A stretch of DNA of 64,000 bases, taken from assembly GCA_965247115.1 (NCBI GenBank), contig CBDFGR010000003.1, positions 416,001-480,000 of the forward strand, read 5' to 3'. The position numbers and the translations under genes were made by a program. A model generated the notes under the pieces. That model did no database searches. It worked only from the letters and a program-made list of their open reading frames with translations, and had not been told where the DNA came from. Positions 1-64,000 of this stretch are shown in pieces. Source of the stretch: Myxococcota bacterium. Lineage in GTDB: Bacteria > Myxococcota_A > UBA9160 > SZUA-336. How positions within the stretch are numbered: position 1 is the stretch's first letter; every line of letters begins with the position of its first letter.

Positions 1-1936
1 CATCGACACGCGCGACCCGATCGCCGCTCTGGACTTCTTCCGCCAGGGGAAAGGCACGAGGCTCGCGGGAGCGGCGGCGGAGCCGGATATCGTGGGCCCA
101 CCAAATACCGAGCCGCTGGCCGCACCACTCCAGGCCACGGTCACCGAGATCCTCGTGACAGAAGGCGGCGCGGTGCGGGAGGGCCAGCAGCTTTTCGTGA
201 TGAGCGCGCTGAAGATGGAGCATGTGGTCAAGGCGTACGTCGGGGGCATCGTGCGTCAGCTGACCGTGACCGTCGGCGACACCGTCTACGAGGGCCATCC
301 GCTCGCCTTCATCGAGCCGATGGACGTGGGCGAGGCCGTTCGTGAGGCGGCCCGGGAGATCGATCTGGACCGGATCCCCCCTACCGTGCAGGCTCTCTTC
401 GACAGGCGCCAGTTCATCCTGGATGAGAACCGTCCCGACGCCGTGGAGCGCCGCCACAGCAAGGGCCGGCGCACCGTTCGCGAGAACATCGCCCAGCTGA
501 TCGACCCCGGCACCTGGGTCGAGTACGGCCCGCTGGCGACCGCCGGCCAGCGGCGCCGACGCCCGCTGGAGGAGTTGATGCGAAAGACCCCGGCCGATGG
601 CCTGGTCGCGGGCATCGGATCGGTCAACGGCGATCTCTTCGATGAGCAGCGAGCCCGGACCATGTTCATCTCCTACGACGACACCGTCCTTGCGGGGACG
701 CAGGGCATGCGCGGCCACCACAAAACGGATCGCATGATGGAGCTGGCCGACGAGCTGGCGCTGCCGCTCATCTTCCATGCCGAGGGCGCAGGGGGGCGTT
801 CCGGGGAGACGGACTACGGCGAAGGCCACGGATTCGGGGGGGACGTGCGCACGTTCGAGAAGATGGCCCAGCTGAGCGGCACCGTGCCGATGATCGGCGT
901 CACGGCCGGCTGGTGCTACGCGGGCAACGCGGCCATCTTGGGCGTCACCGACATCATCATCGCGACGGAGGATGCCCTCATCGCGATGGGTGGGCCCGCG
1001 ACGATCGAGGGCGGCGGCATGGGGGCCTTCCTGCCCGAGGAGGTGGGGCCCATGTCCGATCTCGCCCCGGCCGGCACGGTCGACATCGTCGTCAAGGACC
1101 AGGACGAAGCGATCGAGACCGCGAAGAAATGCCTCTCCTACTTCCAGGGCTCGATCGACGAATGGGAGTGCGCCGACCAGCGACGGCTGCGCCACGTCAT
1201 GCCCGAGAACCGCCTGCGCAGCTTCGATGTGCGCGAAGTGATCGAGCTGATCGCGGACACGGATTCCGTCCTGGAGCTGCGTCCGGAGTTCGGCATCGGG
1301 ATGGTCACCGCATTCGTTCGCATCGAAGGCCATCCATTTGGCCTGACCGCCAACAACAACGCCCACATCGGTGGCGCGATCGACAGCCCGGGGTCCGACA
1401 AGGTCGCCCGCTTCTGGCAGCTCTGCGATAGCTGGAACATCCCCATCATCACGCTCGTAGATACACCGGGCATGATGATCGGGCCGGAGGTGGAGAAGAC
1501 GGGACTGGTGCGCCACTGCAGCCGGCTGTTCGTCACCGGCGCGAACCTGGAGACCCCGCGTTTCAGCGTGATCTTGCGCAAGGGCTATGCGCTGGGGTCC
1601 CTGGCAATGCTGACCGGGAGCGCGCGGGCTCCGATCTTCACGGTCGCCTGGCCCACCAGTGAGCACGGCGGCATGAACCTGGAATCCGGCGTGCAGCTCG
1701 GGGCTCGGGACGCCCTGGCAGCGATCGAAGACGTGGAGGAACGCGCGGCGGAGTACGAACGGCTCGTGGCGAACGCCTATATCCGCGGCGGCGCCCTCAA
1801 CGTCGCCTCGACGTTTGAGATCGACGATGTGATCGACCCGGCGGACACCCGACGCCTGATCGCGAACGCGCTGAAATCGGTGCCAAACCCAGAGCCGCTC
1901 CGGCGTGGACGTCGACCGTTCGTGGACACCTGGTAA
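1..1936 (+). CDS. Acyl-CoA carboxylase fusion protein (biotinyl domain + carboxyltransferase), 5'-partial
   Basis: Frame is open from position 2. Biotinyl-domain motif MSALKMEH is followed by two carboxyltransferase subdomains (LAGTQG, GAGGR, GWCYAGNA, VDTPGMMIG, LRKGYALG, IDDVIDPADTR). Confidence 0.85.
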   Translation, partial: IDTRDPIAALDFFRQGKGTRLAGAAAEPDIVGPPNTEPLAAPLQATVTEILVTEGGAVREGQQLFVMSALKMEHVVKAYVGGIVRQLTVTVGDTVYEGHPLAFIEPMDVGEAVREAAREIDLDRIPPTVQALFDRRQFILDENRPDAVERRHSKGRRTVRENIAQLIDPGTWVEYGPLATAGQRRRRPLEELMRKTPADGLVAGIGSVNGDLFDEQRARTMFISYDDTVLAGTQGMRGHHKTDRMMELADELALPLIFHAEGAGGRSGETDYGEGHGFGGDVRTFEKMAQLSGTVPMIGVTAGWCYAGNAAILGVTDIIIATEDALIAMGGPATIEGGGMGAFLPEEVGPMSDLAPAGTVDIVVKDQDEAIETAKKCLSYFQGSIDEWECADQRRLRHVMPENRLRSFDVREVIELIADTDSVLELRPEFGIGMVTAFVRIEGHPFGLTANNNAHIGGAIDSPGSDKVARFWQLCDSWNIPIITLVDTPGMMIGPEVEKTGLVRHCSRLFVTGANLETPRFSVILRKGYALGSLAMLTGSARAPIFTVAWPTSEHGGMNLESGVQLGARDALAAIEDVEERAAEYERLVANAYIRGGALNVASTFEIDDVIDPADTRRLIANALKSVPNPEPLRRGRRPFVDTW

Positions 1937-2766
1937 TGGTCGAAAGGCAAAACGCTCGCGAGCGCTTCACCGAGCTGGCAACCGGAGACGATCGCGAGCT
2001 TGATCTGGGGGAGGCCGCGCTCCAGATCGCGCGCGAGGCGCGCCCGGAGCTGGATGTGGACGCGTGCCTGGCCACCTTGAGCTCGCTTGCCGTTGGCGCG
2101 CGCGAGTTCGTGGGTGACGCGGAGGGACGTGAGGCCGTCGTGCGCCTGAACGAATACCTGTTTGAGCACGAGCACTTCGCGGGCAATCGCAGCGACTACT
2201 ACGACGTGAGGAACAGCTTTCTGGACCAGGTACTCGAGCGGCGCCGCGGCATCCCGATCACGCTCGCCGTGGTGTATCTGGAAGTGGCGCGGCGCATCGG
2301 TCTGGACCTGCGCGGCGTGAACTTCCCCGGTCACTTTCTGCTGCGCACCGCGGGCGAGCCGCCCGTGCTGATCGACCCGTTCCGTGGCAGCATCCTCACG
2401 CGCGAGGACTGCGAGCGGCTACTGCAGCAAGCGCAGGGCGAGGCAGCACAGCTCGTCCCCGAGTACTTCGAGCCGGCCACACCCCGCCAGATCATGGCGC
2501 GCATGCTCTCCAACCTGAAGCAGATCTACGTGCAGCAGAAAGAGCTCGAGGACGCCCTCGCCTGCTGCGACCGCATCCTCCTGCTCATGCCCAACGCTCC
2601 TCTCGAGCTCCGAGACCGGGGCCTGATCTACGCGCAGCTCGAGTGCTTTGGCCCAGCGGTTGCCGACCTCGAGCGCTTCGTCGACCTGGCCGAAGACCGA
2701 CGCCTGACCGCACCCACGCTCAAGATCCTCGAGGCGCTGCGCGAGAGGGCCCAGCAGATTCACTGA
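1936..2766 (+). CDS. SirB1/YchA-like protein (transglutaminase-like core + TPR)
   Basis: Motifs YYDVRNSFLDQVLERRRGIPITL, GVNFPGHFL, IDPF and C-terminal ELRDRGLIY TPR. Start overlaps the upstream TAA. Confidence 0.85.
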   Translation: MVERQNARERFTELATGDDRELDLGEAALQIAREARPELDVDACLATLSSLAVGAREFVGDAEGREAVVRLNEYLFEHEHFAGNRSDYYDVRNSFLDQVLERRRGIPITLAVVYLEVARRIGLDLRGVNFPGHFLLRTAGEPPVLIDPFRGSILTREDCERLLQQAQGEAAQLVPEYFEPATPRQIMARMLSNLKQIYVQQKELEDALACCDRILLLMPNAPLELRDRGLIYAQLECFGPAVADLERFVDLAEDRRLTAPTLKILEALRERAQQIH

Positions 2767-2815
2767 TGTCGCAGCGCTTGCGGCGAGGCGGAACGGATCG
2801 CGCGCCCATCCGGCG

Positions 2816-3226
2816 CTATGAGGGCGGGTCGAGTCGGATCGGAACGGACCTGGAGTGATCCGCAAACAGGCCATCCAGCGTCTCGGATGCGCCGTACTTC
2901 TCGGCCATCTTCGCGTTGACCCGCGCGAGGGCCTCGGAGGTCTCCACCGGGACGGCGCGGTAGGAGCGGCGCTCTCCGGCGCGCTCGAGCTCGATGTCCG
3001 GGCTGCCGCGCAGGCGAGCCAGCCACCCGCTCGTCGGGCTGCCCGAGCGCAGCCACAGGCTCCCAGCGGCCTCGATCACCCAGAGCGCGGTCTCGTGCTC
3101 CTCCCCATCTGCACCCTGGGTCACGAGGACGACGACCTCGTCCGACGGCGAGGCAGCGACCGACCAGAGGTACACGGCCAACAGGACCGCGAGCAGGGCT
3201 CCAACGCCGATTCCGAACGCGCGCAT
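2816..3226 (-). CDS. Split-barrel deazaflavin/nitroreductase-like protein (DUF385/DUF2255-like) with N-terminal TM helix
   Basis: ETALWVIE...WLARLRGSPDIEL...MAEKYG pattern. GGAGG RBS before the ATG at 3226. Confidence 0.55.
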   Translation of the reverse strand: MRAFGIGVGALLAVLLAVYLWSVAASPSDEVVVLVTQGADGEEHETALWVIEAAGSLWLRSGSPTSGWLARLRGSPDIELERAGERRSYRAVPVETSEALARVNAKMAEKYGASETLDGLFADHSRSVPIRLDPPS

Positions 3227-3345
3227 GGTCCTCCCACTCCTCCGCCCAGGGTATAGCCTGAGGAAGGAGAAGTCCGGAGGCAGCCCAATCGAGACGGGGC
3301 GCATGGAGTCGTCCGCTGCGGTACGATCATCTCGGGAGGTTCTTA

Positions 3346-4260
3346 ATGCCCGAAGAAGTCCAGGGACAGGCCAGGGAGCAGCGGCGCAGGTTCACCGACG
3401 CGAGCGTGCCAGACAGGATCGAGGAGCTCTACCAGCCCGTCCGGGAGCTCGGGCTCGAGTCGTACGTCGCGGACCTCGACAACTACGGCTACGTGGTGAT
3501 TCCCCCGGAGAAAGTGGCGCCTCCCGAGTTCGTCGACAGGATGCGCGAGGTTGTGCTGCGCGTGATCGGGGAGCGGACCGGCGTCAGTCACCGGATCGAC
3601 GAGAACGGGAATCCCGGCAAGTACAAGGGGCAGCCCCAGCTGCCGAGTCAGTTTCTCCTGTACTACCTGCTGTTCGCGGACCCGATCTTCGAGGAGTGGC
3701 TCGAGAACTCGACGCTGCGGGCGCTCGTCGACTGGGTGATGAAAGGTCAGGCTCAGCTCTCCAGCCTGACCTCCTTCGTCAAGTGGAAGGGAGACGGCTA
3801 CGGCCCCACACTGGGGCTGCACAGCGACTCGCCGGCCTCGCCGGAGGGCATCCTCCCGGCGACCCACGATGCGGTATGCAACGGGACCATCGTCCTGACC
3901 GAGTACACGCTGAATGACGGTGCGATTGCCATCGTGCCCGGCAGCCACCGGCTCTGCCGACAGCCGAGGCCGGGGGATGGCGTGAAGTGGGCGGTGCCCG
4001 TGGAGGCAGCCGTCGGCTCGCTGATCTTCTGGCACGGCAACACCTGGCACGGCGCCTTTCCGAAGAAGACCGACGGGCTGCGGCTCAACGTGACGAGCTA
4101 CATCTGCAACCGGTCGCTGAAGACGCAGGAGAGCTACCAGCGCAGCGTTCCGCCCGAAGTACTGAAGCGCCATGACCAGAAGTTCGCGCAGCTGCTCGGA
4201 GCGGACGACCCGTACGGCTGGGACGAGAAGGGCCCGGAGTTCTGGCACAAATCACTGTAG
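3346..4260 (+). CDS. Phytanoyl-CoA dioxygenase (PhyH) family 2OG-Fe(II) oxygenase
   Basis: HxD (LHSDS), NDGAIAIVPGSH, GNTWHGA...R motifs. GGAGG RBS. Confidence 0.85.
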   Translation: MPEEVQGQAREQRRRFTDASVPDRIEELYQPVRELGLESYVADLDNYGYVVIPPEKVAPPEFVDRMREVVLRVIGERTGVSHRIDENGNPGKYKGQPQLPSQFLLYYLLFADPIFEEWLENSTLRALVDWVMKGQAQLSSLTSFVKWKGDGYGPTLGLHSDSPASPEGILPATHDAVCNGTIVLTEYTLNDGAIAIVPGSHRLCRQPRPGDGVKWAVPVEAAVGSLIFWHGNTWHGAFPKKTDGLRLNVTSYICNRSLKTQESYQRSVPPEVLKRHDQKFAQLLGADDPYGWDEKGPEFWHKSL

Positions 4261-4293
4261 CTGGGTGAAGCCGTGGGGCATGCCCTCCCCTTG

Positions 4294-5367
4294 ATGGATC
4301 TTCCGGTGGCCTCGCCGCTAAAACCCATGCTGGCCAGGCGGGTCGCTACCCTGCCCGATGGGGACCGCTGGATCTTCGAACCAAAGTGGGACGGGTTCCG
4401 GAGCCTGGTGTTCCGCGACGGCGAGACGCTCCTGATCCAGAGCCGCGACCAGAAGTCGCTGAACCGCTACTTCCCTGAGCTGCTCGAGCCCCTGGCGGAG
4501 CAGCTGCCGGAGCGCTGTGCGCTCGACGGGGAGCTCGTGATTGCAGGCGACGGCGCGCTGGACTTCGAGGCGCTTCTCCTGCGCATCCACCCAGCCGCTT
4601 CGCGCGTCGCCCTGCTGGCGGAGCAGACTCCCGCGTCGTTCATCGCCTGGGACCTTCTCTGCCTGGGCAACGAGGACCTGAGCCAGACCGCGTTCGAGAA
4701 GCGTCGGGAGCTCCTGGAGGAAGTCCTGGCGGCGGCCCGGCCACCAATCCACCTGACGCCGATCACGCGGGACCGCGACCTGGCCCAGGACTGGTTCGAT
4801 CGCTTCGAGGGCGCCGGGCTCGACGGTGTGATGGCGAAGCCGGCAGACGGCGTGTACGCGCCAGGTAAGCGCACCATGTTCAAGGTGAAGCACCAGCGCA
4901 CAGCGGATTGCGTGGTGGCCAGTTTTCGCTGGCACAAGAACGGCGCGAGGAGCTTGGTCGGCTCGCTGCTGCTCGGGCTGTACGACGACGAGGGACGGCT
5001 TCACCACGTGGGCGTCGCCGCGAGCTTCACGACCGCACGCCGCAAGGAGCTGGTGGAAGAGCTCGCACCGCTGCGAGAGCGAGCAGAAGAGGGACACCCC
5101 TGGCACGACTGGATCAGTGCGACCGAGCACCATCAACGAGTGCCCGGCGGGACCAGCCGCTGGAACCGAGGCAAGGACTTGAGCTGGATGCCCCTTCGCG
5201 CGGAGCGAGTCGTCGAGGTCTCCTACGACCACATGCAGGGGACGCGCTTCCGTCACACCGCCCACTTCGTGCGCTGGCGACTCGACAGGTCAGCGGACGA
5301 CTGCGGCTACGACCAGCTCGACGTGACCGCGCCCTTCGAGCTGCAGCGGATCTTCGCGGCGGAGTAG
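4294..5367 (+). CDS. ligC: ATP-dependent DNA ligase, LigC type
   Basis: PMLA, adenylation motif EPKWDGFR, LDGELV, GLDGVMAK, KVKH, and C-terminal RFRHTAHFVRWR..CGYDQL. An alternative GTG start exists at 4273. Confidence 0.9.
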   Translation: MDLPVASPLKPMLARRVATLPDGDRWIFEPKWDGFRSLVFRDGETLLIQSRDQKSLNRYFPELLEPLAEQLPERCALDGELVIAGDGALDFEALLLRIHPAASRVALLAEQTPASFIAWDLLCLGNEDLSQTAFEKRRELLEEVLAAARPPIHLTPITRDRDLAQDWFDRFEGAGLDGVMAKPADGVYAPGKRTMFKVKHQRTADCVVASFRWHKNGARSLVGSLLLGLYDDEGRLHHVGVAASFTTARRKELVEELAPLRERAEEGHPWHDWISATEHHQRVPGGTSRWNRGKDLSWMPLRAERVVEVSYDHMQGTRFRHTAHFVRWRLDRSADDCGYDQLDVTAPFELQRIFAAE

Positions 5368-5370
5368 CGC

Positions 5371-6684
5371 CTAGTCCGTCTCGGTGTCCTCGGGCTCGGA
5401 GGCACGACGCCGCTTCCACTCGCTGCTCGGATCGTAATCCGGGTCCGGTGTTGCTTCCTTCGGGTGCATGTCTTCTGGGACATGGCGCAGGTTGAGCCGC
5501 ACGCGCGTCCAGACGCTCGAGCGGCCACGCATGGCGTCTACGAGCTCGTCTTCCGGCTTCAGGTGGGCGGCGGCCTCGGGATGGCGCTGCTTCCAGCGTT
5601 CGAGTCCATCCAGGGCGTCCTGTTTCTGCTTGGCCTTGGCAACGGTAACGAGCGGCATCTTCGAAACGCGCTTTCCCCCGCTCTTGCGTCGGGACGGTTG
5701 CACGCGCGCCGGCTCCCCGCGCTGCTTGCGGTAGTGCGGCGGCCACGGGGCATCGCCCTGCCCTTCTACCTCGTGACGCCCGGACAGCTCGAGGAGTGCG
5801 TCGAGCGAGCCCACGTCGTCGTCGATGCCGTTGCCCACGTCGCCGAGCTCCGCGAAGCGAGCAGGCATGGTCGCGAGCGTGAAGTCGTTCAGCTCGCAGT
5901 CGGGCAGCTCGTCCCAGGTCACTGGCGCAGAGACGCAGGCCTTCGCGTTAGGGCGCACGGAGTAAGCAGAGGCCACCGTGCGGTCCTTGGCGTTCTGATT
6001 GTAGTCGAGGAACACACCAATGCGTTTCTCCTTCCACCACTTGCTTGTCGCGATGGTCGGGGCGCGCCGCTCGACCTCGCGCGCCAGGGCCAGCGCGGCA
6101 CGCCGCACCTGATCGAAGCTCCAGCGGCGCTCGATGCGCACGTTCACGTGGATGCCCCGCGAGCCCGACGTCTTGGGCCAGCCCACGAGTCCCTGCGAGC
6201 CGAGCACCTCGCGAACCTCGAGCGCCACGCGACGAACGGCGTCCCACTCGACTCCCGGTCCCGGGTCGAGATCCACGCGCAGCTCGTCGGGGTGGTCGAG
6301 GTCGTCGGCCCGAACCGCGTGTACGTTCAGATCGATGTTGCCAAGGTTGGTCATCCACACGAGCTGGGCCAGGTCAGTCACCACGAGCTCGGAGGCCGTG
6401 CGACCCGAGGGAAAGCGCAGCTCCACGGTGTGTACCCAGTCGGGGTGCTTCTTCGGTGCGCGCTTCTGAAAGAAGCCCTCGCCCTCGATCCCGTTGACGT
6501 AGCGCTTGAGCACGATGGGGCGATTGTGGATGCCGCGCAGCGCCCCCTCGCCCACAGCCACGTAGTAGCGCACCAGATCCAGCTTGGTGATGCCAGCTGC
6601 CGGAAAGTAGACCTTGTCGGGATTCGAGACCCTGACCTCGCGACCGCCGACATCGATCAGCTCTTCGGAGGCTTTCGCGGCCAT
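5371..6684 (-). CDS. Stand-alone LigD-polymerase-like primase-polymerase (Prim-PolC type) with C-terminal extension
   Basis: [54 protein letters not shown] motifs of the AEP LigD-Pol family. Confidence 0.9.
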
Positions 6685-6708
6685 GCCGTCGACTATAAAC
6701 TCTTTGCC
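6685..6708. promoter_or_regulatory. Overlapping divergent -10 hexamers (bidirectional leaderless promoter)
   Basis: + strand TAAACT (6696-6701) lies 7 nt before ATG 6709. - strand TATAGT (6697-6692) lies 7 nt before ATG 6684. No SD on either side. Confidence 0.6.
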
Positions 6709-8454
6709 ATGTCGAACCGAGCGGACGAGCTCTACTCCCTGCTGGGCGAGCTGGTGCAGCTGACCGTTCTCGACGACGGCGACCCGCAGTCATTCCGTGC
6801 GCGGGCGTACGAGAACGCCATCATGGAGCTGCGCTCCGCCCCCGGCGACGTTGCGTCCATGCGCGAGTCGCAGCTCCTCAAGATCGACGGGATCGGCAAG
6901 GCCACCGCAAAGAAGATCCGCGAGTTCTTCGACACGGGCCGGATCTCCAAGCTGGAGCAGCTGCGCGAGAAGTACCCGCAAGAGTTCCAGCGTCTCGCCA
7001 AGATCCCGGGCCTGGGGCCCAAGACGTTGATCCGGCTGCGCGAGGAGCTCGGGGTCGAGAGCGTGGAGGACCTGCAGGAGGCGATCAAAGCGCAGGAGCT
7101 ACGCGCCCTGAAGGGGCTCGGGGCAAAGGCGGAGAAGAACATCGCCCGCGCCATCGAGCGGCTCGGACTCTCGGGTAAGGACCGGCGCACTCCCATCGCC
7201 GAGGTACTGCCGGTAGCGCAGCGCCTGGTCGCCGAGCTCGAGGAGCTGCCAGAGGTCGAGCGAGCCCAGTACTGCGGCAGCCTGCGCCGCCTGCTGCCGA
7301 CCATCGGTGACGTCGACATCCTGGTGATCGCCAGCGAAGCCCGCCCGATCATGGAGCACTTCGCCTCTCTATCCATGGTGCGAGACGTTCCGCACCGGGG
7401 CGACACGAAGTCCTCCATCGTCACGGATCGCGGCCTACAGGTGGACCTGCGGATCGTGGAGCCAGATCAGTTCGGCTCCGCCGCGCTCTACTTCACCGGC
7501 TCCAAGGCGCACAACATCAAGCTGCGTCAGCTCGCCATCAAGAAGGGCTGGACGCTCAACGAGTACGGGCTGCTCGACACCGAGACAGGGGCTGTGATCG
7601 CGTCGCGGAGCGAGGAGGAGATCTACAAGGCGCTGGGCCTGGAGCCGATTCCACCACCCATGCGCGAGGACACCGGCGAGATCGAAGCCAGCGCCGCAGG
7701 AGAGCTACCCCGAGCCGTTGCCGAGGAGAACCTGCGCGGGGACCTGCACGTCCATACCGATCTCTCCGGGGACGGGCGGAGCTCGCTCGAGGACGTGCTG
7801 AAGCAGACCTCGGCACGGGGGTACCGGTACCTGGCGATCACGGATCACGGCGAGGACCTGGCGATCAACGGCGTGAGCCGCGAGCTCCTCCTCGCGCAAC
7901 GCGAGCGGCTGACTCGCCTGCAAGCGAGCTACCCACGCATGCGCTTGCTCCACGGCGTGGAGCTGAACATCGGGGCCGAGGGCGGGCTCGACTACGACGC
8001 CGACTTCCGTCGCGGCTTCGACTGGTGCGTCGCCGCGGTCCACTCGCACTTCGAGCTCGAGCAGGACGCGCAGACCCGACGCATCATCACCGCCATGCAC
8101 GACCCCGCGGTGAACGTGATCGGGCACCTGAGCGGACGCATGATCGGCAGGCGGCCAGGGATCGAGCTCGACGTGGATGCGGTGCTGCGGGCTGCAGCGG
8201 CCACGGGAACGGCCATCGAGATCAACAGCGCTCTGCCGCGCCTTGACGCGGCCTGGGAGGTGCTGCGCAAAGCACGGGAGCTCGGGGTCACCTTCGTGGT
8301 CAGCACCGACGCCCACCACATCAACGACCTGAACCGCACGCAATGGGGTGCGCTGCAGGCGCAGCGCGGCTGGGTGGAGCCCGAGTCCATCGCCAACACG
8401 TGGCCGCCCGAACGCTTCCTGGCCTGGGCCGCGAAGTCGCGCGCCTCCTCGTAG
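6709..8454 (+). CDS. polX: DNA polymerase X / PHP-domain 3'-5' exonuclease
   Basis: FRARAY, HhH motifs ([16 protein letters not shown]), GSLRR..GDVDIL catalytic Dx[14 protein letters not shown], and PHP motifs DLHVHT, ITDH, HSHF, STDAH. Confidence 0.92.
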
Positions 8455-8460
8455 GGCGCT

Positions 8461-10896
8461 CTACTCCAGGGCGCCGCTTGTGGCGAGGTCGGAGATCTCG
8501 GTATCGGTGAGGCCGAGGATCTCGCTCAGGATTTCCTGGTTGTGCTGGCCGATCGTGGGTCCCGGGCCTCTGTAGTGGGCCGGTGTCTCCGAGAGGCGCA
8601 CGCGCGAGGCTTCGACCGGGACGGAGCCCAGCAGCGGGTGGTCGAGCCACACGAAGTGCTCGAGCGCGCGGAGCTGCGGGTCCTCGAAGTAATCGGCGTC
8701 CGTGCTCACCCGGTGCACCGGCACGGACACCGCCTGGAGCGCGGCCTCGAGGTCCGCCACCTCCAGATCGCGGGTCCAGGTCGCGATGGCCAGATCGAGC
8801 TCCGCGCGGTGCCGGAGGCGAGCATCGGGCGTGGCGAAGCGCGCGTCGCTCTCCCAGTCTCGGGCCGCCAGCTTGCAGAGCTCCGCCCAGTCCTCTGGCT
8901 GCGGGGCGGCGAGCGCCACCCAGCGGTCCTCGCCTCGCACGGGGTACACGCCCGACGGGGCGTAGCTCCGGTGGGCGTTGCCCTCTGCTCGAGGCACGCG
9001 CCCGTTCACCTGGTAGTCCAGCATGGCCGAGCCGATCATCTGGATCGACGCTTCTATCTGCGAGCAGTCGACGCGCTGGCCCTCGCCCGTACGCCGCCTG
9101 TGCTCCAGCGCGGCGAGAATCGCGCAGGTCGCGAAGCGCGGCGAGACGTAATCTGTGTACGCGCCGAATGGGGCGCAGGGAGCACGGTCCGCCCAGCCCG
9201 TGAGATGGCCGAACCCCGCGAGTGCCGCGCCCATCGTGCCGTAGCCCGCCAGCATGGCGTCGGGCCCGGTCTGCCCGTGGAGACAGCTGGAGACCATGAT
9301 CAGCTCGGGCTTCACGCGGCGCAGGTGGTCGTAGTCGAGCTGCCAGGCCTTCATGGCCTTTGGCGTGAAATTCTCGACGACCACGTCTGACCACTCGACG
9401 AGCCGCAGCGCCAGCTCGCGGGCCGCAGGCACGGAGAGATCGAGCCCGAGCTTGCCCACGTTGAGATTCGCGTAGCCGGCCGAACCCTCGATGTCGGGAA
9501 CACGGTCCTTGTATGGCCCACCGGTACGCAGCGCGTCGAGCTTCTTGCCCGTCTCCACGCGAATGACCGTGGCGCCGTAGTCGGCGAGCATCTTCGTGAT
9601 CGCCGGTCCTGCGTATACCCAGGTGAAGTCGAGGACGCGCAGACCGGCGAGAGGAAGCCTGCGCTCGTCGCTACCTGCGGTCTGTGGAGGGGACAGAGGG
9701 GGGCGCTCCTCCTCGAGGACCTCCTGCTGGTGCTCGCCGAGCAAGGGTGGACGCCTGCGCATCTGGAGCGGAGTCCTGCTGAGCTTGACGCTCGGACCGG
9801 GGTAGTCGACCGTGACTCCGAGGTCCTCGTGTCGGATCGGCACCCAGAACTCGCGCTCGCGGAGCTGCTTGGACTGCAGCAGGTCTGCCGCGTCCGAGAG
9901 CGGCACGATCAGGACACGCCGCTCGAAGGCGGCACGATAGAGCTCGGCCTTGGTATGCGCGCGGGTAAAGCCCTCGATCAGCCCGGCACAGCGTTCGAGC
10001 TCCGACAACGGCTCTGCTCCACTGACGATCGCGGCGCCGAAACCCACCCAGTCCTTGTCGCGAGTCGCCTCGTCGGCGAAGCCCTCCTCGCACATCCACT
10101 GGAACATCCTGGCCGTGAACGGGCCCAACGCCGGGCCGAACAGGAACGTGAAGTTCACGTAGCCGTCCTTGCACGGGTACACCAGGCGAATGCGGATCGG
10201 CCCGGCGCGGACGCCGCCGCCAAGACGCTGGATCTGCTGGTCGCCCCAGCCATGTGCGAGCACGCTGGACTGGGTCGTCATCATCATCGACGTTTGAGCC
10301 GAGACGCTCGCGTGCTGGCCACGGCCGCTGTTCCAGCGCTCCGCTAGCGCGAGCACTGCGGCCACCGCCGCATCCGCTCCTGCGTTCAGGAAGGCCTGCG
10401 GTACGGAGCAGGTGAGCGGCGGGCGATCCTCGTCTCCCGTCTGGATCATCACGCCGGACGCGGCGGTGAGCGTGAGGTCGGTCGCGGCCCAGTGAGCCCT
10501 GGGACCCGACTCGCCAAAGGGCGTGATGGAGACGACGCTCAGGCGCGGATTGAGTTCCGACAGCACCCGGTAGCCGAGCCGCCGCTCGTCGAGCCAGCCC
10601 GGTGGCATCGACTCGAGGACGAGGTCCGCACTGGTGGCGAGGCGCCGGAAGGATTCGCGCCCCCTGCTCTGCTCGAGGTCCAGGCTGATGGAGCGCTTGT
10701 TGCGGTGGAGCGCCCAGAAGCCGACGCTCGCGTTCGGATCCGGCCGGTCCTTGAAGAAGGGGCCCTCGTGACGCTCCGGTACCCCTCCCGGAGGCTCGAT
10801 CAGGATCACGTCGGCCCCGAGGTCAGCGAGCGTCTAGCCGGCAAGCGAGGCCCCGCCGCTGGTCAGGTCGAGGACGCGGTAGGAAGAGAGCGGCAT
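8461..10896 (-). pseudogene. Tandem-domain CaiB/BaiF class III CoA-transferase with in-frame TAG at codon 21
   Basis: Reads MPLSSYRVLDLTSGGASLAG*TLADLGADVILIEPP then about 790 uninterrupted codons with two CaiB domains (HRNKRSISLDL; LAGLRVLDFTWVYAGP; GAYTDY). Confidence 0.75.
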
Positions 10897-10952
10897 GACG
10901 TTCCCTAGACTACGGGGCGAGGCTCTTCCTTGCCCTGCGCCGGCGCACCGCT

Positions 10953-11645
10953 CTATTCGGGGCCTTCCGCCGCAACGTCGACGTCGTCCGCACGAACGCT
11001 GTCGAGGGCCTCGCGCAGCGCGACCGCCCAGATCTTGATCATCCGCCTGGCATCCGCGTTGTTCGTGACGGGGCTGGCGCCTCCTGCACTCCCGTAGCGT
11101 CCGGCCTGGCGCCGATCGATCGCGCGAGCGAGGATGGCGCCCGTCACCGAGTCATAGAGCTCGACTAGCACGGTCGCAGCGCCGGCAGAGGTGACCCATG
11201 TCCTCGTCCTCCCCGACGACCGGGTATCGGGCGCGTTGACGACGAGATCGAGGACCGCCGGGCGCACCACCAGCACGTCCTCCCCAATGTGATCGACGAT
11301 CTCGTATCCCCCCGCCTCCAGCTCTTCCACGAATACCGAGCGGAAGACCGTTGCGACGTTGCGCTTGATCCTCTCCATGTCGTCCGTGGTGACGCCTCGG
11401 TGGTCCCTTCTCCAGTTCTTCTTGAACGCGACCTCGACCTCCAGGATCCCGATCTTGTCGTAGCCGCCAAGATTGATGTCCGGCGTGGCGTAGACCAGTG
11501 CCAGCTCGCTGTCCTGAACACGATGCAGCCCGTCGAAGCTGAGCTCGGGCGCGTCTTCGGCGGCGACCGCCGTGGCGGCAGCGAGCGGACCCAGCAGAAG
11601 TCCCGCAACTAGGGTGAAAACCAGTGAATTGACGCTCGCTCTCAT
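10953..11645 (-). CDS. Exported DUF3313-like protein
   Basis: Signal peptide, SFDGL, VNAPD, ELYDSVTGAILARAIDRR motifs. GGAGG RBS. Confidence 0.7.
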   Translation of the reverse strand: MRASVNSLVFTLVAGLLLGPLAAATAVAAEDAPELSFDGLHRVQDSELALVYATPDINLGGYDKIGILEVEVAFKKNWRRDHRGVTTDDMERIKRNVATVFRSVFVEELEAGGYEIVDHIGEDVLVVRPAVLDLVVNAPDTRSSGRTRTWVTSAGAATVLVELYDSVTGAILARAIDRRQAGRYGSAGGASPVTNNADARRMIKIWAVALREALDSVRADDVDVAAEGPE

Positions 11646-11663
11646 GGTATTGCCTCCGCGGAG

Positions 11664-11669
11664 ATTATA
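11664..11669 (-). promoter_or_regulatory. Consensus -10 box TATAAT upstream of the DUF3313-like gene
   Basis: Perfect TATAAT in a GC-rich context, 18 nt before the ATG and just ahead of the RBS. Confidence 0.55.
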
Positions 11670-11752
11670 CGCGGCCCGCACATAGAGCCGCTCTGGGAGC
11701 TGGCCGGTCGAAGCCGGGGCGCAACGGTCGCCTTCCCTCCGCGGAGAGTGTC

Positions 11753-12103
11753 CTAGTTGCCGTCTGGGGGCGAGGAAAGCTCTTCTTCCGGCCGGGGGAG
11801 CAGTCTGCGCAGAATGCCCAGCGCCCGCATGTCGACGTTGAGGAAGCGCACGGCGAAACCGCCGGTCGGCGTATGTCGGACGACCTCCCCAGCCAGCCAG
11901 TCGGGCTTGTCCGGCGAACCGGAGGGCAGGACGATCCTCAGCTGCTCGCCGACGAGCGGCCGGCGTTCGGCCTCCTCGATCCGTGCGCCCGAGAGCGAGA
12001 CGTCGAGCAGGGAGCCCTTCCCGGTCAGGATCGCACAGCGAAACTCGACCGTGGTTCGGATCTCGTAGCGCTCGGCGCCTCTTCGCTCCCGCCCCCGCCT
12101 CAT
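11753..12103 (-). CDS. PilZ domain protein (c-di-GMP receptor)
   Basis: RxxxR (ERRGAER) and DxSxxG (DVSLSG) motifs; C-terminal GFAVRF. Confidence 0.85.
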   Translation of the reverse strand: MRRGRERRGAERYEIRTTVEFRCAILTGKGSLLDVSLSGARIEEAERRPLVGEQLRIVLPSGSPDKPDWLAGEVVRHTPTGGFAVRFLNVDMRALGILRRLLPRPEEELSSPPDGN

Positions 12104-12174
12104 CGGGCGGAGAGATCGGAGCTTACACGGCCGATCTTGACCTGACCGCCGCAGTGGCGAGCCCAGCTGGGACG

Positions 12175-12498
12175 CTAGTAGCGGTTTCGGCCGCCTCCGC
12201 CTCCGCCTCCGCCTCCGCCTCCGCCTCCGCCTCCGCCGCCCCCGCCGCGGTTACGCTCCTGGGCCTCGTTCACGCGGAGGTTCCTGCCTCCGAAGTCCCT
12301 CCCATCGAGGGCCTCCATCGCAGCATCCGCCTCGCTGGCTTCGTCCATCTCGACGAAGCCAAAGCCGCGCGAGCGGCCCGTCTCGCGATCCGTGATCACG
12401 TTTACCGAGCTTACCTTACCGTGCTGCTCGAACAGGTCTCGCAGCTCGTCCTCCGAGCTCGAAAAGGAGAGGTTTCCAACGTACAACTTCTTACTCAA
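12175..12498 (-). CDS. RRM (RNP-1) RNA-binding protein with poly-Gly tail
   Basis: RNP2 LYVGNL and RNP1 RGFGFVEM. TTG start preceded by AAGGA. Confidence 0.93.
   Translation of the reverse strand: MSKKLYVGNLSFSSSEDELRDLFEQHGKVSSVNVITDRETGRSRGFGFVEMDEASEADAAMEALDGRDFGGRNLRVNEAQERNRGGGGGGGGGGGGGGGGGGGRNRY
12191..12232. repeat. (CCGCCT)7 microsatellite encoding part of a 19-Gly run
   Basis: Seven perfect hexamer copies. Confidence 0.9.
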
Positions 12499-12713
12499 CT
12501 CACGATCCTTCGCCGCGTCCCGATTCCGGGCTCGCGGCACCGGCGCCTGTTGCCAAACCGGACAGTCCGATGGGGTACCAGACGCTATGTCAACTGCCCG
12601 TCACGCCGGTCCCCAGACCTGCACGCACGGGCAGGAAAGGCAGACGCGATGTGGGAACAGAACAGCCGAGTAAAGCCAAGCTGTGAGCCGATCGGTAGGC
12701 CTCTCCGGGGAAG

Positions 12714-12742
12714 ACTCTAGCAGAGGCGTCAATTGGAGCCAA
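12714..12742 (-). promoter_or_regulatory. Putative sigma70-type promoter of the RRM gene
   Basis: TTGGCT-17 nt-TAGAGT, with an extended TGn immediately before the -10 box. Confidence 0.45.
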
Positions 12743-12866
12743 GCAAATGTAATTAGCCGGATTGGCGCGATTTTGCCCCCCTCTAGCCAACCACGCCAGG
12801 CCCAGCCACTGCTGGCGGGTCGTTTGCAACCCGCGCGACGAAGGCCAGGAGCCCGGACTTGTCCCC

Positions 12867-13676
12867 TCAGTCCGCGTCCTGCTCGAGCTCCGGCATCAGG
12901 GCGACGTGAACGCGCTGGAACTCGGACTCGATCCTGGAGATGCGCACCACGGCATCCTCGATGTCGCCGGCCCGCGCCTCCTCTTCCAGCCGCTTGCAAA
13001 GCTCGGAGAGATGGCGGGCGCCCACGTTGCTGCTGCTGGACTTGAGCGCGTGCGCAGCTTGCTGGAGCTCTGCGTCGTCACGCTTCGAGGCAGCTTCGCG
13101 CAGCCGCTCGATCAGCGGAGGGGAGCCGTACAGATACGCATTGATGACCTGCGACAGGATGGACTGCTCGCGTCTCCTCATGCCTCGCAGACCCTCGATG
13201 ACGGTCCGATCGATCGGCCCGTCCACATCGTGGGGCTCGGAGCGCGACGCCGCCTCCGCGCGGTCGAGCAGGCGGATGCCTGCCTGCGCCTGGCTGGCAC
13301 GCACGAGGTACTTGGCCCGGTGGCCCAGCAGCACCGGCTGGATCGGCTTGGTGATGAAGTCCGTTGCGCCAACGTCGAAGGCCCTCTCGATCGAGCTCAG
13401 ATCATCGAGGCCGGTCATGATGAGGATCGGCGTGGTGCTGCCGCTGGCGGTACTGCGCAGCGTCGAGCACACCTCGAATCCGTTCACGAGCGGCATATCC
13501 ACGTCGAGGATCACGAGGTCTGGACGGATGCGCTGGAAGTCCGCAAGGGCTTGCCTGCCGTCCGCTGCCTCCATCACGTGGAAGCCGGCCTCCTCCAGTG
13601 CCGCAGCGCAGAGAATTCGGAGACCGGGGTCGTCGTCGGCAATCAACACCAGGGGGCTGTCGGACGCAGCGCTCAT
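12867..13676 (-). CDS. Response regulator, REC + Hpt domains
   Basis: VLIADDD...LVILDVDMP...DFITKP receiver; [13 protein letters not shown]pt. ATGA overlap with the kinase stop. Confidence 0.85.
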
Positions 13677-16087
13677 TCCGTCTTCCTCTCGACCTGCGAC
13701 ATGAGCGCCTCCTGCGCCCGCTTGTACTCTTCCCAGATCCCTGTCACCTGCTCTTCGGCATCCGGGACAGCTCCCTGTCGCGCTGCGTTCTCGAGCTCCT
13801 TGCAGAGCGCGGCCAGGGTACGAGCCCCGACGGTACCGCTGCTGGACTTGAGGGCGTGTGCACTCGCTCGCAGCCCGTTCGGATCGCCGCGTCCTGCCGC
13901 TTCTCGCAGGCGCTCGAGCAGCGGCGGCGTGCTGGTCAGATACGCGTCGACGATCAGCGGAATCACGGGCTTGCCGTTGCGACGCAGCTCTCTCATGGCG
14001 TCGAGGACAGTCATGTCGATGGCGCCGACAGCCTCGGGAGCCTTCGGCCGCACAGCCTCTACGGGATCGCGTTGTGTTGGGTCTTCGCCTTGCAGCTGAC
14101 ACAGGAGGTTCTGCAGCTGCTCCAGCTTGTAGGGCTTGGCCAGGTACTCGTCGAAGCCGGAAGCGAGACAGCGTTCCCGGTCCCCCTCCATCGCGTTCGC
14201 GGTGAGCGCGACGATCGGGGTGCGGCGCAAGGCGCCCTCCTGCTCGCTGGTACGGATCAGCGCGGTTGCTTCGTAGCCGTCCATCTCAGGCATCTGGCAA
14301 TCCATGAGCACGACGTTGAAGGCCCCCCGCCCGACGGCCTCGACGGCAGCGCGGCCATTCTCGACGATCTCCGCCGAGCAGCCGAGCTCTTGCAGCATCG
14401 CCAGCGCGACCTCCTGGTTGACGGGGTGATCCTCTGCGAGGAGGACGTGGCATGGCAGCTGCGGGAGTGGCGCCGCAGCGTCGGAGCTCGCGGCCGATGC
14501 GGGGGAGTCTCCGGAGCGTTGCCCGAGCGCCTCGGTCAGGCAGCCCTGCAGGTCGTCACGGCGAACGGGCTTTGCGATCCAGCTCGAGATTCCGTACTGG
14601 CGCAGCGCGTCCGGCTCGATCTCCTGGGCCATCGATGTCAAGATCACGAGCCGCAAGCTTGGAATCTCGGCGTCGGTGGTGATCTCCCGCGCGAGATCGA
14701 GCGCGTTCATCTCCGGCATCTCCATGTCGATCAGGGCGAGCTGGTAGGGGTCGTTGCGGGCGCCCGCGCGGAGCAGCTCCAGAGCGCGAGAGCCGCTGTG
14801 GGCCTCGTCGCAGCGCATGCCCCAGGACGTGACCTGCTCGCAGACGACGCCGCGGCTCGTCGCGTTGTCGTCCACGACGAGAATGCGCAGGTCCGGCGGG
14901 AACCCTGCCGGTGCGCCCTTCTGGGCACTCGCGGAGCATCGATACGATGCCGTGAACCAGAAGGTCGAGCCCACCCCGGGCTGACTCTCCACTCCGATTC
15001 CCCCGCCCATCAGCTCGGAGAGCTGCTTGGCGATCACGAGCCCCAGCCCGGTGCCGCCGTACTTGCGTGTGGTCGACTCCTCGGCCTGGCGAAAGGGCTC
15101 GAAGAGTCGGTCGCACTTGCCCGGCTCGATGCCGATCCCTGTATCCCTGACGTAGGAATGCAGGAAGACCTCGCGCTCCCCGTCGGCTTCGTGATCCGAG
15201 ACCTTCCAGACTTCGACGACCACCTCCCCCACACTCGTGAACTTGAGCGCGTTCGAGACGAGGTTCATGTAGATCTGCCGCAAGCGCGTGCGGTCACCGA
15301 CCAGCACGTCGGGAACTTCCGGGTCGATGCGCGCCACGAGCTCGATTCCTTTCTCGTGGGCCTGCCCTTCCAGCAGCTCCAGGACCTCCTCTATGACTTC
15401 CCGGATCTCGAACTCGGCCTCCTCGAGCTCGACCTCGCTGGCTTCGATCTTCGACAGATCGAGGATGCTGTTGATTACGTGGAGCAGCGATTCGCCCGAA
15501 CGCTGGATCGTCACCACGGAGTGTCGCTGCCGATCGCTCAGCTCGGTGCGCAGGAGCAGCTCGGTCATCCCGATGAGACCATTCAGAGGGGTCCGGATCT
15601 CGTGGCTCATGTTCGCCAGGAAGCCGGACTTTGCCTGGCTCGCTTGCTTGGCCTGGCGTGCCGATCGGAAGGCCCGGCGCATGGCGGACTGAAGGGCGAC
15701 CGTGCGGTCCGAGCTCTGGGTCTGAAGCTCCTCCTGCAGTGGCTTCAGGCGAGTCAGCATGTGATTGAAGGCGTCGACGAGCTTGCCGATCTCGTCGTCC
15801 GAGTCCTTGGTCGCACGGATGGAGTAGTCCTGGCTGTCCGCGATCTGCTTTGCTGTCTCTCCGAGCCGCGCAATTGGGGTGCTCACCGTGCGCCGCACGA
15901 AGGTCGCCAGCGCAATACCGAGCAGGCCGATCACGGCCAGGCCCGCTGCAACGAGGAGCGTTAGCTCGAACAGGCGGGAGCGCAGCTCGACGCTGTCGAA
16001 CCAGCTGACCGCCGCGAACGCGAGGGTCAGCGCGACAACGGCGCCCAGCATGCTCAGCGCGGAGAGCTTCCGCTGGATTCGAGTCAT
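13673..16087 (-). CDS. Hybrid histidine kinase (2TM-HAMP-HisKA-HATPase-REC-REC-Hpt), BarA/GacS-like
   Basis: [37 protein letters not shown], two receivers and C-terminal [13 protein letters not shown]. Confidence 0.92.
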
Positions 16088-16211
16088 GGGTGACCTCTGT
16101 TGCTCATTGAGCGCGACCAGGCACGGGTGTCCGCACTATGGTGATCGGGCGGACGGCCTCCGGGATTGAAAATATAACTCGAGAAAAGGGGCACCCGTGT
16201 CGCGGGCGCGC

Positions 16212-16652
16212 CTAGCGCAGCGCGTCGATCGACGAGCGGAGCGTCTCGCCCACCTCGCGCATCTGCTCGTCGCTGGCGTACTTCGTGCGAGGCCAGAAGA
16301 AGCCGCGCAGACCGTCCTTGCGCCGCCGCGGCACCACGTGCACGTGCAGGTGCGGAACGCTCTGGCTGATCCGGTGGTTCATGGCGATGAAGCTGCCCTC
16401 CGCACCGAGCCCGCGCTCGAGCGCTCGCGCGAGCAATCGCACATTCGTGAAGACCGGACCGACCAGCTCGGGCGGTAGGTCGAGCAGCGTCTCGTAGTGC
16501 CCGCGTGGAACGAGCAGGCAATGGCCGTGAAAGAGCGGCCGACGATCGAGAAACGCGAAGCACGTCTCGTCCTCGAACACAGCGCACGACTCGAGCTCAC
16601 CGCCAACGATGCGGCAGAACATGCAGCAGGCTTGTGTGGGTCCGGCGGTCAA
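16212..16652 (-). CDS. HIT family nucleotide hydrolase
   Basis: CMFCRIV and QSVPHLHVHVVPR histidine triad. Confidence 0.9.
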   Translation of the reverse strand: MTAGPTQACCMFCRIVGGELESCAVFEDETCFAFLDRRPLFHGHCLLVPRGHYETLLDLPPELVGPVFTNVRLLARALERGLGAEGSFIAMNHRISQSVPHLHVHVVPRRRKDGLRGFFWPRTKYASDEQMREVGETLRSSIDALR

Positions 16653-16682
16653 CGTCTAGCCGATCAAGAACGTGCGTTCGCT

Positions 16683-16700
16683 ACTGGTCCCGGGACCAGT
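16683..16700. repeat. Perfect 18-bp palindrome ACTGGTCCCGGGACCAGT
   Basis: Self-complementary sequence seen directly. Confidence 0.9.
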
Positions 16701-16958
16701 GCGTTCATAACAATATTTCTTGAAAAAAAGCAAGAGATCCTTTGATAGGTTTCGAGAACTCGAGCGAGATGAAGCGAGTTCTGCGCTAGAACTTCGTTCC
16801 TCAGAGCTGTGATGCGTCTCTGCGAGTTGTTCTGCGGATTTCTGGCCGCGAAGTCTCAGTCTCGCTCGATTGCCCGGCATAGCAAATTCTCCGACACCGA
16901 AATACGTCGTGTTATCTTTCGGATCTCACCACTTCTTGGTCCCGGAGGAAAGACACTA

Positions 16959-18032
16959 ATGGAGGGTTCTCTTAAGACCGTCTCTGACGACAGACTGCTC
17001 AGAGGCCTCGACGCGCTCGTAACGAGGACTCGTCAGAACGAGGCGGAGCTGCTCACCTACCTAGCAGAGGTCGACACGCGAAAGCTCTATCTAGCAGAGG
17101 GCTACTCGTGCATGTTCCTCTACTGTACGGACGCGCTCCACTTCTCGGAGGCGTCGGCCTATCGTCGCATCGCGATCGCTCGCGCCGCGCGTGTACATCC
17201 GCTCTTGCTCGAGCGAATCCGTGAGGGGGCGCTGCATCTCGCAGGGGCGAAGTTGCTCGCTCCCCATCTGACTCCGGAGAACCGGGGAGAGTTGCTCGAT
17301 TTGGCTCGTCACAAGAGCAAGCGTGCGATCGAAGTGCTCCTTGCTGACCGCGCTCCAAAGCCGGACGTGCCGGCGCGAGTCAGGCAGCTCCCCGAGCGCA
17401 GGCCGGCCTCTGCTGTCCGGATGCGCCCGGAGATTGAGTCCAGGCACGAGGCTCCGAGACAGGAGACGGCTTCCTCGCCTTCGGTGCCACGCGCTCCGAG
17501 TGCTGCGCCGAGCCCTCTCGGCGGCAAGCGCTTCAAGATCCAGTTCACTGGCGACCAGGCGCTCTGCGACAAGCTGCGCCAGGCACAGGGGCTGCTCCGC
17601 CACCAGGTTCCGGACGGCGACATTGCGGAGATCTTCGATCGAGCCCTTACGTTGCTGGTTGGAGACGTGAAGCGGAAGAGGTTCGGCCAGACGTCGAGAC
17701 CCCGAAGACGGTCGAAGGCTACGAAGAAGCCCGGAGCCGTTTCTCGGCATATCCCGGCGGAGATCAAACGGGCCGTCTTCGCGCGGGACGGAGGTCGGTG
17801 TACGTTCGTAGGGCCGAACGGTCGCCTCTGCGGCTCAGGTGACTTCCTCGAGTTCCATCACCAGGACCCCTGGGCCAGGACGAAGCGGCACTCGATCGGG
17901 CGAATCGAGCTCCGCTGTCGGGGGCACAATCAGTACGCGGCGTTGCAGGACTATGGGGCTGACTACATGGCGCGGTTCGCCAGACGAGACGACTGCGCTC
18001 GGGCGCAGCTGGACGTGGAGGGGCGGGAATGA
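16959..18032 (+). CDS. HNH-domain protein with DUF222-like helical N-terminus (repeat-family nuclease)
   Basis: N-terminal LAEVDTRKLYL..GYSCMFLYC..LHFSE..AYRRI; C-terminal RHIPAEIKRAVFARDGGRCTF..C..LEFHH..LRCRGHN. GGAGG RBS. Confidence 0.8.
   Translation: MEGSLKTVSDDRLLRGLDALVTRTRQNEAELLTYLAEVDTRKLYLAEGYSCMFLYCTDALHFSEASAYRRIAIARAARVHPLLLERIREGALHLAGAKLLAPHLTPENRGELLDLARHKSKRAIEVLLADRAPKPDVPARVRQLPERRPASAVRMRPEIESRHEAPRQETASSPSVPRAPSAAPSPLGGKRFKIQFTGDQALCDKLRQAQGLLRHQVPDGDIAEIFDRALTLLVGDVKRKRFGQTSRPRRRSKATKKPGAVSRHIPAEIKRAVFARDGGRCTFVGPNGRLCGSGDFLEFHHQDPWARTKRHSIGRIELRCRGHNQYAALQDYGADYMARFARRDDCARAQLDVEGRE
17992..18008. repeat. Near-perfect palindrome ACTGCGCTCGGGCGCAG at the 3' end of the HNH gene
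   Basis: CTGCGC/GCGCAG stem with a TCGG centre; same geometry as the 16683 palindrome. Confidence 0.75.
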
Positions 18033-18979
18033 GCCAGGTCGATCTCGTCACCGGGGCGTTCGGGTTTACCGGGCGGCACATCGCGGCGCGCTTACTCGGG
18101 CGTGGAGGACGGGTGCGGACGCTGAGCGGCCTACCCTCGCCCACGGGAAGCAAGATCGAGGCCCTTCCCTACTCGTTTGAAGACCGTGGGCGGCTCGTCG
18201 CGAGCCTCGAGGGGGTGCAGACGCTCTACAACACGTACTGGGTTCGCTTTGATCACGGGCGCGTGTCGTACGAGCGGGCTGTCGCGAATACGCGGTCGCT
18301 GTTTGCGGCGGCGCGCGATGCGGGCGTACAGCGGGTGGTGCACGTGAGTATTGCGAATCCGGAGGGGAATTCGGATCTGCCGTATTACCGGGGGAAGGAG
18401 CTGCTCGAGCGGGAGCTGGTCGGGTCCGGGATGTCGTATGCGATCTTGCGGCCGACGGTGCTGTTCGGGGATCGGGGGATTCTGATCAACAACATCGCGT
18501 GGCTGCTGCGGCGGTTGCCCGTGTTCGCGATCGTGCGTAGGGAGTATGGGCTGCAGCCGGTGCATGTGGATGATCTGGCGCGGGTGGCGGTCGAAGCAGG
18601 GGACTCGAACGAAGCGTTGATCGCGGACGTTGCGGGGCCGGAGGTGTTCACGTACGAGGAGCTCGTCCGCGCGATCCGGGGCAGCGTGGGGAGTCGGTCG
18701 CTGGTGGTGCACGTACCTGCGGTGCTGGGGCTCTGGCTCGGGCGCGTTCTGGGGCTGTTCGTACGGGATGTATTGGTCACGCGGGACGAGCTCCGCGGGC
18801 TGCGTCGGAACCTGCTGGTGTCTCTGGAGGAGCCGCGGGGAGAGATCAGCTTGCGAGAATGGCTCGAGCGGAACCGTGACTCGGTGGGTACGCAGTATCT
18901 GTCGGAGCTCGGGTTGCACTATCGCGACCGCGAGGCTCGCGACCGCGAGGCTCGCGCCGCGAATTCGAGTGCTGGCTGA
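18029..18979 (+). CDS. NAD(P)-dependent epimerase/dehydratase (atypical SDR, NDUFA9-like)
   Basis: VTGAFGFTG Rossmann motif, YYRGK, ILRPTVLFG, QPVHVDD. ATGA overlap with the HNH stop. Confidence 0.85.
   Translation: MSQVDLVTGAFGFTGRHIAARLLGRGGRVRTLSGLPSPTGSKIEALPYSFEDRGRLVASLEGVQTLYNTYWVRFDHGRVSYERAVANTRSLFAAARDAGVQRVVHVSIANPEGNSDLPYYRGKELLERELVGSGMSYAILRPTVLFGDRGILINNIAWLLRRLPVFAIVRREYGLQPVHVDDLARVAVEAGDSNEALIADVAGPEVFTYEELVRAIRGSVGSRSLVVHVPAVLGLWLGRVLGLFVRDVLVTRDELRGLRRNLLVSLEEPRGEISLREWLERNRDSVGTQYLSELGLHYRDREARDREARAANSSAG
18922..18956. repeat. 15-bp tandem duplication (TCGCGACCGCGAGGC x2 plus a partial copy)
   Basis: Seen directly; encodes RDREARDREAR. Confidence 0.85.
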
Positions 18980-19021
18980 CGAGGAGCTGCCCGCGGACAC
19001 GGCCGCCGAGCCGGACGCGGG

Positions 19022-19210
19022 CTAGCGGAGCTTCAGGTACTCGCGCATCACGCAAAGCGGGCGGAAGCCCAGCGCGAAAAGATCGCACTTGAACTGGCGG
19101 TGTCCGAGCTCGGCGAACTCGTGCTCGACCGCGCGCAGCAGCTCGTCGATCTCGCTCGGAGTGGACGCGCGTGTCGCACAGGCGCGGTCGAGGAGCTCCG
19201 GTTCCGACAT
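19022..19210 (-). CDS. Small hypothetical protein (62 aa)
   Basis: Fills the gap between genes with host-like codon usage; no recognised family. Confidence 0.45.
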   Translation of the reverse strand: MSEPELLDRACATRASTPSEIDELLRAVEHEFAELGHRQFKCDLFALGFRPLCVMREYLKLR

Positions 19211-19272
19211 GGCCAGCGAGGATGCCAGCTCGCGGGGGCGCGACCGTGGTCCTGCGTTAGGATTAGGCAACG

Positions 19273-21297
19273 GTGAGGTGCTCGAGACTCCTGCTTCGAG
19301 TCGGGCTGGGGATGGTGGGGGGAGCCCTGCTTCCCGCCTGCAGCAACGACCCCTATCCGGGCGACGACGCGAGTCGCAAGGTGCTCTATCGGAGCTTCCG
19401 GGAGGCTCCCAGGACGCTCGACCCCGCTGTGGCCTACACCACCGTGTCCCACGCGGTGACGGCGAACATCTACGAAACGCTGCTCGAGTACCACTACCTC
19501 AAGCGACCGTACGAGCTGATCGCGGGACTCGCGCAGCACGTGCCAGGCCCGCGGGCTCTGTCGGACGGACGGGTGGCGTATCGCTTCGAGCTCCGGCCCG
19601 GCCTCCTGTACCAGGACGATCCGTGCTTCGAGCACTTCGGCGGCGACTCGACGCGCGAGGTGGTCGCGGAGGACTTCGCCTTCGAGCTCGCGCGCATTGC
19701 GGATCCCGCGGTGAACAGTCCGGTGACCGAGCCGTTCTCGAACCTGGTGGGCTTCCGGGAGTTCTCCGCGCGTCTTCTGGAGCTGCGCGCGGACGATCCG
19801 GGCTTTGCGGAGCTGAGCCCGCGCGAGCAGTACGCCAGGGCGGGACCCATCGAGGGCGTGCGCGTGATCGGCCCGGGTGAGCTCGAGATCGTGCTGATCG
19901 CTCCGTACCCTCAGATCCTGTACTGGTTCACCATGCCGTTCACGGCGCCTGTGCCGTGGGAGGCCGTCGAGTTCTACGACGGAAGCGACGGGCGGCCGCG
20001 CTTCTCCGACCATCCCGTGGGCGCGGGACCCTACTGGATGAGCCAGTACAACAAGCAGTTCCGGATGGTGCTGGAGCGCAACCCGAACTGGTACGGGGTC
20101 CAGCATCCGGAGTGGCGCGCGCCCGGCGCGACGTATCCGACGGAGGGCGAGCCCGAGGACGCGGCAGCCGGCCGCCTGGATCCGGCCTTCGTCGGACGGC
20201 CGCTGCCAGAGATCGAACGCATCGAGTTCCAGCGCGAGAAGGAGCCGATCCCGACGTTTACCAAGTTCTTTCAGGGCTACTACGACGCCTCGCAGATCAT
20301 TCGCGAGAGCTTCGACCGCGTGATCCACGAGGACGGCCTGTCGGCGGAGATGGAAACGCTCGGGATCCGGCTGGAGAAGACGGTGACGCTTGGCATCTCG
20401 TACATCGGCTTCAACATGGACGATCCCGTCGTGGGTTCAGCCGCAGGGGAGCGCGGGCGCGTGCTGCGCCAGGCGATGAGCCTTGTCATCGACACAGAGG
20501 AGTACACGAGGCTCTTCACGAACAACCGCGGCCTCCCGGCGCAGTCGCCACTCCCGCCTGGGCTTTACGGCTACGAGGAGAGCTATCGCAATCCGCACCG
20601 GCGCGTGGATGTGAAGCGGGCGAAAGAGCAGCTGCGCGCAGCCGGGTACGCAGGCGGCATCGACCCGGAGACCGGCGAGCCGCTTCGCCTGACCTTCGAC
20701 TCCTCCGACACCTCCGCGCAGGGGCTGCTGCGCTACCAGTTCTTCGTCGACGCCTGGCGACAGCTCGGGCTGGACGTGGTCGTTGCGGCGACGAACTACA
20801 ACCAGTTCCAGGAGAAGATGCGGAACGGCTCCTATCAGCTCTTCATGTGGGGTTGGGTCGCCGACTATCCCGACCCCGAGAACTTCATGTTCCTGCTCTG
20901 GTCGGAGATGGCACGCTCGAAAGGCGGCGGGCCAAACAGCGCGAACTTCTCCGATCCCGAGTTCGACGCGCTATTCCTGGAGATGAAGGCGCGCGATAAC
21001 GACAGCGAGCGTCTGGCTCTGATCCGGGAGATGCGGCAGATCCTGGAGTACGAGCGGCCCTGGATCGAGCTGATACACCCGGAGAGCTACGTACTGCGCC
21101 ACAGCTGGTTTCACAACGTGAAGCCGGCCGGCCTATCGAGCCCCTCCGTCAAGTACAACGACCTGGATCCGGAGCTGCGAGCGGAGCTGCGCGACAGCTG
21201 GAACCAGCCGGTGGTCTGGCCGCTCTACGCACTGCTCGGCCTCGGCTGCGTCGTCACGATCCCGGGAATCGTGACCTTCTTCCGGGAGCGGCAGTAG
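19273..21297 (+). CDS. Peptide/nickel ABC transporter substrate-binding lipoprotein (family 5) with C-terminal TM helix
   Basis: Lipobox LPAC, TLDPA..Y, GWVADYPDPENF, hydrophobic C-terminal helix. Confidence 0.88.
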   Translation: MRCSRLLLRVGLGMVGGALLPACSNDPYPGDDASRKVLYRSFREAPRTLDPAVAYTTVSHAVTANIYETLLEYHYLKRPYELIAGLAQHVPGPRALSDGRVAYRFELRPGLLYQDDPCFEHFGGDSTREVVAEDFAFELARIADPAVNSPVTEPFSNLVGFREFSARLLELRADDPGFAELSPREQYARAGPIEGVRVIGPGELEIVLIAPYPQILYWFTMPFTAPVPWEAVEFYDGSDGRPRFSDHPVGAGPYWMSQYNKQFRMVLERNPNWYGVQHPEWRAPGATYPTEGEPEDAAAGRLDPAFVGRPLPEIERIEFQREKEPIPTFTKFFQGYYDASQIIRESFDRVIHEDGLSAEMETLGIRLEKTVTLGISYIGFNMDDPVVGSAAGERGRVLRQAMSLVIDTEEYTRLFTNNRGLPAQSPLPPGLYGYEESYRNPHRRVDVKRAKEQLRAAGYAGGIDPETGEPLRLTFDSSDTSAQGLLRYQFFVDAWRQLGLDVVVAATNYNQFQEKMRNGSYQLFMWGWVADYPDPENFMFLLWSEMARSKGGGPNSANFSDPEFDALFLEMKARDNDSERLALIREMRQILEYERPWIELIHPESYVLRHSWFHNVKPAGLSSPSVKYNDLDPELRAELRDSWNQPVVWPLYALLGLGCVVTIPGIVTFFRERQ

Positions 21298-22253
21298 TGC
21301 TGGCCTACATCACGCGTCGCCTCGCGTACGGGGTGGTCGTCGTGTTCGGCGTGCTCGCCTTCCTGTTCGTGCTGTTCTTTACGGTGACCGACCCGGACGA
21401 CATCGCCCGTCGCGCGCTGGGCGAGAAGGCGCTGCCGGACGTGATCGAGCAGTGGAAGGTCAACCACGGCTACGACCGGCCCAAGTGGTCCTGGCAAAGC
21501 CCGCGCGAGAGCCTGCTCTACGACCACTTTCGCCGCATGCTGACCTTCCAGTTCGGCAAGAGCGACGCGGACGACACGCTGATCGCGGACCGGATCCGCG
21601 AGGGGATCGGCCCGAGCCTCTCACTCACCGTCCCCATGTTCGTGCTGGGGCTGGTGCTGGGGATCCTGCTGTCGCTGTTCGTCGCCTTCTTCCGCGAGAC
21701 CTACATCGACCGCATGGGCGTGTTCCTCAGCGTGCTCGCCATGAGCATCTCGATCCTGCTCTACATCATCGGGGCGCAGTACTTGATCGGGAAGCTGCTG
21801 CGCTGGTTCCCGATCTCGGGCTTCGACCCCAGTGTCGCCGGGCGCTTCCTCGCCCTGCCCGTACTGGTCGGCGTGCTGTCTGCCTTCGGAAGCAACGTCC
21901 GCTTCTACCGCACGGTCTTCCTGGAGGAGACCCATCGGGACTACGTGCGTACGGCGCGGGCCAAGGGCTGTGGAGAAGCGCGCACCATGATCGGACATGT
22001 GCTCCGGAACGCGCTGATCCCGATCCTGACGAACGTAGTCGTCGCCATTCCCTTCCTCCTGACGGGCTCACTCTTGCTCGAGTCGTTCTTCGGTATCCCG
22101 GGACTCGGGTCGGTGACCGTCGACGCGATCAACGGCAATGACTTTGCAACGCTTCGGACCATGGTCTACTTCGGGTCGCTGCTCTTCGTCCTGGGCCAGA
22201 TTCTGACCGACGTGAGCTACTCGGTCGTGGATCCGCGCGTGCGGTTGGAGTAG
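21297..22253 (+). CDS. Peptide ABC transporter permease (OppB/DppB-like)
   Basis: DYVRTARAKG loop, HVLRNALIP, ESFFGIPGLG, DPRVR. Confidence 0.92.
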   Translation: MLAYITRRLAYGVVVVFGVLAFLFVLFFTVTDPDDIARRALGEKALPDVIEQWKVNHGYDRPKWSWQSPRESLLYDHFRRMLTFQFGKSDADDTLIADRIREGIGPSLSLTVPMFVLGLVLGILLSLFVAFFRETYIDRMGVFLSVLAMSISILLYIIGAQYLIGKLLRWFPISGFDPSVAGRFLALPVLVGVLSAFGSNVRFYRTVFLEETHRDYVRTARAKGCGEARTMIGHVLRNALIPILTNVVVAIPFLLTGSLLLESFFGIPGLGSVTVDAINGNDFATLRTMVYFGSLLFVLGQILTDVSYSVVDPRVRLE

Positions 22254-22256
22254 GCG

Positions 22257-23279
22257 GTGGAGCCGTGGGTCGTATCGAACGTGGTCGCGACCATCCTCCT
22301 GGGGGCGGGCATGGGGCTCGGCGCGCTCATCTCGCGGAACGCCCTGTGGCGCGAGACGGCGCGGGAGCTGTGGCGGCGCCGGCCGCTGGCGCTCGCCTTC
22401 ATCGCGCTCTACGCGAGCGTCGCCATGCTGGACTCCATCGCATGGCGGAGCAGCTCCGGGTCCGACGCCGACCTGGTGGCAGCGCACCAGGCCCGCAGCG
22501 TCATCGATCGCGCGTTCGCGGATACGCGGGAGCGCAGCTACTCGGCTCCGCTCGCCCAGGCAGAGTTCTATGACGCGACACCCCTGCGCTATGCGGGCCG
22601 GCACCCGCTCGGAACAGACATCCTGGGACGTGACGTGCTCTACCTGACGATGAAAGGGGCGCGCGTAGCGCTGCTGATCGGTGGGCTTACGAGCTTGATC
22701 GCGATCCCTCTGGCGCTACTCCTCGGTGTGTCGGCCGGGTACTTCGGGCGGCGGACCGACGACGTTGTCTTCTTCCTGATCTCCACGCTGGCTTCCATGC
22801 CCTCGCTCCTGCTCCTGATCGCGCTCATCATGGCGTTTGGACGCGGAACGCTCTCCGTCTGCCTGGCGCTGGGAGTCACGAGCTGGGTGGGGTTCAGTCG
22901 CATCTCGCGCGGGGAGACGCTCAAGCTGCGCGAGATGGACTACGTGAAGGCCGCACGTGCGCTCGGAGTGTCGGAGTGGCGCATCATCCTGCGCCACATC
23001 CTGCCGAACCTGGCGCACCTAATCGTGATCACGTTCGTGTTGATGTTCTCGGGCCTCGTGCTGTCCGAGGCCATCCTGTCCTGGCTCGGCATCGGCGTGG
23101 ACGGCAGCTGGGGACAGATGATCGACCAGGCGCGCGACGAGCTGTCGCGCGATCCCGTGATCTGGTGGAATATCGCTGCCGCCGGCACGGCGCTCTTTGG
23201 CCTGCTCCTCGCCGTGAACTTCGTGGGGGACGCCGTTCGCGACATCCTGGATCCCCACACGCTGCGGGAGAACCTGTGA
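22257..23279 (+). CDS. Peptide ABC transporter permease (OppC/DppC-like)
   Basis: HPLGTDILGRD, YVKAARALG, RHILPN, GDAVRDILDP. Confidence 0.92.
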   Translation: MEPWVVSNVVATILLGAGMGLGALISRNALWRETARELWRRRPLALAFIALYASVAMLDSIAWRSSSGSDADLVAAHQARSVIDRAFADTRERSYSAPLAQAEFYDATPLRYAGRHPLGTDILGRDVLYLTMKGARVALLIGGLTSLIAIPLALLLGVSAGYFGRRTDDVVFFLISTLASMPSLLLLIALIMAFGRGTLSVCLALGVTSWVGFSRISRGETLKLREMDYVKAARALGVSEWRIILRHILPNLAHLIVITFVLMFSGLVLSEAILSWLGIGVDGSWGQMIDQARDELSRDPVIWWNIAAAGTALFGLLLAVNFVGDAVRDILDPHTLRENL

Positions 23280-24253
23280 CGTCGCTGCTCGACGTGGGCG
23301 ACCTCCACACGAGCTTCCCGATGGGCTCCGGCCGCGCCCCCGTGGTGAAGGGTGTGGATCTCCGGATCGAGCGCGGCGAGGTGCTGGCCCTGGTGGGCGA
23401 GTCGGGCTGCGGCAAGTCCGTGACTGCGCTCTCGATCCTCCGGCTCGTTCCCAAGCCCGGCCGGATCGATTCCGGACACGTGAAGTTCGGCGGGCGGGAC
23501 CTGCTGACGCTGTCCGTACCAGACATGCGTCACGTGCGCGGCCACGCGATCTCCATGATCTTCCAGGAGCCGATGACCAGCCTGAATCCCGTCGTTCCCG
23601 TGGGTAAGCAGGTGGTCGAGGCAATCCGACTGCACAGCGCGGTCTCCGCGCGCGAGGCGCGAAAGCAAACGCTGGAGCTGTTCGAGCGCGCGGGGATTCC
23701 CGACCCCGGCCAGCGCATCGACGCGTACCCCCACCAGCTCTCCGGCGGCATGAAGCAGCGCGTGATGATCGCGATGGCCCTGGCGTCCGAGCCGGAGCTA
23801 TTGATCGCGGATGAGCCCACGACCGCGCTCGACGTCACGATCCAGGCACAGATCCTGGAGCGCCTGCGAGAGCTCCGCGATCAGCTCGACATGGCAATCC
23901 TGCTGATCACGCACGACCTCGGCATCGTGAACGAGCTCGCGGACCGGGTGGCAGTGATGTACGCGGGCCGAATCGTCGAGGAGGGCACGCGGGAGGAGGT
24001 GCTGGGTGGCGGGCGCCACCCCTACACCGAGGGCTTGCTGCGCTCGATCCCCAGCAGGGGTCGGGCCGGCGAACGACTCGCCGAGATTCCTGGGGTCGTG
24101 CCCTCGCCCGACCAGTGGCCCGCTGGTTGCCCCTTCGCGCCGCGCTGCGCGCGTGTCCTCTCCCGTTGCGAAGAGCTGGATCCGGAGCCGCGCTCGTTCT
24201 CCGCGACGCACTGGGCGCGTTGCCACGCCCTGGTCGGGGAGCCGCCGGCGTGA
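23276..24253 (+). CDS. Peptide ABC transporter ATP-binding protein (OppD-like)
   Basis: GESGCGKS, LSGGMKQR, DEPTTALD and C-terminal Cys motif. GTGA overlap. Confidence 0.92.
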   Translation: MTSLLDVGDLHTSFPMGSGRAPVVKGVDLRIERGEVLALVGESGCGKSVTALSILRLVPKPGRIDSGHVKFGGRDLLTLSVPDMRHVRGHAISMIFQEPMTSLNPVVPVGKQVVEAIRLHSAVSAREARKQTLELFERAGIPDPGQRIDAYPHQLSGGMKQRVMIAMALASEPELLIADEPTTALDVTIQAQILERLRELRDQLDMAILLITHDLGIVNELADRVAVMYAGRIVEEGTREEVLGGGRHPYTEGLLRSIPSRGRAGERLAEIPGVVPSPDQWPAGCPFAPRCARVLSRCEELDPEPRSFSATHWARCHALVGEPPA

Positions 24254-25245
24254 GGGACACAGCAGGAGGGCCGCTGCTGCGTGTCGAGGGCTTGCGGACC
24301 TGGTTCCCCGTGCGGGCCGGACTGCTGCAGCGGCCCGTGGCCTGGGTACGGGCCGTGGATGGCGTCGATCTCGACGTGCCCGAAGGCCGAACGCTCGCGC
24401 TCGTGGGTGAATCGGGCTGCGGCAAGACGACCGTCGGCCTGTCGATCCTGCGGCTCCTCGAGCCGCAAGCGGGGCAGGTCTGGTTCGAGGGACATGACCT
24501 GCTGCGGCTGAGTAGCGCCGCGCTGCGGCCGCACCGACGGCGCATCCAGATCGTGTTCCAGGATCCCTTCGCGTCGTTAAACCCACGCCTGCGCGTCCGC
24601 GATGCGATCGCCGAGGGCATGACTGCGTTTGGCATCGGAGACTCGGAGTCCGAACGCAGCGACCGCGTGGCAGAGCTCATGGAGCGCGTCAAGCTGGACC
24701 CCGCCCAGATGGGGAGGTATCCGCACGAGTTCTCCGGCGGACAGCGGCAGCGCGTCTGCATCGCGCGCGCGCTGGCCGTGGAGCCGCGCCTGCTCGTCTG
24801 CGACGAGGCGGTCTCCGCGCTCGACGTCTCGATCCAGGCACAGATCCTGAACCTGCTCCGCGACCTGCAGCAGGAGCTCGGGCTCGCGTACCTGTTCATC
24901 ACCCACGACCTGGGCGTGGTGCGCTACCTGGCCGATCGCGTCGCGGTCATGTACCTGGGCCAGATCGTGGAGGAGCGACCGACGGAGCAGCTGTTCCAGG
25001 ACCCGCAGCATCCGTACACGCGCGGGCTGCTGGCAGCGGTCCCGTCCGTCGACCCGGCGCGCCGAACCGTGGCCGTGCGCGTTCGCGGCGACGTGCCCTC
25101 GCCCATGCACCCGCCGCCAGGCTGCCGCTTCCACACGCGCTGCGAGGAGGCGTTCGCGCGTTGCGCGGAAGAGGCGCCCGTACCCTTCCCGCTGCGCGAG
25201 GGCGCGTGCCGCTGCTTCCTCGCCGAGTCGGGCGACGCGGCCTGA
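24250..25245 (+). CDS. Peptide ABC transporter ATP-binding protein (OppF-like)
   Basis: GESGCGKT, FSGGQRQR, DEAVSALD, GCRFHTRC. GTGA overlap. Confidence 0.92.
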   Translation: MRDTAGGPLLRVEGLRTWFPVRAGLLQRPVAWVRAVDGVDLDVPEGRTLALVGESGCGKTTVGLSILRLLEPQAGQVWFEGHDLLRLSSAALRPHRRRIQIVFQDPFASLNPRLRVRDAIAEGMTAFGIGDSESERSDRVAELMERVKLDPAQMGRYPHEFSGGQRQRVCIARALAVEPRLLVCDEAVSALDVSIQAQILNLLRDLQQELGLAYLFITHDLGVVRYLADRVAVMYLGQIVEERPTEQLFQDPQHPYTRGLLAAVPSVDPARRTVAVRVRGDVPSPMHPPPGCRFHTRCEEAFARCAEEAPVPFPLREGACRCFLAESGDAA

Positions 25246-25318
25246 GGAGATCTGCGGTGGCCGGGGCAGAGATGCGACAATCGCTCCGTGGAGCTGCGGC
25301 GAATGAAGGGGCACACAA

Positions 25319-26185
25319 GTGGCTGACTTCGGTCTGATCACCTTTGCAACCGACCAGACGATGCCGCCAGCCGAGCTGGCGCGCTGGGCGGAGGACTGCG
25401 GCTTCGAGTCGCTGTTCTACGCGGAGCACACGCACATCCCGACCAGCCGCAAGAGCCCGTGGGCCGGCGGTGGGAAGCTGCCCGAGTACTACAAGCGCGC
25501 GTACGATCCCTTCGTCGCCCTCGCCGCGGCCGCGACCGCAACCGAGCATCTGAAGCTGGGCACGGGCATCTGCCTTGTGACCGAGCACAACCCGATCACC
25601 CTGGCTAAGACCGCGGCGACGCTCGACTGCGTGTCGGAGGGGCGCCTGGTGCTCGGGATCGGCGCCGGCTGGAATGCGGAGGAGATGGAAGATCACGGCG
25701 TCGCTTTCAAGGATCGCTGGAAGATCACGCGGGAACGAGTCCTGGCCATGCGTGAGATGTGGACTGAGGAGGTGGCGGAATACCACGGGGAGTTCGTCGA
25801 CTTCGAGCCGCTCTGGTCCTGGCCGAAGCCCGTCCAGGAGGGCGGACCTCCGGTGCTGATGGGGGCGGCGTCGCGGTGGACGCCGGCGCGCGTGGTCGAG
25901 TACTGCGACGGCTGGTTCCCGATCGGCGCCCCGGCGGCGCTCAGACCGGTGGCGGAGGCGCTCCGCGTGGAGATGTCGCGCGCTGGCCGCCGGATGGACG
26001 AGCTCGAGCTCTCCGTGGGCACCCAGGGCGTGGTGGGACCGAACCCGTTCCCGGAGCCGCAGGAGATCGAGGAGCTGCTCGAGCTCGGCTTCACGCGGCT
26101 CGTCCTGCCCTTCAACCCGCGTCAGGCCGACCTGCAGCGGGAGCGTCTGCCGGACTACGTGCGCTACATCCGCCAGTTCCGCTGA
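25319..26185 (+). CDS. LLM-class F420-dependent oxidoreductase (Rv2161c-like)
   Basis: AEHTHIP, DPFVAL, LGTGICLV, GAGWNAEEMEDHG, WPKPVQ. Confidence 0.85.
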   Translation: MADFGLITFATDQTMPPAELARWAEDCGFESLFYAEHTHIPTSRKSPWAGGGKLPEYYKRAYDPFVALAAAATATEHLKLGTGICLVTEHNPITLAKTAATLDCVSEGRLVLGIGAGWNAEEMEDHGVAFKDRWKITRERVLAMREMWTEEVAEYHGEFVDFEPLWSWPKPVQEGGPPVLMGAASRWTPARVVEYCDGWFPIGAPAALRPVAEALRVEMSRAGRRMDELELSVGTQGVVGPNPFPEPQEIEELLELGFTRLVLPFNPRQADLQRERLPDYVRYIRQFR

Positions 26186-26191
26186 AAGAAG

Positions 26192-26258
26192 AAGTCAAGA
26201 TTAAGGACCGTCCCCGGTCTTGACTTGCGGCAGGGGTCGGAAGCCGTTGTCCTGACCC
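26192..26258. repeat. Double hairpin, REP-like or terminator-like
   Basis: AAGTCAAGA...TCTTGACTT with inner GACCG/CGGTC, followed by GGGTCGGA...TCCTGACCC. Confidence 0.6.
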
Positions 26259-26306
26259 GAGCCAGTGTCGTAGGATCGCGGGCAGAACAGCTGAAAGGAA
26301 GACGCG

Positions 26307-26786
26307 ATGGCGATCAAGGTCGGTGACAATGTTCCGGAGCTGAAGCTGCAGGTCGCGAAGTCTAGCGGCATCGAAGCCTCCTCGACGAAGGACCTCTTTG
26401 GTGGGAAGAAGGTCGTGCTCTTTGCCGTGCCTGGGGCCTTCACGCCGACGTGCTCGAACCAGCATCTCCCCGGCTTCATCGAGAAGGCTGCGGAGATTCG
26501 CGGCAAGGGCGTCGATGCGATCGTCTGCCTTGCGGTCAACGACGCATTCGTCATGGACGCCTGGGCCAAGGAGCGGGGCGCCGGCGACGTGGTCATGCTC
26601 GCCGACGGCAGCGGCGAGTTCACGCGCGCTGTCGGGCTCGAGCTGGACGCCAGCGGGTTCGGCATGGGCCTGCGGAGCCAGCGCTACGCGGCCATCATCG
26701 AGGACTGCGTCGTCACGTCGCTCCACGTCGAGGAGCCCCTGAAGGTCGAGGCGAGTAGCGCCGAGGCGATCCTGAAGCAGCTCTGA
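26307..26786 (+). CDS. Peroxiredoxin, Prx5 (type II) family
   Basis: VPGAFTPTCS..HLPGF, VNDAFVM, RSQRYA. Confidence 0.93.
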   Translation: MAIKVGDNVPELKLQVAKSSGIEASSTKDLFGGKKVVLFAVPGAFTPTCSNQHLPGFIEKAAEIRGKGVDAIVCLAVNDAFVMDAWAKERGAGDVVMLADGSGEFTRAVGLELDASGFGMGLRSQRYAAIIEDCVVTSLHVEEPLKVEASSAEAILKQL

Positions 26787-26791
26787 GCCGC

Positions 26792-27409
26792 ATGACCGCG
26801 ACGGAGCTCTGGCAGCGCAATCGTGACGTGGCGGACGCGTGTTTGAAGCATCCCTTCCTGCAGGGGATTGCGACGGGTGCGCTCGCGCGTCGGCGCTTCG
26901 AGGTGTACGTGGCGCAGGACGCGTACTTCCTGGAAGCGTTCACGCGTGCCTATGCGCTGGCGCTCGCCAAGAGTCCCGATCGCGAGGGGATCGAGTCGTT
27001 CCGCGAGCTGCTGAACGGCGTCTCGGAGGAGCTTGCCCTGCATCGCGGCTACGCAAAGCGCTGGGGGATCGACCTGCAGCCGGAGCCGCTCTCCTCGACC
27101 CAGGCCTACACGGACTTCTTGCTCTCCACCGCGTCGCTCGAGCCGGTTGCCCACACGGCTGCGGCCATGACCCCGTGCGCGCGGCTCTACGCCTGGCTCG
27201 GTCAGCAGCTCGCACCGGGTGTGGATCCGACGAGCCCGTATCGCGAGTGGGTGGAGACCTATTCGAGCTCCGAGGTGGATGCGCTTGCGGCGCGTCTCGA
27301 GACCCTGCTGGATCGCTACGGAGGGGACAAGGCGCGTGTCGAGGCGTTGTACCGGCGGGCGATGGAGCTGGAGCTCGCGTTCTTCCAGGGGGCCTGGGAC
27401 AGCGCGTGA
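26792..27409 (+). CDS. tenA: TenA family thiaminase II / aminopyrimidine aminohydrolase
   Basis: [24 protein letters not shown] (catalytic Cys), WVETYS, ELAFF. Confidence 0.88.
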
Positions 27410-28185
27410 TCGCAGTGGCGCTGTCCATCGCCGGCTCGGACTCCGGTGGGGGCGCCGGCATCCAGGCCGATCTCAAGACGTTCCAGCGCTTCGGCGTGTA
27501 CGGCGCAAGCGCGCTGACGCTCGTCACGGCACAGAACACGGTCGGGGTGCGTGGGGTCCAGCTCGTGCGGCCCGAGCTCGTCGAGCAGCAGATCGCCGCC
27601 GTCGTGGAGGACATCGCGGTGGGAGCGACCAAGACGGGGGCCCTCGGCTCGGCGGAGCTCGTGGAGGTCGTGGCGCGCGCGATCGCGCAGCACGCCATCT
27701 CGCCCCTGGTCGTCGACCCCGTGATGATCTCGAAGCACGGCGATGCGTTGCTCGAAAAAGACGCCGTAGAGGCCCTGAAACGCTTCCTTTTCCCCCTCGC
27801 CACTCTGGTCACACCAAACCTGCACGAGGCCAGCGCTCTGCTTGGCGGCCCCGTGGAGAACGAGGCGCAGATGCGCGACGCGGCGCGGGAGCTCTGCCAG
27901 CTGGGGACCCGAGCCGTGCTCGTCAAGGGAGGCCACCTACCCGGGCCCGAAGCCGTGGACCTGCTCTACGACGGCGCCGAGTTCCTGCGGCTCGCGGCGC
28001 CGCGCGTGGAGACCCCCAACACCCACGGCACCGGTTGCACGTACGCGGCGGCGATCACCGCACTGCTCGCGCGCGGCGAGTCCATGGCTGCGGCAGCCCG
28101 CCAGGCCAAGGATTTCATCACCCGCGCCATCCAGAGCGCACCCGGTCTGGGCCATGGGCACGGACCGGTGAACCACCAGGCCTAG
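27406..28185 (+). CDS. thiD: Hydroxymethylpyrimidine/phosphomethylpyrimidine kinase
   Basis: [41 protein letters not shown]. Confidence 0.95.
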
Positions 28186-28210
28186 CTCGAAAGGGCGATC
28201 CGGGATCGGG

Positions 28211-29293
28211 TTACCAGACCGCCTCCAGGATCTGCACGAGCTCAGCTTCCGTCGGACTGGCCCCAGGCGGCCCGAGGGACGCCACCTCGCGCGCGACGGC
28301 ACTCGCCACGAGCGGGATCTCTTCGCGCTTTGCCGGCGTGTCTCGCAGGCGCCGCGGCAAGCCAAGCTCTCGAATGAAGGCCTCGAGCCGTTCGGGTCCA
28401 CGCTCCGCGTCCACGCCCAGGACCTGCGCCGCCAGGGTCACCCCGCGCGGCGGACAGTCTCGGAGGAAGCGCATCACCTCTGGCAGCACGATGCACGACG
28501 TGATCCCGTGCGGCACGTTCCAGCGCGCGCCGATCTGATGCCCCAGCGGGTGGCTCAGCCGAACTCCAACGCTGGCCATCCCGAAGATCGATAACCAGGC
28601 GCCGACCTGGCAGCGAGCCCGGGATTCGAGGGCGGACGGGTCTGCCGAGGCCGGCAGGTGCTCGAGCAGATCGCGCAGGGCCGCCTCGGCGAGCACGTCA
28701 GTGACGGGATGCGGGCGCGCGGCCCACAGCGCCTCCAGTGCGTGATCCGCCGCCTTGACGCCCGTAGAGAGCCAGAGGGTCTGCGGCGTCTCGACGCTCA
28801 GCTCCGGATCCAGGATCACGCTGCGTGGCACCATGCGCGCATCTGCCAGCACATTCTTCACGCCCGTCGCTTCATCGGTGACGCCCGCCGCCGCTGTGAA
28901 TTCGCCAGCGGACAGGGTCGTCGGGAGTGCCACCTGTGGCAGGGGGTCTTCGCCGCGTCTCTCCGCGAGCCGCAACGCGACGACCTTGGCCGTGTCGATC
29001 ACGCTGCCACCGCCAAAGGCCACCACCAGGTCCGCCCCGCACGCCCTCGCACCCGCGGTCGCCTGCTCGACGCTTGCCTGGGGCGTGTGCTGCCGACACG
29101 CGGGAAAGGTCCCGGCGCGGAGCTCGCCCAGCACGCGCTCCACACGGCGCAGGCTCGCGCTCGCTTGCAGGCTGCGCGTGGTCAACACGTAAGCGTGTCG
29201 GGCGCCGACCGCCTCGACCTCGCTCCGCAGGGCCTCCAGGGAACAGAAGCCGGAGTGGACCTTGCGCGGCGTCACATAGCGGTAGGTCTGCAC
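28211..29293 (-). CDS. Iron-containing alcohol dehydrogenase (maleylacetate reductase-like)
   Basis: GGGSVIDTAK, PTTLSAGE, DHALE, HPLGH, HGITS. AGGAGG RBS. Confidence 0.85.
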   Translation of the reverse strand: MQTYRYVTPRKVHSGFCSLEALRSEVEAVGARHAYVLTTRSLQASASLRRVERVLGELRAGTFPACRQHTPQASVEQATAGARACGADLVVAFGGGSVIDTAKVVALRLAERRGEDPLPQVALPTTLSAGEFTAAAGVTDEATGVKNVLADARMVPRSVILDPELSVETPQTLWLSTGVKAADHALEALWAARPHPVTDVLAEAALRDLLEHLPASADPSALESRARCQVGAWLSIFGMASVGVRLSHPLGHQIGARWNVPHGITSCIVLPEVMRFLRDCPPRGVTLAAQVLGVDAERGPERLEAFIRELGLPRRLRDTPAKREEIPLVASAVAREVASLGPPGASPTEAELVQILEAVW

Positions 29294-29452
29294 GTGTCCT
29301 CCTATTTCGCTCTTCCTGGCTCGCGAAGACGTCTGCTACCATGGCATATGAGCTTCAAGACCGGAAAGACCGCGGGCTCCCCTGCAGGTGATCTGGTTCA
29401 CAGCGAGCGCCAGAGAGCGCGACTACGCTCGGCTCCCAAACAGGAGGTCTGT

Positions 29453-30301
29453 ATGCTCCCGTCGATCCCCGCCGTCGTCGCGCTGACCGCTGTCCTGGCC
29501 CTCGTACCAGGAGGCGTGACGCTGGCCCAGGCTGGGCAGCCCGAGGAAATCGTCTCCTGCGTGGTGGCCAACATGCCCCAGGGAGACGAGCTTCGTTCCA
29601 TCTCGCTGACGACGCGTGATCGCGCGAACGTCGAGCGTGTGACTCGGGCAGACGTCTTTGCAAGGCACACGGGTCCGGGGTCGAGCCGGACGCTCATCAC
29701 GATGACGGAGCCCGCCGAGCTGGAGGGCTCCGCGGTGCTGATCCTGGAGGATCAGGGCAGCACAGACCTGTGGATTCACGCACCGGACGTCGGGCGAAGG
29801 CGCCTGGAGACGGGAACGGATCAGGCCCAGAGCCTGCTCGGGACGGGTCTTTCCTATGAGGACCTGGGCCAGCTCCTGGGTTTCGTGCGAACGGAGTCCG
29901 AGCGGCTGAGGCGCCTGGACGATGATTGGATCGGCGACCGCGCGACATTCGTGCTGGAGAGCACTCCCGACCCCGGAACGTCGGCGTACCAGCGCATCGT
30001 CACCTCGGTCGACAAGAAGACGTGCGTACCGCTGGAGGCGAAGCTGTACGAGAAGGTAGGTGCGGCCCCCCGCAAGGTAGCGACCACGGACCCGGACCAG
30101 ATCTTCCGCGTGCACTCCACCTGGATCGCTCACACCGTCACGCTCTGGGATCACCGAGACGAGAAGCAGACCGTCCTGCACATCGAGAGCGTCATGCCGG
30201 GCCTGACGCTCCCTGACGTGGCCTTCTCGCCCTCGAGCCTCGGCACGGTAAAGCCGAGAATCGACGTGGAGATCACGTTCGACCCGATCGAGATCAACTG
30301 A
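29453..30301 (+). CDS. Exported LolA-like outer-membrane lipoprotein-sorting family protein
   Basis: Signal peptide, EPAELEG.A.L, LLGTGLSYEDL, SAYQRIVT.VD. AGGAGG RBS. Confidence 0.65.
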   Translation: MLPSIPAVVALTAVLALVPGGVTLAQAGQPEEIVSCVVANMPQGDELRSISLTTRDRANVERVTRADVFARHTGPGSSRTLITMTEPAELEGSAVLILEDQGSTDLWIHAPDVGRRRLETGTDQAQSLLGTGLSYEDLGQLLGFVRTESERLRRLDDDWIGDRATFVLESTPDPGTSAYQRIVTSVDKKTCVPLEAKLYEKVGAAPRKVATTDPDQIFRVHSTWIAHTVTLWDHRDEKQTVLHIESVMPGLTLPDVAFSPSSLGTVKPRIDVEITFDPIEIN

Positions 30302-31187
30302 CCCGGTGAAGCACCGTTTCCGCGCTCGCCGAGGCTGCAATCGGCTTCTTCCCCTTTAGCTGAGTGCGGCGCATGAGGCGTCGACTGTTCGAGTCGAAGG
30401 AATCGCGGTGGTGCATCACTGCCCGGTTGTCCCACATCAGCACGTCGCCCACGCGCCACTGCTGGGTCCACGTGTACTCGGGAGACCCGACGTAGCTCCA
30501 GAGCTCGTCGAGCAGAGCCTCGCTGTCCTCGACCGACAGCGCCGGGATGTAGGCGAGCTGGCGGCGCTCGAGCAGCAGAGCTCTACGTCCGGTCTCGGGA
30601 TGCACGACGGTCAGCGGATGTACGGGGCCCGGTGCGTCTCGAGGATCGGTCGCCTCTTCGTGTCCCCTGCGCAGCTCGCCAGCGCTGTCGTGGGACGCGG
30701 TGTGCTTGAGGCTGAGGGTGGAGACGCGTTCCCGGAGATGTGCCGGAAGAGCGTTGTACGCGGTGTGCATGCTGGTGAAGCTGGTGTCGCCGCCGCTCGG
30801 GGGCACCTCCACCGCGTACAGGACACTGCCGCTGACCGGCTCCTCCACGTACGACAGGTCCGTGTGCCAGTGGGCCTCCAGCGCGCCGAGATCCCCGATG
30901 TGACGCCCGTCTTCCACGATGTTGGAAACGATGGCCACGTAGGGGTTCGGGAGCCGCGCCCGCTCCTCGGCGCTGATACGACCCATAGGTGCGTAGTCCA
31001 GCTCGCCGAAGTTCCGGCTGAACGTCATGAGCTGGTCGTCCGTCAACGTCTGCGCGCGAAAGCGCAGCACCAGGTGTCGGTTCCAGAGGGTTCGCAGCTC
31101 GGCGACCTCCTCGACCGACAAGGGGAGCGAGAGATCGAGATCCCGCACCTCGACGGCCAGATGCTCGCTCAAGCCAATGCTCTTCAC
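30294..31187 (-). CDS. TauD/TfdA family 2OG-dependent dioxygenase
   Basis: WHTDLSY, GGDT.F, HPETGR, WDNRAVMHHR. Confidence 0.92.
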   Translation of the reverse strand: MKSIGLSEHLAVEVRDLDLSLPLSVEEVAELRTLWNRHLVLRFRAQTLTDDQLMTFSRNFGELDYAPMGRISAEERARLPNPYVAIVSNIVEDGRHIGDLGALEAHWHTDLSYVEEPVSGSVLYAVEVPPSGGDTSFTSMHTAYNALPAHLRERVSTLSLKHTASHDSAGELRRGHEEATDPRDAPGPVHPLTVVHPETGRRALLLERRQLAYIPALSVEDSEALLDELWSYVGSPEYTWTQQWRVGDVLMWDNRAVMHHRDSFDSNSRRLMRRTQLKGKKPIAASASAETVLHRVS

Positions 31188-31269
31188 GACGCAGAGCCCT
31201 CCACAGCATGGATCTTAGCACTGGCCGTAGTGCTCTACGGCACCATCGCGCGCTTGCTCGTGTAGGAGG

Positions 31270-32124
31270 CTAGAGCTTCGCGATCACCTCGTTGCCCAGC
31301 ACCTCCAGTCCTTTGGTGAGACCATCGCGGTCGAAGGCCGGCGGCCAGCTGACGACGCGGCTCACGCCGAGGTCGCGCAGGCGCTTGATCGCGTCCGCAT
31401 TGCGGAAGCTCGCACCCGCGCTGATCTCGATCTCCGCTGGATCCCGTCCGATCCGAGCGCACTCGTCGTTCAGGACCTGAATCAGCTCGGCGATGTCGCC
31501 CCCGGCCGGGAAGAAGCCGTCTCCGCAGCGGGCTGCACGGCGGGCCGCACCCTTGACGTGCCCGCCGACGACGATCGGAACGCCGCCCGGCTGCACGGGC
31601 TTCGGGTTGGACTCGACCGCCTCCCAGGCGTAGAACTCGCCCTTGAACGCCTCTGCCTTCTCGCTCCAGAGCGAACGGATCGCGCGGATCGACTCCTCGG
31701 TACGGCCCACGCGCTCGTCGAACGGGACCCCGACAGCGGCAAACTCCTCGTGGAGCCAGCCGATCCCCACACCAAGGATCGCACGACCCCCAGAGAGTAC
31801 GTCGAGGGTTGCGAACTCCTTTGCAACGTAGGCGGGATGCCGCTGCGGGAGGATGATGACGCCAGTTGCAACGCGGAGAGTCTTCGTCACGGCCGCACAG
31901 AACATCAGGGGCAGCACGGGATCCGGAATCGACACGTCCTCGGCCCCCGGCATCCGACCACTGGGGCTATAGGGGTACTCCGCGGTGTAGCCGACGGGGA
32001 CCACCACGTGCTCCACACTCCAGAGCGACTCCACGCCCACGTCCTCGGCCGTCCTGGCCAGGTGCTCGAGGTTCTCCGGGCGCACGAACGGCCCGACGTT
32101 CACGCCTGCAATTCCGAACTTCAT
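31270..32124 (-). CDS. LLM-class F420-dependent oxidoreductase
   Basis: ESLWSVEHVVVP, DPVL, GVGIGWLHEEF, NPKPVQ, VGGH. Confidence 0.88.
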   Translation of the reverse strand: MKFGIAGVNVGPFVRPENLEHLARTAEDVGVESLWSVEHVVVPVGYTAEYPYSPSGRMPGAEDVSIPDPVLPLMFCAAVTKTLRVATGVIILPQRHPAYVAKEFATLDVLSGGRAILGVGIGWLHEEFAAVGVPFDERVGRTEESIRAIRSLWSEKAEAFKGEFYAWEAVESNPKPVQPGGVPIVVGGHVKGAARRAARCGDGFFPAGGDIAELIQVLNDECARIGRDPAEIEISAGASFRNADAIKRLRDLGVSRVVSWPPAFDRDGLTKGLEVLGNEVIAKL

Positions 32125-32256
32125 GAGACAGACCTCCGCTGGTTGTCAGACGCAATACTACTTCGCGGCCTGCCGCGCAGTCAGCCACAGCGAGGCATTG
32201 GAGTAGGCGCAACCCTTCGGGCGCACAGCGGTTGGATGCGGTGAAGGGAGCCGCGG

Positions 32257-32685
32257 ATGGTCCACGGTCGGGCACTTCTGGCGCTAGTGGTCCTTGCCGT
32301 CGCCGCTTGCTCGACGCCTCGCCCGGTCCTGTATCCCAATCTGAAACACGCCGAGGCCGGCGAGGAGATCGCGCAGGCCGACATGGACGAGTGTGTCGCG
32401 CTGGCGAAGGAGTTCGATGCGAACCCTCCGAGCCAGCCCGGAGAGGGAGTCACGACCGACGTCCTGGAGAGCGCCACCATCGGTGCCGCCACGGGCGGGG
32501 CGGTGGGTGCGGTGGTCGGCAACGCTGGCCGTGGCGCGGGCGCCGGAGCAGCCGGGGGCGCCGCCGGCTCCCTGGTGCGCGCAATTTTCCGAGGCGCCCG
32601 CGAGCGCAACAGCGAGACAACCTTCCACGTGTTCGTCGAGCGCTGCCTAGAGGAGCGGGGCTACGAGCTCCTTGGCTGGACCTAG
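32257..32685 (+). CDS. Glycine-zipper lipoprotein
   Basis: Lipobox VAAC, GAATGGAVGAVVG zipper, FVERCL.ERGY. Confidence 0.8.
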   Translation: MVHGRALLALVVLAVAACSTPRPVLYPNLKHAEAGEEIAQADMDECVALAKEFDANPPSQPGEGVTTDVLESATIGAATGGAVGAVVGNAGRGAGAGAAGGAAGSLVRAIFRGARERNSETTFHVFVERCLEERGYELLGWT

Positions 32686-32742
32686 CCTGGCTGGCTGCAG
32701 CCATGCGATGGCCATGTCACGAGTATTGTCGCTCTGCGAGCC

Positions 32743-33885
32743 TCAGGACTCGATCACGCGCGCGATCTCGTCTGCATGCGCGGCGGCGTCCGACTGCCCC
32801 AGCTCGATCATCCGCTCAACATAGTCTCCCTGAAACATGAGGATGCTCAGCAGGTCCGGACTGCTGCTCTCGCGCGAGCCGAGTCGCCGCGTGAGCGAGC
32901 GGAACAGGCGCGGTAGGCGCGGCTCGTAGTCGCGTGCAAGGACCGCGAGATCCTGCGACGGCCGCAGCACGAGCAGCTCGACCTTCCGCGGGCCGAGCGG
33001 CCCCGGCTCGGGGTGGTCTTCCAGCAGCCGATTGATCCGCTCGAGATGGATGGCGTCCTGGTCGAGCAGGTCGAGAAAGATCGAGTTGTAGAGCACACCC
33101 AGCACCTGGATCGGCGGCGGATAGCCGCGCACCGAGGGACGCGCGGCCTCTTCCCTGCTCCTGGTGTGACGTGTCGACACCGCGATCATGCGGCTGGCGC
33201 CCAGGTGCACCGCCGGGGCCAGCGGGGAGTGCAGCCGGATCCCGCCGTCGCCGTACCAGTCGCCCTCGATCTGCACGGCCGGGAAGAAGATGGGCAATGC
33301 AGCCGAGGCGATGACATGCTCGACCCGCAGCGAGCGCTGCACGCTCAGCCGCTGCGGCCGCTCCCAGGTATCGATCTGGCGACCCTGAAGCCAGGTGACC
33401 GTCTGACCGGTCGAGTACTTCGTCGTGGTGAGCGCGATGGCTCGCAGATCCCCCGAGGCGAGATTGCGCTCGATGCCTGGCAGAGCGCCGTCGCTGCTAT
33501 CGAAGCCGCGGGTCAAGAATTCCCTCAGGGGAGACGCGTCGACCAGACCTCGGACCTGTGGGAATCCGCGCCGGCCTCCCAGCACCGTAACCTGTGCAAA
33601 CCAGCGCAGCAGATGGCCGAGCAGGGAGACGCTGTCGACGCGGAAGACCTGCTCCACCGACACTTTGCACCAGAGCCGGGTGAGCCTCTCCACATTGGAA
33701 GCGAAGGACCCGGTGGAGTTCGCCAGGTGCGCGGCGTTGATCCCTCCCGCCGAGACGCCGGTGAGAATCGGCACGCGCAGGTCGGGATAGTAGCGCGCCA
33801 GGTGACGGAGGAAACCCACCTGGTAGGCGCCGCGTGCTCCCCCACCCCCGAAGACCAACGCGAGCTCGTTCTGCTCGGGATCCAT
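32743..33885 (-). CDS. Patatin-like phospholipase
   Basis: GGGGARGAYQ, GVSAG nucleophile, DGG motif. Confidence 0.92.
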   Translation of the reverse strand: MDPEQNELALVFGGGGARGAYQVGFLRHLARYYPDLRVPILTGVSAGGINAAHLANSTGSFASNVERLTRLWCKVSVEQVFRVDSVSLLGHLLRWFAQVTVLGGRRGFPQVRGLVDASPLREFLTRGFDSSDGALPGIERNLASGDLRAIALTTTKYSTGQTVTWLQGRQIDTWERPQRLSVQRSLRVEHVIASAALPIFFPAVQIEGDWYGDGGIRLHSPLAPAVHLGASRMIAVSTRHTRSREEAARPSVRGYPPPIQVLGVLYNSIFLDLLDQDAIHLERINRLLEDHPEPGPLGPRKVELLVLRPSQDLAVLARDYEPRLPRLFRSLTRRLGSRESSSPDLLSILMFQGDYVERMIELGQSDAAAHADEIARVIES

Positions 33886-34114
33886 GGCAGCCTACCCAGT
33901 CGACAGCGGGGGCTCGCCGGTCGGAGCGACAGGCGGCGCGGCGAAAGTCGGGGCGTAGGTATCGCTGCCGGGCTCTGCCATTGCCGCGATTCTCCCGAGT
34001 CGCCCCGGTTTTCTCAAGCTCGTTGTCGCAGGACTCAGTTCCCGGGGCAGCATGACCGATGAGTCCGCGTGGGCCGGCGAGCACCTCAGGAGCCGGCAAG
34101 AGGCAATCCCCTCC

Positions 34115-34711
34115 ATGCTCAAGCTCGTGGTCGTTGTGGGAATTCTGTCCGTAGCGGGCTTCTATACGTGGGACCTGCAAAAGGAGGTCCCTCAGCCCGA
34201 CGGAGCGCTGGTCCCGGGCGAACCACGCCAGATGAACATGCGCGAGGGCCAGGCGCAGTTCTACAAGGGCTACCGCCTGATCCCCCTTGCTCGTTTCTCG
34301 ATGGCCGCACGAGTGCTGAGTCACGAGCGCTACCACTTCGGCCGAGCGGCCGACCTCGCCCCGGTCGACCTGGCCCTTGGCTGGGGACCGATGTCCGCCA
34401 ACCGGATCCTCGACAAGATCGACATCTTCCAGAGCGGCCGCTTCTACTTCTGGAACGCCTCGAGGCTGCCGATCCCGAGCTCGGAGATCTCGCGGTATAG
34501 CGCCAACATGCACATGATTCCCGGGAGCCAGACGATCGCCAAGGAGATCAAGCGCGTACGCACCGGAAACGTTGTCGAGTTCAGCGGGTTTCTGGTGGCC
34601 GCCGACGCTCCAGACGGCTGGACGTGGCGCAGCTCGCTCAGCCGGATGGACCGCGGCGACGGCAGCTGTGAGCTGGTCTACATCAAGCACTTCCGCATTC
34701 GCGAGATATAG
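34115..34711 (+). CDS. Conserved hypothetical membrane-anchored protein
   Basis: N-terminal TM helix; LAPVDLALGWG, SANMHMIP, WRSSLSR.D.GDGSCE motifs. Alternative start at 34052. Confidence 0.65.
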   Translation: MLKLVVVVGILSVAGFYTWDLQKEVPQPDGALVPGEPRQMNMREGQAQFYKGYRLIPLARFSMAARVLSHERYHFGRAADLAPVDLALGWGPMSANRILDKIDIFQSGRFYFWNASRLPIPSSEISRYSANMHMIPGSQTIAKEIKRVRTGNVVEFSGFLVAADAPDGWTWRSSLSRMDRGDGSCELVYIKHFRIREI

Positions 34712-34718
34712 GACGGAC

Positions 34719-35303
34719 GTGGGACGTTTTCTGATACTCGCGGCGGTCGTGGCGCTGGCCTACGGGCTGACCAGCGTCGTCGTCGAGCGGGGTGGTCGGC
34801 TTCGCACGGAGGGACGAACAGTCCTCCTCGACACCCAGGACCTCGAGGTGCGCTTCTCCCGTCAGGCCCCCCTCTCCGACTCCTACATGCTCTTCGGAGG
34901 CATTGCGAGCCAGGTACGGAACAGCTTCACCCACGCCACGCTGGCGGCGCTCGGGATCGAGGAGGCGCGCCTGATCTCCGACCGCTATCCCGACTTCCAC
35001 ATGTGCAAGTCGCCCGGCGCCGCGAACGCAAAACGCCTGATCCAGACGCTCAGCTTCGTGGGCGCCAGCTCGGGCACCCGAAAGACGCTCGCGAAAGCCG
35101 TCGACGTGCACATGGAGCGGGTCCGGAGCGGGGGCGCCCGCACCTGCCTGACGATCTCCGGCGCAGACCTCGCGCTCGACTCGATTCGTTTCAGGGAGAA
35201 CGCCGCCGACATCACGGACCAGGTCCGCGGCAAGCTCGACGGCACCCGCTTGGTTCTCGCTGAGAGCGCGAAGATCGTCGACTGCGAGCCGCTGCTTCGC
35301 TGA
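34719..35303 (+). CDS. Hypothetical protein with N-terminal TM/signal helix
   Basis: Starts 7 nt after the upstream stop, with host-like codon usage. Confidence 0.55.
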   Translation: MGRFLILAAVVALAYGLTSVVVERGGRLRTEGRTVLLDTQDLEVRFSRQAPLSDSYMLFGGIASQVRNSFTHATLAALGIEEARLISDRYPDFHMCKSPGAANAKRLIQTLSFVGASSGTRKTLAKAVDVHMERVRSGGARTCLTISGADLALDSIRFRENAADITDQVRGKLDGTRLVLAESAKIVDCEPLLR

Positions 35304-35337
35304 GCGCGGATCTGAACTCGTGGCGATACGCCGCCGA

Positions 35338-37230
35338 CTACGGGAGTCCCGCACTGCGGAGGTTCTCGACGTCCCCGGCCGGATCCGCGGCTCCGAAGAG
35401 GCCCGTGTCGTGCCCCGGTAGCGCGATGAAGGCCTGCTCCGCCGTAATGTCCGGATTCGTGCGCAGGATCTCCCGGGCCACCGTCCGGGCATCTGCATGC
35501 CGCCCGATCTTCTCGTAGTAAATGACGAGCGGGATACGAGCGAGGACCATGTGGGGATACTCCGCACGGACGCGCTCCCATAGCTCGACGGCTCGCTCGT
35601 AGCGGCCGACGGCGGCGTTCACGTACCCAACAAACATCCAGATGGCCGACGGCGCCCGGGGATTGAGGCGAAGCGTAGCGGCCAGCGTCTGGCCCGCCGC
35701 CAGGTAGCTGCCCACCTCGAACTGTGCGACGGCGAGAAGGACCCGAGAGAACTCGTCGTTCGGGTTCAGCTCGACTGCTCGCTCTGCAATCGCGAGAGCC
35801 TCGTCGTGCCGACCTGCATGCATCTCCACCTGCGACAGCAAGCGATGCCCGTCCGCAGCGGAAGGCTCGAGCTCGAGCGCTCGCCGGGCGTGGCGTCCGG
35901 CACGCTCGATCAGCTCCGGATCGAGGCTCCACAGCAGGCCGTACTCGAGGAAGTAGGTCATTCCGAGCGCGGCATGGGCCTCCGCGTAGTCGGGATCGAG
36001 CTCAACCGCGCGCTGAAACAGCGCGCGGGCCCGCGCGTTCGCGTCGGGCGTGAAGTGCTGGATCTCGAAGGAGCCCTGCAGGGAGGCATCGTAGGCGGTC
36101 AGATCCTCCGTCGGCTTGCGCCGCACACGTTCGAGCTCGGCTTCCAGGATCTCGACCCGGAGCGCGCGCTGGATGGACTCTGCGATCTCGGACTGCACCG
36201 CAAAGATGTCGGCCAGGTCGCGGTCGTACTGCTCGTTCCAGAGCTGGAAGTCGCTGGTCGCGTCGATCAGCTGGGCCGCGATGCGCACGCGGTCCTCGGC
36301 CCTGCGCACACTCCCCTCGATCACGTAGCGCACTCCGAGCTCGCGGCTCACATCTCCAAGCCGCACGCTACGACCCTTGTAGCTGAAGGCGGAGCTGCGC
36401 GAGATCACGAAGAGACCCGGATTGCGCGCGAAGGCGGCCGTCAGCTCCTCCGTGATCCCGTCGCTGAAGTAGTCCTGGGCGGGGTCGGCGCTCATGTTCG
36501 CAAAAGGCAGTACGACCAGTGAGGGGCGGTCCGGCAGCGGTGGCTCGACTGGAGGACCCAGTACCCCTGCCCGGTCGAGCGCGTAGGCGAGGGGTCGCGG
36601 CCAGCTCGCCCAGAGCCCGAGCGCAAAGACCAGGAGGATGGCCGCCGCGCCGATCAGGGAGGAACGCCGTCGCCGCTGGCTGGAGTCAGCGCGAGTCTGG
36701 TTCTCGCTCCGCCCGGGCGCAGTCGCGGCGCCGCTCACCGCGTAGGCGCTCACCGGGCGCCCCACGTTCTTCAGCTCCCTCTCTCCCAGAGACTGGGTGT
36801 GGATACCCGGCTGGTTGCGGATCGACTGCTGCACCTCCTGCGTGACCACCACTCCGCCCGGTTCGGCCAGAGGGCGAACGCGCGCCGCGAGGTTTACACC
36901 ATCTCCGCGCACTTCTCCGTTGGCGAACACGACGTCGCCGGAGTGCACACCGATCCGAACGCGAAGCTCGGAGTCATCCTGCAGCGCCTCCTGCACCGCG
37001 AGCGCACAGTTCACGGCAGCCAGCGCACTCTCGAAGGTGGATAGAGTCTCGTCGCCGGGCGCCTCGATGCTGTCGCCCTCGTAGCGTTCGACAAGCGCAC
37101 CGACGACCTGGCGGTGGCGCTCGCGCACGCGGACTCCGAGCGCCTCGTCCTCCGCCATGAGGGCCGTGTAGCCCACGATGTCAGTGAACATGACTGCGGC
37201 GAGTCTTCGCCTGTCCCTATCTCCGCTCAC
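35338..37230 (-). CDS. Class III nucleotide cyclase + TM + TolB-like N domain + TPR repeats
   Basis: FTDIVGYT, GD, RIGVHSG, GDGVNLAAR, LKNV; VLPFANMS..QDYFSDGITEE; TPRs. Confidence 0.88.
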   Translation of the reverse strand: MSGDRDRRRLAAVMFTDIVGYTALMAEDEALGVRVRERHRQVVGALVERYEGDSIEAPGDETLSTFESALAAVNCALAVQEALQDDSELRVRIGVHSGDVVFANGEVRGDGVNLAARVRPLAEPGGVVVTQEVQQSIRNQPGIHTQSLGERELKNVGRPVSAYAVSGAATAPGRSENQTRADSSQRRRRSSLIGAAAILLVFALGLWASWPRPLAYALDRAGVLGPPVEPPLPDRPSLVVLPFANMSADPAQDYFSDGITEELTAAFARNPGLFVISRSSAFSYKGRSVRLGDVSRELGVRYVIEGSVRRAEDRVRIAAQLIDATSDFQLWNEQYDRDLADIFAVQSEIAESIQRALRVEILEAELERVRRKPTEDLTAYDASLQGSFEIQHFTPDANARARALFQRAVELDPDYAEAHAALGMTYFLEYGLLWSLDPELIERAGRHARRALELEPSAADGHRLLSQVEMHAGRHDEALAIAERAVELNPNDEFSRVLLAVAQFEVGSYLAAGQTLAATLRLNPRAPSAIWMFVGYVNAAVGRYERAVELWERVRAEYPHMVLARIPLVIYYEKIGRHADARTVAREILRTNPDITAEQAFIALPGHDTGLFGAADPAGDVENLRSAGLP

Positions 37231-37461
37231 TCATGTTTCCTGGCTTGAGCTCGGCGGGAGGATCCAGACGAACTTCAACCGGCATGCTCGGGCCCTCCTG
37301 AAAGGTCCGATTCTATGCGCGTTGCCCTGGGGCTGCTCGCCGGCAGAGCTGGCTCCTCGCGCAGCAGGGTTCCGAGAGCGGGCGGAGCTGGCCGCGCCAG
37401 ACGTCGATGTCGCGGGGAAGGCGAGCTTATCGCCCCCGGACGCGCTTCACTTCCCTGCACA

Positions 37462-38907
37462 GTGCGTACGTTTGCAGTCGCTCTCTGCCTCGGCCTCATG
37501 GCGACGGGAGCCGCCGCCGCGATCGAGCTCGAGGACTGCCAGGTGTCCGGTCCGGGCGGGTTCGGCCGCCTGGCCGCCCGCTGCGGCACGCTGGAGGTCC
37601 CTCTGAACCCAGCCGAGCCGGAGGGTCAGAAGATCGGGCTCTTCGTCGCCGTGGTTCCGGCGCTCTCCAAGGTCCCCGAGCCGGACGCATTCACCGTGAT
37701 CGCGGGCGGGCCCGGCCAGGCGTCGACCGAGTTCTACGTGGGTGTGGCCGGCAGCTTCGAGCGGATCCGGCGCGAACGCGACATCGTCCTGGTCGACCAG
37801 CGCGGGACCGGTCAGTCCAACGCGCTCGAGTGTTCCTCGGAATCGGCAGGCCTGGACGCCTCGAGCCCTGAGCGAGTTCGCGAGGAGACGGCGCGCTGTC
37901 TGGAGCAGCTTCCAAGCGACCCGCGCTACTACACGAGCAGCGTGGCCGTGCGCGACCTGGAGCTGGTCCGAGCTGCGCTCGGCTACAACAGCTGGAACCT
38001 GTACGGGATCTCGTACGGCACGCGCGTCGCCCTTCACTACCTGCGCCGCTACCCGGAGACGACCCGCAGCGTGGTGCTCGACGGTGTGGTGCCCGCCGAC
38101 ACCGTCCTTGGACCGCACATCGCGCCCGACGCACAGGCCGCGCTCGACGCCATCTTCGCGCGCTGCGCTGCAGATCCCGGCTGCAGTGCGCGCTTCCCCG
38201 AGCTTCCAAGTGCCTTTCGGGAGCTGCTGGAAGAGCTGCGCGAACGGCCCGTGCCCCTGAACGTCGCGGACCCCCTGGACGACACGCCCATCGAGCTGCT
38301 GTTTGGCGTGGAGCAGCTCGGGCTGGCCGTCCGCCTGCTCAGCTACGCGTCCGAGACCGCATCGCTCCTCCCCATCCTGATCTGGGAGGGTCGGGCGGGG
38401 AACCTGGAACGACTGGCCCTGCAGGCACTCCTGGTGGCACGCAGCCTCGACGAGAGCATGAGTGGCGGGATGCACAACGCGATCGTCTGCACCGAGGACG
38501 CCCCTTTCTACAACGGCCGAACCGTCGACCGGGAAGCACTCGAGCGTAGCTACCTTGGCGCAGTGGCGTACGATCTGCTGATCGAGCTCTGTGCGCTCTG
38601 GCCGCGCGGAGTCATCGACGCGGGATTCAAGGAACCAGTGGTGTCGGAGCGGCCGGTGCTGCTGCTCTCCGGAGAGAACGATCCGATCACCCCGCCGGCG
38701 AGCGCCGAGCAGGCGGCCGCCACGCTTTCGAACAGCCTCCACATCGTAGGACCGGGGCAAGGGCACGGGATGGCGCCGCGGGGCTGCCTCTCTCGACTCA
38801 TCGCGGAGTTCGTCGAAGCAGGAAGTCCGACCGAGCTCGACCCGTCGTGCGCCGCCGTCCTACGGGCGACACCGTTCTTCGTACGCCGGACGGGACCGGA
38901 GCCCTGA
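37462..38907 (+). CDS. Secreted alpha/beta hydrolase (TAP-like peptidase family)
   Basis: Signal peptide, GGPG, DQRGTG, GISYG nucleophile, DPITP, GHG. Confidence 0.85.
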   Translation: MRTFAVALCLGLMATGAAAAIELEDCQVSGPGGFGRLAARCGTLEVPLNPAEPEGQKIGLFVAVVPALSKVPEPDAFTVIAGGPGQASTEFYVGVAGSFERIRRERDIVLVDQRGTGQSNALECSSESAGLDASSPERVREETARCLEQLPSDPRYYTSSVAVRDLELVRAALGYNSWNLYGISYGTRVALHYLRRYPETTRSVVLDGVVPADTVLGPHIAPDAQAALDAIFARCAADPGCSARFPELPSAFRELLEELRERPVPLNVADPLDDTPIELLFGVEQLGLAVRLLSYASETASLLPILIWEGRAGNLERLALQALLVARSLDESMSGGMHNAIVCTEDAPFYNGRTVDREALERSYLGAVAYDLLIELCALWPRGVIDAGFKEPVVSERPVLLLSGENDPITPPASAEQAAATLSNSLHIVGPGQGHGMAPRGCLSRLIAEFVEAGSPTELDPSCAAVLRATPFFVRRTGPEP

Positions 38908-38908
38908 G

Positions 38909-39643
38909 ATGATCGAGGTGCGCGAGCTCGGCAAGTCCTTCGGGACGGTCCAGGCCGTGGCCGACGTGAGCTTTCGAGCCGACGACGGTCGCATCACGGG
39001 ACTGCTTGGGCCCAACGGCGCGGGCAAGTCGACGACGCTCCGCATCTTGTGCTCCGTGCTGAAGCCGGACCGGGGCTCCGCGCTCATCGACGGTCAGGAT
39101 GTGGTCACGCACGCGCTCGAGGCCCGTCGCCTGCTCGGCGTGCTGCCCGACTCCTCCGGGCTCTATCCGCGGCTCTCCGCACGCGAGAACATCCGCTACT
39201 ACGGAGAGCTCCACGGGCTGCGTGGGCGGGCACTCGAACAGGAGGTGGCCGACCTGATCCGCCTGCTCGAGATCGAACCGTTCGCCGACCGCCGCGCCAA
39301 GGGCTTCTCGCACGGGGAGCGGCTCAAGGTGGCGCTGGCGAGAGCACTCATTCACGCGCCCCGAAACGTGGTGCTGGATGAGCCGACCAACGGTCTGGAC
39401 GTGATGGCCACCCGCTCTCTTCGGACCCTGATCCGTCGGTTGCGCGACGAGGGCAAATGCGTGCTGTTCTCGAGCCACGTGATGCAAGAGGTCGCCGCGC
39501 TCTGCGACGAGATCGTGGTCATCGCGCACGGGCGGGTGGTCACCCACGGAAGCCCTGACCAGCTGCGCAGCCAGATGGGCACGGCCGATCTCGAGGATGC
39601 GTTCGTGAGGGCCATCGGCAGCGAAGAGGGGCTGGCCCGCTGA
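38909..39643 (+). CDS. ABC exporter ATP-binding protein (NatA-like)
   Basis: GPNGAGKST, FSHGER, LDEPTNGLD, SSH. Confidence 0.88.
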   Translation: MIEVRELGKSFGTVQAVADVSFRADDGRITGLLGPNGAGKSTTLRILCSVLKPDRGSALIDGQDVVTHALEARRLLGVLPDSSGLYPRLSARENIRYYGELHGLRGRALEQEVADLIRLLEIEPFADRRAKGFSHGERLKVALARALIHAPRNVVLDEPTNGLDVMATRSLRTLIRRLRDEGKCVLFSSHVMQEVAALCDEIVVIAHGRVVTHGSPDQLRSQMGTADLEDAFVRAIGSEEGLAR

Positions 39644-40812
39644 TGGGCTCCATCCTCGCGGTGTTCCGCAAGGAGGTCGTCGACAACTTCCGCGATCGCC
39701 GCACCTTGCTGACGGCCCTGCTGCTGGGTCCGCTGCTGGGACCGGCGCTCTTCGCGTTCCTGATCACGGCCGTGCTGCGGCAGAACGTGGCAGAGCTCGA
39801 CCTTGCGCTCGAGCTGCCCGTCGTCGGGGCCGAGCGGGCACCGAACCTGATTCAGTTCCTGCGCGAGCAGAACGTGGAGATTCTGGGTCCACTCGCCGAC
39901 CCCGAGGCCGCGGTCAGTGCCGGCGAACACGACGTGGTGCTCGTGATCCCGGCGAACTTCGCGGCCGCGTTCCGCGCCGGCACTCCCGCGCCGCTGCGGC
40001 TGGTAATGGACCGCTCGAACCAGAGCGCGGCCAGGGACGTCGCCCGCGCGCGCGCCCTGCTGGGTGGCTACAGCCGGCAGCTGGCACTCCTGAAGCTTCA
40101 GCTGCGCGGTGTGAGCCCGCTGGCCCTGTCCCCGCTGGTCGTCGAGGAGGCCGACGTCTCTACTCCATCGGGGCGTTCCGCTGTGCTGTTAGGGATGGTG
40201 CCCTACTTCGTGCTCTTCTCGATCCTGATGGGTTGCTTCAACATCGCCATCGACACCACGGCGGGCGAACGGGAGCGCGGCTCGCTGGAGGCCCTTCTCA
40301 CGCTGCCCGTGGGCCGTTCGGAGCTGGCCCTCGGCAAGCTCGCGGCCAGCTGCCTGTACTCGATCCTGTCGCTCCTGCTCGCAATCCTGGCCTTCGGGAT
40401 CAGCATCTCCTTCATCCCGCTCGAGGACGTGGGTATGACGGCGAACTTCGGCCCGGTGGTGATGCTGAGAGTGCTCGGCGTCGCCCTCCCGTTCGTGCTG
40501 CTGGCCGCGAGCCTGCTCACGCTGATCGCCTCCTTCACGCGCAGCTTCAAGGAGGCCCAGTCCTATCTCTCGCTCGTGCTCCTGGTCCCGATGATTCCAT
40601 TCATCGCGTCCACACTCGCCCCGATCCAGCCGAGCCTCACCTTGATGGGATTTCCAGTCCTGAGTCAGCACCTGCTGATCACGGAGCTGATGAAGGACGA
40701 CCCGGTAGCGCTGTCGGCGATCCTCGCCTCGATCGCGGGCACGCTCGCCGCGGGCGGAATCGTGGCCTGGGCGACGACGCGCCTCTACCGGCGCGAAGGT
40801 CTGCTCGGATAG
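39643..40812 (+). CDS. ABC exporter permease (NatB-like)
   Basis: RDRRT, DTTAGERERGSLE.LL, FKEAQ motifs; multiple TM helices. Confidence 0.88.
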   Translation: MGSILAVFRKEVVDNFRDRRTLLTALLLGPLLGPALFAFLITAVLRQNVAELDLALELPVVGAERAPNLIQFLREQNVEILGPLADPEAAVSAGEHDVVLVIPANFAAAFRAGTPAPLRLVMDRSNQSAARDVARARALLGGYSRQLALLKLQLRGVSPLALSPLVVEEADVSTPSGRSAVLLGMVPYFVLFSILMGCFNIAIDTTAGERERGSLEALLTLPVGRSELALGKLAASCLYSILSLLLAILAFGISISFIPLEDVGMTANFGPVVMLRVLGVALPFVLLAASLLTLIASFTRSFKEAQSYLSLVLLVPMIPFIASTLAPIQPSLTLMGFPVLSQHLLITELMKDDPVALSAILASIAGTLAAGGIVAWATTRLYRREGLLG

Positions 40813-41034
40813 GCTCCGAGCTCGCAGGTCTCTAGCGGCATGGTCCACGCTCGCGCGGCCGCACCAGCGGGGCGCAAATCCGCGTCCTGTAAGGCGATAT
40901 CCCGCCGGCTGAGCTCTCGCCGTGCTTGAATTCCAGGGCACTCCGAGGCGAAAATAAAGCTTGATCTCCGGTGACACCCGGGAGCAGACTGCTTCGGGAA
41001 CTTCTCCCACTGGAAGGGGAATGGAGGGATCACC

Positions 41035-43509
41035 ATGCTAGTAAATCTACTGAGAACACTTGCGAACATTTTCGCGGTGCTCGCGTTGAGTTTCGGCACA
41101 GGCTCCTGGGCCCTGGCCGACGACGAGCCGATGGAAGGGGAGGCTGCCGAGGTCGCGCCTGCAGAGGAGGCGGCGGCTCCGGAGCCCGCGCCGCGGTACG
41201 CCGGCGGCATCGAGGAGATCACGGTCACCGCCACCAAGCGCGAGGCGAACATCCAGGACGTGCCGATTGCGATCAGCGCGTTCACCGGTGATGACCTGCA
41301 ACGCCGCGGTATCCAGGAGCTCGAGGCCCTGCAACAGGTGGCTCCCAGCCTCATCGCCTACACGAGCAACAGCGAGTCGAACGGCGGCACCCTGCGGATT
41401 CGAGGGATGGGGACGACCGGAAACAATGCGGGCCTGGAGGCGGCCGTCGGGACCTTCATCGACGGCGTCTATCGCAGCCGCTCGGGCCAGGCCTTCTCGG
41501 AGCTGCTCGACATCGAGCGCGTGGAGATCTTGCGCGGACCCCAGGGAACGCTGTTCGGGAAGAACACGTCCGCCGGAGCCGTGCACATCCTCACCGCGAA
41601 GCCCGAGTTCGACTTCAACGGACGCGCGTCGTACACGATCGGAGACTACAACTACGACAAGGGCACGCTCGGCGTGACCGGACCCCTGATCGAGGAGACG
41701 CTGGCCTACCGCCTTGCGGCGATGTTCTCCCAGCGCGAGGGCTACTACAACGACATCGCATCGAGCGACAAGTTCTCGGACCGCGATCGCTGGTCGATCA
41801 AGGGACAGCTGCTGTGGACGCCCACCGACACGATGGACGTGCGCCTCATCTATGACTACACGGATCGCGACGAGAGCTGCTGCCCGGCCATCTTCAAGGA
41901 CCATGGGCCGACCACGCCAGTTGTGGAACTACTTGGCGGGTACACGGGGCCGAGTGACCCCTCGAGCCTCGACGTCGGCGTGAACGGAGACCCCTTCGAG
42001 AAGGTGACAGATCAGGGCCTCTCTCTGGAGCTCAACTGGGATCTCGGGCCCGACATGACGCTGACGTCGGTAACGGCGTGGCGCGACTACCGGGTGAATC
42101 GGGGCCAGGACGTCGACTTCACGAGCGCGGATATCCTGTCGCTCCGCGACGAGAACGAGAAGTGGAAGAACTTCAGCACGGAGCTCCGACTCGTCGGCAC
42201 GACCGGCCCGGTGGACTGGCTGGTCGGTGCCTACACGTACCAGGAGCGCTTCGATACCAGGCTGGCGACCCCGTTCGGATCAGTGGGTCCCAGCTATGTG
42301 GGGATTCTCCTCGAAGGGGCGAGCGCGGTGGAATCGTCCGTCGCTGAGGTAGCGGGGTTCCTGTTCCCTGGCGACTCCGGCGGCGCGCAGCGCTACGACC
42401 AGGATACCGAGGGGTTTTCGTTCTTCACCCACAATACCTGGCACATTACGGACCGGCTCTCCTTCACCGCCGGCGGACGCTACTCGAAGGAGAAGAAGAA
42501 AGGAAAGTCCAGCGTCCAGAACGGCGATCTCGGGCTCGAGCCCCTGCCCCTCCCAGGGGGCCTCTCCAGCAACGAGTCGTGGTGCAATGGACTCGTGACG
42601 GTTGACGCTGTCGGTGGTCCGCTCCCGCTGCGGATCATCCCGGGCCTCGAGGCCCTCTGCGACAATGCCGGTCACTTCGATAACACGACCGAGCGCGAGG
42701 TATCGGGCACCTTCAAGCTCGCATACCAGCTCACCGACGACGTCAGCACCTACGGGTCCTACTCCCGCGGCTACAAGGCCGGAGGCTTCAATCTCGACCC
42801 GAACGCCAATCAGCTGGTCACGAATCTCGCGACCGGGGCCACGCGCTATCAGGACGAGTCGAATTTCAAGCCCGAGTTCGCTGACGCCTACGAGGTCGGC
42901 CTGAAGGCGCAGCTGTTCGACAACAGGCTGACCGTGAACTCGGCCGTGTTCTACACACAGTTCGAGGACTTCCAGCTCAATACGTTCAAGGGGCTGTTCT
43001 TCACGGTCTCCAACCTGCCAGAGGTCACCTCCCGCGGGGTCGAGGTGGAGACGTTCTTCGAACTCGCACCAGGGGTCAGCGGCAGCCTTGGAGGGACCTA
43101 CGCCATCACGCGCTACTCCAACGATGTAGGCGGGAATCCACCTCAGCTCTCAGGCCAGCGCATCACCCACTCGCCGCGCTTCCAGGGCAGCGGATCGCTG
43201 CTGGTGGAGCAGCCCATACCGGGCACCTCGTTCATGGGCTTCCTGAGTACCTCGGTCTCCTTCCAGAGCGAGCACAACACGGGCTCCGATCTCGACCTGC
43301 AGAAGGACGAGCACGCCTCCTGGTTCGTGAACGCACAGGTAGGCGCACGCACGGACGACGAGCGCTACGAGGTGGTCTTCTGGGTCACGAACCTGACCGA
43401 CAAGTCCCGGAACTCGGTCGTGTTCGACTCGGTGTTCCAGGGCGGGAGCTACCACACGTTCGTAACGCAGCCGCGCATGATGGGCGTGACGCTGACCACG
43501 CACTTCTAG
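41035..43509 (+). CDS. TonB-dependent outer-membrane receptor
   Basis: Signal peptide, TonB box EEITVTA, IERVEILRGPQGTLFGKN plug, GYKAGGFN, terminal Phe. Confidence 0.95.
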   Translation: MLVNLLRTLANIFAVLALSFGTGSWALADDEPMEGEAAEVAPAEEAAAPEPAPRYAGGIEEITVTATKREANIQDVPIAISAFTGDDLQRRGIQELEALQQVAPSLIAYTSNSESNGGTLRIRGMGTTGNNAGLEAAVGTFIDGVYRSRSGQAFSELLDIERVEILRGPQGTLFGKNTSAGAVHILTAKPEFDFNGRASYTIGDYNYDKGTLGVTGPLIEETLAYRLAAMFSQREGYYNDIASSDKFSDRDRWSIKGQLLWTPTDTMDVRLIYDYTDRDESCCPAIFKDHGPTTPVVELLGGYTGPSDPSSLDVGVNGDPFEKVTDQGLSLELNWDLGPDMTLTSVTAWRDYRVNRGQDVDFTSADILSLRDENEKWKNFSTELRLVGTTGPVDWLVGAYTYQERFDTRLATPFGSVGPSYVGILLEGASAVESSVAEVAGFLFPGDSGGAQRYDQDTEGFSFFTHNTWHITDRLSFTAGGRYSKEKKKGKSSVQNGDLGLEPLPLPGGLSSNESWCNGLVTVDAVGGPLPLRIIPGLEALCDNAGHFDNTTEREVSGTFKLAYQLTDDVSTYGSYSRGYKAGGFNLDPNANQLVTNLATGATRYQDESNFKPEFADAYEVGLKAQLFDNRLTVNSAVFYTQFEDFQLNTFKGLFFTVSNLPEVTSRGVEVETFFELAPGVSGSLGGTYAITRYSNDVGGNPPQLSGQRITHSPRFQGSGSLLVEQPIPGTSFMGFLSTSVSFQSEHNTGSDLDLQKDEHASWFVNAQVGARTDDERYEVVFWVTNLTDKSRNSVVFDSVFQGGSYHTFVTQPRMMGVTLTTHF

Positions 43510-43525
43510 GCCAAGCTCTCCATGT

Positions 43526-43555
43526 TCCCCCGGGCGGGCCCACCCGCCCGGGGGA
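43526..43555. terminator. 13-bp GC stem-loop between convergent genes
   Basis: TCCCCCGGGCGGG-CCCA-CCCGCCCGGGGGA; no long U tract. Confidence 0.65.
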
Positions 43556-43567
43556 TCCGGCGTTCGC

Positions 43568-44071
43568 TCACTCCTCGGCGGCCTGGGACGGGATGCACTT
43601 GAGCACCTCCCACGAGCAGCGGCTGTCGGCGTTCACGCCGCTGTGACGGCGCCCGACGGCCCTGAAGTCGGCGACGACGCCGTTCTGTATCTCGAAGCTG
43701 AGGCGGCAGACCCCGTTGGCAGTGTCGGGCCGCTGGCGACCACTCGAGGTGGGGCGGCCCTGCGGAGCTGCATAGGGCACCGACAAGCCAGGTAGGCGAT
43801 CACCGGCTGGGAGGCTGACCGAGGGCGGCCTCGGCATCCGGTCGACCCCGGCCAGGGCCGGGTCGAGCTGTTCCCCACGGGGCCGCGGCAAGGCCGCGTT
43901 GTAGACCCAGAGCTGGTGATTCTCGCTCCCCAGGGGAATCAAGCTCAGGGGTGGCCCCAGGCAATTGACGACGCTTCGCGCAGCGATCCCCACCACGCGG
44001 CTGCGAACCTCGTCCGCGCTGAGAGTGACACAGGCGATCAAGGAGGCGGCTAGGACAGCAGTCCGGAGCAT
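43568..44071 (-). CDS. Hypothetical lipoprotein
   Basis: Lipobox-like LIAC; CLGPP..WVY..CRLSF pattern reminiscent of SmpA/OmlA-like small lipoproteins. Confidence 0.5.
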   Translation of the reverse strand: MLRTAVLAASLIACVTLSADEVRSRVVGIAARSVVNCLGPPLSLIPLGSENHQLWVYNAALPRPRGEQLDPALAGVDRMPRPPSVSLPAGDRLPGLSVPYAAPQGRPTSSGRQRPDTANGVCRLSFEIQNGVVADFRAVGRRHSGVNADSRCSWEVLKCIPSQAAEE

Positions 44072-44152
44072 CGACACGGCTCGTCCTCTCGCCCACCAGA
44101 CCACAGGCGCGGTATGGCGTCAACACTTTGGTCCGGGGAGTAAGCTGGCCGC

Positions 44153-44965
44153 GTGGGACTGGCGAGCCTTCCCTGGTACGACATGGCGGAGATCCGTTGG
44201 GCGCAGGACGTGCTCTGGGGCGCCATTGCTCGAGACCTGCGCGGGAGCGGCTGGCGGGAAGTCCCGGCAACTCTCGAACGCAGCCAGGCCTACACCGCGC
44301 AGTGGGTAGACACGGAGCTGCTGCTGAGCCAGGCCTGCGGCTACGACGTGCTGTACGGATTCGGGGACGTGCTCAGGCTGGTCGCAACACCTCGCTTCGC
44401 GGCTCCCGGCTGCGACGGTCCGAACTACTCGAGCTACATCGTCGCGCGCGATCGCTCTCCCTACGAGAAGCTGGAAGACCTCCGAGGGGCACGGGCCGCG
44501 ATCAACGCGCCAACCTCGCACTCCGGGGCCAACGCTCTGCGCCACCGAGTGGCCCCGCTGCAGCAGGAGGGGCGCTTCTTCGCCAGCGTTCGTACGAGCG
44601 GGAGCCACGAGCAGAGCCTTCGGCTCATCCGGGAGAACGCGGCCGACGTGACAGCCATCGACTGCGTCACGCATGCACTGCTCGCGAAACACAGACCCAC
44701 CGCCATCGCCGGCATCCGGGTGCTCGAGAGCACAGCGCTCGTGCCTGCTCCTCCGTTCGTCACGGCTGCCGGGACGCCGGCTGGAGCTGTCGACGAGCTG
44801 CGCGAGGTGCTCCGTACTGCTCTGGGAGCTGCGGAGACCGAGGTCGCGCGCGATGCGTTGCTGCTCGAGGGCGTAGAGGAGCTTCCACTCCGCGCGTATC
44901 AGCCCATCGCAGCAATGAGGCAGGCGGCTGACGACCTGGGCTACACCGAGATTCCTTCCGCGTAG
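44153..44965 (+). CDS. PhnD/SsuA-like substrate-binding-fold protein
   Basis: ASLPWYD, LLSQACGY, SHSGANAL, SGSH..S, ADVTAIDCVT. Confidence 0.75.
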   Translation: MGLASLPWYDMAEIRWAQDVLWGAIARDLRGSGWREVPATLERSQAYTAQWVDTELLLSQACGYDVLYGFGDVLRLVATPRFAAPGCDGPNYSSYIVARDRSPYEKLEDLRGARAAINAPTSHSGANALRHRVAPLQQEGRFFASVRTSGSHEQSLRLIRENAADVTAIDCVTHALLAKHRPTAIAGIRVLESTALVPAPPFVTAAGTPAGAVDELREVLRTALGAAETEVARDALLLEGVEELPLRAYQPIAAMRQAADDLGYTEIPSA

Positions 44966-45094
44966 CGCAAGGGGTGGATCCAATTCAATCCGCATCCTCG
45001 GGGCCTGCGCCCGAGGGTACGCAAAATGCCTACTCGTCTGTTCCTCGCTCTGATAGGGTCGGCTCCTTTCCCCCAACCGTCGAGGAGACCTCCA

Positions 45095-45787
45095 ATGCCC
45101 TTGATCCAACTTCTCCGCGTGTCCGTACACCCGCGCGGAGTTCAGAGCTACGAGAGACTCGTGCGCTACATCGCCGGGCGGGCGCGCGAGGATGCAGACA
45201 CGTTCGGGTGGAGCACCCGCCAGGTCAACGGCGTCGAGGGTCAGCAGTACGTGTTCATCGCGCCGGCCGAGGGTTACGCCGAGCTCGCCGCCCGCGAGCC
45301 CATCGACGCCATGGTGCGGCGGCTGCTCGGTGAGGGCGACGGCAACGCCATCCTCGACGCACTCGCCGAGGGCATCGAGTCACAGAGCTTCAGCGTGTTG
45401 AGCCCCCGCGAGGACCTGAGCAATGCCCCACCACCCCTGGCTGCCCCTCCCCAGCTCGTCCACCACACGCTGGTCCACGTGCGCCCTGGCGGACAGGCCG
45501 CCTTCGAGGCGACGGTGGGCAAGGTCCTCGAGGCAGCGGCCAAGATCGGCGACAAGCGCCTGTTCCTGACGTCTCAGACGGTCATCGGGGACCTTGGCCA
45601 GTACAACATCGCCCAGCCCGTCGCGGATCCGGCCCAGCTGGACTCCCAGCTCACACCGCAGCAGCTGCTCGCCGAGGCCTTTGGCGAGCAGGAGGCCGGC
45701 GACATCATGGCAGCCGGACGGGAGCGCATGGAGAGCGTGGTCACCGCGCTGAGCGTCCTGCGTCCGGATCTCTCGGGTCAGGCCTGA
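45095..45787 (+). CDS. Hypothetical protein, probably a duplicated NIPSNAP-like alpha/beta barrel
   Basis: Two similar halves (V.P.G...YE/FE ... LS.REDLS / LRPDLS). GAGGAG RBS. Confidence 0.55.
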   Translation: MPLIQLLRVSVHPRGVQSYERLVRYIAGRAREDADTFGWSTRQVNGVEGQQYVFIAPAEGYAELAAREPIDAMVRRLLGEGDGNAILDALAEGIESQSFSVLSPREDLSNAPPPLAAPPQLVHHTLVHVRPGGQAAFEATVGKVLEAAAKIGDKRLFLTSQTVIGDLGQYNIAQPVADPAQLDSQLTPQQLLAEAFGEQEAGDIMAAGRERMESVVTALSVLRPDLSGQA

Positions 45788-45887
45788 GCCGCTAGCGAGC
45801 CAAGCGGAGCGGCCGGTCGGGAGCGCCCCGGCCGGCCGCTTTCTGGTACAGACGTCCCGCAGCCCCGCCGAAGAGCGAGCTGTTGCC

Positions 45888-46460
45888 ATGCGCGTCGCGT
45901 GCCTGCTCCACATCGTGCTCTTTGCGTTCCTGGGCTGCGTGTCGAACGTCGCCTGGATCGCATTCGTCGAGGGGCGAACGCAGGAGTTCGCTGTCTCCGT
46001 CCTGACCCCGCTGGTGCGGATGGCGGTAGCGTTCTCGATGTTCGGATTTGCTGCTGGGGTGGTCGCCGCGCTCCTCCACGCGCCCCACTACGAGTACCGC
46101 TACGCCGGCCGGGCGGCGCCGCTCTTCTGGGGTCTGCTCTGGGCACTGTGCTGCGCAATCCCCGGAGCTCTGGCCGGGACGGCCGTGGCCTGGTTCGAAC
46201 TCGGCTTCTTCACGCTCCTGCCGAGCCTGACCACGGGCCTCGCGGCGGGTGCCGGAGTCGGAACCGTCGTGTCGATCGTCAGCTGGATCAGCCTCACGCG
46301 AGGAGCCAAGCAAAGAAGACAGCTCCGCCGCCGACGGGCAACACCGACCCCGGCGCCGATCCGATCCGATAGTCGCGGAAGCGGACGCTGGAGAACGCCA
46401 GAGCAGAGCTCAGAGGCCGAGCCGGCCAAAGCACTGTCCGGAGAAGAAGAGCTCTGGTAG
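45888..46460 (+). CDS. Hypothetical membrane protein (about 4 TM)
   Basis: Hydrophobic helices followed by a charged tail. Confidence 0.55.
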   Translation: MRVACLLHIVLFAFLGCVSNVAWIAFVEGRTQEFAVSVLTPLVRMAVAFSMFGFAAGVVAALLHAPHYEYRYAGRAAPLFWGLLWALCCAIPGALAGTAVAWFELGFFTLLPSLTTGLAAGAGVGTVVSIVSWISLTRGAKQRRQLRRRRATPTPAPIRSDSRGSGRWRTPEQSSEAEPAKALSGEEELW

Positions 46461-46530
46461 TCGGACGTGGTCGAGGCTGGCAGGCGAGCAGCTCGGAGGG
46501 TGACGTCTAGAGCGGACGCATACCGCGCGA

Positions 46531-47373
46531 CTATGCGTCCGGCGCTGGGCTGCTCAGGATCAGCAGCCCCCGCCCGTAGTGGAAGATGAGCTCGAAGGCG
46601 TGGCCACCCTTCAGCCGCACACCCTCGCGCGCAGCACCGACCTCGAGATGGATCCCGTCATCGCCCAGGTTCGAGATCACGTTCTCGACAAGCGCGTGGA
46701 GCAGCTCGCCCAGGCCGTGCGCCAGCCACTCCTGCTCCGGGTCCTCCTCCGGCACGCCGACGAGGGCCATCGCGATCGCCTCTGCAGAGCTGCGATCCGT
46801 TGCCAGCGCGAGATCCAGCCCGGCCACGCCTCCAACCGAGAGCGTGGCCGCGTGTGCGAACTCGCTGGTTCCCTCCCAGGGCTGATCCGACCCGGTCTTG
46901 GCGGGTGCGTTCAGCGCGCGCAGCGACAGCTTTGGCAGCAGCTCGAGCGTGCGCTCTGCAATGGCGACTCCGCGTAACGCCTCGGGCAGGACCCGGTTCT
47001 CCGGCGCGTAGCCGCTCTGCTCGGCCTCGAAGCGGTCGAGTAGACCCTTCAGACGATCGCGATCCAGCGCGCCGAGCTCCACCAGCGCCTCCCCCACGCG
47101 AAGCTGGGCGGCTTCCTGGCGCTGCAGCAGCTCGGAGACCTGTCCGGAGGTCAGCAGCTCGAGCTCGATGGCGAGCTCGCCGAAGAGGCGATCCGTCCTT
47201 CGCTGGGCCAGGTTGATGCGTTCGGCCTGGGCCTCCGTCAGGTAGCCGGACCAACTCGCCCACTCGCCGAGCTTGCGGTTCCGCTCGCTCTGCAGATCGA
47301 GGGCTTCGAGGAGCGCGGCCTCGCTGATCTCGCCCGAGCTCACGAGGAATTGACCGAAGAACTGGACTGACAT
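46531..47373 (-). CDS. Protein with repeated MshEN/GspE-N-like motifs and a degenerate CheX-like C-terminus
   Basis: FFGQFLV, RKLGE, RLFGELAI, LRVGEALVELG repeats; C-terminal GLGELLHALVENV. Confidence 0.55.
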   Translation of the reverse strand: MSVQFFGQFLVSSGEISEAALLEALDLQSERNRKLGEWASWSGYLTEAQAERINLAQRRTDRLFGELAIELELLTSGQVSELLQRQEAAQLRVGEALVELGALDRDRLKGLLDRFEAEQSGYAPENRVLPEALRGVAIAERTLELLPKLSLRALNAPAKTGSDQPWEGTSEFAHAATLSVGGVAGLDLALATDRSSAEAIAMALVGVPEEDPEQEWLAHGLGELLHALVENVISNLGDDGIHLEVGAAREGVRLKGGHAFELIFHYGRGLLILSSPAPDA

Positions 47374-47521
47374 CCCACGGGGCGAATCGACGGCGGCCTG
47401 GTGGATCTTTACGAGCGCGCCCTCGCGTGCCCTTTGCGGTACCATTCCGCCGCCCCCTCCCATGCGTCCCCTTGGGCGGGGTGCACCTAAGTCACTGATA
47501 TTCCTAGCGGGAGACCAGTCG

Positions 47522-47815
47522 ATGCCCCAGGTCGTGATCGCCAGCCGGTTGGGAGACGGCCACGTCGTCTACCTGGGCCGACACGGACGCTGGGTCGAGA
47601 TCATCGAAGAGGGTCGGATCACCGAGAGCGAGTCCGAAGGCGAGGAGGCCATGGAGAGCGCGAGGCTAGCGGAGAGCCGCCAGGAGGTGGTGGACCCCTA
47701 CCTGATCGAGGTGGTGGTAGGGGATGCGCGAGTCCGACCCGTGGAGACGCGAGAGCGAATCCGAGCCGCGGGACCCACGGTCCGTAAGGACCTCGGCAGG
47801 CAGGCGGAGGGCTGA
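47522..47815 (+). CDS. DUF2849 family protein
   Basis: ASRLGDG.VVYL, VVDPYLIEV, RERIRAAGPTVR.DLG; lies directly upstream of sulfite reductase. Confidence 0.8.
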   Translation: MPQVVIASRLGDGHVVYLGRHGRWVEIIEEGRITESESEGEEAMESARLAESRQEVVDPYLIEVVVGDARVRPVETRERIRAAGPTVRKDLGRQAEG

Positions 47816-47824
47816 GGCCGGAGC

Positions 47825-49480
47825 ATGTACCAGTACGACGAATTCGACCAGCAGCTGGTCGACGAGCGCGTCGAGCAGTTCCGGCGCCAGGTCAAGCGAC
47901 GCCTGGACGGCGAGCTCAGCGAAGAGCAGTTCAAGCCGCTGCGCCTCCTGAACGGGCTCTACCTGCAGCTGCACGCCTACATGCTGCGCATCGCCATCCC
48001 CTACGGAGCCCTGTCCTCGACGCAGCTCCGGAAGCTGGCCTTCATCGCACGCCGCTACGACCGGGGCTACGGCCACTTCACCACGCGCCAGAACCTGCAG
48101 TTCCACTGGCCGAAGCTCGAGGAGACACCAGACATCCTGGCCGAGCTGGCACAGGTCCAGATGCACGGCATCCAGACCAGTGGCAACTCGTTCCGCAACG
48201 TCACGACCGACGAGTATGCGGGAGCCGCCGCGGACGAGCTCGAGGACCCGCGCATCTACTGCGAGATCATCCGGCAGTGGTCGACACTGCACCCGGAGTT
48301 CTCGTTTCTCCCGCGCAAGTTCAAGATCGCGGTGACCGCGTCCCCGAGAGATCGGGCCGCGGTGCGCGTGCACGACATCGGGCTGCGCCTGCACCAGAAC
48401 GACGAGGGGGAGGCCGGCTTCGAGGTCATGGTCGGCGGGGGGCTGGGCCGCACCCCCTTCGTGGGGAAGACGATTCGGCCGTTTCTGCCGAAGCAGCAGC
48501 TGCTCTCCTATCTGGAGGCAATCCTGCGCGTCTACAACCAGCGGGGTCGACGCGACAACCTGTTCAAGGCGCGCATCAAGATCCTGGTCCAGCAGACGGG
48601 CATCGAGAAGTTCACCGAGCTCGTCGAGGAGGAGTGGAAGCAGATCCGGGACGGCGCGCTCGAGCTGCCCCCCGAGGAGATCGCGAGCATCGCGGAGCAC
48701 TTCGCACCCCCGTGCTACGAGGAGCTCGCTACCGAGGACCCGGCGTTCGAGGCGAGGCGCGCTGAGAACTCCGCGTTCCGGAGCTGGGTGGAGACGAACG
48801 TGTTCCCCCACAGGCAGGCGGGCTACGCGATCGCGAACGTGTCTCTCAAGCCCGTGGGCGGAACGCCCGGCGACATGAGCGCGGAGCAGATGGACGCCGT
48901 GGCCAAGCTGGCAGACCGCTACAGCTTTGGCGAGATCCGCGTGAGCCACCGACAGAACCTGGTGCTCGCGCACGTGAAGCAGTCGGACCTGTTCGGACTC
49001 TGGGAGCAGCTCGCAGCGCTCGAGCTGGCCACTCCGAACATCGGGCTCACGTCTGACATCATCAGCTGCCCCGGACTCGATTATTGCGGGCTCGCAACGG
49101 CTCGCTCGATCCCGATCGCCCAGCAGATCAGCGAGCGCTTCAAAGATCTGGACCGACTGCACCAGATCGGCGAAGTCGAGATCAAGATCTCAGGCTGCAT
49201 CAACGCCTGCGGCCACCACCACGTGGGTCACATCGGGATCCTCGGCCTCGACAAGGCTGGCGAGGAGTTCTACCAGGTGACGCTCGGCGGCTCGGCTTCC
49301 GAAGCCGCGGCGCTGGGCAAGGTCGTGGGTCCGGGCTTCTCGAGCAGCGAGATCGTCGACGCCGTGGAGACGATCCTCGATACCTACGTCGACATCCGCG
49401 AGGGGAGTGAGCGCTTCATCGACACCTTCCGGCGCGTCGGCTTCGAGCCCTTCAAGGACCGGCTGTACGCCGACGCGTAG
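47825..49480 (+). CDS. cysI: Sulfite/nitrite reductase hemoprotein (ferredoxin/FNR-dependent CysI type)
   Basis: MYQYDEFD start, HFTTRQN, LPRKFKIA, CPGLDYC and SGCINACGHHH siroheme/4Fe-4S ligands. Confidence 0.92.
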   Translation: MYQYDEFDQQLVDERVEQFRRQVKRRLDGELSEEQFKPLRLLNGLYLQLHAYMLRIAIPYGALSSTQLRKLAFIARRYDRGYGHFTTRQNLQFHWPKLEETPDILAELAQVQMHGIQTSGNSFRNVTTDEYAGAAADELEDPRIYCEIIRQWSTLHPEFSFLPRKFKIAVTASPRDRAAVRVHDIGLRLHQNDEGEAGFEVMVGGGLGRTPFVGKTIRPFLPKQQLLSYLEAILRVYNQRGRRDNLFKARIKILVQQTGIEKFTELVEEEWKQIRDGALELPPEEIASIAEHFAPPCYEELATEDPAFEARRAENSAFRSWVETNVFPHRQAGYAIANVSLKPVGGTPGDMSAEQMDAVAKLADRYSFGEIRVSHRQNLVLAHVKQSDLFGLWEQLAALELATPNIGLTSDIISCPGLDYCGLATARSIPIAQQISERFKDLDRLHQIGEVEIKISGCINACGHHHVGHIGILGLDKAGEEFYQVTLGGSASEAAALGKVVGPGFSSSEIVDAVETILDTYVDIREGSERFIDTFRRVGFEPFKDRLYADA

Positions 49481-49482
49481 GC

Positions 49483-49983
49483 ATGGCACTGCTCGTGGAT
49501 GGAAAGCTGGTGGACGACCCCTGGCTCGTCCCGGGAGACGAGGACGATCTCCCTGCGGGCAAGCCCATCGTCGTGAGCCTGAGCCGCTGGCAGGCCGAGC
49601 GCGACACTCTTGTCGGGCGCGAGGCGGGTCTGGGGATTCGGCTGCGGAGTGACGAGTCGCCGGCGCAGATCGCCGACGCTGTCGAACACTTCGAGCTGAT
49701 CGAGCTCGAGTTCCCCGCCTTCAAGGATGGGCGCGCGTACTCGTATGCGCGCCTGCTCCGAGAGCGCTTCGGCTACCATGGAGAGCTGCGCGCGGTGGGA
49801 GACGTGCTGCTCGAGCAGCTCCTCTTCATGCACCGCTGCGGCTTCAACGCCTTCGAGATCGATAGCCAGAACGCTCTCGACGACTGGGTGACGGCGACCT
49901 CCGAGATCAGCGTCTGGTACCAGCCGACCGCTGACGGTCAGGCGACAGCGCTTCAGCTGCGCCGCTCGCGAAGGGGCGTCTAG
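49483..49983 (+). CDS. DUF934 family protein
   Basis: FPAFKDGRAYSYARLLRER.GY.GELRAVGDVL..QL.FM.RCGF. Confidence 0.9.
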   Translation: MALLVDGKLVDDPWLVPGDEDDLPAGKPIVVSLSRWQAERDTLVGREAGLGIRLRSDESPAQIADAVEHFELIELEFPAFKDGRAYSYARLLRERFGYHGELRAVGDVLLEQLLFMHRCGFNAFEIDSQNALDDWVTATSEISVWYQPTADGQATALQLRRSRRGV

Positions 49984-50939
49984 CCGGGCGCGTCGCAGGC
50001 GATCGCGATCTGATCGCGGCCGTGGCGCTTCGCAAAGTAGAGGCCCTCGTCCGCCAGCTGGATCACGCCCTGCCAGCGCCACTGGGGCTCCTCGGGCGAA
50101 GCGCTGGCAACGCCGCAGCTCACGGTCACGATGCCGTGCGGCGACTCCTCGTGGGGAAGCTCGAGGCTGCGTACCCCCTCGCAGATTCGCTCGCCGGCCC
50201 GAGCGGCCTCGACCCTGATGGTCTCGGGAAGCAGTACCAGCAGCTCCTCGCCACCAAAGCGGAACACCTGGTCCGCGCCGCGCAGTACGTCTACCAGCCG
50301 TCCCGCGATCTTCTTTAGCACGCGGTCGCCCGCGAGATGGCCGTAGTGATCGTTGTAGAGCTTGAACAGGTCCACGTCGCAGAGGGCCAGCGAGTAGGGC
50401 ACGTTTTCGCGTTGCAGCTGTTCATGCACCCTGGTCAAGCTCTCTTCCATCCAGCGGCGGTTCCCGATGCCGAGCAGCCCATCGAGTCTGGCCAGCTTGT
50501 CGAGACGCTTGTTCGCGGTGGTCAGATGCACAGTGCGTTCTTCGACCAGCTCCTGCATCAGGCGTCGGCTCAGCAGATCGCTCTGCGCCACTACGCCGAG
50601 CAGCCGGCCGTCACCGTCCACGACGGGGAGATGACGAATCGACACGCTCTGCGCGAGCGAGGCGGCGTCTTCCAGGTTGTCGGTCGAGCGGATGGTCGTG
50701 ACGGGAGACGACATCACCTCCTCGGCCAGCCTCCGGTCCTCCTCGCCCGCCAGCGCCCTGGTTGCGATCGCGACCGCGTCCCGCTCCGTGATCATGCCGA
50801 TCGGAACCTGACCCTCGCAGACCGGAACACAGGACACGCGGTTCTTGTGCATCTTCTCCAGGACCTCGGCGAGGGTGTCCTCTGGCTCCGCACAGAGGAC
50901 GTCCTTGGTCATGATGCTTTCGATGTTCCCGTAGCCCAT
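49980..50939 (-). CDS. Diguanylate cyclase with tandem CBS domains
   Basis: CBS pair, DVDLFKLYNDHYGHLAGD, I-site RGAD, GGEEL active site. Confidence 0.9.
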   Translation of the reverse strand: MGYGNIESIMTKDVLCAEPEDTLAEVLEKMHKNRVSCVPVCEGQVPIGMITERDAVAIATRALAGEEDRRLAEEVMSSPVTTIRSTDNLEDAASLAQSVSIRHLPVVDGDGRLLGVVAQSDLLSRRLMQELVEERTVHLTTANKRLDKLARLDGLLGIGNRRWMEESLTRVHEQLQRENVPYSLALCDVDLFKLYNDHYGHLAGDRVLKKIAGRLVDVLRGADQVFRFGGEELLVLLPETIRVEAARAGERICEGVRSLELPHEESPHGIVTVSCGVASASPEEPQWRWQGVIQLADEGLYFAKRHGRDQIAIACDAPG

Positions 50940-51122
50940 GGCTTCCCAAGGAAGCCCTTCGGCCTGCGATCGAGAGAAGCTGACCCCTTTTGCGGGCCTG
51001 GCGAGCTCAGAGCGCTGCGATGCGCGGAGGTGCCTCGACGGAGTAGAGTGACAGGATCGTGGGACAGGGCGCTCGACTGGAGCCGCTGTCTCCAGTCGAA
51101 TAGGGAGCGGCGACCGTCACCC

Positions 51123-51527
51123 ATGCAGCTCGCCTACAAGACTCTGTGTTGGATCGTGGGCAGCCTGATGGTGCTGCTCGGGCTCTGGTTCGTCGGTCTG
51201 TTCGTCGTCTCGATCGCGCCCGGCTCGAGCTCACCGCTGCCCTTTCCAATCGGTCCGCAGGGCTACTACTTCGTGGCCTTCTCCGGCTCTTGCCTGGTGG
51301 CGTGGGGATTCTGCCTGTTCGGCGCGGCCCGAGGCCACGGCGACCGGGCGATTGGCTCGGCCACGGCCATCGGCCTGTCGCTCGCTGCGATCAACCGGAT
51401 CGTCGTCTGGCTGTTCGGGGACTTCTGGTGGGTGGGCGGCATGCCTCGACTGGAGGCGATCGGCCTGTTGACCCTCGCCCTCGTCTTCGTCTGGCTGCGA
51501 CCTCCAGCCGGCAGGGGAGACCCATGA
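51123..51527 (+). CDS. Hypothetical 4-TM membrane protein
   Basis: Four hydrophobic helices; ATGA coupling to the next gene. Confidence 0.6.
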   Translation: MQLAYKTLCWIVGSLMVLLGLWFVGLFVVSIAPGSSSPLPFPIGPQGYYFVAFSGSCLVAWGFCLFGAARGHGDRAIGSATAIGLSLAAINRIVVWLFGDFWWVGGMPRLEAIGLLTLALVFVWLRPPAGRGDP

Positions 51528-52126
51528 TAGGACGCAGCCTCGCAACGCTCGTGATCGGTGGCATTCTCGGGCTGACTCTGGCGCTCCCCTACACAACGAT
51601 GGGTCGACGAGGGAGCGAGGCGGTAGTTCGGCGGGACGTACCGGGAGCTGTGGGGACGGTCGGTGAGCGCCTGCCCCAGCTCTCGTTGCAGGACCTCGAG
51701 GGGAACCCCGTTTCGCTCCGAGACTTTCGTGGCGAGCGCGTGGTGCTGACTTTCGAGCGCAGCCTCGACTGGTCCCCCTTCAGCAAGGCGCGCCTCATCG
51801 AGCTACGCCAGCAGATCGACAGTGCGGAGGACCTCGTACTGCTCTACGTGATGGCCGACAACCAGCTCAACCAGAAGACGCGCTTCTTCATCGACGGAAA
51901 CCGCCTGACGGACCGTGTGACCTTTCTACAGGACCCGTTCAGCGCATCCATCGACCGACTGGGCTTGCGCCGCCCGACTCCTCGTGCGCTGGAGACCGGA
52001 GTCCCCCACCCCTCGACCTACGTGCTGGACCGCGGCGGCATCGTCCGCTTCGTCGATGTCCGCGAGGACTACCAGATCTGGCTCGACTCCTCGCTCGTAC
52101 TGGAGGCTGTCGCAGAGATCCCCTAG
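51524..52126 (+). CDS. Membrane-anchored AhpC/TSA (redoxin)-fold protein lacking cysteines
   Basis: VGERLP.LSLQD.EG.PVSLRDFRG, RSLDWSPFS, PHPSTYVLDRGGIVRF. Confidence 0.75.
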   Translation: MIGRSLATLVIGGILGLTLALPYTTMGRRGSEAVVRRDVPGAVGTVGERLPQLSLQDLEGNPVSLRDFRGERVVLTFERSLDWSPFSKARLIELRQQIDSAEDLVLLYVMADNQLNQKTRFFIDGNRLTDRVTFLQDPFSASIDRLGLRRPTPRALETGVPHPSTYVLDRGGIVRFVDVREDYQIWLDSSLVLEAVAEIP

Positions 52127-55100
52127 CGGCGGCAGAGCCACTTCCTGCCCCTCTGCCAGGATACCTTGTGGCGCTCCACCTTCTTGTGAACCACGTGCTT
52201 GTGGACCTTCAGCAGATGCGCTCGGAGGTGAGGAGCGTGCCGGTGGAAGATCCGCCTCACGTGCACACGAACGTGCGGGGGCAGGCGCTTGACGACGCGC
52301 CTCAGGTGAGCCCTGACGTGGCGGAGCTTCCGGTGCTGAGAGTGCTTTGGCTTGTCGCACACGGCCCTCGCCGCTCCAGGAACGCTGAGCTCCGGATTCT
52401 CCCGTAGCAGCGCACACAGCTGGTCACGCGAGCAGCCTGTCCCCTCCTTCTGAGTCTCGCTCAAAGGGGTGTCGGCGCACAGATCCGCCCCGTCGGCAAT
52501 CCCGTCGCCGTCGTCATCGTCGTCGCAGGGGTCTCCGGCCCCGTCTCCGTCGAAGTCTCGCTGATCTGGATTGGGGACCAGGGGACACGTGTCCGCCACG
52601 TCGTCGGTCCCATCGCCGTCGTCGTCCGGATCACAGGCATCGCCCAGCTTGTCGCCATCGGTATCCGTCTGGTCGGCGTTCGGGTCGTCGGGGCAGTTGT
52701 CCCCTGCGTCAACGACGCTGTCACCATCCGAGTCGTCGCAGACGTCTCCGAGGCTGTCGCCGTCCACGTTGGCCTGATCCGGGTTCGCCAGGTCTCGACA
52801 GTTGTCCACAGCGTCGACCACTCCGTCGGCGTCGCTGTCGTCACACACATCGCCCAGCTTGTCGCCATCGAAGTCGGCCTGATCCGGGTTCGGCGTGTTC
52901 GGGCAGTTGTCGACCTGAGCGTCGAACAGGTCGTAGACCCCGTCTCCATCTGCATCGGCGCCCGCGATCATCGAGATCGCGGAGAAGTGGGTGACCTCTG
53001 CCATGCAGGTCGCGAGGACCCCTGCTTCGTCCTCCACGAGCTCGCACATCGATCCAGGGACGGCCTCGAAGCTGCTCCCGTCCTCTCCGATCGGCTGATA
53101 GAGGGCCAGGCTCGCCCTCTGGCTCGGGTGGAGAGCCGTGACGTCCGCCACGATGGTCACCTTGACCGGGGCGTCGAAGATCAGACCGTCGGGCTGCAGG
53201 TCGTAGACCGCGACTTGCAGCCCGAGCGCGAGGGTCGGACTCAACATCAGGTCAACAACACCGCCGGCAGCGCCGGAGCTTACGGAGATCGTCGCGCCGG
53301 CCACGAGATCGCCTGCCTCCACGTCGAGCAGGAAGCCGTCCGCCGTTACCTGACCCACGGCGCCGGGTGGAATCTCCGCCGCACCCTGTCCGTTCGGATC
53401 GCAGGTATCCAGGTCGTCGCCGGGGCATGGGTCACAGACATCGCCGACGAGATCCCCATCGAGGTCCGACTGCGCGGGATTCACCACGTCGACGCAGTTG
53501 TCACCGGCATCTGGAACGCCGTCACCATCTGCATCCGCCTCTCCCTCACACGCGTCACCGACCCCGTTGCTGTCCGCGTCCTCCTGTCCAGGATTCGGAT
53601 CGTCGGGGCAGTTGTCCTCGACCGGGGCGAAGAGGTCGAAAACGCCGTCGCCGTCCGTATCTGCGGGAGCCAGCAGCGCGAACCGCGAGAAGCCGCTCAC
53701 GCTTGCCTCGCAGACGAGGCCGGCCTCGTCCTCGAAGCAGAAGCCGTCCAGGGGCACGAAGGCGTTGGCCCCAACATCGAACTGGTAGAGACCGAGAGCC
53801 TGCTCCTGGGCGAAGCTCAGACCAAGAGAGAAGATGTCCGGGAAGACCGTGAGAGACGCTGCGTTTGTAAACTGAAGCCCGTCCGGCTGGAGATCGTAGC
53901 TCGCGATCAGCAGGCCGAGTCCAGGAACCGGGTTCGGCAAGTCCGACAGGTCTACAACTCCGCCCGCAACGCCCCTCGTGATCGAGATCGTGGCATCCGC
54001 GACGAGGTCGCCGGCGCCTACCCGCAGGGACACATCACCCGGCAGCGAAACTGTGCCGCCCACGTTCGCGTCGATCTCGCGGGCAGAGCCCGCGGTGCAA
54101 GCATCGGCCGCATCGCTCGGGCAAGCGTCGCAGACGTCGCCCGCGGAGTCCCCATCGACGTCGGACTGGAGCGCATTCGAGTCGACCGGGCAGTTGTCCA
54201 CGCCGTCCGGAATGCCATCGCCGTCACCGTCCGGCAGCTCACAGGCGTCGCCGACCCCGTCCCCGTCCGCATCCAGCTGCGCCGCGTTCGGAGTGTTGCT
54301 GCAGTTGTCGAGGGCGTTCGAGACGCCATCTTGGTCGTCGTCACAGGCGTCGCCGAGCCCGTCGCCATTGGTGTCTGTCTGGGAAGCGTTGGCGTCGAGG
54401 GGGCAGTTGTCGAACGCGTCCTCGATGCCGTCGCTATCTGTATCCGGAGTGCAGGCGTCACCGATGGAATCGAAGTCCGTGTCCGCCTGGTTCGCGTTGC
54501 TGTCGAGCGGACAGTTGTCGACGAGATCATCCACAAGGTCCCCGTCGTCGTCCGCATCGCAGGCGTCCCCTTCGCCGTCTCCGTCCGTGTCGAGCTGCGT
54601 GGCGTTCGGCGTGGACGGGCAGTTGTCGTTGTCGGGAGCGCCATCGAGCACCCCATCGCCATCGTCGTCGCCGGGCAGCGCTCCGGGGAGAAAGTAGTCG
54701 AGCCCCTGGTGGGCAATCTGGAGGGAGGAGTCGATCTCGTCGCCATCACTGTTCAGATCTTCGCCCTGTTGGCCCTCGTTCACGTTGAAGACGAGAGCGC
54801 TGGCTGAGAGCTTGGACGCGGCTTCGAAGCCACTTCCGAGCGGTGCAGAGGCCACCATCAGATTCTCCAGATCGAAGGTGGCCGCATCGATCACGTGGAC
54901 GACGTTGTCGCTCCTGTCGCCATCGAGGCCATCGAAGCCGTCGAGACCGTTCAGGCTCCCGTCGAGCAGAAGGTCGGTCGGTCCCTGGTGCTCCTCATTG
55001 ACGAGGAAGCTGACGAGACCCCCTTTGAAGCGGAGCTCGGAAGCCGCGATGCCCATGTTCTCGAGCGCTCCCGTCCCGCGCTCGTAGATGTGAAGGACGG

Positions 55101-56532
55101 ACTCGCCGAGCGTCTGGTCGAGATCCTGCGAGTGCCCGTAACGCGTTCCGAGGCCGTTCAGATTGGCACTCTGCGCGATCTCGGGAACCGCTACGGCCGC
55201 GCGGTCGCCTTCGACCTGATAGATCGGGCCGTCATCGAGCGCGACGCCCAGGGACATGAGCTGCATCCCGGCGGCGGTGGAATCCCAGACGTGCAGGACA
55301 TTGTCGTCGGTATCCAGATCCCCGTTGTGGTTCGTGCCCGCGGGGCCCTCGTCAGATTCGAGAACCTCAAAGACCACGAGCCCTGTCGCCGAAACCGAGA
55401 AAGGCTGGCGGGCCAGATTCTGGTTGGAGTTCCGCCCCACGTTGGCGAGCATCCCGGTCGAGCTATCGAACACTTGAAGAACGTTGTCGAGCTGGTCCCC
55501 GTCGCCGTTCAGATCCGCGTTCGCCTTGGCGGGGGACTCCGAGGCCAGAAAAGCCACAACCTCTCCGCCCACGTCGTACTGAATTCCCTCCATACCAAGG
55601 TTTGTAGTCAGACCTGTCCGCGCATCGAAGACGTGGAGGATGTTGTCGAGTAGTCCGCTCGGCACTTCGAAAGCCACGACACCGAGCTCCGACAACGACA
55701 AGGCAGGCAGCGACGTACCGCTCCGCGTCCTCGTCGCGGCAATCCCGACGTTCATCCGCTGGTCCAGGGGCATGGAGAGGTCGTACACCTGCGGCACCAG
55801 ATCGTCCGTGTCCCCGTCAGGGTTCAGGAACGTGTCGTCGTTCGCCTCCGATCTCAAGGTCACCAGGAAGTTCCCAGCCGCGCGCATCTCGCTGGCGTCG
55901 ACGCCGGCATTGGTAACGATGTTTCTTGTGGGATCCGCGGGATCAGGACCGTAGACGTGAAGGACGTTGTCTACGGTATCCCCGTCCCCATTCAGATCGA
56001 GCCCCCCCTGGCCGGACTCCGAGACCGAGAAGACGACTCGGTCGTTCGCGAGCTGATACCTGTGGAGGGCGAGGCGGAGGTTTGTCGTGCGTCGAGTTGC
56101 GGGATGGAAGACGTGAAGGACTCGATCATCGGTATCCCCATCCCCGTTGAGGTCATTCCCTACACCGACGGGACCCTGGTCCATTTCGTAAACGGCAAAC
56201 GCGGCGACGGTCGGTCCAACCAGGTAGCTGTCGATCAGGGTACTGTTGACCGGGGGCACCGACACCAGCGCCCTCGGCGAAATACGCAAGTTCAGCTTGG
56301 TGTCGCGCAGAAACGCGTACGCAACGTTGTCTGCGGAGTCACCGTCGCCGTTCAGGTCCGTGGAGGGGAAGTCGTCTTCACTGACGAGAAACACGACCAG
56401 ATCGTCCGTGATCTTGAAGTCGGTGCTCTCCAGGCCGAGGCTCACTCCGACGGCAGACCGCGCTTCTGGAACAAAGCACAGCCAGAGCGCAAGCGCGCAG
56501 AGGGTGACTCGCCCGGAAACAAGAGAGCGCAC
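52123..56532 (-). CDS. Large secreted Ca-binding repeat protein (DxNGDGD repeats, TSP type-3 repeats, two ZU5-like domains, basic tail)
   Basis: Signal peptide; about 10 LNGDGD..DNVLHV repeats; many DNCP..N..Q.D.DGDG.GDAC repeats. Confidence 0.85.
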   Translation of the reverse strand: MRSLVSGRVTLCALALWLCFVPEARSAVGVSLGLESTDFKITDDLVVFLVSEDDFPSTDLNGDGDSADNVAYAFLRDTKLNLRISPRALVSVPPVNSTLIDSYLVGPTVAAFAVYEMDQGPVGVGNDLNGDGDTDDRVLHVFHPATRRTTNLRLALHRYQLANDRVVFSVSESGQGGLDLNGDGDTVDNVLHVYGPDPADPTRNIVTNAGVDASEMRAAGNFLVTLRSEANDDTFLNPDGDTDDLVPQVYDLSMPLDQRMNVGIAATRTRSGTSLPALSLSELGVVAFEVPSGLLDNILHVFDARTGLTTNLGMEGIQYDVGGEVVAFLASESPAKANADLNGDGDQLDNVLQVFDSSTGMLANVGRNSNQNLARQPFSVSATGLVVFEVLESDEGPAGTNHNGDLDTDDNVLHVWDSTAAGMQLMSLGVALDDGPIYQVEGDRAAVAVPEIAQSANLNGLGTRYGHSQDLDQTLGESVLHIYERGTGALENMGIAASELRFKGGLVSFLVNEEHQGPTDLLLDGSLNGLDGFDGLDGDRSDNVVHVIDAATFDLENLMVASAPLGSGFEAASKLSASALVFNVNEGQQGEDLNSDGDEIDSSLQIAHQGLDYFLPGALPGDDDGDGVLDGAPDNDNCPSTPNATQLDTDGDGEGDACDADDDGDLVDDLVDNCPLDSNANQADTDFDSIGDACTPDTDSDGIEDAFDNCPLDANASQTDTNGDGLGDACDDDQDGVSNALDNCSNTPNAAQLDADGDGVGDACELPDGDGDGIPDGVDNCPVDSNALQSDVDGDSAGDVCDACPSDAADACTAGSAREIDANVGGTVSLPGDVSLRVGAGDLVADATISITRGVAGGVVDLSDLPNPVPGLGLLIASYDLQPDGLQFTNAASLTVFPDIFSLGLSFAQEQALGLYQFDVGANAFVPLDGFCFEDEAGLVCEASVSGFSRFALLAPADTDGDGVFDLFAPVEDNCPDDPNPGQEDADSNGVGDACEGEADADGDGVPDAGDNCVDVVNPAQSDLDGDLVGDVCDPCPGDDLDTCDPNGQGAAEIPPGAVGQVTADGFLLDVEAGDLVAGATISVSSGAAGGVVDLMLSPTLALGLQVAVYDLQPDGLIFDAPVKVTIVADVTALHPSQRASLALYQPIGEDGSSFEAVPGSMCELVEDEAGVLATCMAEVTHFSAISMIAGADADGDGVYDLFDAQVDNCPNTPNPDQADFDGDKLGDVCDDSDADGVVDAVDNCRDLANPDQANVDGDSLGDVCDDSDGDSVVDAGDNCPDDPNADQTDTDGDKLGDACDPDDDGDGTDDVADTCPLVPNPDQRDFDGDGAGDPCDDDDDGDGIADGADLCADTPLSETQKEGTGCSRDQLCALLRENPELSVPGAARAVCDKPKHSQHRKLRHVRAHLRRVVKRLPPHVRVHVRRIFHRHAPHLRAHLLKVHKHVVHKKVERHKVSWQRGRKWLCRR

Positions 56533-56866
56533 GCGGAGATCTTATCAGATAATCCCGCGCTCTTCGGCCCTACTGAAACCTACGCCGAATTGTGACGATG
56601 TTGTCTTGCGGCCAACGTGCACAAGACGGTGCATCTTCTCGATGTCTCGCGCCATCCATGCGCCTTCGATGACGTAGCGTTCGGGTGGACACCGAGTCGC
56701 GGCAGCTGCGGCAACAAACGCGCAACTGCGACCACGCCAACCGATGCCGGGGCAGCGGTTCTTGTTGACATGTGCGCCACGCCCTCAATTCGTAAAAGGG
56801 CAAGCGGATCCGGTCGATAGAGGAACTGGCTGCGTCTATGGCTCCATGGGGTGAGCGGAAGGCCGG

Positions 56867-58894
56867 ATGATTCTGCCAGTCGGCCAGAGCGAGGTTCTGC
56901 GTGTGCCCTGGATCACCGGGTGGGTGATCCTTGCGTGCCTCGCGGTGTTCCTGGTCGATGACAGCGAGCTCGCCGTGCCCGCGTCGCCCGTACCGGAGCA
57001 GCTGGCGGAGGCAACGGAGTACTGGCGCGAGCACGCGTACCTCGAAGTCGAGCCGGAGATCCTGCTCGAGGTCGGGCGCGGCAAGTCCGCCGAAGAGCGG
57101 CGCGAGCTCGTACAGGAGCTGCGCTACGAGTCGTACCAGCGCTGGCCAAATGACGAGGAGATGCGGCGCGCGCAGCAAGAGGTGCTGGACTTCCTGGCCT
57201 CCCAGGCGCTGGGAAGGCTGGAGCAAGCGCCGAGCGCCCCGAGCATCTTCACGCGCTGGGGTCTGGTTCCGGCGGAGCCAAAGGCGCTGGCCTTTCTCAC
57301 GCACCCGTTCCTGCACGCGACCTGGCTGCAGCTGCTGGCCAACCTGCTGATCCTGTTTCTGGCGGGCGCCGCGCTCGAGGAGCGCTGGGGACCGCTGCTC
57401 GCCCTGCTCTTGCCGATCTGCGCGGCTGCCTCTGGCGCTGTCGCGCTGCTGGTCTCGCTGGGGTCGACGCTCCCGCTCTTCGGCGCGGCCGGCATGTCCG
57501 CCGGCCTCGTGGGCGCAGCGCTCACCCGCTATCGCCTGCAGAAGATCCGCTGCTACTACCTGCTCGGGGTCGATCGCAAGGGACCGATCCACGGCAGCTT
57601 CAGGCTGCCTGCGGTCGCGCTGCTGCTACCGCTCTGGCTGGTAGGCGCTGCCGGGCAGGCCTGGCTGCCAGGACTCAAGCTTGGCGCACTCTACGCGGCT
57701 CAACTGACCGGATTCGTCGTGGGAGCGGGGACGGCATTCCTGGTCGCGCGCCTGGACCTCGAGGAGCGGCTCGGCTTTCTGTGGCTTCGGGCATGGTGGG
57801 ATCGGCAGCGGCTCGAGCGGGCGAGCCGACGCAAGGCAAAGCAAGAGGCGACTCGCGAGGGCGCGTCCGAGGTCGCGGCGCAGGAGCCAGAGACAACGTC
57901 CGAGCTGGATCAGCTGAAGGCCAGCGCCGAGGGCAACCCTGGAGATCCGGAGGTCGGGCGTACCTTCTGGGAGGCTGCACGCTCCGCAGGGCAGGCCGAC
58001 CTGGCGGCTCCCCAGATGCTGCGCCTGGTGCACCACCACGTGAATCGTGGAGAGGACCAGGAGGCGGCGCGTACCTGGATCGAGGTCACGACGGAAGTGC
58101 CGCGAGCCCTCGCCTACCCGACGCTGCTCGTCAGGCTCTGCCCGGCGCTGATCGAGCTGGGAGAGCGGGACCAGGCCCAACGAGCACTCCGCCAGGCCAT
58201 CGATCCGCGCAACCGGGGCCTGACCCTCCCGAACGTGATGCGCGCCCTCCGCTATGCCAAGGAGCTCGACCCGGCGCTCTGCGTGGCTGCGGCGAAGAGA
58301 GCCCTCGAGATGCCCGACGTGCCGGCCGACCAGCGCGCCTCCCTCAGGGAGCTGATCGACGCCGGGCAGTTGGCGCCGCCGGCGGCACCCGGCCCACCGA
58401 CCCCGGCGATCGGGGTGGAAAGCCAGGCCCCGCCAGCCGCCGCGGACTCTTCGGCAGGCGGACCGCGTTTCAGCGGCGTGAAGATCGTGGAGGGGACGCC
58501 TGCGCGTCTGAGCCGCGCCGGACTCTTCATAGAGGTTGCGGCGGGTCGGATGATCGAGCTCAAGTACGCCAGGGTCGAAGCTCTCGCGGCGGCCATGGTC
58601 GTGCGCAGTCTCGGGCAGAGCCCGGAGGTGGTGATCGACCTGGCACTGAACTGGAGCCACGTGGGAGACGAGGCGCTGCGCATCGTTCGCCTGCGCAGCG
58701 ACGGCTTCGACCCCCGCACCCTGATCTCTGACGAGGAGAGCCTGGAGGATGCCTACCGGGGCCTGCTCGACAAGCTCCTCACCCTGACGCGGGCGATCCC
58801 CCTGCCCGACGAGGAGTCCGCGCGCGGCCGACCGATGCGCGTGTTCTCGGACCTGGAGACCTATCAGCGCGAGGTGCTCGAAGTCGCAGGCTGA
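56867..58894 (+). CDS. Rhomboid-family membrane protein with a long helical C-terminus; catalytic residues absent
   Basis: MILPVG..VPWIT, WGLVP, THPFLHA.W.QLLAN, LEERWG; GAAG and AAQLTG at the catalytic positions. Confidence 0.75.
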   Translation: MILPVGQSEVLRVPWITGWVILACLAVFLVDDSELAVPASPVPEQLAEATEYWREHAYLEVEPEILLEVGRGKSAEERRELVQELRYESYQRWPNDEEMRRAQQEVLDFLASQALGRLEQAPSAPSIFTRWGLVPAEPKALAFLTHPFLHATWLQLLANLLILFLAGAALEERWGPLLALLLPICAAASGAVALLVSLGSTLPLFGAAGMSAGLVGAALTRYRLQKIRCYYLLGVDRKGPIHGSFRLPAVALLLPLWLVGAAGQAWLPGLKLGALYAAQLTGFVVGAGTAFLVARLDLEERLGFLWLRAWWDRQRLERASRRKAKQEATREGASEVAAQEPETTSELDQLKASAEGNPGDPEVGRTFWEAARSAGQADLAAPQMLRLVHHHVNRGEDQEAARTWIEVTTEVPRALAYPTLLVRLCPALIELGERDQAQRALRQAIDPRNRGLTLPNVMRALRYAKELDPALCVAAAKRALEMPDVPADQRASLRELIDAGQLAPPAAPGPPTPAIGVESQAPPAAADSSAGGPRFSGVKIVEGTPARLSRAGLFIEVAAGRMIELKYARVEALAAAMVVRSLGQSPEVVIDLALNWSHVGDEALRIVRLRSDGFDPRTLISDEESLEDAYRGLLDKLLTLTRAIPLPDEESARGRPMRVFSDLETYQREVLEVAG

Positions 58895-59997
58895 GCCGCG
58901 CCCGGCTCAGCACCGAACACTCGCCTGAATTGTCGGATCACCGGGAGCTGGTCGAGCCACGCGGAGGTGTCCACGCGGAACGCGTCGATCTCGCTCGGGA
59001 CGCCGGCGAAGCCGGGCGGGACCTGGCTGTGCAGCGTCGGCGAGTGCGCGTCCTCGTCGACGAAGTGGTACTCGTAGCCCGGGATGAGTAGCTCGTCGGC
59101 CACGACGGCGTCGATCGTGCGGACTCCGTAGCTCATGATCTGCGTCGTCGTGGCCTGGCAGGACGCGATCCACACCTGTCGCGGCCCGGCGATGAACAGA
59201 TACTGCGCCCGCCGGTTGCGGGATACGATCCGGTATCGCTCGAGTCGCCCGCCGTAGAGGCTGCTCGTGCTCTTGCCCCGCTCGACCACGCCGCGGGCGA
59301 AGTCGGGCTCGAAGCCGCGTGTGAAGCGTAGCGACGTGGGGTCGTTCTTGCGGGTGAATCTCGCGATTGCTTGCCCGCGGTTCACCAGGTTGCGCGGGTT
59401 GGCCGCGGCACGACGGCGCGGCGCCGTGAAGTCGCGGTAGGGCTCGATCCGGTCATTCGGACCGCGCCGCAGCACGAGCCCGACGGCAGCGTCGTCGTAC
59501 CGGATGCGCCGCGCTCTGCGGCTCAGCGTCTCGAGGGCGGTCTGGATCTCGAGCGGGAGGTCTGTGGTGCCCTCGTCCGATCCCACGCGCGCTTCTCCGT
59601 TCTCGACGACGGTCTTCACGTCCCCCTTGCCGATCCAGTTCTCCTCGTCGGAACGGACGTAGTGGGAGGCAGAGCGCCAGGTCAGCGACAGATCCTTGTA
59701 GAAGATGCGCGGGTAGATCCGTGCTTCGCCGTCGAGCCTGACGTAGCCCACGTAGAAGCGGATATCCTCGTTTTGACGCGGGTTGGTCAGGTAGTAGGTG
59801 GCGTCGAACAGCTCGAGCTTGTGCTTCGGCGTGTAGCCGCGCTTAAGCAGCACCTGCGGTCGGCTGCGCGCTGAGCCGGCCGCGACGAGCCGCGCGCCGC
59901 TCGCGACGGCGTGCTCGAACTCGCGGGCCACCCGCGCGGAGCTTCCGTTCCAGGGTGCAACGCTCGGGACGACGCGGCTCAGGATGCGATCGCTCAT
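58864..59997 (-). CDS. Hypothetical protein (377 aa)
   Basis: Long ORF with globular composition and host-like codons; no recognised family. Confidence 0.7.
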   Translation of the reverse strand: MSDRILSRVVPSVAPWNGSSARVAREFEHAVASGARLVAAGSARSRPQVLLKRGYTPKHKLELFDATYYLTNPRQNEDIRFYVGYVRLDGEARIYPRIFYKDLSLTWRSASHYVRSDEENWIGKGDVKTVVENGEARVGSDEGTTDLPLEIQTALETLSRRARRIRYDDAAVGLVLRRGPNDRIEPYRDFTAPRRRAAANPRNLVNRGQAIARFTRKNDPTSLRFTRGFEPDFARGVVERGKSTSSLYGGRLERYRIVSRNRRAQYLFIAGPRQVWIASCQATTTQIMSYGVRTIDAVVADELLIPGYEYHFVDEDAHSPTLHSQVPPGFAGVPSEIDAFRVDTSAWLDQLPVIRQFRRVFGAEPGAAQPATSSTSR

Positions 59998-60077
59998 GGA
60001 TCTTCCGTCCGGCCCCCGGCTCGACCGGTTCGCAGGATTAGTGAGAGACTCGAGCGCAAGTGCAAGAGGAGCGAGAG

Positions 60078-60685
60078 ATGCCAGAGTACTGCAAGACCGC
60101 CACGGACGGCCGGATCCTCACGGTCACGCTGAATCGGCCCCAGGTGTTGAATGCGCTGCACGCGCCGGCACACGTCGAGCTGACGATCCCAAACCGATCA
60201 TTGCGGCCGTGAACGGCATCGCCATGGGCGGCGGCTTCGAGATTGCCCTCGCCTGCGACCTGATTGTCGCCGCGGAGAGCGCGGTGTTCGCGCTGCCCGA
60301 GCCGCGCGTGGGGCTGGCCGCGCTCGCGGGTGGGCTGCAGCGCCTGCCGCGTCAGATTCCGCTGAAGCAGGCGATGGGCATGATCCTGACGGGTCGACGA
60401 GTGGGGGCCGCGGAGGCCCTCCAGCTCGGCATCGCCACCGACGTGGTACCCGACGATCAGCTGATGAAGACCGCGCGAAGCTGGGCTTTACAGATCCTGG
60501 AGTGCGCCCCGCGCTCGGTGCGCGCGAGCAAGCAAGCTGTGATGCAGGGGCTCGACAAGGCCTCGCTGCAGCAAGCCATGGAGGCCACGTTCGAGCAGGT
60601 CGACCTGATGCGCGAGCATGCCGACTACGTCGAGGGACCCAAGGCCTTCGCCGAGAAGCGCGCGCCGAACTGGACCGGCTGGTAA
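60078..60685 (+). pseudogene. Enoyl-CoA hydratase (CaiD-like) with internal deletion and frameshift
   Basis: MPEYCKTATDGRILTVTLNRPQVLNALHAPAHVEL in one frame jumps at about 60182 to DDPKPIIAAVNG..GGGFE..PEPRVG in another frame. The AFxAGxDL segment is missing. Confidence 0.85.
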
Positions 60686-60689
60686 GCGC

Positions 60690-61499
60690 TCAGTTCCCGT
60701 GGAAGTCGGGCTCGCGGCGCTCCGCCGTCGCGCGCACTCCCTCGCGGAAGTCGTTCGTCTTGCGCAGCCAGTCCTGCTCGACGAGCTCGTGATCGGTGGC
60801 GATCCGGATCCTGTCGGCAAGACCCAGACGCAGCGTGCGGCGAATGGAGCGAACGGCAAGCGGCGCCGAGCCAGCGATCTCCTCGGCGAGCTCCGTTGCC
60901 CTGGGCCGCAGCTCGTCCATCGGTACCAGGTGGTCGCACAGACCGAGCTGGTAGGCTTCCTCACCCTTTACCCGCCGACCGGTGAGCAGCATGTTGGCGG
61001 CGGCTTGCTTGCCGATCAGCTCGGGCAAGGTCACCGTCAAGCCGAAGCCATGGTGAAAGCCGAGACGCGCGAAGTTCGAGCTGAAGCGCGCCTCGGGACA
61101 GGCCACGCGAAAGTCCGGCACCAGCGCAAGCCCGAAGCCCCCGCCGATCGCGGCACCCTGGATGGCGGCCACGACAGGCGTCTCGGTCTCGAACAGGCGT
61201 ACAGCCTCCTGGTACAGGTGACCGCTGCCCTGGCGCCCCGGACCGGGCTCCGCAGCGTCGGCGTTCGCTCCCCCCGAGTCTCCGCCGCCGAGCTGGGCCC
61301 CCGCGCAGAAGGAGCGGCCCTTGGAGGCCAGCACGATCGCGCGGCAGCTCTCCTCGGCGTCGAGCGCGCGGAAGGCATCGACCAGTGAGCGAATCAGGTT
61401 CACGTCGAAGTAGTTGTGTGGCGGCCGCTGGATCTCGACCGTGGCCACGTGGCCCTTCAGGTCGACGGCGACGTCGGCGAACTTTCCGAAGTTGCTCAT
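60690..61499 (-). CDS. Enoyl-CoA hydratase/isomerase family protein
   Basis: SFCAGA, PVVAAIQGAAIGGG, NFARLG, DFREGV..ERREP.F. Confidence 0.9.
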   Translation of the reverse strand: MSNFGKFADVAVDLKGHVATVEIQRPPHNYFDVNLIRSLVDAFRALDAEESCRAIVLASKGRSFCAGAQLGGGDSGGANADAAEPGPGRQGSGHLYQEAVRLFETETPVVAAIQGAAIGGGFGLALVPDFRVACPEARFSSNFARLGFHHGFGLTVTLPELIGKQAAANMLLTGRRVKGEEAYQLGLCDHLVPMDELRPRATELAEEIAGSAPLAVRSIRRTLRLGLADRIRIATDHELVEQDWLRKTNDFREGVRATAERREPDFHGN

Positions 61500-61595
61500 C
61501 TCTGCTCCCCTCGTGACTCGGCCACCCTAGGGCCGGCGCGGCGTCTTTACAAGCTCGACGACTCGCGGCGACAATCCCCCCTGGGAGGCGTACCC

Positions 61596-62084
61596 ATGAG
61601 ACTCGAAGGCTCGTGCCACTGCGGAGGCGTTCGCTTCCGCCTGAGCTCGGAACATCCCTATCCCTTCATGCTCTGCTACTGCTCGATCTGTCGCAAAACG
61701 GCGGGCGGCGGCGGCTACGCGATCAACCTGAGCGGCGACTTCGGCACGCTGGAGGTGGAGGGACGCGAGCAGCTCCGGATATACCACGCGCTGATTCCCG
61801 ATCCCGACGGCACGAAGCTCCGCGAGAGTCCCGCGGAGCGCAGCTTCTGCGGGACGTGCGGGAGTGCGCTCTGGCTCTGGGATCCGCGCTGGCCGGAGCT
61901 GGTCCACCCCCTTGCGTCGGCGATCGACACGGAGCTGCCACGACCGCCCGAGCGAACCCACCTGATGCTCGAATCGAAGCCGTCCTGGGCCGAGCTGCAC
62001 ACCACCCCGAAGGACAAGCAGTTCCGCAGCTATCCCGAGGAGTCGATCGCCGAGTGGCACGAGCGCCTGGGTCTTTTGCGCTAG
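61596..62084 (+). CDS. GFA (glutathione-dependent formaldehyde-activating) family Zn protein
   Basis: GSCHCG, CYCSICRK, RSFCGTCGS. GGAGG RBS. Confidence 0.9.
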   Translation: MRLEGSCHCGGVRFRLSSEHPYPFMLCYCSICRKTAGGGGYAINLSGDFGTLEVEGREQLRIYHALIPDPDGTKLRESPAERSFCGTCGSALWLWDPRWPELVHPLASAIDTELPRPPERTHLMLESKPSWAELHTTPKDKQFRSYPEESIAEWHERLGLLR

Positions 62085-62095
62085 ACGAGTACCGC

Positions 62096-62854
62096 TCAGG
62101 CTCGTGGAACGTGGTCCCGCTCGAGCGACTCTGCGAGCTCGCGAGTCTCGTCCAAGAGCGAGCCGGGCACGAGCTCGTACCGCTCCCCGAACTCGTCGAG
62201 GATCGCGCGTTCGACGCGCTCGGGGTCCAGAGCTCCGAGCTCGTCCTCCAGGCTGCCAACGCTGGCCGGCTCCCAGTCCAGAGCGAGCGCATCGTAGACG
62301 GGCACGAGTACCTCGCGGATCGCTTTGCTGTGCCCGACGACGACCACGCCACCCACGTGTGTCGCCCCGCGGATCACGCGCTGGCCGACACCCATGAGCT
62401 TGCGCGCTCCCCGCGCGTTCACGCTGTGCGCGCCCGGACAGTACTCGCCGGGAACCTCACCCACCCGAGCGTCGACGCCGAGGTTCCGAAACGCGGCGAC
62501 CATGATGTCCGCCAGCTCCGCGAAGTACCGCTCGACGTGCTCGCGCACCCTGGGATCGGGGATCGCCCACGCGAAGGACAGCGTCCTCTCGTGAAAGACG
62601 GCGGCACGCCCTCCAGCAAGCCGCTGGATGGCGGCGAAGCCCTGCAAGCGAGCTTCCCGTACGGCCCGCGCGTAGCCGGGGGCGATCGCATCGCGGCGCC
62701 CGAACGCCACGATGGCATCGGGCCGGTAGAGTCTCAGGCTCTCGGGCTCCGCGCGGAGCGCGACCTGCTGAAGCGTCGCCCGCGACACGGCTGCGTCGAA
62801 GGCGGCGCGCCCGGGATGGGCATCGCGCAGCAGCCGGATGCGACGTCGCTGCAT
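62096..62854 (-). CDS. Lipoate-protein ligase family protein (LipL-like amidotransferase)
   Basis: RLAGGRAAV, GEVPGEYCPG, KLMGVGQR. Confidence 0.8.
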   Translation of the reverse strand: MQRRRIRLLRDAHPGRAAFDAAVSRATLQQVALRAEPESLRLYRPDAIVAFGRRDAIAPGYARAVREARLQGFAAIQRLAGGRAAVFHERTLSFAWAIPDPRVREHVERYFAELADIMVAAFRNLGVDARVGEVPGEYCPGAHSVNARGARKLMGVGQRVIRGATHVGGVVVVGHSKAIREVLVPVYDALALDWEPASVGSLEDELGALDPERVERAILDEFGERYELVPGSLLDETRELAESLERDHVPRA

Positions 62855-62909
62855 CGTGGCAGTATACGCAGGTTGCCCTGCCGGCCCGCTTGCTGAAAGA
62901 ATCCACGCG

Positions 62910-63491
62910 ATGCTGCAAAGGGTGGTGATCCATTACGACTTTGCGTCGAGTCTCTGCTACGTGGCGCACCGCGTGATGGAGAGAATGGGCCCGGTGCTGG
63001 TGGAGCTGGGGCTCGAGCTGCGCTGGAGACCGCTCGACCTGACCATGCTGAGCCACTGGCGGCGCGGTGACGAGATGAGCGACCTCGCCCGCTCGAACAC
63101 CGCGCGCGTCGCCCGCGAGCTCGACGTACCGCTGCGGATCCCGGGCCGCTGGATGGACTCCCGGGCCGCAATGGCCGTCGCGCTGCGACTCGGCGGGAGC
63201 GAACGGGAGCCCACCTGGCGAGAGCGCGTGTGGAGCGCCGTGTACGAGGAGGGTCTGGACCTCGACGAGGAACGGACCGCCGAGCGCCTCGCGCAGGAGC
63301 TCGATCTCGACCTCGACTCGCTGCTCGACGCGCGGGCACTCGAGGCCGTCGAGGTCGAGACGTTGCTGGCAACCGAGGCGAACGTGAGTGGCGTGCCCAC
63401 CTTCATGCTTGGGGAGTGGCCCCTCGGCGGCATCCAGGACGAGCAGACGATGCGCTCTGTCTTCCGCCGCTACGCGGCAACGCGGGGGTGA
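62910..63491 (+). CDS. DsbA/FrnE/HCCA-isomerase-like thioredoxin-fold protein
   Basis: YDFASSLCY, WRP.DL, VSGVPTF cis-Pro motif. Confidence 0.75.
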   Translation: MLQRVVIHYDFASSLCYVAHRVMERMGPVLVELGLELRWRPLDLTMLSHWRRGDEMSDLARSNTARVARELDVPLRIPGRWMDSRAAMAVALRLGGSEREPTWRERVWSAVYEEGLDLDEERTAERLAQELDLDLDSLLDARALEAVEVETLLATEANVSGVPTFMLGEWPLGGIQDEQTMRSVFRRYAATRG

Positions 63492-63543
63492 AGCCGATCA
63501 CGATTCGGATCCCGCGGGGCTTCTTGCGCCTGCCGCTGCACTT

Positions 63544-64000
63544 CTAGAACTCGCTCAAGGAGTGCGCCCGTCCGTCGAGCTGTTCGGGGGTCTCGAGAGC
63601 GAGCCAGCGAGCGAGCGTGGGCGCGATGTCGACCGTGGCCACGCGGCCAGAGCGCTCTGCCGTCTTCACGCCCTGACCCCAGAAGACCAGCGGGACTCTG
63701 CGGTCGTATGCGTAGACGCTGCCGTGCCCCGTGCCCGTGTCGGAGGGCGAGATCAGGCAGGTGCGTTCCAGCTGGATCAAGAGGTCGCCGCTGCGGCCAG
63801 GGACGAAGGAGTTCCGGTAGAGCCTTGCCTGCGCCCCGCTCTCGCTCCGGATCTCGTCTGCTCGCCAGGCGCGCGCGACCGCCGGGACTCGCTCCAGGTA
63901 GGCTTCCGCCACGTCCAGCACGTTCTCGACCGGGATGCCCGCTCGCCTGGAAAGCAGGCGGCGGACGCCGATGCGCGAGCCCGCGATGGTCACCCACTGC
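63544..64000 (-). CDS. Alkaline phosphatase superfamily (PafA-like) protein, C-terminal part
   Basis: RSGDL, GTGHGS.Y.YDRRVPLVFWG, TVDIAPTLA; frame stays open to the window edge. Confidence 0.8.
   Translation of the reverse strand, partial: QWVTIAGSRIGVRRLLSRRAGIPVENVLDVAEAYLERVPAVARAWRADEIRSESGAQARLYRNSFVPGRSGDLLIQLERTCLISPSDTGTGHGSVYAYDRRVPLVFWGQGVKTAERSGRVATVDIAPTLARWLALETPEQLDGRAHSLSEF

Follow-up and report, generated by a model that had tools for sequence, protein, structure and literature searches.

What kind of genetic unit is a lone HNH gene that stands between two palindromes, and what do the palindromes do? The question is raised by a locus in the 64,000-nucleotide stretch of DNA analysed here (the window). 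The initial annotation had taken this locus for a multicopy mobile or selfish element with palindromic ends, encoding an HNH protein alone, and had likened its ends to the single-stranded hairpins that IS200/IS605 or RAYT systems recognise. The first of these claims was borne out by the analysis and the second was not. The explanation that we favour, and hold to be probable, is a unit of 1.3 kb whose protein would bind duplex palindromes as a dimer and cut beside them, with host repair then excising, inverting or copying the unit.

The locus and the protein it encodes

Both palindromes were found where they had been annotated, and the left one extends to a perfect 18 bp, ACTGGTCCCGGGACCAGT (16683..16700, no strand), with the core CTGGTCCC-GGGACCAG. 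It forms the left end of the mobile unit, is likely to be an operator of the encoded protein, for which it is the candidate binding site, and is present in the orthologue of the same-genus genome G002 too, with one mismatch. The right palindrome, ACTGCGCTCGGGCGCAGC (17992..18009, no strand), with the core CTGCGCTC-GGGCGCAG, sits within codons 345-351 of a single ORF of 357 aa (16959..18032, plus strand). This ORF is the only gene between the palindromes, as had been annotated, and no second coding gene was found between the left and right palindromes of the window. Position 17999, a T in the window, reads C in four of four runs of related strains, and therefore the right end in those strains is a perfect palindrome with a CCGG centre. 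The Y of the YCGG centre given by the initial annotation is, as far as these runs go, a strain-specific change, and CCGG is found instead in 85 of 103 sites. The left and right palindromes of the window copy are equal at 7 of 12 inner bases, which is atypical among copies, and one protein specificity does not simply explain sites that differ at 5 of 12 inner bases. The C-terminus of P0003, a protein without a placed locus, consists of the residues that a left-type palindrome would encode, and P0003 is 92% identical over 287 aa to the G002 copy at the window locus. This hints that the right end of the window copy was replaced, a hint that we do not count as evidence.

Outside the unit on the left lies a divergent HIT-family gene (16212..16652, minus strand). 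On the right, a tail of about 23 bp (18010..18032, plus strand) runs from the palindrome to the stop codon and is common to several paralogues at unrelated loci. The stop codon (TGA) overlaps the ATG of a NAD-dependent epimerase gene, the 5' end of which (18029..18126, plus strand) forms the right neighbour. At the 3' end of the epimerase gene (window 18924-18959) there is a 15-bp tandem duplication (CGCGACCGCGAGGCT) that is absent in three of the four related-strain runs.

Between the left palindrome and the ORF lies a leader (16701..16958, plus strand) that is conserved among paralogues and, in agreement with the initial annotation, AT-richer than its surroundings (49-54% GC against about 66% around it and in the genome). 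It contains a lone -35-like hexamer (16742-16747), which is TTGACA in relatives and paralogues and has an A-tract upstream of it, a second, weak -35 (16891-16896), an extended -10-like box (16910-16918) and an RBS (16944-16949). The layout is that of a split promoter (window 16742-16918), the second half following the lone TTGACA by about 150 bp. In the paralogue C3:2442093 a natural deletion fuses the leader halves into a near-consensus promoter, as they are likewise fused in G002 (L142), and the second half has been lost in C3:1414300 and L145. These leader elements may act as a promoter; a sigma-70 scan of the leader gave no site at the strict threshold. A guide RNA in the leader was considered and rejected, the consensus fold of 12 leaders reaching only -2.4 kcal/mol with an unfavourable covariation term (+0.9) and with any double change at 4 of 21 pairs. 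An Rfam search of the leader returned one chance-level match and none of relevance.

For the protein, modelling predicts a ParB/Noc-type DNA-binding domain, a homodimer and an HNH fold. The ORF is laid out as a ParB/Noc-like helical domain, a proline-rich linker, a ribbon-helix-helix-like segment and a zinc-binding HNH domain. An alignment-based model of the 357-aa protein reached a mean pLDDT of 83; a single-sequence model of the N-domain (pLDDT 50) was too poor and was not used. The N-terminal helical domain (aa 8-133; 16980..17357, plus strand), which includes a putative recognition helix at about aa 63-79, has a predicted DNA-binding fold of the ParB/Spo0J/KorB type. Aligned with VIA-align, it matched ParB (6s6h; Z 8.9, rmsd 5.3, 118 aligned), Spo0J (1vz0; Z 8.6, rmsd 3.7, 108 aligned) and KorB (1r71; Z 7.5, rmsd 4.0, 109 aligned), Z values below 13 being in the middling range for helical folds. 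Foldseek ranked the same ParB-type families first (probability 0.95-0.99), at E values of 0.1-0.3 that are not significant. With the ParB-like match beginning at residue 7-12, the window protein leaves no space ahead of it for the N-terminal CTPase domain of ParB, and lacks that domain.

The homodimer prediction scored 0.80 and the best control 0.00; of the reference structures, 20 of 30 solved homodimers and 1 of 23 single chains attain the dimer mark. The runs agreed in at least 76% of contacts, with pLDDT of at least 71, and the predicted interface is formed by N-terminal helices together with the paired strands 192-198. This supports a homodimer of the window protein, short of proof. Strands 192-198, which pair between both chains of the predicted dimer as in ribbon-helix-helix proteins, belong to a strand-helix-helix segment (aa 190-241; 17526..17681, plus strand) that we read, from the model, as a putative ribbon-helix-helix segment. 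The HNH nuclease domain (aa 259-333; 17733..17957, plus strand) matched HNH nucleases with a Z of 7.8 (5h0o, a phage HNH; rmsd 2.9, 72 aligned), and all 65 homologues conserve C281, C291, H301, C320 and N324, which comprise the zinc ligands and the pair H301/N324. At the middle position of the HNH motif, where Asn is usual, the window protein has Arg315; this position is Asn in 50 of the 179 homologues that could be parsed (268 in total). Since this residue is an arginine here and variable in the family, nuclease activity is a prediction.

Judged by dN/dS, purifying selection acts on all three domains (0.21, 0.16 and 0.16 among 10 paralogues, with 0.38 for the linker); between two pairs of orthologues the ratio is 0.24 and 0.19. 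The initial annotation had called the ORF DUF222-like/HNH, and it was the HNH part of the label that stood: PF01844 (HNH) matches 26 of 65 homologues and DUF222 one of them (E 3.5e-4), and the window protein itself has no Pfam match. The DUF222 model touches two paralogues weakly (E 0.02-0.03, 15 bits against a cut-off of 24.4, over less than a third of the model), and the NCBIfam IscB model is weakly touched by 10 of the 65 members (best E 3e-5).

Copies, vacant sites and flanking DNA

The gene occurs at 14 paralogous loci in this genome (G000), with 54-74% amino acid identity to the window protein and with several copies broken. Most copies are flanked by palindromes of 16-20 bp, one about 270 bp before the start and one inside the last codons, the latter in most copies about 70 bp after the HNH motif. 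The best paralogue is 77% identical at the DNA level and near-identical pairs of copies are absent from the genome, so that there has been no recent burst. The palindrome motif proposed in the initial annotation is indeed far above background, with 19 matches in the genome against 0.14 expected under an order-4 Markov model (both strands are counted, and a perfect palindrome counts twice). With a looser palindrome score the genome yielded 25 sites and simulated DNA (5.0 Mb) yielded 2. Element ends make up 17 of the 25 high-scoring sites (11 plus 6 left ends of minus-strand copies), and about 8 palindromes in the genome are solo.

The same arrangement was sought at homologous loci from relatives, the phylum and metagenomes, a set that includes a few duplicates, orthologues and broken copies. 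The left site was found at 56 of 125 scorable loci (1 of 70 control windows) and the right site at 57 of 118 (1 of 75 control windows), with median positions of -260 and +81. The ORF reaches the right site before its stop in 46 of 52 cases, and the 3' palindrome is kept in homologues as had been anticipated. At either end considered singly, more than half of the homologous loci have no scoring site, and in several myxobacterial families none was seen. The site pattern is present in 6 of 7 genomes with a strong homologue against 2 of 34 other genomes, the seventh carrier, G033, using another palindrome. Presence of the gene is patchy (8 of 41 relatives; at least 26 of 301 genomes in the phylum). 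The family comprises 2,941 matches among 7,997 scored candidates, and 7,396 protein clusters at 50% identity have E < 1e-30; its members are nearly all unnamed or called 'hypothetical' or 'McrA-like'. A GTDB-wide scan with a single protein gave only 8 loci, which means that the range outside Myxococcota is poorly sampled, and there was no match in plasmid and phage collections.

Two further arrangements were seen in the phylum. The assembly of G014 (89% complete), which is one of the two genomes with the site pattern but no strong homologue, contains eleven solo palindromes (L181-L191). The likeness of two of them extends over another 230 bp, and no nuclease gene was found in their flanks or in the assembly. 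In the phylum family f22, L039 and L042 are single-copy homologues with a different upstream palindrome (CAGGCCGCGCGGCCTG) and no right site, and are possibly domesticated copies.

When 13 loci of this genome were compared with G002, 5 were shared, the window locus included, and 7 were without a copy. A copy was called absent only where both flanks were found; the thirteenth locus was ambiguous and C2:503959 lay outside the comparison. The initial annotation had envisaged an empty site between the HIT and epimerase genes, and none was found there. The window copy is present in G002 and in close strains, and is old and fixed. In G002 the HIT gene and the element are on one contig end and the epimerase gene is on another, and in G001 and three more distant genomes the epimerase gene occurs in other contexts. 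The contigs of four related-strain runs contain no joint skipping the window copy, which is spanned by those of X6 and X7. It was paralogues, not the window locus, that had empty sites.

The clearest of these sites is that of the paralogue C2:1857431, where exactly 1,277 bp are missing from contigs of runs X6, X7 and X8 (X6 and X8 possibly being one strain). The same skip has weaker support in X5, where the depth over the element region suggests that filled and vacant alleles may coexist. At the joint, 18 letters fit both sides, and these letters are the palindrome. This means that the two alleles differ palindrome to palindrome, one palindrome remaining in the vacant allele. In G002, which is more distant, this site has no palindrome. 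Since the solo form occurs in strains with flanks diverged by about 2% and by 3-7%, nearer to and farther from this genome, one re-entry in the lineage of this genome is as economical as repeated loss. The solo form could also be a passive deletion between 18-bp direct repeats, which would look the same. At C2:1346988 a solo palindrome in this genome corresponds to a full copy in G002; palindrome and right flank agree between the two, and the left side differs by 3.4 kb. At C3:2442093 the G002 copy is inverted relative to that of this genome, and the change of orientation falls at the palindrome. No target-site duplication is visible at new sites, where the flanks are 12-20% diverged. Two of 30 copies, both in G010 and none in this genome, carry 19-28 bp of their own ORF end before the left site, as a circle junction or a tandem would give.

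Other repeats were observed around the copies. At L150:3022 (G010:C25), 113 bp from the 3' end of another copy, palindrome included, survive in inverted orientation about 400 bp upstream of a full copy, which suggests that copies land in or beside older copies. An insertion sequence of 1.29 kb occurs at about 27 places in G000 (for example C2:504346-505634 and C3:1481379-1482665) and interrupts the paralogue C2:503959; its G002 relative is found just beyond several element ends. A repeat of about 100 bp (L157:5266-5368; G000:C3, about 1122270-1122370) lies just upstream of C3:1121867 and has dozens of copies in G002.

The DNA behind the copies is informative about their source. At C3:2416584 and C2:1971673 the element is followed by a decayed copy of the first 80-100 bp of the window's epimerase gene, which is itself single-copy. 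The two tails scored 66 and 61, where the highest of 3,000 background scores was 42, so that 2 of 10 downstream regions pass; the tails of the other 8 paralogues gave no significant match to the epimerase 5' end. The tail of C2:596723, similar by eye, was rejected as epimerase-derived, its score lying within background. With pieces of the epimerase gene behind two paralogues, the window locus is the likely donor, and the copied stretch can extend beyond the right palindrome.

Palindromes of the element type also enclose other DNA. In this genome two identical ones bracket a 1.6-kb island without an HNH gene (L165; G000:C3:1479377-1481030), whose cargo consists of toxin-antitoxin-like ORFs and a transposase remnant. 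The orthologous place in G002 (L177; G002:C31) has three such palindromes, two of them with about 45 bp of shared flank, and a different cargo of Phd-like, VapC-like and PEP-CTERM-like ORFs (labelled by eye from translations). At L152:2794-4413 (G010:C108) one palindrome is present in triplicate, together with an upstream stretch that its copies have in common, like a cassette array: the first interval holds a small ORF that is MazG-like by eye, and the next one holds the HNH unit.

At the level of sequence, these comparisons establish dispersed copies, gain and loss, an exact palindrome-to-palindrome difference, opposite orientation and capture of donor flank, and it is very likely that the locus is a mobile selfish unit bounded by palindromes. 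As to how such a unit may move, we propose that a dimer would bind the left and right sites and repress its own promoter, and that the HNH domain would nick or cut at or near a bound palindrome, vacant solo palindromes included. Exchange via the 18-bp identity would then pop the unit out and leave a solo site, and the same exchange would return it, in either orientation, to a solo site. More rarely, repair synthesis would copy the unit to a new intergenic place, running past the right palindrome and taking along 20-110 bp of donor flank. We put forward this particular cut-and-repair route tentatively, giving it a little less than an even chance.

A different use of the same nuclease would be retention or homing, in which the protein would not itself carry the unit to new places: it would cut vacant solo palindromes, homologous repair would restore the filled allele, and new loci would arise via rare illegitimate repair. 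TnpB acts in this manner for IS605 according to excerpts of PMC10690162. Filled and solo alleles that differ by exactly the unit, and flank capture, which resembles co-conversion, would both be accommodated, as would the purifying selection on orthologous copies; the solo form in nearer and farther strains fits one re-entry equally well. Unlike in classical homing, however, the filled allele keeps two intact sites and is not protected by site disruption, and opposite orientations at one site together with circle-junction-like ends are unexpected from simple homing. We regard retention as unlikely, if the best of the alternatives, and prefer cutting followed by excision, inversion or copying of the unit.

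The palindromes as probable binding sites

Domains of the ParB, Noc and KorB type bind double-stranded palindromes. Among the 103 sites, the two central base pairs are symmetric in 91 and 99, like the arms. Mismatches in arm pairs 3-9 are G·T in 16 cases and A·C in 15, a comparison that is unaffected by the site-picking score, although that score favours paired sites. No match to the Y1/HUH transposase family was found among the 65 members. The Noc site TATTTCCC-GGGAAATA, as given in the portion of PMC7383237 consulted, has the same 16-bp geometry and the same centre as the left site. Since the centres are symmetric, there is no G·T bias, no member is of the Y1/HUH type and the site is Noc-like, we read the palindromes as duplex operators, and ParB-type double-strand operator binding is likely.

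The initial annotation's reading would instead make the palindromes single-stranded hairpins in the manner of IS200/IS605 or RAYT/REPIN, recognised by the window protein or by a HUH transposase acting in trans. It is true that both can fold (-9.2 and -7.9 kcal/mol), that the right palindrome is subterminal with a shared tail, that read-through into the flank recalls rolling-circle elements and that the genome has six weak Y1_Tnp-family matches. None of these six matches is near a listed site, however, and the right-end fold is no better than shuffles (z -1.2). The centres are self-complementary and loopless, G·T is not preferred over A·C, and the predicted N-terminal fold argues for binding to duplex DNA. 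Template switching, a process known to perfect palindromes, can make symmetric changes, so that 'compensatory' changes alone are no evidence of a functional hairpin. We consider hairpin recognition improbable.

The outer bases AACT..AGTT are near constant and the inner bases differ by subfamily. Distant homologues are bracketed likewise by palindromes of other sequence. The types CTGCCCCC and CTCGGTCC are examples of non-cognate sites. Within a copy, 10.7 of 12 inner bases agree between the left and right ends, and shuffling the pairs gives 6.6 (32 copies; 0 of 20,000 shuffles, not corrected for kinship); in this genome taken alone the figures are 9.9 and, for shuffled pairs, 7.9 (10 copies, p 0.00045). 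Residue 69, in the putative recognition helix, tracks base 5 of the site (MI 0.87), residue G going with base G in 12 of 12 cases, H with C in 15 of 16 and N with T in 10 of 12, after 9 of 76 rows were dropped as duplicates or atypical sites; four tree-corrected tests of this pairing, with only 1-5 independent pairs, gave no significant result.

The weakest alternative, which we think very improbable, is a domesticated or addictive autoregulated nuclease, toxic and with some role for the host, whose palindromes are repressor operators only, with ordinary duplication, passive deletions and quasi-palindrome correction: the old fixed copies, the purifying selection even between orthologues, the lack of near-identical copies and the perfecting of palindromes by template switching would all suit it, but the patchy presence of the gene with its lineage-specific loci, the many broken copies and the coincidence of the unit boundary with the operators speak against it.

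Relation to known systems

If the palindrome-bounded mobile unit that we favour is real, it would represent a mode of transposition without a transposase, would provide natural, re-codable, rare-cutting nucleases specific for 16-18 bp, complete with natural specificity variants, and would account for thousands of 'HNH/DUF222-like' genes. Now that the unit has been delimited, a candidate site for binding named, and a naturally vacant allele and a donor with its recipient identified, binding, cutting and mobility are directly testable, and the vacant site of the sister copy offers a direct way to test movement in a very large unexplained nuclease family. We give about an even chance to a whole class of transposase- and recombinase-free elements in which a ParB-derived dimer joined to an HNH domain uses self-specified 18-bp palindromes to excise, invert and re-insert its own gene, changes specificity via a few recognition-helix residues and can mobilise cargo between two palindromes. 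No description of this element design was found in the open-access literature, to which the search was confined (subscription journals lay outside it). The design is new in that it departs from IS200/605, RAYT, OMEGA and homing endonucleases in what defines each of them; the mechanism is one that we infer.

In gene organisation the unit resembles REP13E12 of mycobacteria, in which DUF222 (PF02720) is combined with HNH (PF01844) and which is likewise dispersed and multicopy, with a helical N-terminal part, a C-terminal HNH domain and no transposase. The function of the REP13E12/DUF222 repeats is described as undefined in the sections seen of a 2026 preprint (PMC13061034), which do not mention terminal palindromes or a ParB-like fold; in the extracts of PMC3592412 and PMC10589994, DUF222-HNH is mentioned in passing only. 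The unit lies below the DUF222 cut-off and belongs to Myxococcota rather than actinobacteria, and is at most a distant relative of DUF222/REP13E12.

With IS200/IS605 (TnpA Y1, TnpB) and RAYT/REPIN the unit shares short palindromes at its ends, one small gene, solo palindromes elsewhere and a nuclease that may cut vacant sites, but it is without HUH transposase, hairpin loop, strand bias and guide RNA. Excision of IS200/IS605 leaves no ends, whereas the vacant allele of the unit keeps one 18-bp palindrome. RAYT/REPIN systems combine a single-copy HUH gene with hundreds of REPs, whereas here a multicopy HNH gene is accompanied by about 8 solo sites. Homing HNH endonucleases and IscB/OMEGA (HEARO) resemble the unit in having an HNH domain in a selfish gene. 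In contrast to homing endonucleases, the unit keeps its recognition site at both ends rather than disrupting it, if the palindrome is that site, and in contrast to IscB/OMEGA it matched no RuvC fold and its leader is without conserved RNA structure.

The remaining comparison is with ParB-parS, Noc-NBS and KorB-OB, to which the unit is alike in the putative ParB-like fold of its N-domain, its predicted dimer and its loopless 16-bp palindrome with a Noc-like centre. It differs from ParB and Noc in that its protein is fused to an HNH nuclease, the sequence of its site varies by subfamily, and its sites bracket the gene.
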